From assembly GCA_040905245.1 (NCBI GenBank), contig JBBDRX010000038.1, forward strand, positions 1 through 45,474: a stretch of 45,474 bases of DNA, read 5' to 3'. Both the position numbers and the translations under genes were made by a program. The DNA is from Balneolaceae bacterium. Its GTDB lineage: Bacteria; Bacteroidota; Rhodothermia; Balneolales; Balneolaceae. Of the stretch, positions 1-45,474 are shown in pieces. The stretch's first letter is position 1. The number at the start of each line of letters is the position of its first letter. Under the pieces are notes generated by a model. That model was given only the letters and a program-made list of their open reading frames with translations. It was not told the DNA's origin and searched no databases.

Positions 1-38
1 TCCGGATCCCGATGGATATATTTATACCTATGGGGTAA

Positions 39-1109
39 GGGGGAAAGAAAAAAATCAACTGGTTTGAAGTCTATGCCGGTGAGAAAGCCGTAGACTTTTA
101 TGGCAATGACGACTGGCTTCCGGAAGATACACTGAAAGCTTTTAAAGAGTACAAAGTTGGTATTAAAGGCCCTCTGACCACTCCTGTCGGGGGTGGATTT
201 CGCTCATTGAATGTGGCAATTCGACAGAAACTGGACCTTTACGCTTGTGTCCGTCCTGTCAAATACTATACAGGAACCCCGAGCCCGGTAAAAGAACCGG
301 ATAAGACCGACATGGTAATCTTCCGTGAAAACACAGAAGATATTTACGCCGGTATCGAATACCAGACCGGAACCGATGAGAATAAAAAGCTCAAAGACTT
401 CCTGATCAACGATCTTGGCGTAAAGAATATCCGGTTTCCGGAGACCTCTTCCCTCGGAATCAAGCCTATTTCCACGGAAGGGACCGAACGTCTGGTACGA
501 TCAGCCATTGAATATGCGATTGCCCAGGGTCGCAAAAGCGTCACACTGGTCCACAAAGGGAACATCATGAAGTTTACTGAAGGAAGCTTCAAAAACTGGG
601 GTTACGAACTCGCAAAACGTGAGTATGGTGCCAAAGAAATCGATGGCGGCCCATGGTGCAAACTCCCGAATGGCATCGTTATCAAGGATGTTATTGCGGA
701 CGCGTTTTTGCAACAGATCCTGACTCGCCCGGCAGAGTATGACGTAATCGCCACCATGAATCTGAACGGGGATTACATTTCTGATGCACTGGCTGCATGT
801 GTAGGTGGAATCGGAATTGCTCCGGGTGCAAATATCAATTACGAGAGTGGTGTTTCCGTATTTGAAGCAACACACGGTACGGCTCCTAAATACACTGGCC
901 AGGACAAAGTAAATCCGGGCTCTCTGATTCTTTCGGGTGTCATGATGCTGCGGCACATGGGGTGGCAGGAAGCAGCCGACCTGATTGAAAAAGGCCTGGA
1001 AGCTGCAATTAGCAAAAAACGAGTTACCTATGATTTCGAACGGCTGATGCAGGGTGCCACACTATTGAAGTGCTCCGAGTTCGGTGATGAAATCATCGCA
1101 AATATGTAA
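39..1109 (+). CDS. icd: NADP-dependent isocitrate dehydrogenase, 5-prime part lost at window edge
   Basis: Frame 3 from nt 39 reads [44 protein letters not shown]. It runs straight into listed ORF 207..1109 ([35 protein letters not shown]) and is colinear with E. coli/B. subtilis Icd. An in-frame TAA at 36..38 leaves the upstream continuity unresolved. Confidence 0.9.
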
Positions 1110-1149
1110 CCCGGTTTCGGCAAAAACAGCCACACCGATACTCCCTTTC

Positions 1150-1190
1150 AAAGGCACCCTTCGAACAGAACGGGTGCCTTTTTAATTTTG
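1150..1190 (+). terminator. Rho-independent terminator after icd
   Basis: A 10-bp stem AAAGGCACCC/GGGTGCCTTT (1150-1159 / 1172-1181) with a 12-nt loop is followed by TTTTTAATTTT. It lies between convergent icd and the 1227 gene. Confidence 0.65.
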
Positions 1191-1226
1191 CCAATCCAAT
1201 AGCCGGGATCGTGCTTCTTGTAAAAA

Positions 1227-2522
1227 CTACCTGTTGAGATTCTCAGGCTCATAAACCCATATATAGGAATGGCGACGATTTTCTGCAATTAGAACTCTGC
1301 CTTTTTTATCCGTGCTGATTCTGCTTCCTTGCGCACCATGATCAGGCCAGCCTAATGAATTAATGGAAGCCACCCCGGGGTCATAATTGAGAAGCCATGT
1401 ATTGTCGTAATCCCGTCCACCCAACATATACAATTTGCCGTCGCCGCCATAAGTAAGGGACTTAAGGTTCCAATATTGGAAAGCCTTGCCCTTATTAATC
1501 ACTGTGGATGTTGATGGATAAAACTTGAACAAAAATCCGTCGTTGATAGTCCCAGCCCAAAACCCTCCATCATTTGCACGGATCGCTGATGCTATTCCAT
1601 TTTCATAGATGGGATTAGAGTCCATTCCCGTTTGAACCGGAATATTCGCACCCGTGTAAACAGGTTCCTCATCACCATAGGCGAGTCGATAAATCCGCCC
1701 GCCTTCTTTGGTAGAATACGAAGATGACGCACTCGGTCCTTCCTGGATAACCGAAGGATCGGATCCTTCACGATAGTAGGTTGAATAGTATATCGTTCCA
1801 GCATCATCAATCATCAATACCTTCGGAACGCCTCTCCAGGAAACTCTGCCAAGATGTTCCACTCTCCAGGGAGTCATCACTTCCCCGAAATCTTTTACAG
1901 ATTTTGAAGACAGATCGAATGAAAAAAGATGTCCGGCAGGATAGGTCACCCCATATACAATCTCCCGGTTCTGATCCACAGCAATGCAGTTAATTCCCTG
2001 CCCCGGTGCAATGATGCCAAGATCTTCCAACTCATCTGTTCCCGGATCATACAAAAAGAGGTGCCCTCCTTCATAACTATTATCTTCGTCATCAAAAATC
2101 TCATTGTATGTAGATGTGCTGCCTACAAGCAGATTTTCCTTGTAGGCATTGAGATCACTCACCATTGTCTGCTCCGGAAGATTAGACGTTACGTTAAGCA
2201 CATGTTCTAACGTCTCACCGTCCGTTCGGAACAGATGAGCATTTTCAGCACCCCATGTGGCTTTGGTACTGCCGTAGACCCAGTCATCACTCATCAGTAA
2301 CATATCCGTAACAGCACTTTCTCCACCTTTTATAGGGCCTCCCGGGCCATCTGAAATTAACAGCCGGTTCACCAGTGAATTACCTGGAAGTGCTCCCGCT
2401 CTTTGAGCCAAAACACTGTTTGTATTGGCACCAACCAAAACAAACAGAAAAACCATCCAGCCTGTTTTTCTCAATTTAAATACGAAGTCCCCTGTCGCCA
2501 TTTTAAAATTTTTCATCCTCAT
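1227..2522 (-). CDS. Secreted beta-propeller-like protein of unknown function (paralog A)
   Basis: This is ORF 1227..2600 trimmed to Met27 (MRMKNFK...). That start sits 13 nt after the stop of the upstream gene. The signal peptide is WMVFLFVLVGANTNSVLAQ. Repeated Y/W-G-rich blade-like segments are present. It shares SYEGGHLFLYDPGTDELEDLGI with the neighbouring gene. Confidence 0.7.
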   Translation of the reverse strand: MRMKNFKMATGDFVFKLRKTGWMVFLFVLVGANTNSVLAQRAGALPGNSLVNRLLISDGPGGPIKGGESAVTDMLLMSDDWVYGSTKATWGAENAHLFRTDGETLEHVLNVTSNLPEQTMVSDLNAYKENLLVGSTSTYNEIFDDEDNSYEGGHLFLYDPGTDELEDLGIIAPGQGINCIAVDQNREIVYGVTYPAGHLFSFDLSSKSVKDFGEVMTPWRVEHLGRVSWRGVPKVLMIDDAGTIYYSTYYREGSDPSVIQEGPSASSSYSTKEGGRIYRLAYGDEEPVYTGANIPVQTGMDSNPIYENGIASAIRANDGGFWAGTINDGFLFKFYPSTSTVINKGKAFQYWNLKSLTYGGDGKLYMLGGRDYDNTWLLNYDPGVASINSLGWPDHGAQGSRISTDKKGRVLIAENRRHSYIWVYEPENLNR

Positions 2523-2535
2523 CAGGTTTCTTTGA

Positions 2536-3825
2536 TTAGTTTTCATAACTGGCAAGATCAACCGGCGGATCAAACCGAACCAAAAACGGTCGTCTGACAT
2601 CTTTGTCTTCCGCTACATCTTCGTTTTCTCCATATGGATAGCCGTACGAACTAAAGTAAACGACATGGTCAGTTGCGACCAAAGCGCCGTAGCTGCCCTG
2701 CACCTCTTCAACCTCTCCAACCCAATGGTATGAGTTGGTATTCAAATCCAGAATGGTAAGAATTGCCGAATGCCCGTCAACCGCCGATCCATGATTACCG
2801 GCTATGAAATAAAGCCGCTGGCGTTCTTCATCCAAAGCTATATTTGGAGTATAGACTGATTCATCCGGCAAACCCAGTACATGTCCGAGATCTTCCAACT
2901 GCTCGGTCTGCGGGTGAAAACTCCAGACAAAACCATCGCGTGATATTCCATAGATTGTATTATCTGATGACACAACAGTGGCGCGAAAATTTCCACCGGG
3001 AAGCTGAATATCAAAATCTGTGAACTCTTCTGTGTCGGGATTAAACTGGGTTAAACCTCCAAAAGGATTTAAAAAGTAACAGAATCCTCTATTATCCATA
3101 ATCATTTCCCTGGACCCATACCCAGCTTCATAGTGGTTTAGTTCCATAGTATCAAGATTCATGCGCCAAAAAAGTTGACGATCTGTCGAAAGACCATTGA
3201 TAATATTTCGATTTTCATCATAGTACAATGCCACTGTTGCTCCATAGGAAGCGGGAATTCCCAGATAATCAACATCCTCCGTAGATGGATCATATGCTAT
3301 GATAGCACCACCCTCATAACTTTTCGGAAAATACTGTCCTGTAAATTCGTGAGTATAGGAGGCGCCCATATATCCAGCCGTATACAATACTCCCCTGGAA
3401 TCAGAAACAATGTTTGCATGAATTTTTCCATGCCCGGGAGATTCTGCATTGGAGTAGAGGGCACTTGCTCTGTTTAATTCAAAGGCTGTAAAAGATTTAT
3501 CTATTTCAGGATCATAATAATGAACAGTGGTATTTCCGAATCCCCAGGGTCTTTCATATCTGTCCTCCTCATCCCAGTGATTATTCCCGTCTGTTCCCCA
3601 ATGATCACCACCGGCAAACCAGATTTTCCCGTCCGGAGTTTCTGTGATCTTGTTCCAGTTTGTATTCTGCGTGGATTCTCCTTTCCAATCCAGGCCCTCT
3701 GCAACATAAAAGTTTAATTCTATCGGCTTCAGATTTTCCAGATCTATGGATTGACTCATAGATACCACTGGTAGAGCCAACAGAAGAAAAGCCAGAAAAT
3801 ATAATCTGCTTACTGTATTCGTCAT
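2536..3825 (-). CDS. Secreted beta-propeller-like protein of unknown function (paralog B)
   Basis: 429-aa ORF with signal peptide MTNTVSRLYFLAFLLLALPVVSMSQS. It contains SYEGGAIIAYDPSTEDVDYLGI and IYGISRDGFVWSFHPQTEQLEDLGHV, which parallel motifs in the 1227 gene. Confidence 0.7.
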   Translation of the reverse strand: MTNTVSRLYFLAFLLLALPVVSMSQSIDLENLKPIELNFYVAEGLDWKGESTQNTNWNKITETPDGKIWFAGGDHWGTDGNNHWDEEDRYERPWGFGNTTVHYYDPEIDKSFTAFELNRASALYSNAESPGHGKIHANIVSDSRGVLYTAGYMGASYTHEFTGQYFPKSYEGGAIIAYDPSTEDVDYLGIPASYGATVALYYDENRNIINGLSTDRQLFWRMNLDTMELNHYEAGYGSREMIMDNRGFCYFLNPFGGLTQFNPDTEEFTDFDIQLPGGNFRATVVSSDNTIYGISRDGFVWSFHPQTEQLEDLGHVLGLPDESVYTPNIALDEERQRLYFIAGNHGSAVDGHSAILTILDLNTNSYHWVGEVEEVQGSYGALVATDHVVYFSSYGYPYGENEDVAEDKDVRRPFLVRFDPPVDLASYEN

Positions 3826-4167
3826 GATTTTATGATTGATTACGGTTCATCCTCTTGATCTGTATTTCTGGTACACTGTCGGTTCCGGCAGCTGGATTTT
3901 CAAGGGCTAATAAGGCAAGCAACGGCATCCCAACTACCATTTTTGTCGGAATCGGAATGGATAGCTATTTCGAAAAAAATCTTTGCCCTTAAAAATCACC
4001 CTCATATAAGTATTCGAATATTGGTCAAAAAAACAAATAGGGAGCCTGAAGCATCTCTCATTCGCCAGAGAAAACTTCATTAACGGGATTTATCTTTTTG
4101 GCATACCACAATGTGGCTGATACCAATAGCAAAGGAGAGCAACCTCAACGAAACGAAACCTGATATT

Positions 4168-4194
4168 CATCCCTGGTGTGTTGCCCCAGGGATG
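4168..4194 (-). terminator. Stem-loop just downstream of the lipoprotein gene (possible terminator, no clear U-tract)
   Basis: A perfect 9-bp stem CATCCCTGG/CCAGGGATG with a 9-nt loop lies 15 nt after the stop at 4209. Confidence 0.3.
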
Positions 4195-4208
4195 CTGGCT
4201 TTAGAGCT

Positions 4209-4787
4209 TTACTCCCCGGCTCTGGTGAACAACGGGGATTCTCTGAAATGGACCCACTGTTCCGGAGCCTTGTCTTCCATTGTTTGCTCCAGCTGATCCC
4301 ACAACTCCTTCACCGGGATCTCCAGACGCACAAAATGGTAATAAACTCCATCATCGCCTCTTGCCCCTTCTTCCTGCCGTTCTCCCGCTTCAAAATCCAA
4401 AGTCCACACAGCCTTGCGCAACGTTCGAATAAATGTTGGGTCAGCAAGTGACGAGACACCATCATCGACCAGACGCCTGCGCATCAGCTCCAGCTCGTCG
4501 TCAATCCATCGCACCAGATTCCGTTCAGCCTCAGGGAACAGCCCCTCGGCAATCCAGTCCGGATCCGATCCCGGTGCCGAAGCATATCCTGCAAGACGTC
4601 CCTGTACCATCACACCGGCCGCTTCACCTGCAAACCAGTCTGGTTCCAGAGTTGGCTCAACCTGCTCCTGTTGCACTTCAGTAGTTGGCTTCGGGGATGA
4701 ACCCTGCTCCGATGCAGCTTCAGGTGTGGAACAGGAAACGAAAAAAAGAGAGAGAACGAGCCCTGAAACCGTATAGATCAATTTCAT
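4209..4787 (-). CDS. Lipoprotein of unknown function
   Basis: The lipobox signal is MKLIYTVSGLVLSLFFVSC|S. Its ATG overlaps the protease stop as ATGA. Confidence 0.7.
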   Translation of the reverse strand: MKLIYTVSGLVLSLFFVSCSTPEAASEQGSSPKPTTEVQQEQVEPTLEPDWFAGEAAGVMVQGRLAGYASAPGSDPDWIAEGLFPEAERNLVRWIDDELELMRRRLVDDGVSSLADPTFIRTLRKAVWTLDFEAGERQEEGARGDDGVYYHFVRLEIPVKELWDQLEQTMEDKAPEQWVHFRESPLFTRAGE

Positions 4788-6349
4788 GGAGTATGGTTTG
4801 TTTCGTTAAGAAAAAAGTGTGCTTCGGCACCATCCGGAAACCGGATTCGAAGCCGAACCGGGCCCGGCTCCTTCAATGCCTCGGCCAGAACAATTCGGGC
4901 CTCTTCGAGTGTCTGAACCCGAACCCCTTCAATAGCAAGCAAGTACGTACCAGGGCGCAACCCTCGATTCCATGCCTGACTTCCAGGAGACACATCACTC
5001 AGAACAAGACCGGAAATATTGCCTCTTGATGATTCAATTGACCGCTCCTGAAGGGTAAATCCCAGTTCGAATTGTAACTCTTCCTTACCATCCATACCCG
5101 AATCACCGGGAGATTGTTCCCGTTCGGAATCCGGTCTCTCCCCCGGACCCGGCATGGGCAGGCCTTCCGGTTCAGTATCCGGCTGTAGTATTTCCCGCAA
5201 CACGATATTGTACGTCACAATATCTCCCTGTCTCCAAATCCGTAACTCTACCCTGTCTCCCGGCCGATACATCGCCACACGCTCCTGTAGTTGATTGGCT
5301 TCGTTGACGGCCATGCCATTCACCTCCAGAATCACATCATTTCGTTCGATACCAGAGGCCCGGGCTGCGCCGTCCGGCAAAGTACTCACGACAAGGACCC
5401 CTCGAATCTCTTCCATCCCAAGGTCTCTGGCAATAGAGTGATTCACGGATTCGATACTGACTCCGAGCATGCCTCTCCTGGTTTCACCGAATTCGATCAG
5501 ATCCTGCGCTACTTTGAGAGCCAGATTACTCGGAACGGCAAAACCGTACCCCTGATAAGTTCCGCTCTGACTGGCAATTGCCGTGTTGATCCCGATCAGC
5601 TCACCACTTGTATTCACCAGGGCTCCTCCGCTATTCCCGCGATTGATCGCCGCATCGGTCTGTATGAAGCTCTCGATCCGCATGGAATCATTGATAATTT
5701 GCACATCACGGCTGAGGGCACTGACGATTCCCGCTGTCACGGTCGACTGCAATCGAAACGGATTTCCGATGGCAAGAACCCACTCTCCGATCCGGACATG
5801 GTCCGAATTTCCCACCAGAACCGGCTGCAAATTCTCTGCCTCAATCCGGATCACTGCCAGATCCGTGCTCGGATCAGCTCCGATGATCCGGGCGGGATAA
5901 CTACGTTTATCCATGAGTGTAACATGAATTCCACTGCTTACAGCAGAGTCGACTACGTGATTGTTGGTCAGGATATATCCATCTTCGGAGAGAATCACGC
6001 CGGATCCAACCGTTCTTGCCCGTCGTGGCAAAAAGCGATGCCAAAGGTCTGTCTCTTCCTCTTCCCCCTCAAACCCCTCTCCTTCCACCTGAACGGTCGT
6101 CTCGATAAATACGACGGACGGAATCGTTGTATCGGCAACACGCTGAAACAGAAAACGGCTGTCCATCTTTTCCAGATCATCTGTCTTCAGCTGCGGACTG
6201 GTACTTCGTGTAATTTCGGTAACCCTCACCGTCGCGTGGTCACTACCCCAGTCGTCCGGACGAAACATGGTAATAGCAAGGCCAATCAACACTCCCACAA
6301 CTACGAGAATGGTTCCCGTCAGAATCAGATCTCGCTTCTTCATACTCAC
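4784..6349 (-). CDS. DegP/HtrA-family periplasmic serine protease with two PDZ domains
   Basis: It has an N-terminal TM anchor and the catalytic motifs TNNHVV, DLAVIRI and GNSGGALVN. Two PDZ-like segments occupy the C-terminal half. Confidence 0.9.
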   Translation of the reverse strand: MSMKKRDLILTGTILVVVGVLIGLAITMFRPDDWGSDHATVRVTEITRSTSPQLKTDDLEKMDSRFLFQRVADTTIPSVVFIETTVQVEGEGFEGEEEETDLWHRFLPRRARTVGSGVILSEDGYILTNNHVVDSAVSSGIHVTLMDKRSYPARIIGADPSTDLAVIRIEAENLQPVLVGNSDHVRIGEWVLAIGNPFRLQSTVTAGIVSALSRDVQIINDSMRIESFIQTDAAINRGNSGGALVNTSGELIGINTAIASQSGTYQGYGFAVPSNLALKVAQDLIEFGETRRGMLGVSIESVNHSIARDLGMEEIRGVLVVSTLPDGAARASGIERNDVILEVNGMAVNEANQLQERVAMYRPGDRVELRIWRQGDIVTYNIVLREILQPDTEPEGLPMPGPGERPDSEREQSPGDSGMDGKEELQFELGFTLQERSIESSRGNISGLVLSDVSPGSQAWNRGLRPGTYLLAIEGVRVQTLEEARIVLAEALKEPGPVRLRIRFPDGAEAHFFLNETNHTP

Positions 6350-7083
6350 TCCTTGAGAATTTGATCAAAAATCGCATCCGATCTTCTGGGCCTCAACCCG
6401 TCCAGATGATAACGAAAATAGTCGTCCATAAACCGTACAAGCTGGCTTCGTTCCCCGCCATCCAGCTCTCCCGTCAGATTTGAGACTTTGCGGCTCCTTG
6501 TTACATTTATGATAAATCGAAGCTGGTTCCGGCTCAGCCGAACCGCCTTGTCGCTTTGTGGTCTGTCCGTGATAAGCCCCCCGTCAATATTCAGATATCC
6601 CTCTTCATCTCCGGCCGTCACACCGCGAATCTGCAATTCAAGACCTATCAATTGTGCCAGACGTATCTGAAGATAGGGGAAAGTAGCCGGAATTACTTCA
6701 CCGGCCCGATCCAGCCAGACAAGAAATCGCTTTGTAAACTGAAAAACCGAATCGTTCACCTCTCCCTCGTGCAACAACTGGCCAATCAGTTCCATGCTAC
6801 TCATCACCATCGCCATCTTTTCAATATCCTGATGAATCTGATCCAACCGCGTCAGGTACGATGTCTCTGTAAGGGTTTGAATCGATCGGCTCTGCTTGTA
6901 ATAGTAGACCGCATGCAAAAGATTTCCACTCTGGATCATCCCCGAAAACCCGCTTTTGGGTTTCCGTCCCCCCCGTATCATAAGCGGCAACTTTCCGTGC
7001 TCCTCACTCAGGACCGTCGCGATCAGACTCGACTCCCCATATTTTATGCTCCAGAGAACAATAACATCGGTTTTCGTAATCAC
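6346..7083 (-). CDS. recO: DNA repair protein RecO
   Basis: 245 aa with a RecO-like OB-fold N-terminus (TDVIVLWSIKYGESSLIATVLSEEHGKLPLMIRGGRKPKS). Its stop overlaps the protease start by 4 nt. Confidence 0.8.
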   Translation of the reverse strand: MITKTDVIVLWSIKYGESSLIATVLSEEHGKLPLMIRGGRKPKSGFSGMIQSGNLLHAVYYYKQSRSIQTLTETSYLTRLDQIHQDIEKMAMVMSSMELIGQLLHEGEVNDSVFQFTKRFLVWLDRAGEVIPATFPYLQIRLAQLIGLELQIRGVTAGDEEGYLNIDGGLITDRPQSDKAVRLSRNQLRFIINVTRSRKVSNLTGELDGGERSQLVRFMDDYFRYHLDGLRPRRSDAIFDQILKE

Positions 7084-7110
7084 AGATTTCCGTATTGATT
7101 TGTTTCAGGG

Positions 7111-9627
7111 TCAATATCGGAGCCACCCCTTGTCCTCCAGCAACTGAACCAGAGCGGGCAAGAATGTTAAAGCTGTAATGAGAGTCATTCCGACTCCGAC
7201 AACCGCCATAATCCCGATGGACTGTAAACCCGGGTGAGCTGTGAACAGAAGCCCTGCAAAACCCATCATTGTTGTCAGAGAACCGACCGTAATATGTTGT
7301 CCTGTACTGGAGAGAACATTCCACATACTGTTCCGTCCCTCCTCCCGATAACGGTGTGCAATATGGACCCCGTTATCACACCCGATTCCCAGAATAGCCG
7401 GGAGTACAACCAGGTTGTAGAAATTAAACTTGAACCCGGTAATAACCATAAAGCCGAACAGAAACAGAAACCCGATCAGCAACGGAATCATTGCGATGAG
7501 ACCCCACCGGAATGATCGAAAAGAGTAAAACATGAAAAACAGCACGATCAGGAAAGTCGCACTCACCATATACGGACTCTCGTCAATCATCAGGTCCAGC
7601 ATCTCGGCAGCAACAATCGAAGTACTTCCGGCATGATAGACCCTTCCACTGCTTACACTCACCTCGCCAATCTCATTCTTGAAAGCAATGGAACGTCGGC
7701 CGTCAGACAGCCCTTCGTTGGGATAAACAATCAGAAACCTGCCAATTCCGCCATCCCGGGTAACAAACCGGTTCATCAGAAAATCGGGTATCTGATCCCT
7801 GGGGAGCGCCTCTGTAGTTTGAGAAGCTCGTCGCAGCAAATCCAGATCTTCGTCTTCCTGGTCAACCAGAAATGGGTTCCGCAAAAGTCTCCGAACCTCC
7901 GCTATCCGGTCCAGTTTCTGCTCTGCAGCCGCCGGATCCTCGGAGAATCGTTCCTGGAACGCTTCGACACTCAGAATCATGGATTCCGTATTACTCTCTT
8001 TTCGAGCCCGAAGGGTATCCATCACTTCGAACAGATCCTCATCAGTTTCCGTGATTATATAGGCCGGATTCCGCCGGTCGGACTTGTCCACTCCTCTGGT
8101 AAAGTCACGAAACGACTGATACTCCGGAAATTTCGGCTCCAGTTTTGAAAATTCATATTCGAACCGCAGATCACTGCTATAAAACAGTACAACAACAGAA
8201 ATCAGAATCGAGACACCGACAATCCCTCTTACATAGGGATATCGCCGAAACATCGGACGAACCCCGTTTTCCGCTGAACGCTCCACCAGTAAAATCCATC
8301 CCCATCGTTCGAAAAGAGTCAAAATAGAGGGCATGATATAGAGCATGGCCGCAAGGGCAAGCAGAATCCCCGTACCGGAAATCAGCCCGAATTCAGAGAA
8401 TCCGCGGAACTCTGCGATGACCAGGATAAAAAGTGCCGAAGCCGTCGTCAGAGCACTGACAAGTATCGCTGCACCGGTCTTCGAATAGGCTTCCAGGAGT
8501 GCATTCTCAACGCTCTGCCCGACAGAACGCAACTCGATGTATCTTGCGTAGTAATGAATACCGTAATCAATGCCAAGCCCGAAGAGAATCACAAACAGGA
8601 CAGAGGTCATGGTATTGAGCGCTCCAAGAGCCCAATAGGCAATGCCGAACGTCCAGGCAAGGCTGATCAGAAGAGGCACACCGATCACAAGAATCGGAAC
8701 CGGAGAACGAAACAGATGAGACAGGAACCCATGCAGTTGATCGTCACGATGACCCTGCCTGTAATGAAAATACTTTTTGAAAAAGAAGTAGAGGAGTACC
8801 AGGAAAATCACCCCGGAAAATCCGGTGGCAAAACTGTTGAAAACATCCCCCATAATAGACTCAAACTCGTTGAGATGCCGTTTCAGTCGCCCACCGAAAC
8901 GCACCTCCATATCGGGATGATAATTTGCGGGCTCCATCGATGCAATGAGCGTATCAAAGGACTCGAAAAGGTCTTCAAGATATCCAATATCACTTTGTGA
9001 ACCAGTCGGATACATTTTCAGAACCATCAGGGTACTATCCTGGTTCACCGGGAACTCTGTAGGGATCAGGTCGTCATAGGTCTCGCGAAATGAACCCAAA
9101 TCCCCCTCTCCTCTGCCATCATCCTCTCCATCCTCCTCAAAATCCTCTTCAAAATCCACATAGAATGGATTGGCCTCTTCCCTGGCCTGCTCAATCTCCT
9201 CTTCAAGAAACCCGATAATTTGATCCAGCTCCGAATCTGTTGCCAGAAAAAGCGCATTATCTCTCAGTACATCCGTATCTCTTTGATACTCAACCTGACT
9301 GATAAACGACTGGTCACGACGTTCGTCATAAAGCGCCAGACTTTCCTCGATCAGGTCCTCCGCAAACGCTTTGTTTGCCTCAAAACTGGAAGAGCGAATA
9401 GCTACCTCCATCACAGTTTCGCCCCCGACACTCTCCTGAAGAGCCCGGAGTGCCTGGACATTTTCATTCGACTCAGGAAGTAGACTTGCAATATCGGTAT
9501 CAATTTTAAGCTTCAACGCAAAATTGGCCGAAACCAGAGCCGTCAACAAACACAATCCCAAAACCAGATAGGGATAGCGGTAACTGATTTGTACCAGCGG
9601 GCGTAACAGGTGTAATAGCTTTGACAT
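7111..9627 (-). CDS. RND-superfamily exporter, MMPL/HpnN-like (COG1033 type)
   Basis: 838 aa with two repeats of a 6-TM bundle, each preceded by a large soluble loop. The N-terminus YPYLVLGLCLLTALVSANFALKLKIDTDIASLLPES is typical of HpnN-like exporters. GLGIDYGIHY and GIGCDNGVHIAHRY are SSD-type motifs. Confidence 0.8.
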   Translation of the reverse strand: MSKLLHLLRPLVQISYRYPYLVLGLCLLTALVSANFALKLKIDTDIASLLPESNENVQALRALQESVGGETVMEVAIRSSSFEANKAFAEDLIEESLALYDERRDQSFISQVEYQRDTDVLRDNALFLATDSELDQIIGFLEEEIEQAREEANPFYVDFEEDFEEDGEDDGRGEGDLGSFRETYDDLIPTEFPVNQDSTLMVLKMYPTGSQSDIGYLEDLFESFDTLIASMEPANYHPDMEVRFGGRLKRHLNEFESIMGDVFNSFATGFSGVIFLVLLYFFFKKYFHYRQGHRDDQLHGFLSHLFRSPVPILVIGVPLLISLAWTFGIAYWALGALNTMTSVLFVILFGLGIDYGIHYYARYIELRSVGQSVENALLEAYSKTGAAILVSALTTASALFILVIAEFRGFSEFGLISGTGILLALAAMLYIMPSILTLFERWGWILLVERSAENGVRPMFRRYPYVRGIVGVSILISVVVLFYSSDLRFEYEFSKLEPKFPEYQSFRDFTRGVDKSDRRNPAYIITETDEDLFEVMDTLRARKESNTESMILSVEAFQERFSEDPAAAEQKLDRIAEVRRLLRNPFLVDQEDEDLDLLRRASQTTEALPRDQIPDFLMNRFVTRDGGIGRFLIVYPNEGLSDGRRSIAFKNEIGEVSVSSGRVYHAGSTSIVAAEMLDLMIDESPYMVSATFLIVLFFMFYSFRSFRWGLIAMIPLLIGFLFLFGFMVITGFKFNFYNLVVLPAILGIGCDNGVHIAHRYREEGRNSMWNVLSSTGQHITVGSLTTMMGFAGLLFTAHPGLQSIGIMAVVGVGMTLITALTFLPALVQLLEDKGWLRY

Positions 9628-9739
9628 AGGAAACAGGTTGTGAAACAGACCTTAATAATACAAAAAACCCGCGTAATTACGGACTGGTGACCTGTAAAGA
9701 AGAAAACACCACAACCTTTTACTTATTAACGCTTTACAC

Positions 9740-10894
9740 CTACGTCCAATTTCCGGAAACAGCCTGCATCTGTGTGAAGAGTTCACCGCTGCGAAAAGCC
9801 CAGTTTCCGGTATTCAGAACATATAATCGGCCATTCTTCCCCATTTTTGCCGACAAATCTGGTTGCGTAATCAGCTCGCGAATCCGCTGCTTCAGGGTAT
9901 CCGGGTCTCCCTCCGGAACAATAAATCCGGTTTCTCCATCCTGAATCACAGAGGGTATCCCCCCGGAGTCGGACCCGATCACAGGCAGCCCGCACGCATT
10001 GGCTTCCAGAAAAACGATCCCGGCTCCCTCGACATCCGGCTCAATGGTCTGAGAAGGCATGACAAAAAGGTCCGCGAGCTGATAATAATCCCGGACTTTA
10101 TCGTGCGAAATCCGTCCGACAAAATGCACAGACTTCTGCAGGCCCAATTGAGTTGCTAATCTTTCGAGACGATCCTTGTCATTACCTTCGCCTACAATCA
10201 AATAACTAATATCAGAAATATCCTTCAGAAGCTCCGGAAGAATCCGGATTACAAGATCTATACCCTTGCGCGGTACCAACCGTGTGATTGTAATCATTAC
10301 CCGTCTTCCCGCCAACCCCAGCTTCCTTCGCAACACGTCGCTTCTGCCCGGGAAAAAACGATCCGGATCGGTCCCAATAGGAACAATCGTCAACCGTTCT
10401 GCGTCCACTCCCTCTTCGATCAACTGATCGCGTGTATAGCTGCTGACCGGGTAGAAGTGATCAACACATCGTAGAAGATACCGCCGGTATCGTACAAACA
10501 ACCGATTTACCACAGGAATCTTCTCATACGGATTAAACAGCAGTTCACGAAGATGAGCGGCACACTGAATAGAACCTTTCCATCCCCTGCGCCTGGCCAG
10601 AACTGATGCGCCCACCGTCTGCCACTGGGCATGAAAAACCGTATCGACTTTAAACTGTGCCAACAGCCCGGGCAATCGGAAAAGCAGCGGAAACAGAAGA
10701 AGTTCATTACGGCAGGGTACACGGAACACGGGATAGGGAAATTCCGGATCCAATTGATGGGCCCCCTCTGAATCCGGAGCCACCACACCGAACCAGTCGC
10801 ACCGTGATGCAAGATGTTCCGCGTGTGCTGCAGAATAGGTCTGAATCCCGCCCGTATCCGGTGGAAAGTCCTGGCTGATCATCAAGAGTCTCAT
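9740..10894 (-). CDS. Glycosyltransferase family 4 (GT-B, PimB-like)
   Basis: The N-terminus is MRLLMISQDFPPDTGGIQTY. The C-terminal motif is EGAGIVFLEANACGLPVIGSDSGGIPSVIQDGETGFIV. Confidence 0.85.
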   Translation of the reverse strand: MRLLMISQDFPPDTGGIQTYSAAHAEHLASRCDWFGVVAPDSEGAHQLDPEFPYPVFRVPCRNELLLFPLLFRLPGLLAQFKVDTVFHAQWQTVGASVLARRRGWKGSIQCAAHLRELLFNPYEKIPVVNRLFVRYRRYLLRCVDHFYPVSSYTRDQLIEEGVDAERLTIVPIGTDPDRFFPGRSDVLRRKLGLAGRRVMITITRLVPRKGIDLVIRILPELLKDISDISYLIVGEGNDKDRLERLATQLGLQKSVHFVGRISHDKVRDYYQLADLFVMPSQTIEPDVEGAGIVFLEANACGLPVIGSDSGGIPSVIQDGETGFIVPEGDPDTLKQRIRELITQPDLSAKMGKNGRLYVLNTGNWAFRSGELFTQMQAVSGNWT

Positions 10895-10964
10895 GAAAAG
10901 GAATCAGGGGATATTTACACTATATTGGACCCTGAAAGTAACAGATTGCGGCAAGCCCTGAAAC

Positions 10965-11930
10965 ATGAAGTTCAAGAAACAGACAGAGCAGGTCAGAAAC
11001 GCCTTTCAAACCCCATTCGTACAGAAGGTACTCACAGGATTACAGCATATCTTCCTTCTCGCCGTCATCGGATGGCTTCTGTACGAACTCAACGAAATCG
11101 GTTGGCGCACCATCTGGCAATCCCTGCCCGTCCATCCACTCTTTTACCTTCTCATACTCTTCACCTACATTCAGCTTCCCCTTGCCGAAATACTGATCTA
11201 CCGGGTCAGCTGGAGTTTCCAGGCTCTTGCGTCTCTCCCCGCCTTTCTGTTAAAACGCGTATACAACCGTACCCTGCTGGGATATTCCGGCGAACTTTAC
11301 TTCTACACCTGGGCTCGCAAACTGCCGGGGCTGTCCGGACGAGATGTATTCATGACCATCAAGGACAACAACATCCTCTCTTCCATCGCCTCCACTCTCG
11401 TTGCTTTCGGTCTTCTGATCATCTTTCTGCTCACCGGACAGATACAAATTTTCGAATGGATCACCTCCCAGAGTGACGTCGGGTTCTGGGTTATGGGGCT
11501 TGGAACGGTTATGGCAGTGACGCTGATGATCCACTTCCGAAACCGCATCCTGACCATGTCCATGAAAGATGCCTGGAAGATCTTTCTCATTCAGATCGTA
11601 CGACTGTTGCTTCTGCAGGCCGTCAATGTACTGATCTACTACATTGCGATCCCGGACGCTCCTCTGGAGGTATGGTTCACTCTTATCTCGGTAGAGATCA
11701 TACTCTCCAGAATCCCGCTGCTTCCCAATCGTGATCTTATTTTTATTGGAATGAGCATCGGATTGGCGGCCGGGTTAACCATCTCCGAGGAGGAGATTGC
11801 CGGATTGATGGTCGCGAAAACAGCCTTTAACAAACTGGCCGGGCTCATCATTGTCGGTTTTCTGGCATTCACAAAAGCCGATCAGCTGCCGGAAGAACCG
11901 GAATTCCGGGATGAACCGGAACGCTCCTGA
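10965..11930 (+). CDS. Polytopic membrane protein, UPF0104/LPG-synthase-TM (flippase-like) type
   Basis: 321 aa with about 8 TM helices and a basic N-terminus followed by LLAVIGWLLYELNEIGWRTIWQSL, a pattern seen in PF03706-type proteins next to glycosyltransferases. The family call is tentative. Confidence 0.6.
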   Translation: MKFKKQTEQVRNAFQTPFVQKVLTGLQHIFLLAVIGWLLYELNEIGWRTIWQSLPVHPLFYLLILFTYIQLPLAEILIYRVSWSFQALASLPAFLLKRVYNRTLLGYSGELYFYTWARKLPGLSGRDVFMTIKDNNILSSIASTLVAFGLLIIFLLTGQIQIFEWITSQSDVGFWVMGLGTVMAVTLMIHFRNRILTMSMKDAWKIFLIQIVRLLLLQAVNVLIYYIAIPDAPLEVWFTLISVEIILSRIPLLPNRDLIFIGMSIGLAAGLTISEEEIAGLMVAKTAFNKLAGLIIVGFLAFTKADQLPEEPEFRDEPERS

Positions 11931-12829
11931 CCGGTTTTAAAACGGCCGTTCAAGGATCCCATACAAGCCCGGTCGATCCAGTCTCCCCAGGGATACCCGA
12001 TCATCAAAAGAATCAACATGTAGGGGCCAAAATTAATATTCATAATCCAGAGAATCCCCAGGTGCATCCCGATCAAAAGCGTTGCCTGGAATGCCCGGGC
12101 TCGGCGAAACCACAGCAGAAATCCGAACAGTTCGCTCAGCAACCCACCGAGCAACAGCAGAGTCGCCGCCCAGTAGTGCTCAAAGAGAAACTCCTGTAAC
12201 GGGTTGAACCGGAATGTCCCCTGCTGAGATAGCTTGTCGATTGACCGCTCTCCCATCCATAGATAAAGATGTCCTCCGTCCGGCCATATCAGGCCGGTTC
12301 CGACCAGTTTGCTCACCCCGGCAGATACATAGCCGAGTCCGGCAAAAAAGAGCATGAATCCCAGAGCCGCACGCCTTCTCTCCGTTCCCGGCCGGAAAAA
12401 CAGATCCGAAAGTACGAACGAGAGAAGAACCATTCCCGTCAGATTGGTTCCATGACCAATTGCCCCCTGTGAAAACCGGGCGGCATACTGCAAGTGAAAC
12501 AGGATTAACACAACCAGATAGTACCACTTGCCACGCCTCAGAAACCCTGCCAGACCTGCAACCGAGATGAGAAACGCATTCAAAAAAGCCGTCTCCGGCC
12601 GAAAGAAAAAAGACAGGTCAAGATAGTTGGCCAGGCCGGTCGGGCTGAGTACGTCACTGAGCATGGGCAGATAAAACGCCCACTCCCAGGCATGCCATAG
12701 AATCTGAAACACCATTAAAAGTTCAATCAGCCGGACGTGCAGCGATTCCCCCCGGGTTTCAGGCTTCTGAAACCGGAACAGATCTCTCAGGATCTGTTCT
12801 TTTACTGTCCATGTCATGGCTCCCTCCAT
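11882..12829 (-). CDS. Polytopic membrane protein, possibly HTTM-like; function unknown
   Basis: 315 aa with 7-8 TM helices. An alternative start at 12817 would make an ATGA overlap with the upstream gene. The family assignment is weak. Confidence 0.6.
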   Translation of the reverse strand: MEGAMTWTVKEQILRDLFRFQKPETRGESLHVRLIELLMVFQILWHAWEWAFYLPMLSDVLSPTGLANYLDLSFFFRPETAFLNAFLISVAGLAGFLRRGKWYYLVVLILFHLQYAARFSQGAIGHGTNLTGMVLLSFVLSDLFFRPGTERRRAALGFMLFFAGLGYVSAGVSKLVGTGLIWPDGGHLYLWMGERSIDKLSQQGTFRFNPLQEFLFEHYWAATLLLLGGLLSELFGFLLWFRRARAFQATLLIGMHLGILWIMNINFGPYMLILLMIGYPWGDWIDRACMGSLNGRFKTGQERSGSSRNSGSSGS

Positions 12830-13284
12830 TCCGGATGAACAAGCGTGGTATCCGGACCGATATAGACCGCCGGAGTGTAGCGAATCGCCAGCTGTCGATC
12901 CTCGGTCAGAGAGCCTTTTGCCAAATAGATAAGATAGGCCTGCCGGTCGATCCTGTCACCAAAGAAAGCACGAACCTGACGGAGCAGTGATGGACTCCAG
13001 ACTACATTTTTTGTCAGAATCTCTGCAAGATCGTTCTGATTCAGACCAACCTCATCCAGTGCAAACAGGCTTCCGGACAGAATCTCCTCAGTCCCGCTCT
13101 GCCAGTCCGGGATACCGGATCCCGGCTCTTGCTCCATCACCAGAGACTTGGACCATTCATGCCCCGCCTGGGAGAACATCGGATAGATAGAGAAAGGCCA
13201 GAACTCTCCCAAATGACCCGCAACCAGAGCCGCATACAAAAACACAACGACAGCAAGAATTCTTCCGGTTTTTTGATGAATCAT
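12814..13284 (-). CDS. Membrane-anchored hypothetical protein
   Basis: This is ORF 12814..13560 trimmed to Met93 (MIHQKTGRILAVVVFLYAALVAGHLGEFWPFSIYPMFS). The longer form would overlap the divergent GT4 gene, and its extension looks non-coding (R/G/S-rich). Confidence 0.55.
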   Translation of the reverse strand: MIHQKTGRILAVVVFLYAALVAGHLGEFWPFSIYPMFSQAGHEWSKSLVMEQEPGSGIPDWQSGTEEILSGSLFALDEVGLNQNDLAEILTKNVVWSPSLLRQVRAFFGDRIDRQAYLIYLAKGSLTEDRQLAIRYTPAVYIGPDTTLVHPEWREP

Positions 13285-13425
13285 AGATTCGGTAGATTGT
13301 CGTACAGGTTCATCCCGGTGGCCATGAAGTTCGAAGTATCTTACAGAAATCGAAGATGAAAATCTGCCCGGATCATTCCAACCGTAAACAGACATTCCGA
13401 GCATCCCGAAACGGCTGACCCGACC

Positions 13426-14679
13426 GTGACTTCCGACTCTCCAGTCAAACGACTGATTTATACGACACAGTACTCTCCCTGGTCTCCATACAGTGGCGGA
13501 GGACAGCGATCCACGCATAACCTGGCCATGGAAATGTCCCGACGGGGTCATGAGGTCCATGTCATCTACTCACGAACACCTTTTGACCACTACACCGTAC
13601 CTGACGATCTCCCCTACCAGATTCACTGGGCTACCCTCTTCCATTACAGAAGCAGCCGACAGGCTCCTCTCCGGCCGATGACATCGCTGGACGTTCATCG
13701 AATCGCCTCATCGCTGATTCAAAACAGCTCGTTACCTGTAGTGGTCCATGCAAATGGAGAAGAGGCTGCCAGAGTGGGCATGATACGAAGGCGATTCCCT
13801 TTTTTATTTGTGGTAACGCCCCGATATCCGGACTACCCTGCAGCCATTGGCAGGTGGAACAATCTCTCTGCCGGGGAGCGAATCCTGCTCTGGCTTCGTG
13901 AGTGGAAGTACCTGGCTCTTGGACAGGCTTTGAAACAGGCAGATCTGGTCTGTCCTCCCAGCAGCTGGGCAGGAGAACAGGTCAAAAGTCTCTACGGGCT
14001 GAACCGTGAGCGGATCCGGCCAGTTTCCAACGGTGTGCCCAAAGAGTTTCTACAGATTGAACGCTCCGCTGAGGCGTCGTCCGGCCCCATCTTTTTCTTT
14101 GGAAGGCTCAGTTACGACAAGGGAGTGGACCTTCTCCTTCGGGCCTACCGGGAACTACCCGCTTCCCGTCCGGCTCTCCATATTGCCGGAGCCGGTGAAG
14201 AGGAGAACAGGCTGCGAACGATAGCCACTGAAATGAACCTTCAGGAGTCGGTGCTGTTCTTGCCCTGGCAAACCCATTCCCAGCTTGCAGAGAGGCTGTC
14301 AAAAGCCCGAATGGCTGTTCTTCCGTCACGAAACGAAAACTACAGTCTGGCTGTCCTCTCTGCCATGGCAAGTGGTACACCCACACTGTCGACCCGTGTC
14401 GGCGGAACCGTGGAACAGATCCGTGACAAAAAAGACGGGATCCTGGTGAATGTTGAAGAGGTCCGGCAATTAACAGAGGCCATGAGCTGGATCATTCGGC
14501 ATCCGGAAAGGGCGGAAGATATGGGCCGTAAAGCCGCCAGACGAATGGCAGAAACCCATACCTGGCAAGCAACCTGCAACAGGCTGGAGAACCTCTACGA
14601 TCACTCCCTGAGTGACATCTCGGCACGCTCCGGCTCCCGACGCCTCTTCAGGCGCTCCCATTCACGATCGGCAAACTGA
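13426..14679 (+). CDS. Glycosyltransferase family 4 (GT-B)
   Basis: It has a GTG start. Motifs are YSPWSPYSGGGQRSTHNLAMEMSRRGHEVHV and a C-terminal E-x7-E region (NENYSLAVLSAMASGTPTLSTRVGGTVEQIRDKKDGILV). Confidence 0.85.
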   Translation: MTSDSPVKRLIYTTQYSPWSPYSGGGQRSTHNLAMEMSRRGHEVHVIYSRTPFDHYTVPDDLPYQIHWATLFHYRSSRQAPLRPMTSLDVHRIASSLIQNSSLPVVVHANGEEAARVGMIRRRFPFLFVVTPRYPDYPAAIGRWNNLSAGERILLWLREWKYLALGQALKQADLVCPPSSWAGEQVKSLYGLNRERIRPVSNGVPKEFLQIERSAEASSGPIFFFGRLSYDKGVDLLLRAYRELPASRPALHIAGAGEEENRLRTIATEMNLQESVLFLPWQTHSQLAERLSKARMAVLPSRNENYSLAVLSAMASGTPTLSTRVGGTVEQIRDKKDGILVNVEEVRQLTEAMSWIIRHPERAEDMGRKAARRMAETHTWQATCNRLENLYDHSLSDISARSGSRRLFRRSHSRSAN

Positions 14680-15614
14680 TAGAAGGTTTTTTTCTGATGA
14701 ATCCATCCGAAATGGAGAGTATAGGGAGTAACCAGCCGATAGTCCCCCTTACCAGGGAGAAGCCCGAAAAGCCTGATCAGAATTACACGAAGCCACTTCT
14801 GCTTCAGCCCACGAAAGCTGTAAACAAACGGATTACCGTAATAGAGACAACGAACCTTTTTGAAGGATTCATCAAACGTTGTATAACTATCTATGAAGTC
14901 AAGTTGAGGGCTGTAATCTCCCTGAAACCAGGGATAAACAGACAGATTGTACTGAGCCATCGCCATCGCCATACTCCACTCACAAGACTCTTCAGAACGG
15001 CCGGTCTCCCGAAGTCGGCTGTGAAAATGAGTCTCTTTCTTATGGCGGTACAGTTCGGCTGCTCGCTCGCACACTTGCCTGGTCAGCTTCGTATCGGCCG
15101 CATAGATCATCCCGCTCTGAACCCGCGAGAGATGAGTGAGTCCAAACCGTTTCAATGTCCGTTTTCTGCGCTGTAAAAAGATATCGAAAACCACTCCGAT
15201 ATGCTTCGAAGATCCGAAAAAGTTGTCAGAAACTTCCAGTCCTGTAATCGTAAAGGGATAGGGCGAAAAAGAAGCCCAGAGAGAATCAGGACTCTTGCAC
15301 CAGATGATGTCACTATCAAGAAACAGCGTCCGGCTGTAAGGCGCATAGTGGTGAAGGTTGTGCTTAAAGCCGGTAATCGACTGATGATTTTCAGGAAGGG
15401 GAACCAGCTGGTCAAACAACTTGTCCAGTCCTGTTTCACGGAGCTGGTCAAGCTGGTTGGTATCAGCAGCCAGGGTGACGGGCCGGTGACTGTCATAACG
15501 GCGAAGCGTGGATACACTGGCAACCACATGCCTTAGATATTTCTGATCACCGTATGAGTGATACAGATACCCCTCTTTCTTTATATCTCCATTCGTGTGG
15601 ATAGACCTTGTCAT
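14601..15614 (-). CDS. Putative nucleotide-sugar transferase, GT-A/GT8-like (DxD)
   Basis: 337 aa. The motifs YLYHSYGDQKYLRHVVASVSTL and RTLFLDSDIIW (DxD) fit a GT-A fold. The family is not verified. Confidence 0.55.
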   Translation of the reverse strand: MTRSIHTNGDIKKEGYLYHSYGDQKYLRHVVASVSTLRRYDSHRPVTLAADTNQLDQLRETGLDKLFDQLVPLPENHQSITGFKHNLHHYAPYSRTLFLDSDIIWCKSPDSLWASFSPYPFTITGLEVSDNFFGSSKHIGVVFDIFLQRRKRTLKRFGLTHLSRVQSGMIYAADTKLTRQVCERAAELYRHKKETHFHSRLRETGRSEESCEWSMAMAMAQYNLSVYPWFQGDYSPQLDFIDSYTTFDESFKKVRCLYYGNPFVYSFRGLKQKWLRVILIRLFGLLPGKGDYRLVTPYTLHFGWIHQKKTFYQFADREWERLKRRREPERAEMSLRE

Positions 15615-15616
15615 AT

Positions 15617-16231
15617 TCAGATTCTCGAAGCTCGTCTGCGCAAGCTCTCCATCAACGCATCAAACCCTCTCTGTCGGATAATACTCTGAAACTGCCGTTG
15701 GTAAGAACCCGTCGTGGATACCTCATCAATGATCATATCTGTAATTCTCCATTCTCCTTCTTCCCGAACCATCGTATAGTGAACGGGCGTTTGGACATTA
15801 TCCAGCTTTACCACCGTTTTGACAAGAGCCTCCGACTCTTCCACCTCAATTTCATTGTAACTCACCTCTGCACGATAGATATCCAGCCGATTCATCGACT
15901 GATCACGTACGATTTTGGAAAAAAGGTCGATAAACTCTTCTCTTTCAACGGATTCAATCTCATCAAAATGACCCCTCAAAGCCTCGGACGCCATTCTTCG
16001 AAAATCGATCATCCCGTTGATAATCTGCTGGAGTTTCTCTCTCTGCTCTTCGGAATGTTCAGTCCCGGCCGGCCCGACCAGCTGTTTGATCTGTGCGTCC
16101 CGTTCTTCCAGAATTATGCGAATCTCTTGCTCCGGTGTCGTATTTTCCTGAAGACCGTAGAGAGATATCTCCTCCCAACCGGAGCTGCCACCAAACAGAA
16201 AAACCGCTGCAAAGATTAATCCTTTTATCAT
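15617..16231 (-). CDS. MlaC/Ttg2D (HpnM-like) periplasmic lipid-binding protein
   Basis: It has a signal peptide. IDFRRMASEALRGHFDEIESVEREEFIDLFSKIV and WRITDMIIDEVSTTGSYQRQFQSII match the MlaC-family pattern (fDf..ma...lG..w / WkvyDv.ieGvSlv..yr.qF). Confidence 0.8.
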   Translation of the reverse strand: MIKGLIFAAVFLFGGSSGWEEISLYGLQENTTPEQEIRIILEERDAQIKQLVGPAGTEHSEEQREKLQQIINGMIDFRRMASEALRGHFDEIESVEREEFIDLFSKIVRDQSMNRLDIYRAEVSYNEIEVEESEALVKTVVKLDNVQTPVHYTMVREEGEWRITDMIIDEVSTTGSYQRQFQSIIRQRGFDALMESLRRRASRI

Positions 16232-16232
16232 A

Positions 16233-17618
16233 CTATCTTACCTGTTCTGATCCAAGTTGTCTGATTGGAATCCCTGATGCTTTATAGAGAGCTGCAACCT
16301 TTTTATTCAGATCGAACACATTTTGTTTCAACGTAACACGCAATTCCAGCTCTTTTCGCACCGAATCAATCAGGTCTTCCACTTCTCCAAAACCATAATC
16401 GTAGTTCAATTGTTCATGCCGGACCCAATTTCTTGTCGTTGCAAGAGCCTCTTCTGTATTATTCAGGCGGCTCTCGGCAACCACGGCCTCCATATAACTC
16501 TCATTCAACTCCAGCATAATCACATCCGATAGCGCCTCCCTCAGATCCCGTACCCGGTTGTATGAGATCCGTTCCCGTTCCAGACGATTTCGCACCGAAG
16601 AAAAATTCAGGTTTTGACGAATACCGAAACCAACTGCTCCGGAGAGATAGTTCGTATTGTTAATGATGAACGGGTTACTCTGTCTTGGCCGGTTGGGTGT
16701 ATTGGCAAAGCTGGCGGTTAACCCCAGATAGACCATTGGCAACTGTTGCGATTTCAACGCCTCAATGGAGTGCTCATAGGCCTGAATTCCCGCCTCGGCA
16801 CCTTTCAGTTCCGGCCGATGGTCAGCGGCCATCTGCTGATAATAGTCAAACGGCTCCAATTGAACGGCTACAGGGTCCAGAAACGACTCCTCCGGCAGAT
16901 AGTAACTGGCCTGACCTTCACCCAATACCGACCTCCAGATGCGCTCAATTCGATTTCGGCTCTGCTCTACCTCTGTTTGCTGTGTCCGAAATTCACTGCG
17001 ATAGATTTCGAACTGAAAGACATCCTTCTCTTTCAGATTCGGATCCTCCTCTTGCCTCATCTGTTCAATCTGTTTTTCCACCTGTTCAATCGTCTCTTCG
17101 GCGTCCCTGAGAACACGCTCGACCTCCAGAGCAAGTAAAAAGCTGTAGTAGAGTTCATAAAGCTGAACTTCCAGATTCTGTTTGCTCGTCAGAAACTCCT
17201 GTTCGGCGGCTCTGGCACCAAATTCTGCTGCCTGGATGGCATTGTTTACAGCTCCCCAGGTAAATACTGGCTGAACCGCTTCGAGCTCTGCACGAGTAAA
17301 AATCGCCCAGTTTTCCCAGTCATTCTCAAGATCCGGATCCAGATAGTACTCATTCCTGTCGAGCTGATCATTTCTGCTGTGAACCCCGGGAACCAGACCA
17401 TGATTGGTATTGAAACTGACCGACGGCAGAATCCGGCTGGCTCTCGCCTGATCGATTCGGTTTTTTGCCAGATCAACAGCACCATACTCATAGTCCAGCT
17501 GGCCAGACCTCTCCAGCCCACGGTCTATAAACTCCTGAAGGGAAACCCGCAATGTATCCTGGGCTTGAATCGGCTGGACGCTGATAAAAAAGAGCAGCAG
17601 TACGTAGAGCGGTTTCAT
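16233..17618 (-). CDS. TolC-family outer membrane efflux protein
   Basis: This is ORF 16233..17732 trimmed to MKPLYVLLLFFISVQPIQAQ (signal peptide). It shows a two-fold repeat of coiled-coil and beta segments, and LDYEYGAVDLAKNRIDQARASRILPSVSF is typical of the OEP family. Confidence 0.8.
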   Translation of the reverse strand: MKPLYVLLLFFISVQPIQAQDTLRVSLQEFIDRGLERSGQLDYEYGAVDLAKNRIDQARASRILPSVSFNTNHGLVPGVHSRNDQLDRNEYYLDPDLENDWENWAIFTRAELEAVQPVFTWGAVNNAIQAAEFGARAAEQEFLTSKQNLEVQLYELYYSFLLALEVERVLRDAEETIEQVEKQIEQMRQEEDPNLKEKDVFQFEIYRSEFRTQQTEVEQSRNRIERIWRSVLGEGQASYYLPEESFLDPVAVQLEPFDYYQQMAADHRPELKGAEAGIQAYEHSIEALKSQQLPMVYLGLTASFANTPNRPRQSNPFIINNTNYLSGAVGFGIRQNLNFSSVRNRLERERISYNRVRDLREALSDVIMLELNESYMEAVVAESRLNNTEEALATTRNWVRHEQLNYDYGFGEVEDLIDSVRKELELRVTLKQNVFDLNKKVAALYKASGIPIRQLGSEQVR

Positions 17619-17694
17619 AATCGATGGAACTTGTTGATCAGGTAAAAAACGGTTCAGATTTGCCCTTGCTAACGGCCAGAAACTGGATTTATTC

Positions 17695-17722
17695 AAACAA
17701 AAAAAGCTCCTGTTCGGAGCTC
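17695..17722 (-). terminator. Rho-independent terminator after tRNA-Ser (end of the atp transcription unit)
   Basis: The minus strand reads AGCTCC-GAACA-GGAGCT followed by TTTTTTTGTTTG. Confidence 0.6.
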
Positions 17723-17800
17723 TGTTCAACATTCGGCCATTCTGCCCTGACCCAAGTAAAGGCCCTCTCCTCTGTGGAAGAGGTTGTTCAGTAATAAGAG

Positions 17801-17887
17801 CGGAGGGCGAGGGATTCGAACCCCCGGAGACCGCAAGGCCTCAACGGTTTTCAAGACCGCCGCATTCGACCACTCTGCCAGCCCTCC
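17801..17887 (-). tRNA. tRNA-Ser (anticodon UGA), type II with long variable arm; CCA not encoded
   Basis: Hand-folded. The acceptor is GGAGGGC/GCCCTCC with discriminator G. The D-stem is GCA/TGC. The anticodon stem is GCGGT/ACCGT with loop CT-TGA-AA. The variable arm is 18 nt. The T-arm is GGGGG-TTCGAAT-CCCTC. Confidence 0.9.
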
Positions 17888-17894
17888 AGTAAAA

Positions 17895-18788
17895 TCAATC
17901 CTCCAACGCCTGAGCTCCGGATACAATTTCGGAAATCTCGGTCGTAATTGCACTTTGTCGCGCTTGGTTATAGCTGAGCCGGAGATCCTCTTCCAGCTCT
18001 TTCGCATTCTCCGTTGCATTATCCATGGCCGCCATCCGCGCACCCTGCTCTGCAGCATTGGACTCCAGAACAGCTCCCCAGAGCTCCATATTCAGATGAA
18101 GTGGAAGAAGGCGGTCCAGAATAGCCGCTGAATCCGGCTCATAAAGGTAGTCATTCACCGAAACAGAATCATCCCCGGAATGTTCCTTTACCAGCTCTAC
18201 CGGATCGACAGGAAGCACTTTTCGCACCAGTCTGTTTTGTGAAATGACAGACTTGAACTCATTGTAAGCGATATGTACCTGGTCGTATATTCCGCTGACA
18301 AACTGGTCGCGAGCACCCTCCATAATCACAGATGTATCAGGAAAATTCAGTTGATCAAAAAACCCGGGATGCCCCTCAACAACCGAATAGTTTCGTTTTC
18401 TGAAATAGGCATTCGCTTTTTTACCAACACAAATCAGATCCACACTGTTACTTGCCAGTTTCTCAGACCATCTGCCACGAAGTTCGCTCTCGACGACTTT
18501 AAACAGATTGTTGTTAAATCCACCACACAGTCCTCGATCCGATCCTACAATAATAAGCAGAATACGATCGACCGTCTCCGGGGTACGGAGAAGTTCATTG
18601 CTCTGTTCGTTCCCCGAAACAAGTCGAGATACAACCTCACTCAGTTTCGCCCGGTACGGGCGAGTCTCGTTCATTCGATTCTGAGCTTTTCTCAGCTTCG
18701 CTGCGGCGACCATCTTCATCGCCTTGGTAATCTGAATGGTGTTGTTGACCGAAGTAATCCGGTTTCGTATGTCACGAAGGTTTGCCAT
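17895..18788 (-). CDS. atpG: F1 ATP synthase gamma subunit
   Basis: The N-terminus is MANLRDIRNRITSVNNTIQITKAMKMVAAAKLRKAQ and the C-terminus is ITTEISEIVSGAQAL. Confidence 0.95.
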   Translation of the reverse strand: MANLRDIRNRITSVNNTIQITKAMKMVAAAKLRKAQNRMNETRPYRAKLSEVVSRLVSGNEQSNELLRTPETVDRILLIIVGSDRGLCGGFNNNLFKVVESELRGRWSEKLASNSVDLICVGKKANAYFRKRNYSVVEGHPGFFDQLNFPDTSVIMEGARDQFVSGIYDQVHIAYNEFKSVISQNRLVRKVLPVDPVELVKEHSGDDSVSVNDYLYEPDSAAILDRLLPLHLNMELWGAVLESNAAEQGARMAAMDNATENAKELEEDLRLSYNQARQSAITTEISEIVSGAQALED

Positions 18789-18791
18789 TCG

Positions 18792-20408
18792 CTACGCCTC
18801 CTCTGCTACAGTCAACTGATCAATAATCGTAGACGCTGTTTTTACAAGTTTTTCAGCAAATGAATCGTCCAGAAGACCGGTTGAGGCAAGATCACTCATC
18901 TCATCGGCAAACCGGGCTCGTACTGTCTCCAGATACTGCTCCTCAAACTCACCGATCTGATCGACAACCAAACGATCGAGCAGTCCTTCAGCGTTCACTT
19001 TCAGCAAGACGATCTGATCTTCCACAGCCAGTGGTTGAAATTCGTTCTGTTTCATCAATTCAACAGTTCGTTCACCACGCTTCAACTGACGCTGTGTTGC
19101 AGGATCCAGATCGGAACCGAACTTTGCAAATGCTTCGAGTTCCCGATACTGGGCAAGATCCAGCTTCAGAGTCCCAGAAAGTTTTTTCATCGCCTTCACC
19201 TGTGCAGAGCCACCCACACGAGAAACCGAAATACCTACATCGATTGCAGGACGAATACCGGAGTTAAACAGATCGGTATCCAGAAAAATCTGGCCGTCTG
19301 TAATAGAGATCACGTTGGTTGGAATATAAGCGGATACATCTCCGGCCTGTGTTTCTATAATCGGCAATGCAGTCAGAGATCCACCTGCCTTCAGTTTGGG
19401 TCGGAGAGAGTCCGGAACATTATTCATCTGCTTCACAACGCCCTCGTTATCAATAATCTTCGCAGCTCTTTCCAGTAACCGGCTGTGAAGATAGAAGACA
19501 TCTCCCGGATAAGCTTCCCGGCCCGGTGGCCGTTTCAGCAGGAGTGAAAGCTCACGATAGGCAACCGCCTGTTTGGAAAGATCATCATAGATCACCAGGG
19601 CATGCCGTCCCGTATCCCGAAAATATTCCCCGATTGCCGCACCGGCAAAAGGCGCAATGTAACGCATGGGTGCTGAGGTACTTGCAGGAGCGGATACCAC
19701 GGTTGTATAGTCCATGGCTCCGTGCTCTTTCAATTTGTTAACAATTCCCGCAACCGTAGACCCTTTTTGTCCTACAGCCACATAGATACAGTAAACGGGC
19801 TTGTCCGTATCCTGTGTCTGCTTTTGATTGATAATAGTATCAATGGCGACTGCAGTCTTTCCTGTCTGCCGGTCACCGATAATCAACTCACGTTGTCCCC
19901 TACCAATAGGAATCAGGGAGTCAATCGCTTTCAGGCCGGTTTGCAGAGGCTCCTCAACAGGCTGACGGTAGACAACACCCGGTGCTTTCCGTTCCAGAGG
20001 CAGAGAGATCGTTTCTCCGGTAACGGCACCCTCTCCGTCGACAGGCCGGCCGAGCGGATCAATAACCCGTCCAAGAACCCCTTCTCCTACATTGATAGAC
20101 GCAATATTTTTGGTTCTCTTCACCGAGTGCCCCTCTTCCACAGAGCTGGAAGACCCAAAAAGTACGACACCCACATTATCCTCTTCCAGGTTCAAAACCA
20201 TTCCACGGATTGGGTTCCCGTCTGCGTCCAGCGAGTCCGGTAATTCTACCAACTCACCGGCCTGAACACTTGAAAGGCCATAAACACGGGCAATCCCGTC
20301 ACCTACCTCCAGGATTGTGCCTACATCATAAATTTCCGCTTCGTTGTCAAATCCTGAGATCTGCTTGCGTAAAATGGCGGAAACTTCATCTGGTCTGATT
20401 CGACTCAT
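18792..20408 (-). CDS. atpA: F1 ATP synthase alpha subunit
   Basis: It carries the Walker A motif GDRQTGKT plus [41 protein letters not shown]. Confidence 0.97.
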
Positions 20409-20436
20409 GCTTTGATTACCTCAAATTTCAATTTAT

Positions 20437-20979
20437 TCAAATAGCCACTTCCTTGAAAAGCGAAGAGAGACGGTTCAACTGGTGACGAACCGTCCCGTCG
20501 ATAATAGTATCACTAATCTGGATCGCCATTCCACCGATCAGCTCCGGTTGTTTCTCCAGTTGCAGCTCAATAGTCTTCCCGGTCTGCTTCTCCAGCATCT
20601 TCTTCAAATCACCGGTCTGTGCATCATCCAGATCCATTGCGAAACGAACCTGAACATCCAGAATCTGTTTATACTCTTTATAGAGTTCAATAAATCCACT
20701 CATCATCTGGTCCAGAAGTCGTTCACGCCCTTTCCGAATCACCAGATCAAAAAACTGAAGAGTAAGTGGTTGAACAGAGTTTGAAAAAACGCTGTGAAGC
20801 GCCTCTTTTTTCTCTTCCGATTTGATAATCGGACTCCGAAGGAAGAGCTCCAGATCACGAGAAGCTTCAATCGTCTCATGAACCAGACCCACATCCGCCA
20901 TGATCCCTTCCAGGATATCCTGCTCAATTGCGATCTGCAACAGAGCACTCGCATACCGTCGGGCTGCTTTTACGACCAT
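20437..20979 (-). CDS. atpH: F1 ATP synthase delta (OSCP) subunit
   Basis: 180 aa, with RYASALLQIA at the N-terminus. It sits between atpF and atpA. Confidence 0.85.
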   Translation of the reverse strand: MVVKAARRYASALLQIAIEQDILEGIMADVGLVHETIEASRDLELFLRSPIIKSEEKKEALHSVFSNSVQPLTLQFFDLVIRKGRERLLDQMMSGFIELYKEYKQILDVQVRFAMDLDDAQTGDLKKMLEKQTGKTIELQLEKQPELIGGMAIQISDTIIDGTVRHQLNRLSSLFKEVAI

Positions 20980-20986
20980 TGGCTAT

Positions 20987-21502
20987 CTAGTTCTTGGGAA
21001 GATTGTCGATAAAACGATCAACAAGCTTCTTGTTCTTCTCTTTATCGAGTTCAGCATCAATAATCATCGATGCCGCTTTCACGGCAAGCTCGGCAACTTC
21101 GTTCCGAAGCTCAATCAGGGCCTTCTGCTTCTCCTGTTCGATGGCACCACGTGCATCTTCCAGAATTGCGGCGGCTTCTTTTTTCGACTTGTCCAGTCGA
21201 TCGGTTCGAAGTTTTTCTGCCTCTTCAATCGCGGCTTTACGAATACGCTGTGCCTCGATTTCCGCTTCACGTAGTGCTTTCTGATTCTCTTGCGAGATTT
21301 TTTCCGCTTTGGCAATTGCCTTTTCGGCAGACTCCAGAGAATCCTTGATTCTTTGTTCCCGCTCATCCAGTGCTTTGGTGATATGAGGAACTGCGTATTT
21401 GCCCATTCCCCATAAAAAGAGAAGCATTGAAATCAGAACCCAGATTGCGAAGCCTGTCTGAAACGACAGCAACCCGCCACCGCTTGCTAAGAAAACCGTC
21501 AT
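20987..21502 (-). CDS. atpF: F0 ATP synthase subunit b
   Basis: A single N-terminal TM helix is followed by a long charged helix (EREQRIKDSLESAEKAIAKAEK...). Confidence 0.85.
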   Translation of the reverse strand: MTVFLASGGGLLSFQTGFAIWVLISMLLFLWGMGKYAVPHITKALDEREQRIKDSLESAEKAIAKAEKISQENQKALREAEIEAQRIRKAAIEEAEKLRTDRLDKSKKEAAAILEDARGAIEQEKQKALIELRNEVAELAVKAASMIIDAELDKEKNKKLVDRFIDNLPKN

Positions 21503-21525
21503 GGTTACTCCCTGTGGATTGTTTG

Positions 21526-21774
<249 letters not shown>

Positions 21775-21781
21775 TTATTGG

Positions 21782-22837
21782 TTACATATGTACTTGTGCA
21801 TCCGTTGCATTTGCAACAGATGGCTGATGTTTTTCATCGTGATGATGCTCTTCGGCCGCCATGCCGATAAATACTGCGGAAAGCAGAGTGAAAATATAGG
21901 CCTGCAATAGTGCAATAAATGCTTTCAAGACATAGAGGATAGCCGTCAGACTCACCCATATAACTCCGGAAGAAACACCAAATACAGCACCGAACATGTC
22001 AGTAAACACAAAGATCAATCCCAGAATACAGACGATCATAATCTTTCCGGACAACATATTTGCAAAAAGACGAATGGCCAATGCGAACGGTTTGGTAAAG
22101 AGCCCAAGAATTTCGACTGGTGTCAGTATCACACGGACCAGAGGCGGAACCCCGGGGAACATGAAAACGTGCTCCCAGTGATGCTTGGTCCCGCTGAACT
22201 GCGTAATAAAAAAGGTGATTGTTGCAAGAGTTGCCGTAACGGTAAGATCTGCGGTCGCAGACACGCCCCAGGGGAGCATGCCGAACAGATTCATCAAACT
22301 GATTGCGACAAAAACGGAGAAGAGATAGTTCACATAAGCCTTGTACTTGTCTCCGGGAATGTACTCTTTGGCAATATCGTCTCGTATAAAAACAAAAAAC
22401 ACCTCGAACAGATTCTGCCAGATCCCTCTGGGCTCACTCGTGGATCCAACACCTTTTTTATATCGGAAAGCCGCCCACAAGGTCAACAAAAAAGTCAGCA
22501 GAATGCTGATCCAGACATACATCAGATGCGAAGTAATAGAGAAATCGATCCCCACAGGTGTTCCGTCTGCCCGTACAATGGTTTCATCTTCTTCTGAAAA
22601 TTCACCAGAGGAAAGTGCACTTTCTGTATTGGAGTAGAAATAAAACCGACCATCAACATAAAAAATCCTGGGCAGGTAGATCTTTTGACCAACGACTTCA
22701 AGATAATCATGATCAACGACCTTTCCCATAACATCAATCGGAGGTGAATCATCCGATTCGTCTGCCCCGAACAGGGCAGGAGAAAGCAACAAAGAGAACA
22801 GTAAGGTTAGAAAGAGTCGGCGCAGTGCTGTCGTCAT
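21782..22837 (-). CDS. atpB: F0 ATP synthase subunit a (long N-terminal extension)
   Basis: It carries ALAIRLFANMLSGKIM (essential Arg) and a signal-like N-terminus of the kind seen in FCB-group a-subunits. Confidence 0.9.
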   Translation of the reverse strand: MTTALRRLFLTLLFSLLLSPALFGADESDDSPPIDVMGKVVDHDYLEVVGQKIYLPRIFYVDGRFYFYSNTESALSSGEFSEEDETIVRADGTPVGIDFSITSHLMYVWISILLTFLLTLWAAFRYKKGVGSTSEPRGIWQNLFEVFFVFIRDDIAKEYIPGDKYKAYVNYLFSVFVAISLMNLFGMLPWGVSATADLTVTATLATITFFITQFSGTKHHWEHVFMFPGVPPLVRVILTPVEILGLFTKPFALAIRLFANMLSGKIMIVCILGLIFVFTDMFGAVFGVSSGVIWVSLTAILYVLKAFIALLQAYIFTLLSAVFIGMAAEEHHHDEKHQPSVANATDAQVHM

Positions 22838-22850
22838 TCCGTATCAGCGA

Positions 22851-23234
22851 TTATGTCGGTCGATTGGTACTGGTTTTGTGGATCAAAATAATATCAATTA
22901 CAGAGTGAAGAATATAAGAAATAATAAAACTCAGAGTAAAGGAAACTTGTTCAATATTTGTCACAGCAAGTACAAGGAAAAAGAGAGAGAGGATCAACAA
23001 TAAACGAAGAAAGAAAACCAGGTAGTAGTACGCCAAAAACTGTTTCCAATCTGCATCTTTGAAAAGCTGGTACATGACAAGATGGACGGCGATGGCCAGC
23101 AATCCAAGAAGATAACCACTAATCCAGCCAACAACATCAATAGAAGGGACAGCCAGGGAGAGAATCAGAGAGGCTGCTCCTGCCAGTATCACTGCGAGCC
23201 ATTCTGTTCTGTATTGGCTTTGGGCAATCTCCAT
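22851..23234 (-). CDS. atpI: AtpI-like small membrane protein
   Basis: 127 aa with 4 TM helices, located directly upstream of atpB. Confidence 0.55.
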   Translation of the reverse strand: MEIAQSQYRTEWLAVILAGAASLILSLAVPSIDVVGWISGYLLGLLAIAVHLVMYQLFKDADWKQFLAYYYLVFFLRLLLILSLFFLVLAVTNIEQVSFTLSFIISYILHSVIDIILIHKTSTNRPT

Positions 23235-23243
23235 AAAGTACGA

Positions 23244-23456
23244 TCAGGGTTTGGACTGAGATCTGGAGAGGCGAAGTAACAGGCCGAAGAAGAGCAATAC
23301 ACCGATGATGGCACCACCCAGCAGAAACCAGGGAGAGGTATCCCAAAAACTGTCAATCCAGAAACCGATTCCGATAGGCAGAATCAGGGTACCGGCAATT
23401 TCAACTCCCAGTGAAAGATAACGAAGATAGTCTCTGGAACCTTGTGAATCACCCAT
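23244..23456 (-). CDS. AtpZ/AtpI-family protein (ATPase_gene1 type)
   Basis: MGDSQGSRDYLRYLSLGVEIAGTLILPIGIGFWIDSFW matches the AtpZ pattern. The start at 23456 lies 4 nt after the bactofilin stop. The long ORF form reaching 23534 would overlap bactofilin. Confidence 0.65.
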   Translation of the reverse strand: MGDSQGSRDYLRYLSLGVEIAGTLILPIGIGFWIDSFWDTSPWFLLGGAIIGVLLFFGLLLRLSRSQSKP

Positions 23457-23460
23457 GGAT

Positions 23461-23892
23461 TCAGGAGGCACTTTTTGCAGACAGATTTTCGCTGTGCTTA
23501 GCAGAGAGCGGACGGCTTCCCGACCCGGCATCACTGCTCATGTTGCAATTCCCCTTGATTTGTGCTCCCTCCTCAACCAGAAGAGTCTTGGTATGGATGT
23601 CGCCATTGATCACCGCGGAGCTTCGAAGGATCAATTTACCGGTCACAAAGAGCTCTCCCTCCAGCCGGCCGGCAATATCTGCATCCTCCGCTCTGATATT
23701 TCCATCCACACTTCCGGAGGCGGTAATAATGACCCGTCCGCTGGATTCTGCCTCCCCTTCGACAGAACCTGATATACGGATATCACTATCCGACTGAATG
23801 TTTCCGCTCAACCGCGTCCCTTCACTGATCATATTAAGAATGGGAGACCCGCTTGGCTGGTTCGACTTGGTTGTATCCGATTTGGAAAACAT
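23461..23892 (-). CDS. Bactofilin (polymer-forming cytoskeletal protein, DUF583)
   Basis: It has a repetitive beta-helix pattern: ISEGTRLSGNIQSDSDIRISGSVEGEA..VIITASGSVDGNIRAEDADIAGRLEGELFVTGKLILRSSAVINGDIHTKTLLVEEGAQIKGNCNM. Confidence 0.85.
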   Translation of the reverse strand: MFSKSDTTKSNQPSGSPILNMISEGTRLSGNIQSDSDIRISGSVEGEAESSGRVIITASGSVDGNIRAEDADIAGRLEGELFVTGKLILRSSAVINGDIHTKTLLVEEGAQIKGNCNMSSDAGSGSRPLSAKHSENLSAKSAS

Positions 23893-23901
23893 GAGACTAC
23901 A

Positions 23902-24753
23902 TTAGTTTAAAAGATAGAGTTGTGGAATTTGAGGGGCGCCATCCTTCCAGATTTCAAAATGAAGGTGGGAGCCAAAACTCAATGCACCCCGATCTCCAAC
24001 GGCTCCGAGAACATCCCCCCGAAGTACGTGATCGCCTACCTGCCTGTAGAGTTTTTCGCCATGCTTGTACACAGACAGGTATCCGTCTGCATGCTGCAGG
24101 TAGAGTACGTATCCATAGTTGACGGTCCAGTCCGCATAGACAACAGAACCGTCCGCAATGGCCCAAAACTCAGTTCCGGTTCGGGCGGCAATATCAATAC
24201 CGTAATGACTCTCCTCCGGATTGAAGGACTGGGATACCGACCCCTCCATGGGAAATGGTGCCGGGAAAAGAGCCGAACGTCGATAGATATCCGAATTCAG
24301 GATCTCGTCGGTGGAAAACATCTCATAGGTCTGGAACCCGTCCCCGGAAACACTGCCGGGATAGGATTCTCCTGGTGTACGACGGGATTCCCCGGCAGAC
24401 ACAGTCCTGAATGTCGTGTCAGGCGTCTCCATCAGAACCTGCTTCAGATCCATCAGCTGACGATCTCTCAACTGAAGAGAATCCTCCAGAGCCATCACCT
24501 TCTCAGTAACTGAAAGAACACTCTCCCGAAGGCTCGAATCCGACTTTGTCTGATACAGAGAGCCTAACGGGGTGATAAAAAAGATAATGGTTGTCATCAG
24601 GACCGATACGGCCACACACAAAACAACCACCCGAATTACATCGGAAGACTCAATACGAAATGACCGGGAAACTTCCGGCTCCTCTTCATCCAGCAGGAGG
24701 ACGGTTACTTCTCCATCCCGTTTCGAGACCAACTTTTTAAGCAATTCCCACAT
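23902..24753 (-). CDS. M23/LytM-family metallopeptidase with N-terminal TM anchor
   Basis: It carries HYGIDIAA (HxxxD) and SHLHFEIW (HxH). Confidence 0.9.
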   Translation of the reverse strand: MWELLKKLVSKRDGEVTVLLLDEEEPEVSRSFRIESSDVIRVVVLCVAVSVLMTTIIFFITPLGSLYQTKSDSSLRESVLSVTEKVMALEDSLQLRDRQLMDLKQVLMETPDTTFRTVSAGESRRTPGESYPGSVSGDGFQTYEMFSTDEILNSDIYRRSALFPAPFPMEGSVSQSFNPEESHYGIDIAARTGTEFWAIADGSVVYADWTVNYGYVLYLQHADGYLSVYKHGEKLYRQVGDHVLRGDVLGAVGDRGALSFGSHLHFEIWKDGAPQIPQLYLLN

Positions 24754-24927
24754 TGAGATAACTTAGCAGACCCGAGCCATTTTTAAAAATTTCTAATCCA
24801 GACAAAATAGTGGCCGGAATGTGTCATCTCTACCAGATAAGAAGATTCAACGCGGTAAACGTTACATCATTTTGTTTAAAATCAGGACACTTGATCCCGA
24901 CTTGCCATACCATCCGGAAAAAATCGA

Positions 24928-26412
24928 CTATACCGAGTAGTTGGGAGCCTCTTTTGTGATATGTACAGAGTGAGGATGGCTCTCTTTATAGCTTGCCGCA
25001 GAAATCTGGACAAATTCTGCACGCTGCAACTCCCGGATGTTTGAAGAGCCGGTATATCCCATGGCTGCCCGAAGTCCGCCGGCCATCTGGTGTGCAACTT
25101 CATGAAGGTATCCTTTATAAGGAACACGTCCCTCAATTCCTTCCGGTACCAGTTTTCTGAGATCATCTTCCACATCCTGGAAGTAGCGGTCCTTCGACCC
25201 CTTGTCCATCGCTCCCAGGCTTCCCATTCCCCTGTACGACTTGTACTTCCGGGACTCATATATAATGGTCTCGCCGGGGCTCTCTTCAAGACCGGCAAAC
25301 ATCGATCCCATCATAACGGCATCGGCACCTCCGGCAATCGCTTTGGGGATATCCCCTGTCTGTTTGATTCCTCCATCGGCAATCAAACCAATTCCCTTCT
25401 CACGAGTAAACTCTGCCACTTCCATAACAGCTGACAGCTGTGGTACTCCCACACCTGTAACCACTCTCGTTGTACAGATGGAGCCGGGCCCCACCCCAAC
25501 CTTGACAACATCTACTCCGGCTTCAACCAGAGCTTCTGCTGCGGAACGAGTTGCAATATTGCCGCCGATCAGGTTCAGATCAGGCCACTTTTCCCGAATC
25601 GATCGGACCGTTTGCAACACACCAGCCGAATGCCCGTGAGCCGTATCGATCGTGATCACATCCACACCGGAATCGACCAGTGCCGAAACTCGGTCCATCG
25701 TATCAGGCGTTACGCCTACAGCCGCTCCTACCCGGAGCCGGCCCAGCTCGTCCTTGCAGGCATTGGGGAAATTCATCTTTTTCTCAATATCCTTGAAGGT
25801 AATCAGTCCAACCAGACGGCCATCCTTGTCAACGATGGGCAGCTTCTCTACTTTATGTGTCTGCAGTATCTCTTCGGCCTTCTCAAGATTGGTTCCTTCT
25901 GCGGCAGTTATCAGATTGTCCCGGGTCATAATGCTTCCGAGTATCTTGTCCACATAATGCTCGAAGCGCAGATCACGGTTTGTAACAATACCGACAAGTT
26001 TGTTGTCCCCCTCAACGATCGGAATTCCGCCAATCTTGTGTGTACGCATCAGCGACCGTGCTTCACGAACGGTCGCATCCGGGGGCAGGGTAACCGGATC
26101 GACAATCATCCCGCTCTCGCTTCGTTTCACCAGCCGGACCTGCTCTGCCTGTTCCGCGATCGTCATATTTTTGTGCAAGATAGCGATACCGCCCTCTCTT
26201 GCCAGTGCAATAGCCAGACGATATTCGGAAACAGTATCCATCGCAGCACTCAGAACGGGAAGATTCAACGTGAGCGACGGGGTCAGATCAACGGATGTAT
26301 CCACTTCACGAGGCAGAACTTCTGAAAAACCGGGCACGAGCAGGACGTCGTCATAGGTGAGCCCCTGTCGACTGATTCGTTCAAAGGGTGAATCATTCTG
26401 CATCTCTAACAT
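24928..26412 (-). CDS. guaB: IMP dehydrogenase
   Basis: It has a CBS pair and the catalytic loop [48 protein letters not shown] is also present. Confidence 0.97.
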
Positions 26413-26479
26413 ACCTTTCGTTTACATTTCAACTAAGATATGAAAAATGCCTTCGAACTTCTCCCCCTTTTCCCATTTT

Positions 26480-26803
26480 TCAGAGACTCTTGACCCGGAG
26501 TGCAGAAACGGCCGTCTCCAGTCTGCAATCTCCCGCCAGAAAGAGGCGAACCCAATAATCGACTCGCTGCCGACGCTTCTGAACAAACGGATCGCAAGTG
26601 GAATAGACCCCTTCCAGCTCCTGTCGAAACGCCCGGATATCCTCTTTGATTTCAATAGCAAGTTCTTCAGGCAGATCTCCCCATCCCATCAGGTTCAATA
26701 CTTCTCTTACATCTCTCTCCTCTTGTCGGGCCTCGTGAAGAAGACGCTTCAAAAGTGGTTCTGCACTGTTTCGTTCGGAATGTTGTACTGTTGAGTGAAT
26801 CAT
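26480..26803 (-). CDS. Small hypothetical protein (107 aa)
   Basis: This is the only ORF in the purB-guaB gap that is co-oriented with its neighbours. The first 70 aa look helical and charged. No family was recognised. Confidence 0.4.
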   Translation of the reverse strand: MIHSTVQHSERNSAEPLLKRLLHEARQEERDVREVLNLMGWGDLPEELAIEIKEDIRAFRQELEGVYSTCDPFVQKRRQRVDYWVRLFLAGDCRLETAVSALRVKSL

Positions 26804-26830
26804 AACGGTCAGGTTTTGTTATTGTTCACT

Positions 26831-26874
26831 CACAGAATAAAGAAAGGGGATGACAACATAGTGTCACCCCCTTT
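26831..26874 (-). terminator. Rho-independent terminator after purB
   Basis: The minus strand reads AAAGGGGGTGACA-CTATGT-TGTCATCCCCTTT (12 of 13 pairs), followed by CTTTATTCT. Confidence 0.6.
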
Positions 26875-26903
26875 GAAAAAAATTCCCGGCAGACTCTTCT
26901 CCG

Positions 26904-28196
26904 CTATATACCGGCTCTGTCAAAGATTAAATCCACATTTTTGGTGTGGTGCTTCCAGTCGAATGCCGAGGCGATTTCTTCATCGCTCAGATACTCCCTG
27001 ATAGTGGTGTCGGCCTCGACCAGATCACGGAACGGCCGGTCCTCTTCCCAGGCTTTCATCGCCAGCGGCTGGACCGAATCATACGCCTTTTCACGAGACA
27101 ATCCTTTATCGATGAGCAACAAAAGCAGCCGCTGGGAGAATACCAGGCCCTGTGTCCGCTCCATATTGGCCTTCATATTCTCCGGGTAGACAATCAGTTG
27201 TTCAATGACCCCGGAAAACCGGTTCAGCATGTAGTCCAGCAGGATAGTGGCGTCAGGCAGTATGATTCGCTCTGCAGAAGAGTGGGAAATATCCCGTTCG
27301 TGCCACAGTGGGATGTTTTCATAAGCCGTAATCATGTATCCCCGAAGAACCCGGGAACACCCGGTAATATTTTCAGAACTGACTGGATTTCGCTTGTGCG
27401 GCATAGCCGAGGACCCTTTCTGTCCTTTGCGAAAAAACTCTTCCGCTTCTCTGAGCTCCGTTCGCTGGAGATGCCGAATCTCGACCGCCATCTTCTCCAG
27501 TGAAGAACCGATCAATGCCAGCACAGACATATAATGGGCGTGCCTGTCCCGCTGGAGTGTCTGTGTGGAGACGGGCGCCGGTGTAAGGCCCAGCAGATCA
27601 CAGGTATGCTTCTCCACCTCGGGAGGAATATTGGCAAATGTTCCCACCGCACCGGACAGCTTTCCAAACTCAACGCCATCTGCGGCCCGGCGGAAACGTT
27701 CCAGATTCCGCTGCATCTCTGCATACCAGAGGGCACACTTGATCCCGAATGTTACCGGTTCGGCGTGTACACCATGCGTTCGGCCCATCATCAAGGTATA
27801 TCGATGCACTTCCGCCTGTCCTTTCAATGCATCCAACATTCGTCGTATTCCTTTCTCTAACAGTCTGTTCGCCTGTTTCAGACGGACTCCCGTTGCCGTA
27901 TCTACTACATCGGTCGAAGTCAGGCCGTAATGGACCCACTTCTTTTCCTGGCCAAGAGACTCCGATACCGAACGGGTAAATGCCACCACATCGTGCCGGG
28001 TCTCCTTTTCAATCTCCTTGATTCGGGAAACATTAAAAGCCGCCTTATTATAAAGCAGGTCGACCTCCTTCTCGGGAATCCTGCCGATTCGGCTCCAGGC
28101 CCGGCATGCGGCCAGTTCAACATCGAGCCAGGACTGAAACTGATTCTGTTCAGACCAAATTTCGGCCATCTCTTCTCGTGAATAGCGATCGATCAT
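26904..28196 (-). CDS. purB: Adenylosuccinate lyase
   Basis: It carries the fumarate-lyase signature [11 protein letters not shown], and the N-terminus is [27 protein letters not shown]. Confidence 0.97.
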
Positions 28197-28238
28197 AGCA
28201 TCAACTGATTTTTAAAGGTCAAGACTCTGTTTTCGGCT

Positions 28239-29729
28239 CTATTGTGCGGGAATTTTCAACCAGTCACCCGGTTCGACCCGGGTATCCAGTTCCATCTGAT
28301 TGATGATAGCAACGTCCAGCGGCTCAATATCCATCGGCAAAGACTCCGGCAGAAAAGACTCCAGTGTACCAGAGCGATCTGCCCGAAAAACTTTCAGCCG
28401 AACCGGTTCAACCCTGAGAATATCCGGATCTCTCAAACGGTCAAAAGAGCTCGAAACATGGACAAAGTCCTCCTCGAACTGCTCGAACTGCTCGAGGCCT
28501 GTGTAGCTCAGGAACCGATAGACCTGGCCGTCAAACGCCACCGAGTAGATGTGAAGTCTGACGGGTGTTCCGTCTTCCAGAGTCGCGTCGGCCACCGCTT
28601 CATAGGCCTCCCATTCTCCGCTGCTGAGTGTCGATCCCTGGCGCTGAACCTCAATCTGTTCATTGGACACCACCCGTTGAACCGATGCCTGTGGATCTGC
28701 TGCTTCGGAATCGATCGAAAAAATGGTGACTGCCTGCTGCTCAGGTGAAAGAAGAACAACCTGTGAAGGCTGGTTCACGACTTCCCATCCCGAAGGATAG
28801 GGAAAGAGAAACTCCATGTCGGGATGATAGAACTGTCCGTCCCGGGCAAATCCGTGACGGGGATTCTCCCCAAACATCAGTCCGTCAATCATTTGCATAT
28901 ACCGTTCTGTATTACGCTCGCGCTGCTCATATCCCATCTCCCTCCACTCTTCGGCCAGCCGGGGAATGGTCTGTTCCCGTTCGCCAGGATCGGGGTGAGT
29001 GGAAACAAAGTTCGGGACGGACTGGCCATGTGCTTCCGAAATACGCTTCAGTGTTGTGAAGAGCGCAGACCCCTCGGATGCATCATAACCTACCCGGGCG
29101 GAGTACTCGACCCCCAGACGGTCGGACTCCCGTTCGTTATCTCTGCTGTAACTCAGAAAAAGAAATTCAGCAGCAGTACTGCTCAGATTCATCAGAGACT
29201 GCCCCGGAAGGCCCAAAACCTCCTGTCCCAGCACAGCACCGCCCACTACTGCCACTTGCCCGATTTTCTGCCGGAGGGCCCGCTGAGATGCATGTCTTGC
29301 GGCCACATGTCCGATTTCGTGGCCCATTACAACCGCAAACTGGGCTTCATTGCTAAGGTGAGCCAGAATTCCCCGGGTAAAGTAGACATACCCCCCTGGC
29401 AGAGCAAAAGCATTGATCACCGGACTGTCCAGCAATCGAAAGGTAAATTCGGTCTGCCGGAACTGCTCATCCGTATCCGGACGCCTGAGGTGGCTCTCGG
29501 CAAGTACCCCCTCACCGATCTCTTCTACATAGGAACCAAGCTCTTCATCATCGTAAAGCCCGAACTGGGCCACAATTTCCGGATCGGACTCCCGACCCAG
29601 TTCAATCTCCTGCTGCCAGGAGTAACCAAAAGCACGCGTGGTGCCGGAAACCGGATTCTTCTGAATGGAACAACCCGAGACCAGAAGGAAAGCCAGGGCC
29701 GAAACAAGAATAAGGTTTTGATATCTCAT
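28239..29729 (-). CDS. M48-family zinc metallopeptidase lipoprotein
   Basis: It has the lipobox LLVSGC|S and the HEIGHVAARH (HExxH) motif. A C-terminal domain of about 220 aa has no recognised family. Confidence 0.85.
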   Translation of the reverse strand: MRYQNLILVSALAFLLVSGCSIQKNPVSGTTRAFGYSWQQEIELGRESDPEIVAQFGLYDDEELGSYVEEIGEGVLAESHLRRPDTDEQFRQTEFTFRLLDSPVINAFALPGGYVYFTRGILAHLSNEAQFAVVMGHEIGHVAARHASQRALRQKIGQVAVVGGAVLGQEVLGLPGQSLMNLSSTAAEFLFLSYSRDNERESDRLGVEYSARVGYDASEGSALFTTLKRISEAHGQSVPNFVSTHPDPGEREQTIPRLAEEWREMGYEQRERNTERYMQMIDGLMFGENPRHGFARDGQFYHPDMEFLFPYPSGWEVVNQPSQVVLLSPEQQAVTIFSIDSEAADPQASVQRVVSNEQIEVQRQGSTLSSGEWEAYEAVADATLEDGTPVRLHIYSVAFDGQVYRFLSYTGLEQFEQFEEDFVHVSSSFDRLRDPDILRVEPVRLKVFRADRSGTLESFLPESLPMDIEPLDVAIINQMELDTRVEPGDWLKIPAQ

Positions 29730-29779
29730 GGTTCTTTGGAATCGTGAATAAAAAAGAAGTTACGAGTTCCCGCAGATTA

Positions 29780-31663
29780 TTACGAACCCTGGTTCCAAAC
29801 AATCAGGTCTTCCCCGTCGTCCCATCCGGAAACTCGATCCCTCCAGTGAAGAAAAATCAATGCCATGGCCAGGGAGTCGACCGCACAATACCGTGAAAGG
29901 CTTCGATAGATCCGCCCGGCCTCGACTTCCCCGGCAAGCCCACTTCTCGCATAGAGCCAGGCGTACATGGCCGAAGGGCCGTCTCCAATCCCCTCCCCTT
30001 TACTTGTAATCCGTGAATAAGGATTGCAAACCGCATCCTCACCGGACCCTGCGAGAGTCATCTCCAGATCGGCAGCCCATACAGGATTCCGGCAGTAGGT
30101 GTTCAGATAGTCACTAATCTGCAGAACTGAAGGCAACACCTCTTTCAGGCTCAGTCCCTCTCTCATGGATCGGTTGATATAGAAATCCCGAACCAGCCGG
30201 CTCAGATCCAGAAATTGCACTTGCTTCTGCTGGCCGCGGTCGAGGAAACGTTGCCCCAGTTCTAACGCCAGCTCCGAAGGCTGCTCCAAACCCTCATTCA
30301 GTTGTCCAAAAAGCCGCCTAAGTGCCTGCTTTTCGTACGGGGAATAGTGAACAATGGTTCCATACGACAGTTCCGGAACCTCCAGCAGAGACTCTGCAAA
30401 CAGGCAGCGGGTTGAACCGTCCCGGCTCTGGTCGAGCCAGTGAACATGCCGGAGGTCTCCGTTCTTCTGTAGTGTATGGCAGGAAAACTGAAACAAAACT
30501 TCCTGGTACGGCCGATCATTCCGGAAAAGCGGCACAGGAGACGAAGCGGCTTCAAAATCGACAAAATGAATTGGATACTCCAGATTTCGAATCGTCTCGC
30601 CCAATTCCGGTTTGTACCATTCAAGCGGAATCGATGCGCCCCGGGAAGCCAGTAGCTGAACCGACCTCCGATCCTCAATCGAAAATTGATTTTCACTTTT
30701 CTGATCGAGCTGCCCGAACGACTGAATCGTCCCGACAAGCGGAACCTCTTTCTGAAGCAGATGGCCGGCTTCGACCGCATGCCGGTTTCCCTGACCGATC
30801 AACTCGTAAGCATGGGGTTCTGCCTCGGGCGTCTCCGGCTTCTGCCGGGACCAGCAGCCGCCCCCCTCCATGGTTTCAGACTGGCGAAACACACAGTCCC
30901 GACAGGCCGGCGTCACCTGAAAAGAAGCCATAATCTCCTTCTCCAGATATGCTTCAAGACGCTCCATTTGCGCCGAAAAAGGAATCCCATGGAAAAAAGG
31001 ATGGATTGATCGGGACTCATGACTTTTCATCAGCTCCCCGGTCGCTTGCGTTGCCTCCACCTCTGTCAACAAACCGTTCAGCTGATCCGGCTCTACCCTG
31101 CCTTCAGCGACACGCGTCAGCAGATGATCTGTCTTCGCCAAAAATTTCCGGGTGGGAAAGCAGAGTTTCGATGAGACCGAAAGTTCAGGCCATACATGAT
31201 GGATCATCCATCTCTTGTAAGCCGCTTCCCGAAGATAGACAAGCAACTTGCCCGATGCAGGCAGCCCCCCGGATAGTGACCGCCTTCCAGACCTCCAGAG
31301 GCGACCGTGAACCTGATAGAGCACAACATGGTCGACCCGGCGTATCATCAACGGAATTCTGCATCGAAACCGTCCCCGAACAACAACCCCGCCACTGATC
31401 ACTGTCTCCGGTTTTTCCATCCACTCACGGGTTTGTCCGGCTGCAAGGGACACATCCCGGCCGGCCACATTTGCGCCGGGATGACAGTGGTCCAGCACCC
31501 GGCTGAGCTGAAGCTTGACAGCCGGGCGAAACCGATCTGCTCCCCTGCGATTCAACCCCTCGTCCAGAAGATAAAACGCCTTCAGAGGGCAAGAGAAAAT
31601 TTCCCGTACCAGATACCCGTTTATGTCTCCAGTAGCCGTATCAGTCATGAAGAGACCCGACAA
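29780..31663 (-). CDS. DUF2779 domain-containing protein
   Basis: YPIHFVDFEAASSPVPLFRNDRPYQEVLFQFSCH matches the DUF2779 signature as I recall it. There is a central CxxC-x12-C (ACRDCVFRQSETMEGGGCW). Confidence 0.7.
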   Translation of the reverse strand: MSGLFMTDTATGDINGYLVREIFSCPLKAFYLLDEGLNRRGADRFRPAVKLQLSRVLDHCHPGANVAGRDVSLAAGQTREWMEKPETVISGGVVVRGRFRCRIPLMIRRVDHVVLYQVHGRLWRSGRRSLSGGLPASGKLLVYLREAAYKRWMIHHVWPELSVSSKLCFPTRKFLAKTDHLLTRVAEGRVEPDQLNGLLTEVEATQATGELMKSHESRSIHPFFHGIPFSAQMERLEAYLEKEIMASFQVTPACRDCVFRQSETMEGGGCWSRQKPETPEAEPHAYELIGQGNRHAVEAGHLLQKEVPLVGTIQSFGQLDQKSENQFSIEDRRSVQLLASRGASIPLEWYKPELGETIRNLEYPIHFVDFEAASSPVPLFRNDRPYQEVLFQFSCHTLQKNGDLRHVHWLDQSRDGSTRCLFAESLLEVPELSYGTIVHYSPYEKQALRRLFGQLNEGLEQPSELALELGQRFLDRGQQKQVQFLDLSRLVRDFYINRSMREGLSLKEVLPSVLQISDYLNTYCRNPVWAADLEMTLAGSGEDAVCNPYSRITSKGEGIGDGPSAMYAWLYARSGLAGEVEAGRIYRSLSRYCAVDSLAMALIFLHWRDRVSGWDDGEDLIVWNQGS

Positions 31664-32708
31664 TTGTCACCTCCCGATCCAGATCGATACCGAACATCGA
31701 CAATACCTTCTCCCGAACCTCTTCCGAGAGCTGATAAACCTGTCTGCCGGTCGCCCCTCCGTAGTTCACAATCACAAGGGCCTGTTTCGGATAGATCCCC
31801 ACAGCCCCCTTGCGATACCCCTTCCATCCTGCCTTTTCAATAAGCCATCCGGCCGGAACCTTTACACGTTCCTCATCGACCGGATAAAAGGGGACATCCC
31901 CGAACTCTGTCTTCAGCTGCTTCAGCCGCGCCTGATCAATGACCGGGTTCTTGAAGAAGCTGCCGGCATTGCCCACACTGGCCGGATCCGGAAGTTTACT
32001 CCGGCGGATCTCTACCACAGCCCGACAGACTTGCTCCGGAGTCGGATTCTCAATGCGTTGCTCCTCAAGCCAGTCGGAAAGAACCCGATAGCTGTATTCG
32101 ACACGGTGATGTCCCGGAAGTGTCAATCGCAGTACGACCGAAACGACGAGATAGCGCCTCATCTCCAGCTGTTTGAACACGCTGTCGCGATAGGAAAACC
32201 CACACTCTTCCGCCAAAAACGTACGGAATACGCCCTCTTCGAGATCAAACGCCTCCAGAGAGTGAAACCGATCCTTCAGTTCAACTCCATAAGCACCGAT
32301 ATTCTGAATCGGTGCCGCTCCAACCGTACCGGGGATCAAAGCAAGATTCTCGATTCCTCCCCAGCCATTCGATACAGCATGCTGTACCAGCTCATGCCAC
32401 CGGTTTCCAGCACCGGCACGAACCAGGACCTGCTTCTCGTTCTGCTCTACAACCTGAAGAAATCGGATTTGATTGTGCAGGACGAGTTGCTGAACCGGTC
32501 CCACAAAAAGAATGTTGCTCCCCTCCCCGAGAACCAGGCAGCCGGAGTCCAGAAATCCTTTCTGATGAAGACGAGGCAACAGACCAACATGATCGACCGC
32601 AACAAATCGCCTGGCCGGTACAGAGATTCCCATGGTATTGAACGGAAGAAGATCTACGTCCCGCTCGGAGGAAAGCTGGTTTTTCTGTTCATCCGGCCAC
32701 TTGTTCAA
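31641..32708 (-). CDS. murB: UDP-N-acetylenolpyruvoylglucosamine reductase (long, E. coli-type)
   Basis: Motifs are LLPFNTMGI, LVLGEGSNILF, GAAPIQNIGAYGVE and AGSFFKNP. Confidence 0.9.
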   Translation of the reverse strand: MNKWPDEQKNQLSSERDVDLLPFNTMGISVPARRFVAVDHVGLLPRLHQKGFLDSGCLVLGEGSNILFVGPVQQLVLHNQIRFLQVVEQNEKQVLVRAGAGNRWHELVQHAVSNGWGGIENLALIPGTVGAAPIQNIGAYGVELKDRFHSLEAFDLEEGVFRTFLAEECGFSYRDSVFKQLEMRRYLVVSVVLRLTLPGHHRVEYSYRVLSDWLEEQRIENPTPEQVCRAVVEIRRSKLPDPASVGNAGSFFKNPVIDQARLKQLKTEFGDVPFYPVDEERVKVPAGWLIEKAGWKGYRKGAVGIYPKQALVIVNYGGATGRQVYQLSEEVREKVLSMFGIDLDREVTIVGSLHD

Positions 32709-34102
32709 AGCTCTTTGTCGTCTTTTTTGAGATTCTGATTCGATAATAACCGAACCCGAAGCTTCTTGACACGGTTATTTTTTACAGAATGAACGGTTAA
32801 CTCAAGGCCCCGATAGGCCAGTCGTTCTCCCACATTGGGAATTCGTTCCGTAAGATGGTACACCAGGCCGCCGAGAGTTTCGTACTCATCGTCACCCGAT
32901 GTGATCTCACGCTCCAGAATCTCCTCCATATCGTCCAGGTCGATGCGCGCATCGAACAGGTAGATCCCGTTTCGAAACCGGGTATAAAGCTTCTCTTCCA
33001 GTTCATCATACTCATCCCCGATCTCTCCGACGATCTCTTCAAGGATGTCGTCCAGTGTAACAAGTCCCTCGGTACCGCCATATTCGTCCACAACAATTGC
33101 CAGGTGGGTCTTTTCCTGCTGAAAATCTCTCAAAAGATCGTCAAGTTTTTTAGTAGCGGGGATAAAAAGCGTCTTTCGTGCGATCGTTTTCCAGTTGATC
33201 GTTGTCACGTCCAGATCCGAATGGATATAAGGTAACACATCCTTTGCATAGATCACTCCCAGAATAGAATCCAGATCGTTCTCGTGGAGAGGCATCCGGG
33301 AGAACCCCTTCTCCCGGATGAGGTCCATCACATCGCGCAGTGTGTGATCCACGGATACAGCCACAATGTTCACCCTGGATGTCATGATCTCACGTACTTC
33401 CGTGTGCCCGAATTCGATTACATTCTCGATAATCTCCCGCTCATCCCCATGAATGGAACCGGATCGTTCCCCCACTTCTGCCATGGCACGGAGGTCTTCG
33501 GTTGTCATTCGGTTACTGGGGCGAGGCAGGCGGCGTTCCAGAGTCATGGTACTTTCGGCGATCAGCTTCGCCACCGGTTTCAGAAGGATAAAGTGAAAAT
33601 AGATAAATCCGGCATACCGACGGGTCATCTTCAGCGGGTTGTTGATCGAAATGATTTTTGGAGTGATCTCGCTCACAATCAGTATCGTGAACGTTAGTAC
33701 CACGATTTCGATCGCATAGATCACCAATTCGGGCAATCCTACGGATTCAGCGACCATTCCTGTTGCTGCAGCAGCCATCACCGATGTAACGATATTGGCA
33801 AAGGTATTTCCGATGAGAATTGTAGCGAGAAGCCGCCGGGGCTTCTCCAGCATCCGAATCACTTTCACGTCCCGCCCGCCAGGTGCCTGATCACGGTCCA
33901 GCTTGTCCATCTGATTCACCATGGAGAAAAATGCCACCTCCGATCCGGAGAAAAAAGCACTCAGAACAAGGCCCAGGACAATAATAAACAGATAGAGAGA
34001 AAGAGAGACGTAGCTTATCGGATCAGCAGATTCCATAAATCCGCTTTCCAGAAAAAAAGCGAAATCAAACTGGCTACTCGGAGGTTCGTCTAATCGTTCC
34101 AA
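32705..34102 (-). CDS. CNNM/CorC-HlyC family membrane protein (DUF21-CBS pair-CorC_HlyC), GldE-like
   Basis: The N-terminal domain has 4 TM helices, with SGSEVAFFS. A CBS pair follows, then a C-terminal CorC_HlyC region (ETLGGLVYHLTERIPNVGERLAYRGLELTVHSVKNNRVKKLRV). An alternative start exists at 34036. Confidence 0.85.
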   Translation of the reverse strand: MERLDEPPSSQFDFAFFLESGFMESADPISYVSLSLYLFIIVLGLVLSAFFSGSEVAFFSMVNQMDKLDRDQAPGGRDVKVIRMLEKPRRLLATILIGNTFANIVTSVMAAAATGMVAESVGLPELVIYAIEIVVLTFTILIVSEITPKIISINNPLKMTRRYAGFIYFHFILLKPVAKLIAESTMTLERRLPRPSNRMTTEDLRAMAEVGERSGSIHGDEREIIENVIEFGHTEVREIMTSRVNIVAVSVDHTLRDVMDLIREKGFSRMPLHENDLDSILGVIYAKDVLPYIHSDLDVTTINWKTIARKTLFIPATKKLDDLLRDFQQEKTHLAIVVDEYGGTEGLVTLDDILEEIVGEIGDEYDELEEKLYTRFRNGIYLFDARIDLDDMEEILEREITSGDDEYETLGGLVYHLTERIPNVGERLAYRGLELTVHSVKNNRVKKLRVRLLSNQNLKKDDKEL

Positions 34103-34237
34103 TAACGCTTCATTGATTGAAAGGTAGTCTCACATCGGACCGGAAGAGGGGAACACCTCTCCGGGGCCTTCTGCAAGGTAGGCAATGTGCCGGAAACATT
34201 CCGGCCCGGTACACACGCCCGACAACCAGATAACAGG

Positions 34238-34705
34238 TTAAAATGGAAGGTCATCATCCATGTCGTCAAAGGAGTCGTCCAGGCTGACGCTTTCGTTACT
34301 TTGACTTCCTGACGAAGATCCAGAGGCAGACCCTCTTCCTCCTCCCGGTCCGGGCGCTCCGCCCTGGCGCCCACCCGCCGAATCCAGCATGGTCAGTGTC
34401 AACGCCTTGATCTCGGTGGTATAACGCTTCTGTCCATCCTTGTCTTCCCACTCCCGGGTCTGGATAGGCCCTTCAATATAGACCTGGGATCCCTTCTTGA
34501 GATACTCCTGACAAATCTCGGCTGTACGGCCCCAGGCCACAACGCGATGCCATTCTGTTCGTTCCTGAAACTCCCCGTTCCGATCCTTGAATCGCTCATT
34601 TGTTGCGATATTCAGTGTCGCAACCGCGGTGTTGGACTGTGTGTATCTGACTTCGGGGTCCTGTCCCAGTCTCCCTATGATCATTGCCTTGTTGAGTGAA
34701 CTCAT
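34238..34705 (-). CDS. ssb: Single-stranded DNA-binding protein
   Basis: The OB fold begins [23 protein letters not shown] Gly-rich linker leads to the acidic tip DDDLPF. Confidence 0.97.
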
Positions 34706-34852
34706 GTTGACTCCTGCCCGTTTAACTTTTATTTCCTGTTTGTCATAGTATAAGAACCCGCTTCGAGCATTTCCTTACACTTTTACATCATTGGAATATT
34801 CTCCATCCGGATCCATATTCCCGGCTCCGGACACGAGTTCTTCCGGGTACTC

Positions 34853-35602
34853 CTATCGAAGTGCCTCTTCCAGTTCCAGAGAAGCATCACTGCCCTCATC
34901 ACGATACTTGATAATCAATGCACAGGATACCGAAAGCCCCTGTTCGGCCGCCCAGCTGTTCCCTGCCGGCCGGCTGCCGGGAACGACAATGGCACCTTCA
35001 GGGATTGCAGCGCCTTTTCCAAGCTGCTTTTCCCGGACGCAGTCATATACGGGAACCGATTTTGACAAGACGACCCCCGGAGCAATCACGGCCCGCTTTT
35101 GAATCAGCACTCCTTCAACAAGTACTGCGCCGGCGCCGATAAAGCAGTCGTCCTCAACAATAACCGGATTGAGGCCAACTGGCTCCAGAACTCCTCCAAT
35201 CTGGACACCCGCCGAGAGGTGGACCCGTTTCCCGATCTGGGCGCACGATCCCACCAGAGCGTGACTGTCGATCATGGTTCCCTCATCGACATAAGCTCCA
35301 GTGTTTACAAAAGCCGGTGGCATTACAATCACTCCCGGCGCAAGGTAAGAGCCCCTCCGAACCGAAGATCCCCCGGGTACCAGACGAACCTGGTTATCGG
35401 GTACAAACTCTCTCGGAACAAGGTTGTCCTTATCCACAAACCCCTTGTACGCTCCATCATAAGAGACATTTTTTCCTGCTTTAAACGCTTCCAGAATTGC
35501 CTTTTTCACATCCACATCGGCCCGCCATCCGTCTTCAGTCTTGCGGGCAGCGCGCAGGGATCCATCTTCCAGTTTGTCAAGTACCTCTTTCCATTCCATC
35601 AT
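34853..35602 (-). CDS. dapD: Tetrahydrodipicolinate N-succinyltransferase (hexapeptide-repeat)
   Basis: The left-handed beta-helix repeats are GAYVDEGTMIDSHALVGSCAQIGKRVHLSAGVQIGGVLEP..VIVEDDCFIGAGAVLVEGV. It sits in a lysine-operon context. Confidence 0.85.
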   Translation of the reverse strand: MMEWKEVLDKLEDGSLRAARKTEDGWRADVDVKKAILEAFKAGKNVSYDGAYKGFVDKDNLVPREFVPDNQVRLVPGGSSVRRGSYLAPGVIVMPPAFVNTGAYVDEGTMIDSHALVGSCAQIGKRVHLSAGVQIGGVLEPVGLNPVIVEDDCFIGAGAVLVEGVLIQKRAVIAPGVVLSKSVPVYDCVREKQLGKGAAIPEGAIVVPGSRPAGNSWAAEQGLSVSCALIIKYRDEGSDASLELEEALR

Positions 35603-35707
35603 ATTATCATTTCTATCATTATCGTTTCCTGTTATGCGATGCCACAGATATCCGGATGTGGGTTGTTAAGGAATAGACGATGAAGAGCTGTTTGCAAGAT
35701 AATCACG

Positions 35708-36592
35708 CTACAGGCTCTGATACCACTTCCGAATGTCGCGATCCGCATTCAAAAGCGGCTCCATATCGGTCAGGTCTTCCCGTAACAGCGGCAGTCGCAA
35801 AGTAGCGGTCGAGATCCACCCCTTTTCCAGCAGAAGGGATTTTGCGGGAATCGGATTGGATGCGAAAAAAAGCGCCTCGGAGGCCCGTTCCCACAATCCC
35901 CGGAAGGATTCACTCTCGCCGGCCAGAGTCAGATCGACATATCTGGAAGTCTCTTCCGGCCAGACATTTGCTGCCACAGAAACCAGGCCGCTACAGCCAA
36001 TCTCCGTGTAGATTGGCAGATGGGCGTCATCTCCACTGAACAGTTCAACTGTGGGAGCCGCCTTGCGAAACGCACGATATTCATCGGCACTTCCACTGGC
36101 CTCTTTCAGACTCCACATTCGTGAATGCGTGGCCAGATTTGCAACCACTCCCGGCGGAATTCTGACACCGGTACGGCTCGGGATATTATAAAGCATACAC
36201 GGGTGGTCGGACTCGTCCAACAGTGCCTCGAACCAGGCCTGCATTCCGGCCGGGCCGGGCTTTGAATAGAGAGGAGCCACCAAAAGGAATGCATGAACAT
36301 TGAGGCCGTTGCAGGCAGCGATCCAGCTGCGTTGTGACTCCAGGTTGAACCCTCCAACCCCAACCATCAGGGGAATATCCGACCCGAGTCCCGATACAAA
36401 ACGGACAACAGAAAGCTTTTCTTCGTCCGGCAGAGCCAATCCCTCCCCTGTACTGCCAAGCAGGAGTACACCGTTACCGGCCTCCTCCTGTTTACCGACA
36501 AGTCGCTCCAGACTGTCATAGTCGATCTCTCCGTCCCTGTTCATAGGGGTGACAAGTGCCGTCCAGAGACGTGTCTCTTTCACATGTTTCAT
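35708..36592 (-). CDS. dapA: 4-hydroxy-tetrahydrodipicolinate synthase
   Basis: The start MKHVKE makes an ATGA overlap with the dapB stop. Motifs are LLGSTGEGLAL and LKEASG (catalytic Lys). The longer ORF form reaching 36682 would overlap dapB. Confidence 0.9.
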   Translation of the reverse strand: MKHVKETRLWTALVTPMNRDGEIDYDSLERLVGKQEEAGNGVLLLGSTGEGLALPDEEKLSVVRFVSGLGSDIPLMVGVGGFNLESQRSWIAACNGLNVHAFLLVAPLYSKPGPAGMQAWFEALLDESDHPCMLYNIPSRTGVRIPPGVVANLATHSRMWSLKEASGSADEYRAFRKAAPTVELFSGDDAHLPIYTEIGCSGLVSVAANVWPEETSRYVDLTLAGESESFRGLWERASEALFFASNPIPAKSLLLEKGWISTATLRLPLLREDLTDMEPLLNADRDIRKWYQSL

Positions 36593-37266
36593 GAGTTGTT
36601 GAAAGCTAAATCGATAATGGATTCGAACGTATAGATACCGGGCATAACCGAGTCGTTCTCGATCAGAAATCGGGCGGCCCAAAGAGCCCCCTCGGCAAAA
36701 AGCGCACGGTCATGCGCCTCATGTTTCAGATAGATGGATTCATACGGTGTTTTTATATGCAGTGTATGAACACCACGAACATCCCCTTCACGACTGGACG
36801 AGATATGAACATTATCCCGGCCCAGCCACTCTTCCCACTTCAGAGCGGTACCACTCGGGGCATCCTTCTTGTGGACATGGTGAACTTCATGAATATGATA
36901 CTCCGGATTTCGAAGAAACTCACTCCCCTGTCCTATCACTTCCAGGCACTTTCGGATAAGATTCATCCCGAGACTGAAATTGGCAGCCACAATCCATCGG
37001 GTTCCGCTTGCTTTCACACGCCTGGACAGATCCCCGGGAAAGGCATACCCGGTACTTCCCCAGGCAACCGGAATACCGGACTCTACAAGTGGTTCGATCA
37101 ACTCTCCTGCCGCATCCCCGGGGACGAATACAATAGCCACATCGGCCTCTTTCAACGACGACGTTGTCGGTTTGTTCCTCTCGTCAAAGGAGAGCACCTG
37201 GTCCGACTCCGCCAGTCTGGCTACATGGCCACCGGTTTTCCCGGTACCGATCAATGCAATTTTCAT
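36589..37266 (-). CDS. dapB: 4-hydroxy-tetrahydrodipicolinate reductase (short form)
   Basis: It has the Rossmann N-terminus MKIALIGTGKTG and the motif HEVHHVHKKDAPSGTA. Confidence 0.85.
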   Translation of the reverse strand: MKIALIGTGKTGGHVARLAESDQVLSFDERNKPTTSSLKEADVAIVFVPGDAAGELIEPLVESGIPVAWGSTGYAFPGDLSRRVKASGTRWIVAANFSLGMNLIRKCLEVIGQGSEFLRNPEYHIHEVHHVHKKDAPSGTALKWEEWLGRDNVHISSSREGDVRGVHTLHIKTPYESIYLKHEAHDRALFAEGALWAARFLIENDSVMPGIYTFESIIDLAFNNS

Positions 37267-38627
37267 GCGAGCACCTCACCTTTTTTGGTGATAAAGTGGT
37301 CGTGAAGACGCTGAACTACCTCTTTGGCCCGCTGCTCCTCTACCAGAAAACAGAGATTGTGACTGCTGGCCCCGTGGCAAACCAGCCGGATGTTGATCTC
37401 GTCCAGAAGCTGAAAAAGCTCACCGCTCACACCCGCCGTCCGATCGAGATGGTTACCGACAACCGCGATCAGCACCAGGCCGGTTTCCACCTGAACATCA
37501 GCAATCGCTTCCAGATCCTTCATCAGACCAGACGAAAGCCGTTGACGCAATCCCTCATGGTTTGTATCGATCGTCAGGGAGACACTCACTTCACTTGTCG
37601 TCACCAGATCCACGCTAATCTTGTGGTCTGCAAGAATCTGAAACAGCCGGGCAAGAAACCCGTGACGGTGAAGCATATCCAGGCTGTGTACCGTCAGAAG
37701 AGTCTGGTCCATCCGCAGGGAGATCGCTCGCGTAACCGGCAGGTTCTCCGATCGCTTTACGATCCAGGTACCGGGTTTCTCCGGGTGGATACTGGAACCC
37801 ACATAAACGCGAATATTTTTCCGAATTGCAGGCTTGAGAGTGGCCGGGTGCAGTACCTTGGCACCGAACGTCGAGAGCTCCGCCGCTTCGTCAAACGTCA
37901 GTTCGGTAATCGGCCTGGCTTCCGGGACAATGCGGGGGTCTGTAGAGTATATCGCATCCACATCCGTCCAGATCTCCAGGACGTCCGCATCCAGTGCCTC
38001 AGCCAGAAGGGCAGCGGTAAAATCACTTCCACCCCGACCGAGTGTGGTTGTGGTTCCATTTCGGTCTGAACCAATAAAACCCTGGGTGACCATTCGTTTT
38101 TTACGGAGGTTGGGAGCAATCCGTTTCGCCGCTTCTTTTCGAATCTCGTCCAGGAGTGGTTCCGCGTTACCAAAGGTACTATCGGTCCGGATCACATCCC
38201 GGGAGTCGAGTAACTCTGCCTCCACACCGCTCCGTTGAAGAAGATCCGTAAAAATCGTGGTCGAAAGTTGTTCTCCAAAAGAGAGCAGGCGATCCTTGAT
38301 TTTCAGTTCCGACCGATTTTCATCGTCGGCGACTTCCCGAAGCTCTTCCAGGATTTCACGAATACGCCGGGTCGTCTCTTCGGAACTTTCCAGCTCCTCC
38401 ACGATCTTCAGGTGTTTCTCTTCAATCGTCTTGAGTATATCTTCCCGGTCGGAACGGCCGTGTATAGATGAGAGAGCAACCAGCAGGTTGGTTGTTCCGG
38501 AGGTAGCACTCAGAACCACAATCCGTTTGTCCGGGTCATTAGAAATTATTTTTGCACAACGTGTCATGGCTGCTGCATCGGCAACACTTGTGCCTCCAAA
38601 CTTTGCTACTTTTATCAAATCTGGCAT
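37263..38627 (-). CDS. lysC: Aspartate kinase
   Basis: It carries VAKFGGTSV and two C-terminal ACT-like regions. Its stop overlaps the dapB start as ATGA. Confidence 0.93.
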   Translation of the reverse strand: MPDLIKVAKFGGTSVADAAAMTRCAKIISNDPDKRIVVLSATSGTTNLLVALSSIHGRSDREDILKTIEEKHLKIVEELESSEETTRRIREILEELREVADDENRSELKIKDRLLSFGEQLSTTIFTDLLQRSGVEAELLDSRDVIRTDSTFGNAEPLLDEIRKEAAKRIAPNLRKKRMVTQGFIGSDRNGTTTTLGRGGSDFTAALLAEALDADVLEIWTDVDAIYSTDPRIVPEARPITELTFDEAAELSTFGAKVLHPATLKPAIRKNIRVYVGSSIHPEKPGTWIVKRSENLPVTRAISLRMDQTLLTVHSLDMLHRHGFLARLFQILADHKISVDLVTTSEVSVSLTIDTNHEGLRQRLSSGLMKDLEAIADVQVETGLVLIAVVGNHLDRTAGVSGELFQLLDEINIRLVCHGASSHNLCFLVEEQRAKEVVQRLHDHFITKKGEVLA

Positions 38628-38915
38628 GTTTACGGGATCATTCTTTTTTCAGACAGGAAAGATACGAAAATGATGCGCTCTTGCAGAAGGAAAAATAGAT
38701 CAAGGACCCTTTTGCCATCTTCCTGACCGATCACCCAGGCAGGATTCCACCCGGAACCCGGCAAACCTTTGTGATTCAGATCGAGGATTCCATTGCAACA
38801 TACCCGATATTTTTTCGTAAGTTGTCAGTCTTGATTGCATCTGACCCGGCCCATTTCTAACCGGGCTGGAATCCCCGACAATTTTTACCCAACAAACGAA
38901 ACAGGATACAGATTC

Positions 38916-39005
38916 ATGCCCAGCGGAAAAAAGAGAAAACGTTCCAAGATCGCCAAGCACAAACGAAAAAAGAGACTTAGAAAGAACCGTCACAAGAAGA
39001 AGTAG
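38916..39005 (+). CDS. 29-aa hyper-basic micro-protein, bS22-like (AURKAIP1/COX24-type) ribosomal protein
   Basis: A hand-found ORF, ATG..TAG, encoding MPSGKKRKRSKIAKHKRKKRLRKNRHKKK. It falls below the ORF-track length cut-off. It resembles the small basic protein identified as bS22 in Bacteroidetes and mycobacterial ribosomes (from memory). Confidence 0.6.
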   Translation: MPSGKKRKRSKIAKHKRKKRLRKNRHKKK

Positions 39006-39088
39006 CTCCGCCACTTCTCTGCAACAAACCGGTATAGCTGCCCGGATTACCAACCGGGCCGGCTATCCCTTCCCCTCTCTACGAGATC

Positions 39089-39745
39089 TCACGCAGCCGG
39101 CACGTTCACAGTGCTGTCTGTAATTCGAATTACCCGGTTGATTTTGAAGAGTAGATCCCGGATACGCTGTTCAATGTAGAGATGAACACCATTGAGACTG
39201 TGCAGGTCGGAAAGCTTGTACTGAAAATAGGAGATCAAATTGATTGCCGTCAGAAAACGGCCTTTTTCGTCTCCTTCGATTTCGATATGCCACCGGGTAA
39301 TAATTTCGTCTGACGAGAGCAGCTCATTGACCTGACGACTGGCCTCCTCCATCCACCGGCTGGCAACATCGATGCGATAGTTGTTGTTCTCTCCGGATTG
39401 ATCCGAATCCGGCTGACAGCGCTCTTCATCAAAATACCAGACCACTTCAATATCAAGTACCGGTTCCACCTTTGTCTCCAGCAGATGAGTGGATTTCAGA
39501 AGAGGATGTTTTTCGGTGCCGTCCAGCTGCTGGGCGATCCGGGTCTCACGAAACCGATCCCAGTCGAAATTAATAGAGACACCCCGGAGATATTCAGTAG
39601 AATCGGAGAGATCGATCCAGATCTCGAGTCCGGTTGCATTGATCTGTGTCTCTTCCCACAACTTGAACCGGCTGATCGTTATCTTACTTCTGTTGAGGGA
39701 AGATTTTATCTTGTTCACGACAGAGTGAAAAATCGGATATTGCAT
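39089..39745 (-). CDS. Hypothetical cytoplasmic protein (218 aa)
   Basis: A clean ORF with no signal peptide, TM helix or motif I recognise. It is divergent from the NFACT gene. Confidence 0.6.
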   Translation of the reverse strand: MQYPIFHSVVNKIKSSLNRSKITISRFKLWEETQINATGLEIWIDLSDSTEYLRGVSINFDWDRFRETRIAQQLDGTEKHPLLKSTHLLETKVEPVLDIEVVWYFDEERCQPDSDQSGENNNYRIDVASRWMEEASRQVNELLSSDEIITRWHIEIEGDEKGRFLTAINLISYFQYKLSDLHSLNGVHLYIEQRIRDLLFKINRVIRITDSTVNVPAA

Positions 39746-39800
39746 GAATCAACACAGCTTTCGATGAAACGTCCGCCAGGGGTGAACGCGTAACGGATTT

Positions 39801-41402
39801 ATGAATAATTACTACGCACTAATATATCTAACCGAACATATCAATACAAAATTGAGAGGCTCCCGGTTTATTAACGGGGGATCCCCGCACAAAAATGTTT
39901 GGGAGGGTCATTTCGAACATAAAGACGAAGAAATTCGGCTTCTCCTCAGCACCACTCCCGGAGAGACGGCCCTCTTCACGGATCGTTACCGGCCTTTAAA
40001 AAAAAGAAATATGCAGAACTTCTTTGAACCTCTCTACGGGGCCCGTGTAACCGGTGCCGAACTGGCCGAAGGAGACCGTCTGCTCACCCTTTCCTTTAAC
40101 CGGGAAGAACAGTTGCTGTTCCAGCTTTTCGGAAATCGGGCCAACCTTTTTATGACAGATGGCCAAACCATTCTGGAATCCTTCAAAAATCCAAAAAAGC
40201 GGGTTGGCACTCCGCCGCCTGAGCCAAGAAAACCTGCCCCCCCCGGACAGCCGGAACAGACAGAGAATTCCGAAAAACTGCTGCTCCACTTCGACCAAAA
40301 GCTTCCGAGGCACCTGATCCGACCACTCGTCGAGCAGTTTGACCTGGACAGTATCCCTCCCGGCAATAGGCGAGCCGAGAGGGCGGAAGAGATTGTCAAA
40401 TCCGTAGTCAATGCCATGATGACCTGCCCCGAATTTCGGATACTTGCAAATGGGCATCTCTGTTTGATCCCGACCCGGCTTCTCCCTCTCGAAAACAGTG
40501 CCACGTTCGACTCAGTCAATGAAGCGATACGGCACGGTTACTACGAGGCATCAGCGCTTCGCCGCTATTCGCAACAACTCAAAGAGTATCAGGAATCGAT
40601 TCATCAATCGATCCGGCGTGGGGAGAAAGCCCTCAAACAACTCGAAAGTGCAGACAAGGCACTCAGAAGAGCAGAAACCCATGAGCAGTACGGACACCTT
40701 CTGATGGCAGCGGCACACAGGGAGGTGGATCCGGGGACCCAATCTATTGAACTGGAGAACTTTTATGACGAAAACCGGCCGGTAATTATCCAGCTCAAAC
40801 CCTCGAAGGACATTGCAGAGAATGCCAGGGACTACTACAACCGGGCCGCCAAGGCAAAGAGACGGGTGCAGCAGGCAGAAACCCGTCGGAAGGAGTTGAC
40901 CCGGCAACTGCAGGAGCTCGAAGAGCTCCGGAAAAGCCTCCAATCCACAACCGATCTGCATCAGCTCCGGGAGTGGGAGAAGAAACAGAATTCAGCACTG
41001 GAGAGGCACCGGCTTCTTCCCGGTTCAACCCGACAATCTTCTTCACCCTGGAAAACGACCCATATCCTCGATTTTGAGGTACGGATCGGAAAAAATGCCA
41101 AAAGCAATGACAAACTGACGCGGACTGCACACAAGGAAGACATCTGGCTTCACGCCAGGGGTACATCAGGGTCCCACGTGGTTATCCGCATGGAAAACCA
41201 GACAGACTACCCTCCCGAAAACGTTCTCTACCGGGCCGCAGGATATGCAGCGTGGCACTCCAAATTACGGGGTTCTGCACTGGTCCCTGTCATCTCTACC
41301 AAACGAAAGTATATAACCAAACCCAAAGGAGCTCCGGCCGGAACCGTTCGCGTCTCTCGTGAAGAAGTACTGATGGTTGAACCGGTAGAGCCGACAGAAT
41401 AA
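39801..41402 (+). CDS. NFACT-family protein, RqcH/FbpA-like (ribosome-associated quality control)
   Basis: The N-terminal NFACT-N region has GDRLLTLSF (compare the B. subtilis RqcH motif LDRIMIF). A central coiled coil follows. The C-terminal NFACT-R/DUF814 region is FEVRIGKNAKSNDKLTRTAHKEDIWLHARGTSGSHVVI. Confidence 0.8.
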   Translation: MNNYYALIYLTEHINTKLRGSRFINGGSPHKNVWEGHFEHKDEEIRLLLSTTPGETALFTDRYRPLKKRNMQNFFEPLYGARVTGAELAEGDRLLTLSFNREEQLLFQLFGNRANLFMTDGQTILESFKNPKKRVGTPPPEPRKPAPPGQPEQTENSEKLLLHFDQKLPRHLIRPLVEQFDLDSIPPGNRRAERAEEIVKSVVNAMMTCPEFRILANGHLCLIPTRLLPLENSATFDSVNEAIRHGYYEASALRRYSQQLKEYQESIHQSIRRGEKALKQLESADKALRRAETHEQYGHLLMAAAHREVDPGTQSIELENFYDENRPVIIQLKPSKDIAENARDYYNRAAKAKRRVQQAETRRKELTRQLQELEELRKSLQSTTDLHQLREWEKKQNSALERHRLLPGSTRQSSSPWKTTHILDFEVRIGKNAKSNDKLTRTAHKEDIWLHARGTSGSHVVIRMENQTDYPPENVLYRAAGYAAWHSKLRGSALVPVISTKRKYITKPKGAPAGTVRVSREEVLMVEPVEPTE

Positions 41403-41410
41403 AAACCACT

Positions 41411-41938
41411 ATGGATGCAAAACCAATATTTCTTTGCGGAATGATGGGTTCCGGAAAATCTACTGTCGGACGTCTGCTGGCACAACGCCTGAAACGACGG
41501 CATGTAGACCTGGACAGTAAAATCGAGGTACGGGAGAAGATGTCCATTCCGGATATCTTTCGATTGCATGGAGAAGCCGCATTCCGAAAGATGGAACGGA
41601 CGCTTCTGAACGAAGCCTCCGGATGGAAAAATACGGTAATCTCACTTGGGGGTGGATCGATTCAGACCCGGGAGGCCGTTGAACTTGTCAAAGAGTCCGG
41701 GCTGCTTATTTTTTTAGATGCTCCACTATCCGTACTTTTGGAACGCCTGGAGAGAGATTCCAGCCGTCCTCTGCTTCATGCGGAGACCGATGAGAGCCTT
41801 CGCAGCCGAATTGAAGAACTTCTTGAGCATCGCAACCCCTACTATCTCCAATCTCATATCGTAATTCCGACCGGTCAGCTCTCTCCTGAATCGGTTACAG
41901 ACACTCTTATTGAAAAGATCGAATCCCATGAAAGCTGA
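41411..41938 (+). CDS. aroK: Shikimate kinase
   Basis: It carries the Walker A motif IFLCGMMGSGKSTVGRLLA and ISLGGG. Confidence 0.92.
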   Translation: MDAKPIFLCGMMGSGKSTVGRLLAQRLKRRHVDLDSKIEVREKMSIPDIFRLHGEAAFRKMERTLLNEASGWKNTVISLGGGSIQTREAVELVKESGLLIFLDAPLSVLLERLERDSSRPLLHAETDESLRSRIEELLEHRNPYYLQSHIVIPTGQLSPESVTDTLIEKIESHES

Positions 41939-43031
41939 CTTTACCGTACAGGCTCCATCCCGAAGCTATCCTGTTTTTGTCCGAGACGGATTGCCGGACG
42001 ACGGATTCCGACAGCATCTGCGCTCACTGGATGCCGGCACACCTTTTTTGATCATTGACCAGCAGGCCGAGAAATATTACGGAGAAGCACTTCGGAATCT
42101 CATCTATAGCCGGAACGACCGCTCGCGAACCCGTGTAATCCCCTCGGGCGAAGCAAGCAAATCGTTCGACGAATGGAAAAAAACCACCGACTTTCTTCTG
42201 GAAAACGGAGCTCGGAGAAATACCCCTGTCCTTGCCGTCGGGGGTGGAGTGACAGGCGATCTGGCCGGATTCGCCGCAGCTGCAACCATGAGAGGGCTCC
42301 CACTCATTCACATTCCCACAACCCTTCTGGCAATGGTAGACAGCTCCATCGGCGGAAAAACAGGAATTAACCATGCTGTCGGGAAAAACCTGGTTGGAAG
42401 TTTCTATCAGCCACTGGCTATTTTTATTCATACCGGGTTTCTCTCGACGCTTCCGGGCAATGAATGGACCAACGGACTGAGTGAGATCCTTAAATACGCA
42501 GCCATCCGACGGCCCGCTATTTTCCGTACCTGCCGGGAACTGTTTCTCGAAGAGCGAGTACCACACAGTGACCCGAAACTCGTGGAACTGATCCGGACTT
42601 GTGCGAAAATCAAAGCCGACGTGGTTGCAGCAGACGAACGCGAGAGTAAACTTCGCATGATTCTCAATTTCGGACACACGTTTGCACACTCTCTTGAAAA
42701 CCTGGGGGGATATCAGAATATCACGCACGGAGAGGCGGTCTTCATCGGTATGCTCGCGGCAACACACCTCTCCAACACCCTTTCCGCTTCCATTGACCCG
42801 GAAGAATTGATCCTCTTTCGATCACTTTACAGCATCGACCCGGAGGTGGCAAAATGGAGTGTGACAGATTTGATCCGGGGGATGTACCAGGATAAAAAAC
42901 GATCTTCCGACCGGCTGAAAGTAGTCCTGCTGCAAGAATGGGGAACGCCCTACGTTACAGAAGTGGAAGATACCGCTCCGGTCGAATCGGCCTGGAAGTA
43001 CGCCCTGAAACACTTTCAATTCCCCGGTTAA
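41928..43031 (+). CDS. aroB: 3-dehydroquinate synthase
   Basis: The ATG at 41928 overlaps aroK by 11 nt. Motifs are GGGVTGDLAGFAAA, DSSIGGKTGINH and FGHTFAHSLE. Confidence 0.93.
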   Translation: MKADFTVQAPSRSYPVFVRDGLPDDGFRQHLRSLDAGTPFLIIDQQAEKYYGEALRNLIYSRNDRSRTRVIPSGEASKSFDEWKKTTDFLLENGARRNTPVLAVGGGVTGDLAGFAAAATMRGLPLIHIPTTLLAMVDSSIGGKTGINHAVGKNLVGSFYQPLAIFIHTGFLSTLPGNEWTNGLSEILKYAAIRRPAIFRTCRELFLEERVPHSDPKLVELIRTCAKIKADVVAADERESKLRMILNFGHTFAHSLENLGGYQNITHGEAVFIGMLAATHLSNTLSASIDPEELILFRSLYSIDPEVAKWSVTDLIRGMYQDKKRSSDRLKVVLLQEWGTPYVTEVEDTAPVESAWKYALKHFQFPG

Positions 43032-43068
43032 TCGATACACGACCGAACAGAGAGGGACAACGGAACCT

Positions 43069-45474
43069 TTGATCCTACGCTGGCTACATATCATCTGGAA
43101 GTTTCTGCTCAGAACGATCACCTCCGTACTGATCGTCACGGTTGCGGCCACCCTTCTTCTCTTTGCCCTGCTTCAGCTTCCTGACAGCAAGGGATGGCTT
43201 TCAGACAAGATTGAACAACAGTTCAATCAGACCTACCGTGGAACCCTCGAAATCGGTGAAGTTACCGGACTGATCCCTTTTCACATAGGTTTGACGGATG
43301 TTCACATCCGGAGCAATCCCGAAGACCCGATATCGGTTCTTTCTGCAGACCGAATCACTGCAAACGTGCGGGTTTGGAGCCTTCTTCAGCGCACAGTGGA
43401 CATCCACTCCCTTGAGCTGGATAACCCGACACTGAGACTATCAACCGACCAGGAAGGACAACCTGTCCTTCGGCGTACACTTGAAAAGAGAGACCCGGCA
43501 GCTGAAAATAAACAAACCGGTCGCCCCGGCACCCTTTTTGAACTGATGGCCCCAGCCATCACAATCCGGAACGGCCATATAGAGAGCGCTGCCGGACCAA
43601 AAACAGCGGGGAGCCTCTCCCCCCTCCTGCCACTTCGGGAGGTTGATGCTTCTGTCTACCTTGAACTCTCATCTACCGAACGATTTCTGGACATCTCATA
43701 CATTACAGGAACCTCTTCCGATGAACGTCTGGGCTCCTTTTTTATCGCCGGACAGCTCTTCAGTGACAACGAATTCCTGGAACTGAACGGATTTCAGGTT
43801 CGCACTCCGTCTTCTCAACTCAATTTTACAGCAGAAGCCACGCCGGTCGACCTATTCGGGCAGAACTTTGAAAAACAGTTGCGAGAAGCCGACTTCCGGT
43901 TCGATCTGAACGAGAGCTGGATTGAGGGAGATGCCATTGCTAACCTTGTCGAAGAGTGGCCATTCCCCGAAAGCATGGTTCGGATGGAACTTTTGCTGGA
44001 GGGAAGCCTCGAAACCCTTTACCTCGACCGCTTTATCGGTTCTGTCGGAAACAGCTCACTGCTGATGACCGGACAATTTAATCAGCTGGACAGCTCCGAT
44101 TTCAACTGGGAAGCAAGACTCGAAAATCTGCTTCTCCACAGGTCAGAGCTGGAACAGCTGTTTCGTGAGGATCCGAATGTCAATTCGCGCACCGACTACT
44201 TTTCCGAGAGCCGTTTCTACGGGCAGGTGGGTGGTACACCGGACCAGTTGAATGGTTCACTCGAAATCAACACCGTTTCCGGAGATTTCCAGCTGGATGG
44301 ATCTCTGCAATTCAGAGAACCATTTCAGTACGAGGCGGATGCTGTACTGGACTCACTGGACATCTCTCCTCTCTTCCCGGGTTATCTGGAGCAGAGCCTG
44401 CTCGACGGTCGTATTTCACTGCGTGGTGAGGGTGCAGGAGTCGAAGAGAGCCAGGGGCGGATTAACATCTCGCTAAACAGAGGCGAATTGAACCGGATTC
44501 ACTTCAATCAGGGAACTGTGGAAGCTGAATGGGCCGATCAGCGCCTGGAACATCAATTGTTCATCGGAGATGAACGAACTTCCTTTCGATCCACAGGGTC
44601 GGTCGGAAAACGTAACGACGAGTGGTCACTGGATCTGGAGGGAGAGGCCCAAAACCTTGACCTGAAGGCCCTCTATCCCGATCTGCCGCGGTCGGTTGAA
44701 TCCCTCAGTATGGATTACCGGACTCGAGTTCAATGGAGTTCGCCGGACGATCTCGCCGGACAACTCAGTGTGGAAATAGAGCAGCTGGTCATGCAGCCGG
44801 ATACTCTGCAAAATCACCAGTTTTACATCGACATCAACCGGCCGGACGAGACGAGTGGTTCACGCCAGCTTCGTTTGACAAGTACCTTCATGGACGCCGA
44901 AATGGAGGGCGATATATACCCTGTAAACCTCCGAAATCTATACCGGCACTGGCATTTCTATGTTGACCGCCATATTCAGGAAGACCTGCTGTTTTCACCG
45001 TCCGATGAATCGGACGAGACCGCGACCGCCGACCCGGCAGAACTCACACTTTCCCTGGAGCTGAAAGAGTTCTCTCTACTTCGACACTATATTCCCTCCC
45101 TTCCGGATCTGAGAAGCAACAGCTCCATCCGGCTGAACCTGAAGGGAAGTGCAGAGGAACTTCTGCTGACCGGTTCACTTCATGACAACGGGCTGGAAGC
45201 AGGGCCTTTTTTTGCCGAAACGATTGCTGCAGACCTGACGGCGAACTTCAGATACGACGACCACCTGCATGAGAACTCGACCTTTGATCTGCAGATTCGT
45301 TCCACAGAGTACGGGTGGAATAACCTGCTCTTTCACGAGGGGTTTCTGAACAGCTCTCTTGAAAATGACCAGTTGATGTTGAGTCACAACACAAGAAACC
45401 ACGAGAACGATTTCGAATTGGACATGACTCTCATCTCTCACCTCCAGCCGACAGAGATCAGAATAGAACTGAGA
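43069..45474 (+). CDS. TamB/AsmA-like translocation-and-assembly-module protein, 3-prime end beyond window
   Basis: Frame 1 stays open from the TTG at 43069 to the window end (about 800 codons). It is not in the ORF track because it has no stop. The N-terminal anchor is LRTITSVLIVTVAATLLLFALLQL, followed by long beta-rich sequence (GTLEIGEVTGLIPFHIGLTDVHI...). Both the family call and the start codon are tentative. Confidence 0.6.
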   Translation, partial: MILRWLHIIWKFLLRTITSVLIVTVAATLLLFALLQLPDSKGWLSDKIEQQFNQTYRGTLEIGEVTGLIPFHIGLTDVHIRSNPEDPISVLSADRITANVRVWSLLQRTVDIHSLELDNPTLRLSTDQEGQPVLRRTLEKRDPAAENKQTGRPGTLFELMAPAITIRNGHIESAAGPKTAGSLSPLLPLREVDASVYLELSSTERFLDISYITGTSSDERLGSFFIAGQLFSDNEFLELNGFQVRTPSSQLNFTAEATPVDLFGQNFEKQLREADFRFDLNESWIEGDAIANLVEEWPFPESMVRMELLLEGSLETLYLDRFIGSVGNSSLLMTGQFNQLDSSDFNWEARLENLLLHRSELEQLFREDPNVNSRTDYFSESRFYGQVGGTPDQLNGSLEINTVSGDFQLDGSLQFREPFQYEADAVLDSLDISPLFPGYLEQSLLDGRISLRGEGAGVEESQGRINISLNRGELNRIHFNQGTVEAEWADQRLEHQLFIGDERTSFRSTGSVGKRNDEWSLDLEGEAQNLDLKALYPDLPRSVESLSMDYRTRVQWSSPDDLAGQLSVEIEQLVMQPDTLQNHQFYIDINRPDETSGSRQLRLTSTFMDAEMEGDIYPVNLRNLYRHWHFYVDRHIQEDLLFSPSDESDETATADPAELTLSLELKEFSLLRHYIPSLPDLRSNSSIRLNLKGSAEELLLTGSLHDNGLEAGPFFAETIAADLTANFRYDDHLHENSTFDLQIRSTEYGWNNLLFHEGFLNSSLENDQLMLSHNTRNHENDFELDMTLISHLQPTEIRIELR

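Follow-up and report, generated by a model that had tools for sequence, protein, structure and literature searches.

Related lipid and glycan export systems

A hopanoid route has been proposed that involves hpnL (MprF/AglD-like), hpnM (MlaC-like) and hpnN (MMPL); HpnN has been characterised, whereas what HpnS and HpnL do, and that HpnM acts as a shuttle, are proposals (PMC12324291). We analysed a 45,474-nt stretch of Balneolaceae DNA (the window), in which a locus resembling the Hpn loci of Proteobacteria was found. Both encode an HAE3/MMPL RND protein, an MlaC-family periplasmic protein and an MprF/AglD-type flippase-like protein, all in one locus without ABC or MCE components; here the RND protein has HpnN as its nearest solved structure, and the MlaC-family protein has HpnM as its top NCBIfam match. 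Unlike in the Hpn loci, all three proteins here were far under the Hpn equivalog cut-offs, hopanoid biosynthesis genes were not seen in the window or in related loci, the outer-membrane partner belongs to the TolC family instead of being the MlaA-like HpnS, and a hypervariable glycosyltransferase island is enclosed; the lineage is Balneolales and not Proteobacteria.

The locus shares with the Mla system (MlaFEDB-MlaC-MlaA/OmpC) a soluble MlaC-fold carrier, the presumed intermembrane shuttle, together with an outer-membrane protein. However, no MlaD (MCE), MlaE, MlaF, MlaB or MlaA was found in the window or recurred in the ±10 kb flanks of 83 relatives; the carrier gene is instead coupled to one of the TolC family, and an RND pump is linked to it. 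Tripartite pumps of the AcrAB-TolC type likewise combine an inner-membrane RND protein with an OEP/TolC-family outer-membrane factor, but the present locus lacks a membrane-fusion adaptor, its RND protein is MMPL/HAE3 and not HAE1, and a lipid carrier takes the periplasmic position.

In the mycobacterial exporters of glycolipid and sulfolipid, which belong to a different envelope type, MmpL genes also lie beside lipid-tailoring glycosyltransferases and sulfotransferases. The BstABC sterol system similarly has a BstA-type RND protein (BstA model vs the MMPL protein here, E = 2.5e-51), together with a lipid binder in the periplasm and a partner associated with the outer membrane. The periplasmic partners are MmpS, LpqN or BstB/BstC in these systems, in contrast to MlaC plus TolC. 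DevBCA-HgdD, the heterocyst glycolipid exporter of Anabaena, resembles the route proposed below in that a TolC-family protein delivers glycolipid past the inner membrane, but it works with an ABC transporter and an MFP and has neither an MlaC-like carrier nor an RND protein. In group 2/3 capsule (kps) loci, which specify a lipid-anchored surface glycan, the export arms are conserved and enclose a mosaic, serotype-specific region for glycan synthesis, a layout like the one here; the ABC transporter, PCP and OPX of kps are not present in this locus.

Gene organization of the locus

Table 1. Features of the envelope locus in the window, listed from the upstream end.
Feature	Position	Strand	Basis or remark
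tRNA-Ser	17800-17887		upstream of hairpin
Terminator-like hairpin, then T-run	17703-17723	-	between tRNA-Ser and OEP start; consensus match only
TolC/OEP-family outer-membrane protein, 461 aa	16233-17618	-	PF02321
MlaC-family periplasmic lipid-binding protein, 204 aa	15617-16231	-	PF05494
Cytoplasmic GT8-like (GT-A fold, DxD) glycosyltransferase, 337 aa, no TM segment	14601-15614	-	AlphaFold and Foldseek
GT4 glycosyltransferase	13426-14679	+	Glycos_transf_1 E = 8e-35, Glyco_transf_4 E = 3e-17
Small single-pass membrane protein, ~156 aa	12814-13284	-	one TM segment
Multi-pass membrane protein, 315 aa	11882-12829	-	weak HTTM-like match, at least three TM segments
MprF-flippase-domain-like membrane protein, 321 aa, between trio and pump	10965-11930	+	AF2 and Foldseek
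Second GT4 glycosyltransferase, 384 aa, 5' of MMPL gene	9740-10894	-	Glycos_transf_1 E = 2.7e-49
HpnN-like MMPL/HAE3 RND inner-membrane transporter, 838 aa, about 12 TM segments	7111-9627	-	PF03176 E = 1.4e-40

As shown in Table 1, the OEP, MlaC and GT8-like genes form a trio. Its intergenic gaps were exactly 1 nt (16232, OEP/MlaC) and 2 nt (15615-15616, MlaC/GT8-like), and by this spacing the trio is co-transcribed, in agreement with the tight three-gene operon of the preliminary description. The ORF list of the window gave 16233-17732 for the OEP gene and the tabulated coordinates for the other two. The OEP gene begins at the ATG at 17618, in line with the earlier assumption: this start yields a signal peptide (MKPLYVLLLFFISVQPIQAQ, followed by DT), and the AQDT cleavage site is kept in relatives. 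The longer ORF, starting at 17732, spans the hairpin (17723-17703), which parts the trio from the atp operon.

The OEP matched PF02321 at 116 bits (Pfam cut-off 22 bits, E = 1.8e-33, two repeats) and the NCBIfam model TIGR01844 at 61.5 bits, under its 225-bit cut-off; it had no match among PDB sequences. Its Sec signal peptide is cleavable and without lipobox cysteine. The carrier matched PF05494 at 102 bits (Pfam cut-off 26 bits, E = 3.7e-29), and its top NCBIfam match was HpnM (TIGR03481, 57 bits) and not MlaC (NF011697, 24 bits), both under cut-off. A profile search with the carrier retrieved the MlaC-family PDB chains 11hy, 2qgu, 8dte and 8oj4. It is a predicted soluble carrier because it has a cleavable signal peptide and neither cysteine nor lipobox; its homologues also carry signal peptides. 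The signal peptides without lipobox in both proteins give a localisation that agrees with the route proposed below.

The 337-aa protein had no match above threshold in Pfam, NCBIfam or PDB sequence searches. Its AF2 model (pLDDT 86.9) had glycogenin, LgtC, XXYLT1 and LARGE1 as top Foldseek matches (probability 1.0, E about 1e-8). D100-S-D102 was invariant in 30 homologues, 13 of which matched Pfam GT8 below threshold (best E 1.5e-5), and a C-terminal LHFGW.H.K motif was invariant in the homologue alignment. The family calls of the preliminary description thus held: the TolC-like one by PF02321, the MlaC-family one by the PF05494 match set beforehand as its test, and the DxD GT-A-like one by the GT8 fold and invariant DxD, although the GT8 profile itself stayed under threshold.

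The GT4 gene downstream is convergent with the GT8-like gene, with a 79-nt overlap of their 3' ends. The small membrane protein has its TM segment at residues 101-119 of a listed 248-aa ORF reaching to 13560, which is probably over-extended: homologues are 152-161 aa long and their alignment covers about 60% of it. It matched no family and was always paired with the 315-aa gene (co-occurrence in 23-25 loci). The HTTM match of the latter (E = 6e-4) was under cut-off and absent from 15 homologues. The 384-aa GT4 had sub-threshold NCBIfam matches to lipid-glycosylating GT4s, namely monoglucosyl-DAG synthase (4.9e-17) and GlcN-PG synthase (7.6e-18).

The MprF-like protein had no Pfam or NCBIfam match. 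The sole real Foldseek matches of its AF2 model (pLDDT 78.7) were four MprF structures (7f47, 9goe, 9j8s and 9j8q; TM-score 0.62-0.65 over about 300 columns, probability 1.0, E = 2e-3 to 4e-2), and one homologue is labelled 'flippase-like domain-containing' in UniRef.

The MMPL protein matched the NCBIfam models HpnN (TIGR03480, E = 6e-78, 263 bits vs a cut-off of 752) and HAE3 (TIGR00921, E = 8e-58), and its top PDB matches were the HpnN structures 6wu0 and 5khn (E = 4.5e-26). Its gene lies 5 kb downstream of the trio, is preceded by a terminator-like site (9685-9666) and belongs to a different transcription unit; this separation, and the lack of an MMPL gene near the island in several loci, speak against a shared route.

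Conservation in Balneolales

The window was compared with 83 related loci (84 in total) over flanks of ±10 kb, and 62 loci were informative for island content. The OEP gene was 5' of mlaC in 81/84 loci, absent only at cut contigs, and the median distance between the two was 7 nt (n = 80 loci, species-level genomes). By this tight gap the pairing exceeds chance, and OEP-MlaC is the conserved core, syntenic across the order. The gene 3' of MlaC was on the same strand in 71/82 loci (median gap 39 nt) and nearly always encoded a glycosyltransferase: GT8-like, the most frequent occupant, in 47 loci, GT2 in 11 (gaps of -4 to +9 nt) and GT4 in 4. Transport is therefore tied to glycosylation, by a co-transcribed same-strand glycosyltransferase gene close 3' of MlaC. 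The GT8-like gene was present in 41 of the 62 informative loci and missing from 21, where a GT2 or other gene took the slot, so that it is common but optional and no fixed member. The trio was therefore only partly syntenic, the OEP-MlaC pair fully so. Its genes do adjoin, as the preliminary description had stated, but belong, at one end, to a larger unit that occurs throughout the Balneolales, a ~11-kb locus (7111-17618 of the window) with conserved arms round a hypervariable glycan island.

When all plausible ORFs of at least 150 aa were scanned against Pfam, the window gave no MFP, MlaA, MlaD or ABC ATPase, as had been described, and no MCE, MlaE, MlaF, MlaB, MlaA, ABC ATPase or MFP gene was found there or recurred within ±10 kb in the 83 relatives; no canonical set was the conserved partner elsewhere. 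The lack of an MFP as a bridge to the TolC-like protein speaks against the proposed route, and we know of no TolC-family protein that accepts lipid from an MlaC-family carrier. The gene order could be accidental, the TolC-like protein being a shared efflux duct and the MlaC-like protein serving a distant MlaFED. TolC genes are frequently unlinked from their pumps, and the comparison of Balneolales covered loci with their ±10 kb flanks. MlaEFD is also widespread in diderm bacteria (PMC10665443). However, near-translational OEP-MlaC coupling was maintained in 80 species-level genomes, MlaA/B/C have been reported to be mostly limited to Proteobacteria and neighbouring phyla, the carrier is nearer to HpnM than to MlaC, and an HpnN-like pump is linked. 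We consider an accidental order improbable.

Counted without phylogenetic weighting, the MMPL gene shared the strand of OEP-MlaC and lay 3.4-10.3 kb downstream of it in 31/62 informative loci, including the three deepest-branching ones (L031, L070, L075), and it closed all 31 islands that fitted within 10 kb. In the other 31 loci it was beyond or absent from the 10-kb flank; in the Rhodohalobacter-type loci L003, L005, L076 and L077 the island ended without a nearby MMPL gene. MMPL is the conserved far arm and the recurrent inner-membrane partner of the trio. The preliminary description, which saw no adaptor or Mla partner, was incomplete here: the trio is not without a partner, as the HpnN-like MMPL closes the far end of the locus and recurs in relatives, and the MprF-like protein lies between. 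MMPL and the MlaC-like protein make up the HpnN/HpnM pairing that the preliminary description itself gave as normal. That the trio alone is a self-contained glycolipid route without inner-membrane transporter is very improbable: its compactness and the lack of Mla, ABC and MFP genes in the window would suit it, but it would leave no energy source and no inner-membrane extraction, the pump and flippase-like protein recur in the loci of relatives, and the GT8-like gene is missing in one third of loci.

Between MlaC and MMPL, the loci carried GT2/GT4/GT8 glycosyltransferase, sulfotransferase, Stealth, TagF-like and Wzi-like genes and, depending on the locus, a Wzx or MprF-like flippase. In unweighted counts, all 31 complete islands had at least one glycosyltransferase and 29/31 had a flippase of either type; the two types were near-exclusive across loci (Fisher p = 3e-9, phylogeny ignored). 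These genes may adjoin the arms without sharing a cargo. The island would then be an LPS-core/O-antigen or capsule locus, with its glycan leaving by Wzx plus ligase/polymerase and by Lpt or another route, and OEP-MlaC, with or without MMPL, would be housekeeping genes for another lipid (e.g., phospholipid, aminolipid or carotenoid), possibly co-regulated. Wzx, Wzi-like, Stealth and TagF-like genes, present in many islands, are polysaccharide hallmarks that speak against the lipid route; they are typical of undecaprenyl-linked capsule/O-antigen pathways, in which export follows a logic of its own. Sulfotransferase genes also fit such a locus. Bacterial GT8 enzymes are typically LPS-core transferases, and the fold is common to the LPS/LOS transferase LgtC. 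An invariant OEP-MlaC pair beside a mosaic island is what would be expected where core genes adjoin a recombination hot spot, and some loci have no MMPL gene. On the other side, the island usually begins with a gene that has the orientation of mlaC and is within tens of nucleotides of it or overlaps it, the slot is refilled by a different glycosyltransferase where the GT8-like gene is missing, WaaL, Wzy, Wza and Wzc families were not detected among recurrent island genes, and islands like that of the window are without Wzx, with only the MprF-like flippase and MMPL. Mere adjacency is rather unlikely, but the strongest of the alternatives.

Proposed lipid export route

The preliminary description had linked the trio to a route that supplies the outer membrane with a glycosylated lipid. 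This link is plausible, but the trio is very unlikely to be the route by itself, since the pump and the flippase-like protein are in the locus. In the proposed route, cytoplasmic glycosyltransferases, here the GT8-like and two GT4 enzymes and in other species other sets, would furnish a membrane lipid with a sugar head group. A flippase, the MprF-like protein here and a Wzx-type protein elsewhere, would move it to the outer leaflet of the inner membrane, from which the HpnN-like MMPL RND protein, driven by the proton-motive force, would pull it out. The soluble MlaC-family protein would cover the acyl or hydrophobic part and ferry the lipid through the periplasm, and the TolC-family protein would be the outer-membrane acceptor or exit. 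Arms and island would serve one product, a putative glycolipid, transport would be outward, and the MlaC-like protein may contact the TolC-like or MMPL protein.

Cultured relatives, Fodinibius species, contain unidentified glycolipids, which are candidate cargo (PMC12260241). We give about an even chance to the reading that the ~11-kb region is an envelope locus, with the trio as its promoter-proximal arm, in which a glycolipid is made and then exported to the surface. Our best reading is a variant of HpnN-HpnM-type lipid export in which the outer-membrane partner is of the TolC family and the glycolipid cargo would vary between strains.

Gene organization and domain assignments

As shown in the table, genes for a TolC-like outer membrane efflux protein (OEP), an MlaC-like carrier and a GT8-like enzyme follow one another on the minus strand. 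The ORF listing and the sequence gave ORFs at 16233-17732, 15617-16231 and 14601-15614, separated by 1 base (16232) and 2 bases (15615-15616), the spacing reported in a preliminary description of this DNA. The OEP gene most likely starts at the ATG at 17618, as was also assumed there, because this start yields a classical signal peptide, MKPLYVLLLFFISVQPIQAQ/DT, the AQDT cleavage site (between AQ and DT) is conserved in relatives, and the longer ORF from 17732 crosses a terminator-like hairpin. This hairpin and a tRNA-Ser(UGA) gene lie between atpG and the OEP gene, and inclusion of the trio in the upstream atp operon was rejected on that account. A sigma-70 promoter scan, whose models do not include Bacteroidota-type promoters, returned 11 sites against 9.6±3.8 in shuffled sequence, which is no excess.

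Features of the locus and its surroundings in the window
Feature	Position	Strand	Remark
AsmA-family ORF, at least 800 aa	~43100-45474	+	runs off the window end
tRNA-Ser(UGA)	17800-17887	-	between atpG and OEP gene
Terminator-like hairpin	17703-17723	-	between atpG and OEP gene
OEP/TolC-like gene	16233-17618	-	most likely start
MlaC-like gene	15617-16231	-	
GT8-like gene, 337 aa	14601-15614	-	
GT4 glycosyltransferase	13426-14679	+	between trio and MMPL gene
Small single-pass protein	12814-13284	-	paired with multi-pass membrane protein
Multi-pass membrane protein, 315 aa	11882-12829	-	paired with small single-pass protein
Membrane protein, 321 aa, MprF-flippase-like	10965-11930	+	AlphaFold2/Foldseek match
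GT4 glycosyltransferase	9740-10894	-	between trio and MMPL gene
MMPL/HAE3 RND transporter, 838 aa	7111-9627	-	same strand as trio, 5 kb downstream

By its sequence, the OEP protein was assigned to the outer membrane efflux protein/TolC family (PF02321, 116.4 bits against a 22-bit cut-off, in two repeats). It scored below the cut-offs of both the TolC type I secretion/efflux subfamily (TIGR01844, 61.5 against 225 bits) and the NodT lipoprotein subfamily (TIGR01845, 22.7 against 210 bits), and no cysteine follows the signal peptide, hence there is no NodT-type lipobox. The PDB sequence search gave no match at E≤1e-3, so the TolC assignment is that of Pfam. The carrier was likewise placed in the MlaC/Ttg2D family (PF05494, 102.1 bits against a 26-bit cut-off, residues 58-198), and a profile built from 22 of its homologues matched MlaC-family chains in the PDB. 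It is cysteine-free, has a signal peptide, and fell below the cut-offs for MlaC proper (NF011697, 24.3 against 195 bits) and for HpnM (TIGR03481, 57.1 against 160.1 bits).

The 337-aa protein had no above-threshold match in Pfam, NCBIfam or PDB sequence searches; PF01501 (GT8) gave 13.3 bits against a cut-off of 24.3, and 13 of 30 homologues had sub-threshold matches to it (best E=1.5e-5). An AlphaFold2 model built on the 30 homologues (pLDDT 86.9) matched glycogenin, LgtC, XXYLT1 and LARGE1 in Foldseek with probability 1.0, E of about 1e-8 and TM-scores of 0.43-0.56, normalised by target length. The DxD motif (D100-S-D102) and the C-terminal LHFGW-H-K motif (H301/H306/K308) were invariant among the homologues. 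The model thus predicts a glycosyltransferase of GT8 fold (GT-A, Rossmann-like, with DxD and a C-terminal His motif). Since these domain calls hold, the labels TolC-like, MlaC-like and DxD GT-A-like of the preliminary description were correct. The GT8-like family is narrow: a search of 1.84 billion proteins gave only 171 representative clusters at E≤1e-3. The GT8-like gene and its convergent GT4 neighbour share 79 nt at their 3' ends (14601-14679); the C-terminal tail of the GT8-like protein is its least conserved portion, and pLDDT falls there.

An MMPL transporter downstream of the trio

Pfam scans covered every plausible ORF of at least 150 aa in the window. Among these ORFs there was no MFP, MlaD or ABC ATPase and no MCE, MlaE, MlaF or MlaA family. 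The scans identified an 838-aa protein that, judged by its sequence, belongs to the MMPL/HAE3 RND transporters (PF03176, 139.7 bits against a 20.5-bit cut-off, in two stretches) and has 12 hydrophobic segments. Its best NCBIfam models were HpnN (E=6e-78), HAE3 (E=8e-58) and BstA (E=2.5e-51), each under its equivalog cut-off; the two HpnN models gave 262.7 bits against 751.85 (TIGR03480) and 152.3 against 1100 (NF052374). The nearest solved structures were those of the hopanoid transporter HpnN (6wu0 and 5khn). The preliminary statement that the trio has no adaptor or Mla partners is therefore literally true of MFP, MlaA, MlaD and ABC ATPases in the window, but misleading, since an HpnN-type partner, which that description itself had cited as the norm, is encoded 5 kb away. 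With an RND pump in the same locus, the claim of a novel partnerless system was not borne out, and a route made of the three genes only is very improbable.

Five genes lie between the trio and the pump. The 321-aa membrane protein had no Pfam or NCBIfam match, including LPG_synthase_TM/"flippase-like domain", and neither this protein nor the 315-aa multi-pass protein gave anything usable in these databases when searched together with their homologue sets. The AlphaFold2 model of the 321-aa protein (pLDDT 78.7) matched the transmembrane flippase domain of four MprF structures with TM-scores of 0.62-0.65 over ~300 columns and probability 1.0, at weak E values of 2e-3 to 4e-2, while all non-MprF matches had TM-scores of at most 0.21. 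One homologue is named "flippase-like domain-containing protein" in UniRef. An HTTM assignment of the 315-aa protein was not relied on, the match being weak and not reproduced in 15 homologues.

An ORF-poor stretch at 43-45.5 kb was considered as an rRNA or repeat array, but Rfam and repeat finders were negative and the stretch holds a long AsmA-family ORF (N-terminal TM helix, AsmA E=1.9e-16). This ORF is a candidate TamB/AsmA-type bridge-like lipid transporter, 25 kb from the trio.

Conservation of the locus in Balneolales

When one genome per species was scanned, MlaC-like relatives were found in 181 species. The best 80 of the 181 loci, together with three found via the GT8-like protein, were analysed by tblastn and ORF clustering. 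The best 120 homologues listed and the best 80 loci were all from Balneolales, and nearly every close homologue with an organism name, whether of the GT8-like, the MlaC-like or the flippase-like protein, came from Balneolaceae/Balneolales. In the loci analysed, the order atpG, OEP, MlaC was kept wherever the contig permitted, with a median gap between OEP and MlaC of 7 nt (n=80). The order of atp operon, OEP and MlaC is maintained throughout Balneolales. Two loci were deposited under other names, namely PXDG01000021.1 ("Parcubacteria group bacterium") and LKNA01000004.1 ("Chitinophagaceae bacterium"); both carry Balneolales-type OEP-MlaC genes at 60-65% identity, the latter with atpG. These MAG contigs were probably binned wrongly or mislabelled.

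A same-strand gene directly followed MlaC in 71 of 82 loci at a median gap of 39 nt. The gene after MlaC was GT8-like in 47 loci, GT2 in 11 (gaps of -4 to +9 nt), Wzi-like in five and GT4 in four. Where enough downstream DNA was available, the GT8-like gene was present in 41 of 62 loci, directly after MlaC in 33. Of these 62 loci, 31 had the MMPL gene 3.4-10.3 kb downstream in the same orientation; in the remaining 31 the interval mostly extends beyond the 10-kb flank, and in a few of the Rhodohalobacter type it stops with no MMPL gene. In 16 of 31 loci the gene immediately before MMPL encodes a DUF3047 protein. This protein, which has a signal peptide and is encoded there in L001, L002, L023 and other related loci but not in the window, may assist the pump in the periplasm. 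None of the recurrent genes within ±10 kb of the 83 loci belonged to the MCE, MlaE, MlaF, MlaA or HlyD families. Gene identities, spacing and synteny are established here, and the feature is real and conserved.

A mosaic glycan island between the conserved arms

The interval between the OEP-MlaC and MMPL genes is a mosaic glycan island. At least one glycosyltransferase was present in all 31 complete islands, with GT2, GT4 and GT4-like enzymes recurring. Other recurrent genes encoded three Wzx-type flippase families, two Wzi-like outer-membrane families, sulfotransferases, Stealth hexose-phosphate transferases, a TagF-like glycerophosphotransferase, myo-inositol-1-phosphate synthase with a nucleotidyltransferase, a methyltransferase and DUF3047. 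A module of a multi-pass membrane protein and a small single-pass protein recurred in two versions. Each version consists of a multi-pass protein with a weakly HTTM-like N-terminus and a single-pass partner of ~155-170 aa, and the two (11882-13284 on the minus strand of the window; for example L037:18723-19838 with L083:13151-13669 in related loci) look mutually unrelated.

Among 62 loci, 24 had only MprF-like genes, 30 only Wzx genes, four both and four neither, a near mutual exclusivity with a Fisher p of 3e-9, uncorrected for phylogeny. This pattern suggests alternative flippases for one step; MprF-like and Wzx-type proteins may be interchangeable. In islands that have no GT8-like gene, genes for myo-inositol-1-phosphate synthase, a nucleotidyltransferase and a TagF-like glycerophosphotransferase are frequent (for example L028:16297-17619, L054:9669-10403 and L041:12233-13408), a hint that the product is decorated with inositol phosphate or polyol phosphate.

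Proposed route and alternative explanations

The slot after mlaC holds some glycosyltransferase at operon spacing in about three quarters of species, and this is our strongest argument that transport is tied to glycosylation. The reading with the best support, at about even odds, is that OEP-MlaC and MMPL are conserved export arms and that the variable middle determines which head group is put on a lipid-linked glycoconjugate of the cell surface. Cytoplasmic glycosyltransferases would decorate a membrane lipid, a flippase would take it across the inner membrane, the RND pump would extract it, the MlaC-fold protein would ferry it through the periplasm, and the TolC-family protein would receive it at the outer membrane. 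In this scheme we infer a shared cargo and its chemistry, as well as the way it travels and every contact between proteins.

The strongest points against the export-arm reading are the capsule- or O-antigen-like character of many islands and the location of the MMPL gene in a separate transcription unit. Another of these points is that, to our knowledge, no MlaC-fold carrier has been described that passes its load on to TolC. Adjacent arms and island could instead serve separate cargo; set against the glycosyltransferase-filled slot, this is rather unlikely. Conventional, unlinked roles of the genes are a good deal less probable still. A narrower form of the export-arm reading, which we put forward only tentatively, is a trans-envelope route of Balneolales in which a proton-driven HAE3/MMPL pump would pass a glycolipid that varies between strains to an MlaC-family chaperone. 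The chaperone would then dock on a TolC-family protein serving as lipid acceptor or exit at the outer membrane, and membrane-fusion adaptors, MCE proteins and ABC transporters would play no part. If true, this previously undescribed route would give the TolC family a new job and MlaC-fold carriers a third type of partner, after MlaA and HpnS.

Comparison with known systems and significance

The locus combines an RND pump, a periplasmic lipid carrier and an outer-membrane partner, a kind of system already known. It is neither an Mla system, since MlaFEDB and MlaA are absent from the window and from the recurrent genes within ±10 kb of the 83 loci, nor a tripartite efflux pump, since no HlyD-type MFP was present among the scanned window ORFs or recurrent locus genes. 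The closest known system is the hopanoid set of HpnN (MMPL), HpnM (MlaC-like), HpnL (MprF/AglD-like) and HpnS (MlaA-like), for which an inner-to-outer-membrane route was proposed in a 2025 preprint (PMC12324291). The MMPL and MlaC-like families are common to both, and the 321-aa protein would be the MprF-like counterpart of HpnL. However, the proteins of the window are under every Hpn equivalog cut-off, Pfam scans of the window and related loci found no hopanoid biosynthesis family, the outer-membrane partner is of the TolC family instead of the MlaA-like HpnS, and the Balneolales locus encloses a glycan island.

MlaA, MlaB and MlaC are reported to occur mostly in Proteobacteria and phyla close to them, and in Negativicutes mlaEFD is followed by tolC and tamB (PMC10665443), the only published Mla-tolC adjacency that we found. 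Literature searches for MlaC with TolC, MMPL or HAE3 found no description of the OEP-MlaC-MMPL arrangement, which is apparently undescribed. Glycolipids that were left unidentified have been reported from Fodinibius species (PMC12260241).

In this order-level lineage, an MlaC-fold carrier is fixed beside a TolC-family gene and linked to an HpnN-like pump, not to MlaFEDB. For lipids that are neither LPS nor lipoproteins, delivery to the outer membrane is an open question on which nearly all work has been done in Proteobacteria, and with this locus it could be tested naturally in another group. If the parts cooperate, the MlaC fold would act generally as a shuttle for lipids in the periplasm, serving varied engines and outer-membrane receivers, TolC-family proteins would have a role in lipid delivery, and there would be a genetic handle on the unidentified glycolipids of Balneolaceae taxonomy papers. 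If they do not, the locus is still a clear hot spot of surface-glycan diversity anchored by core envelope genes.
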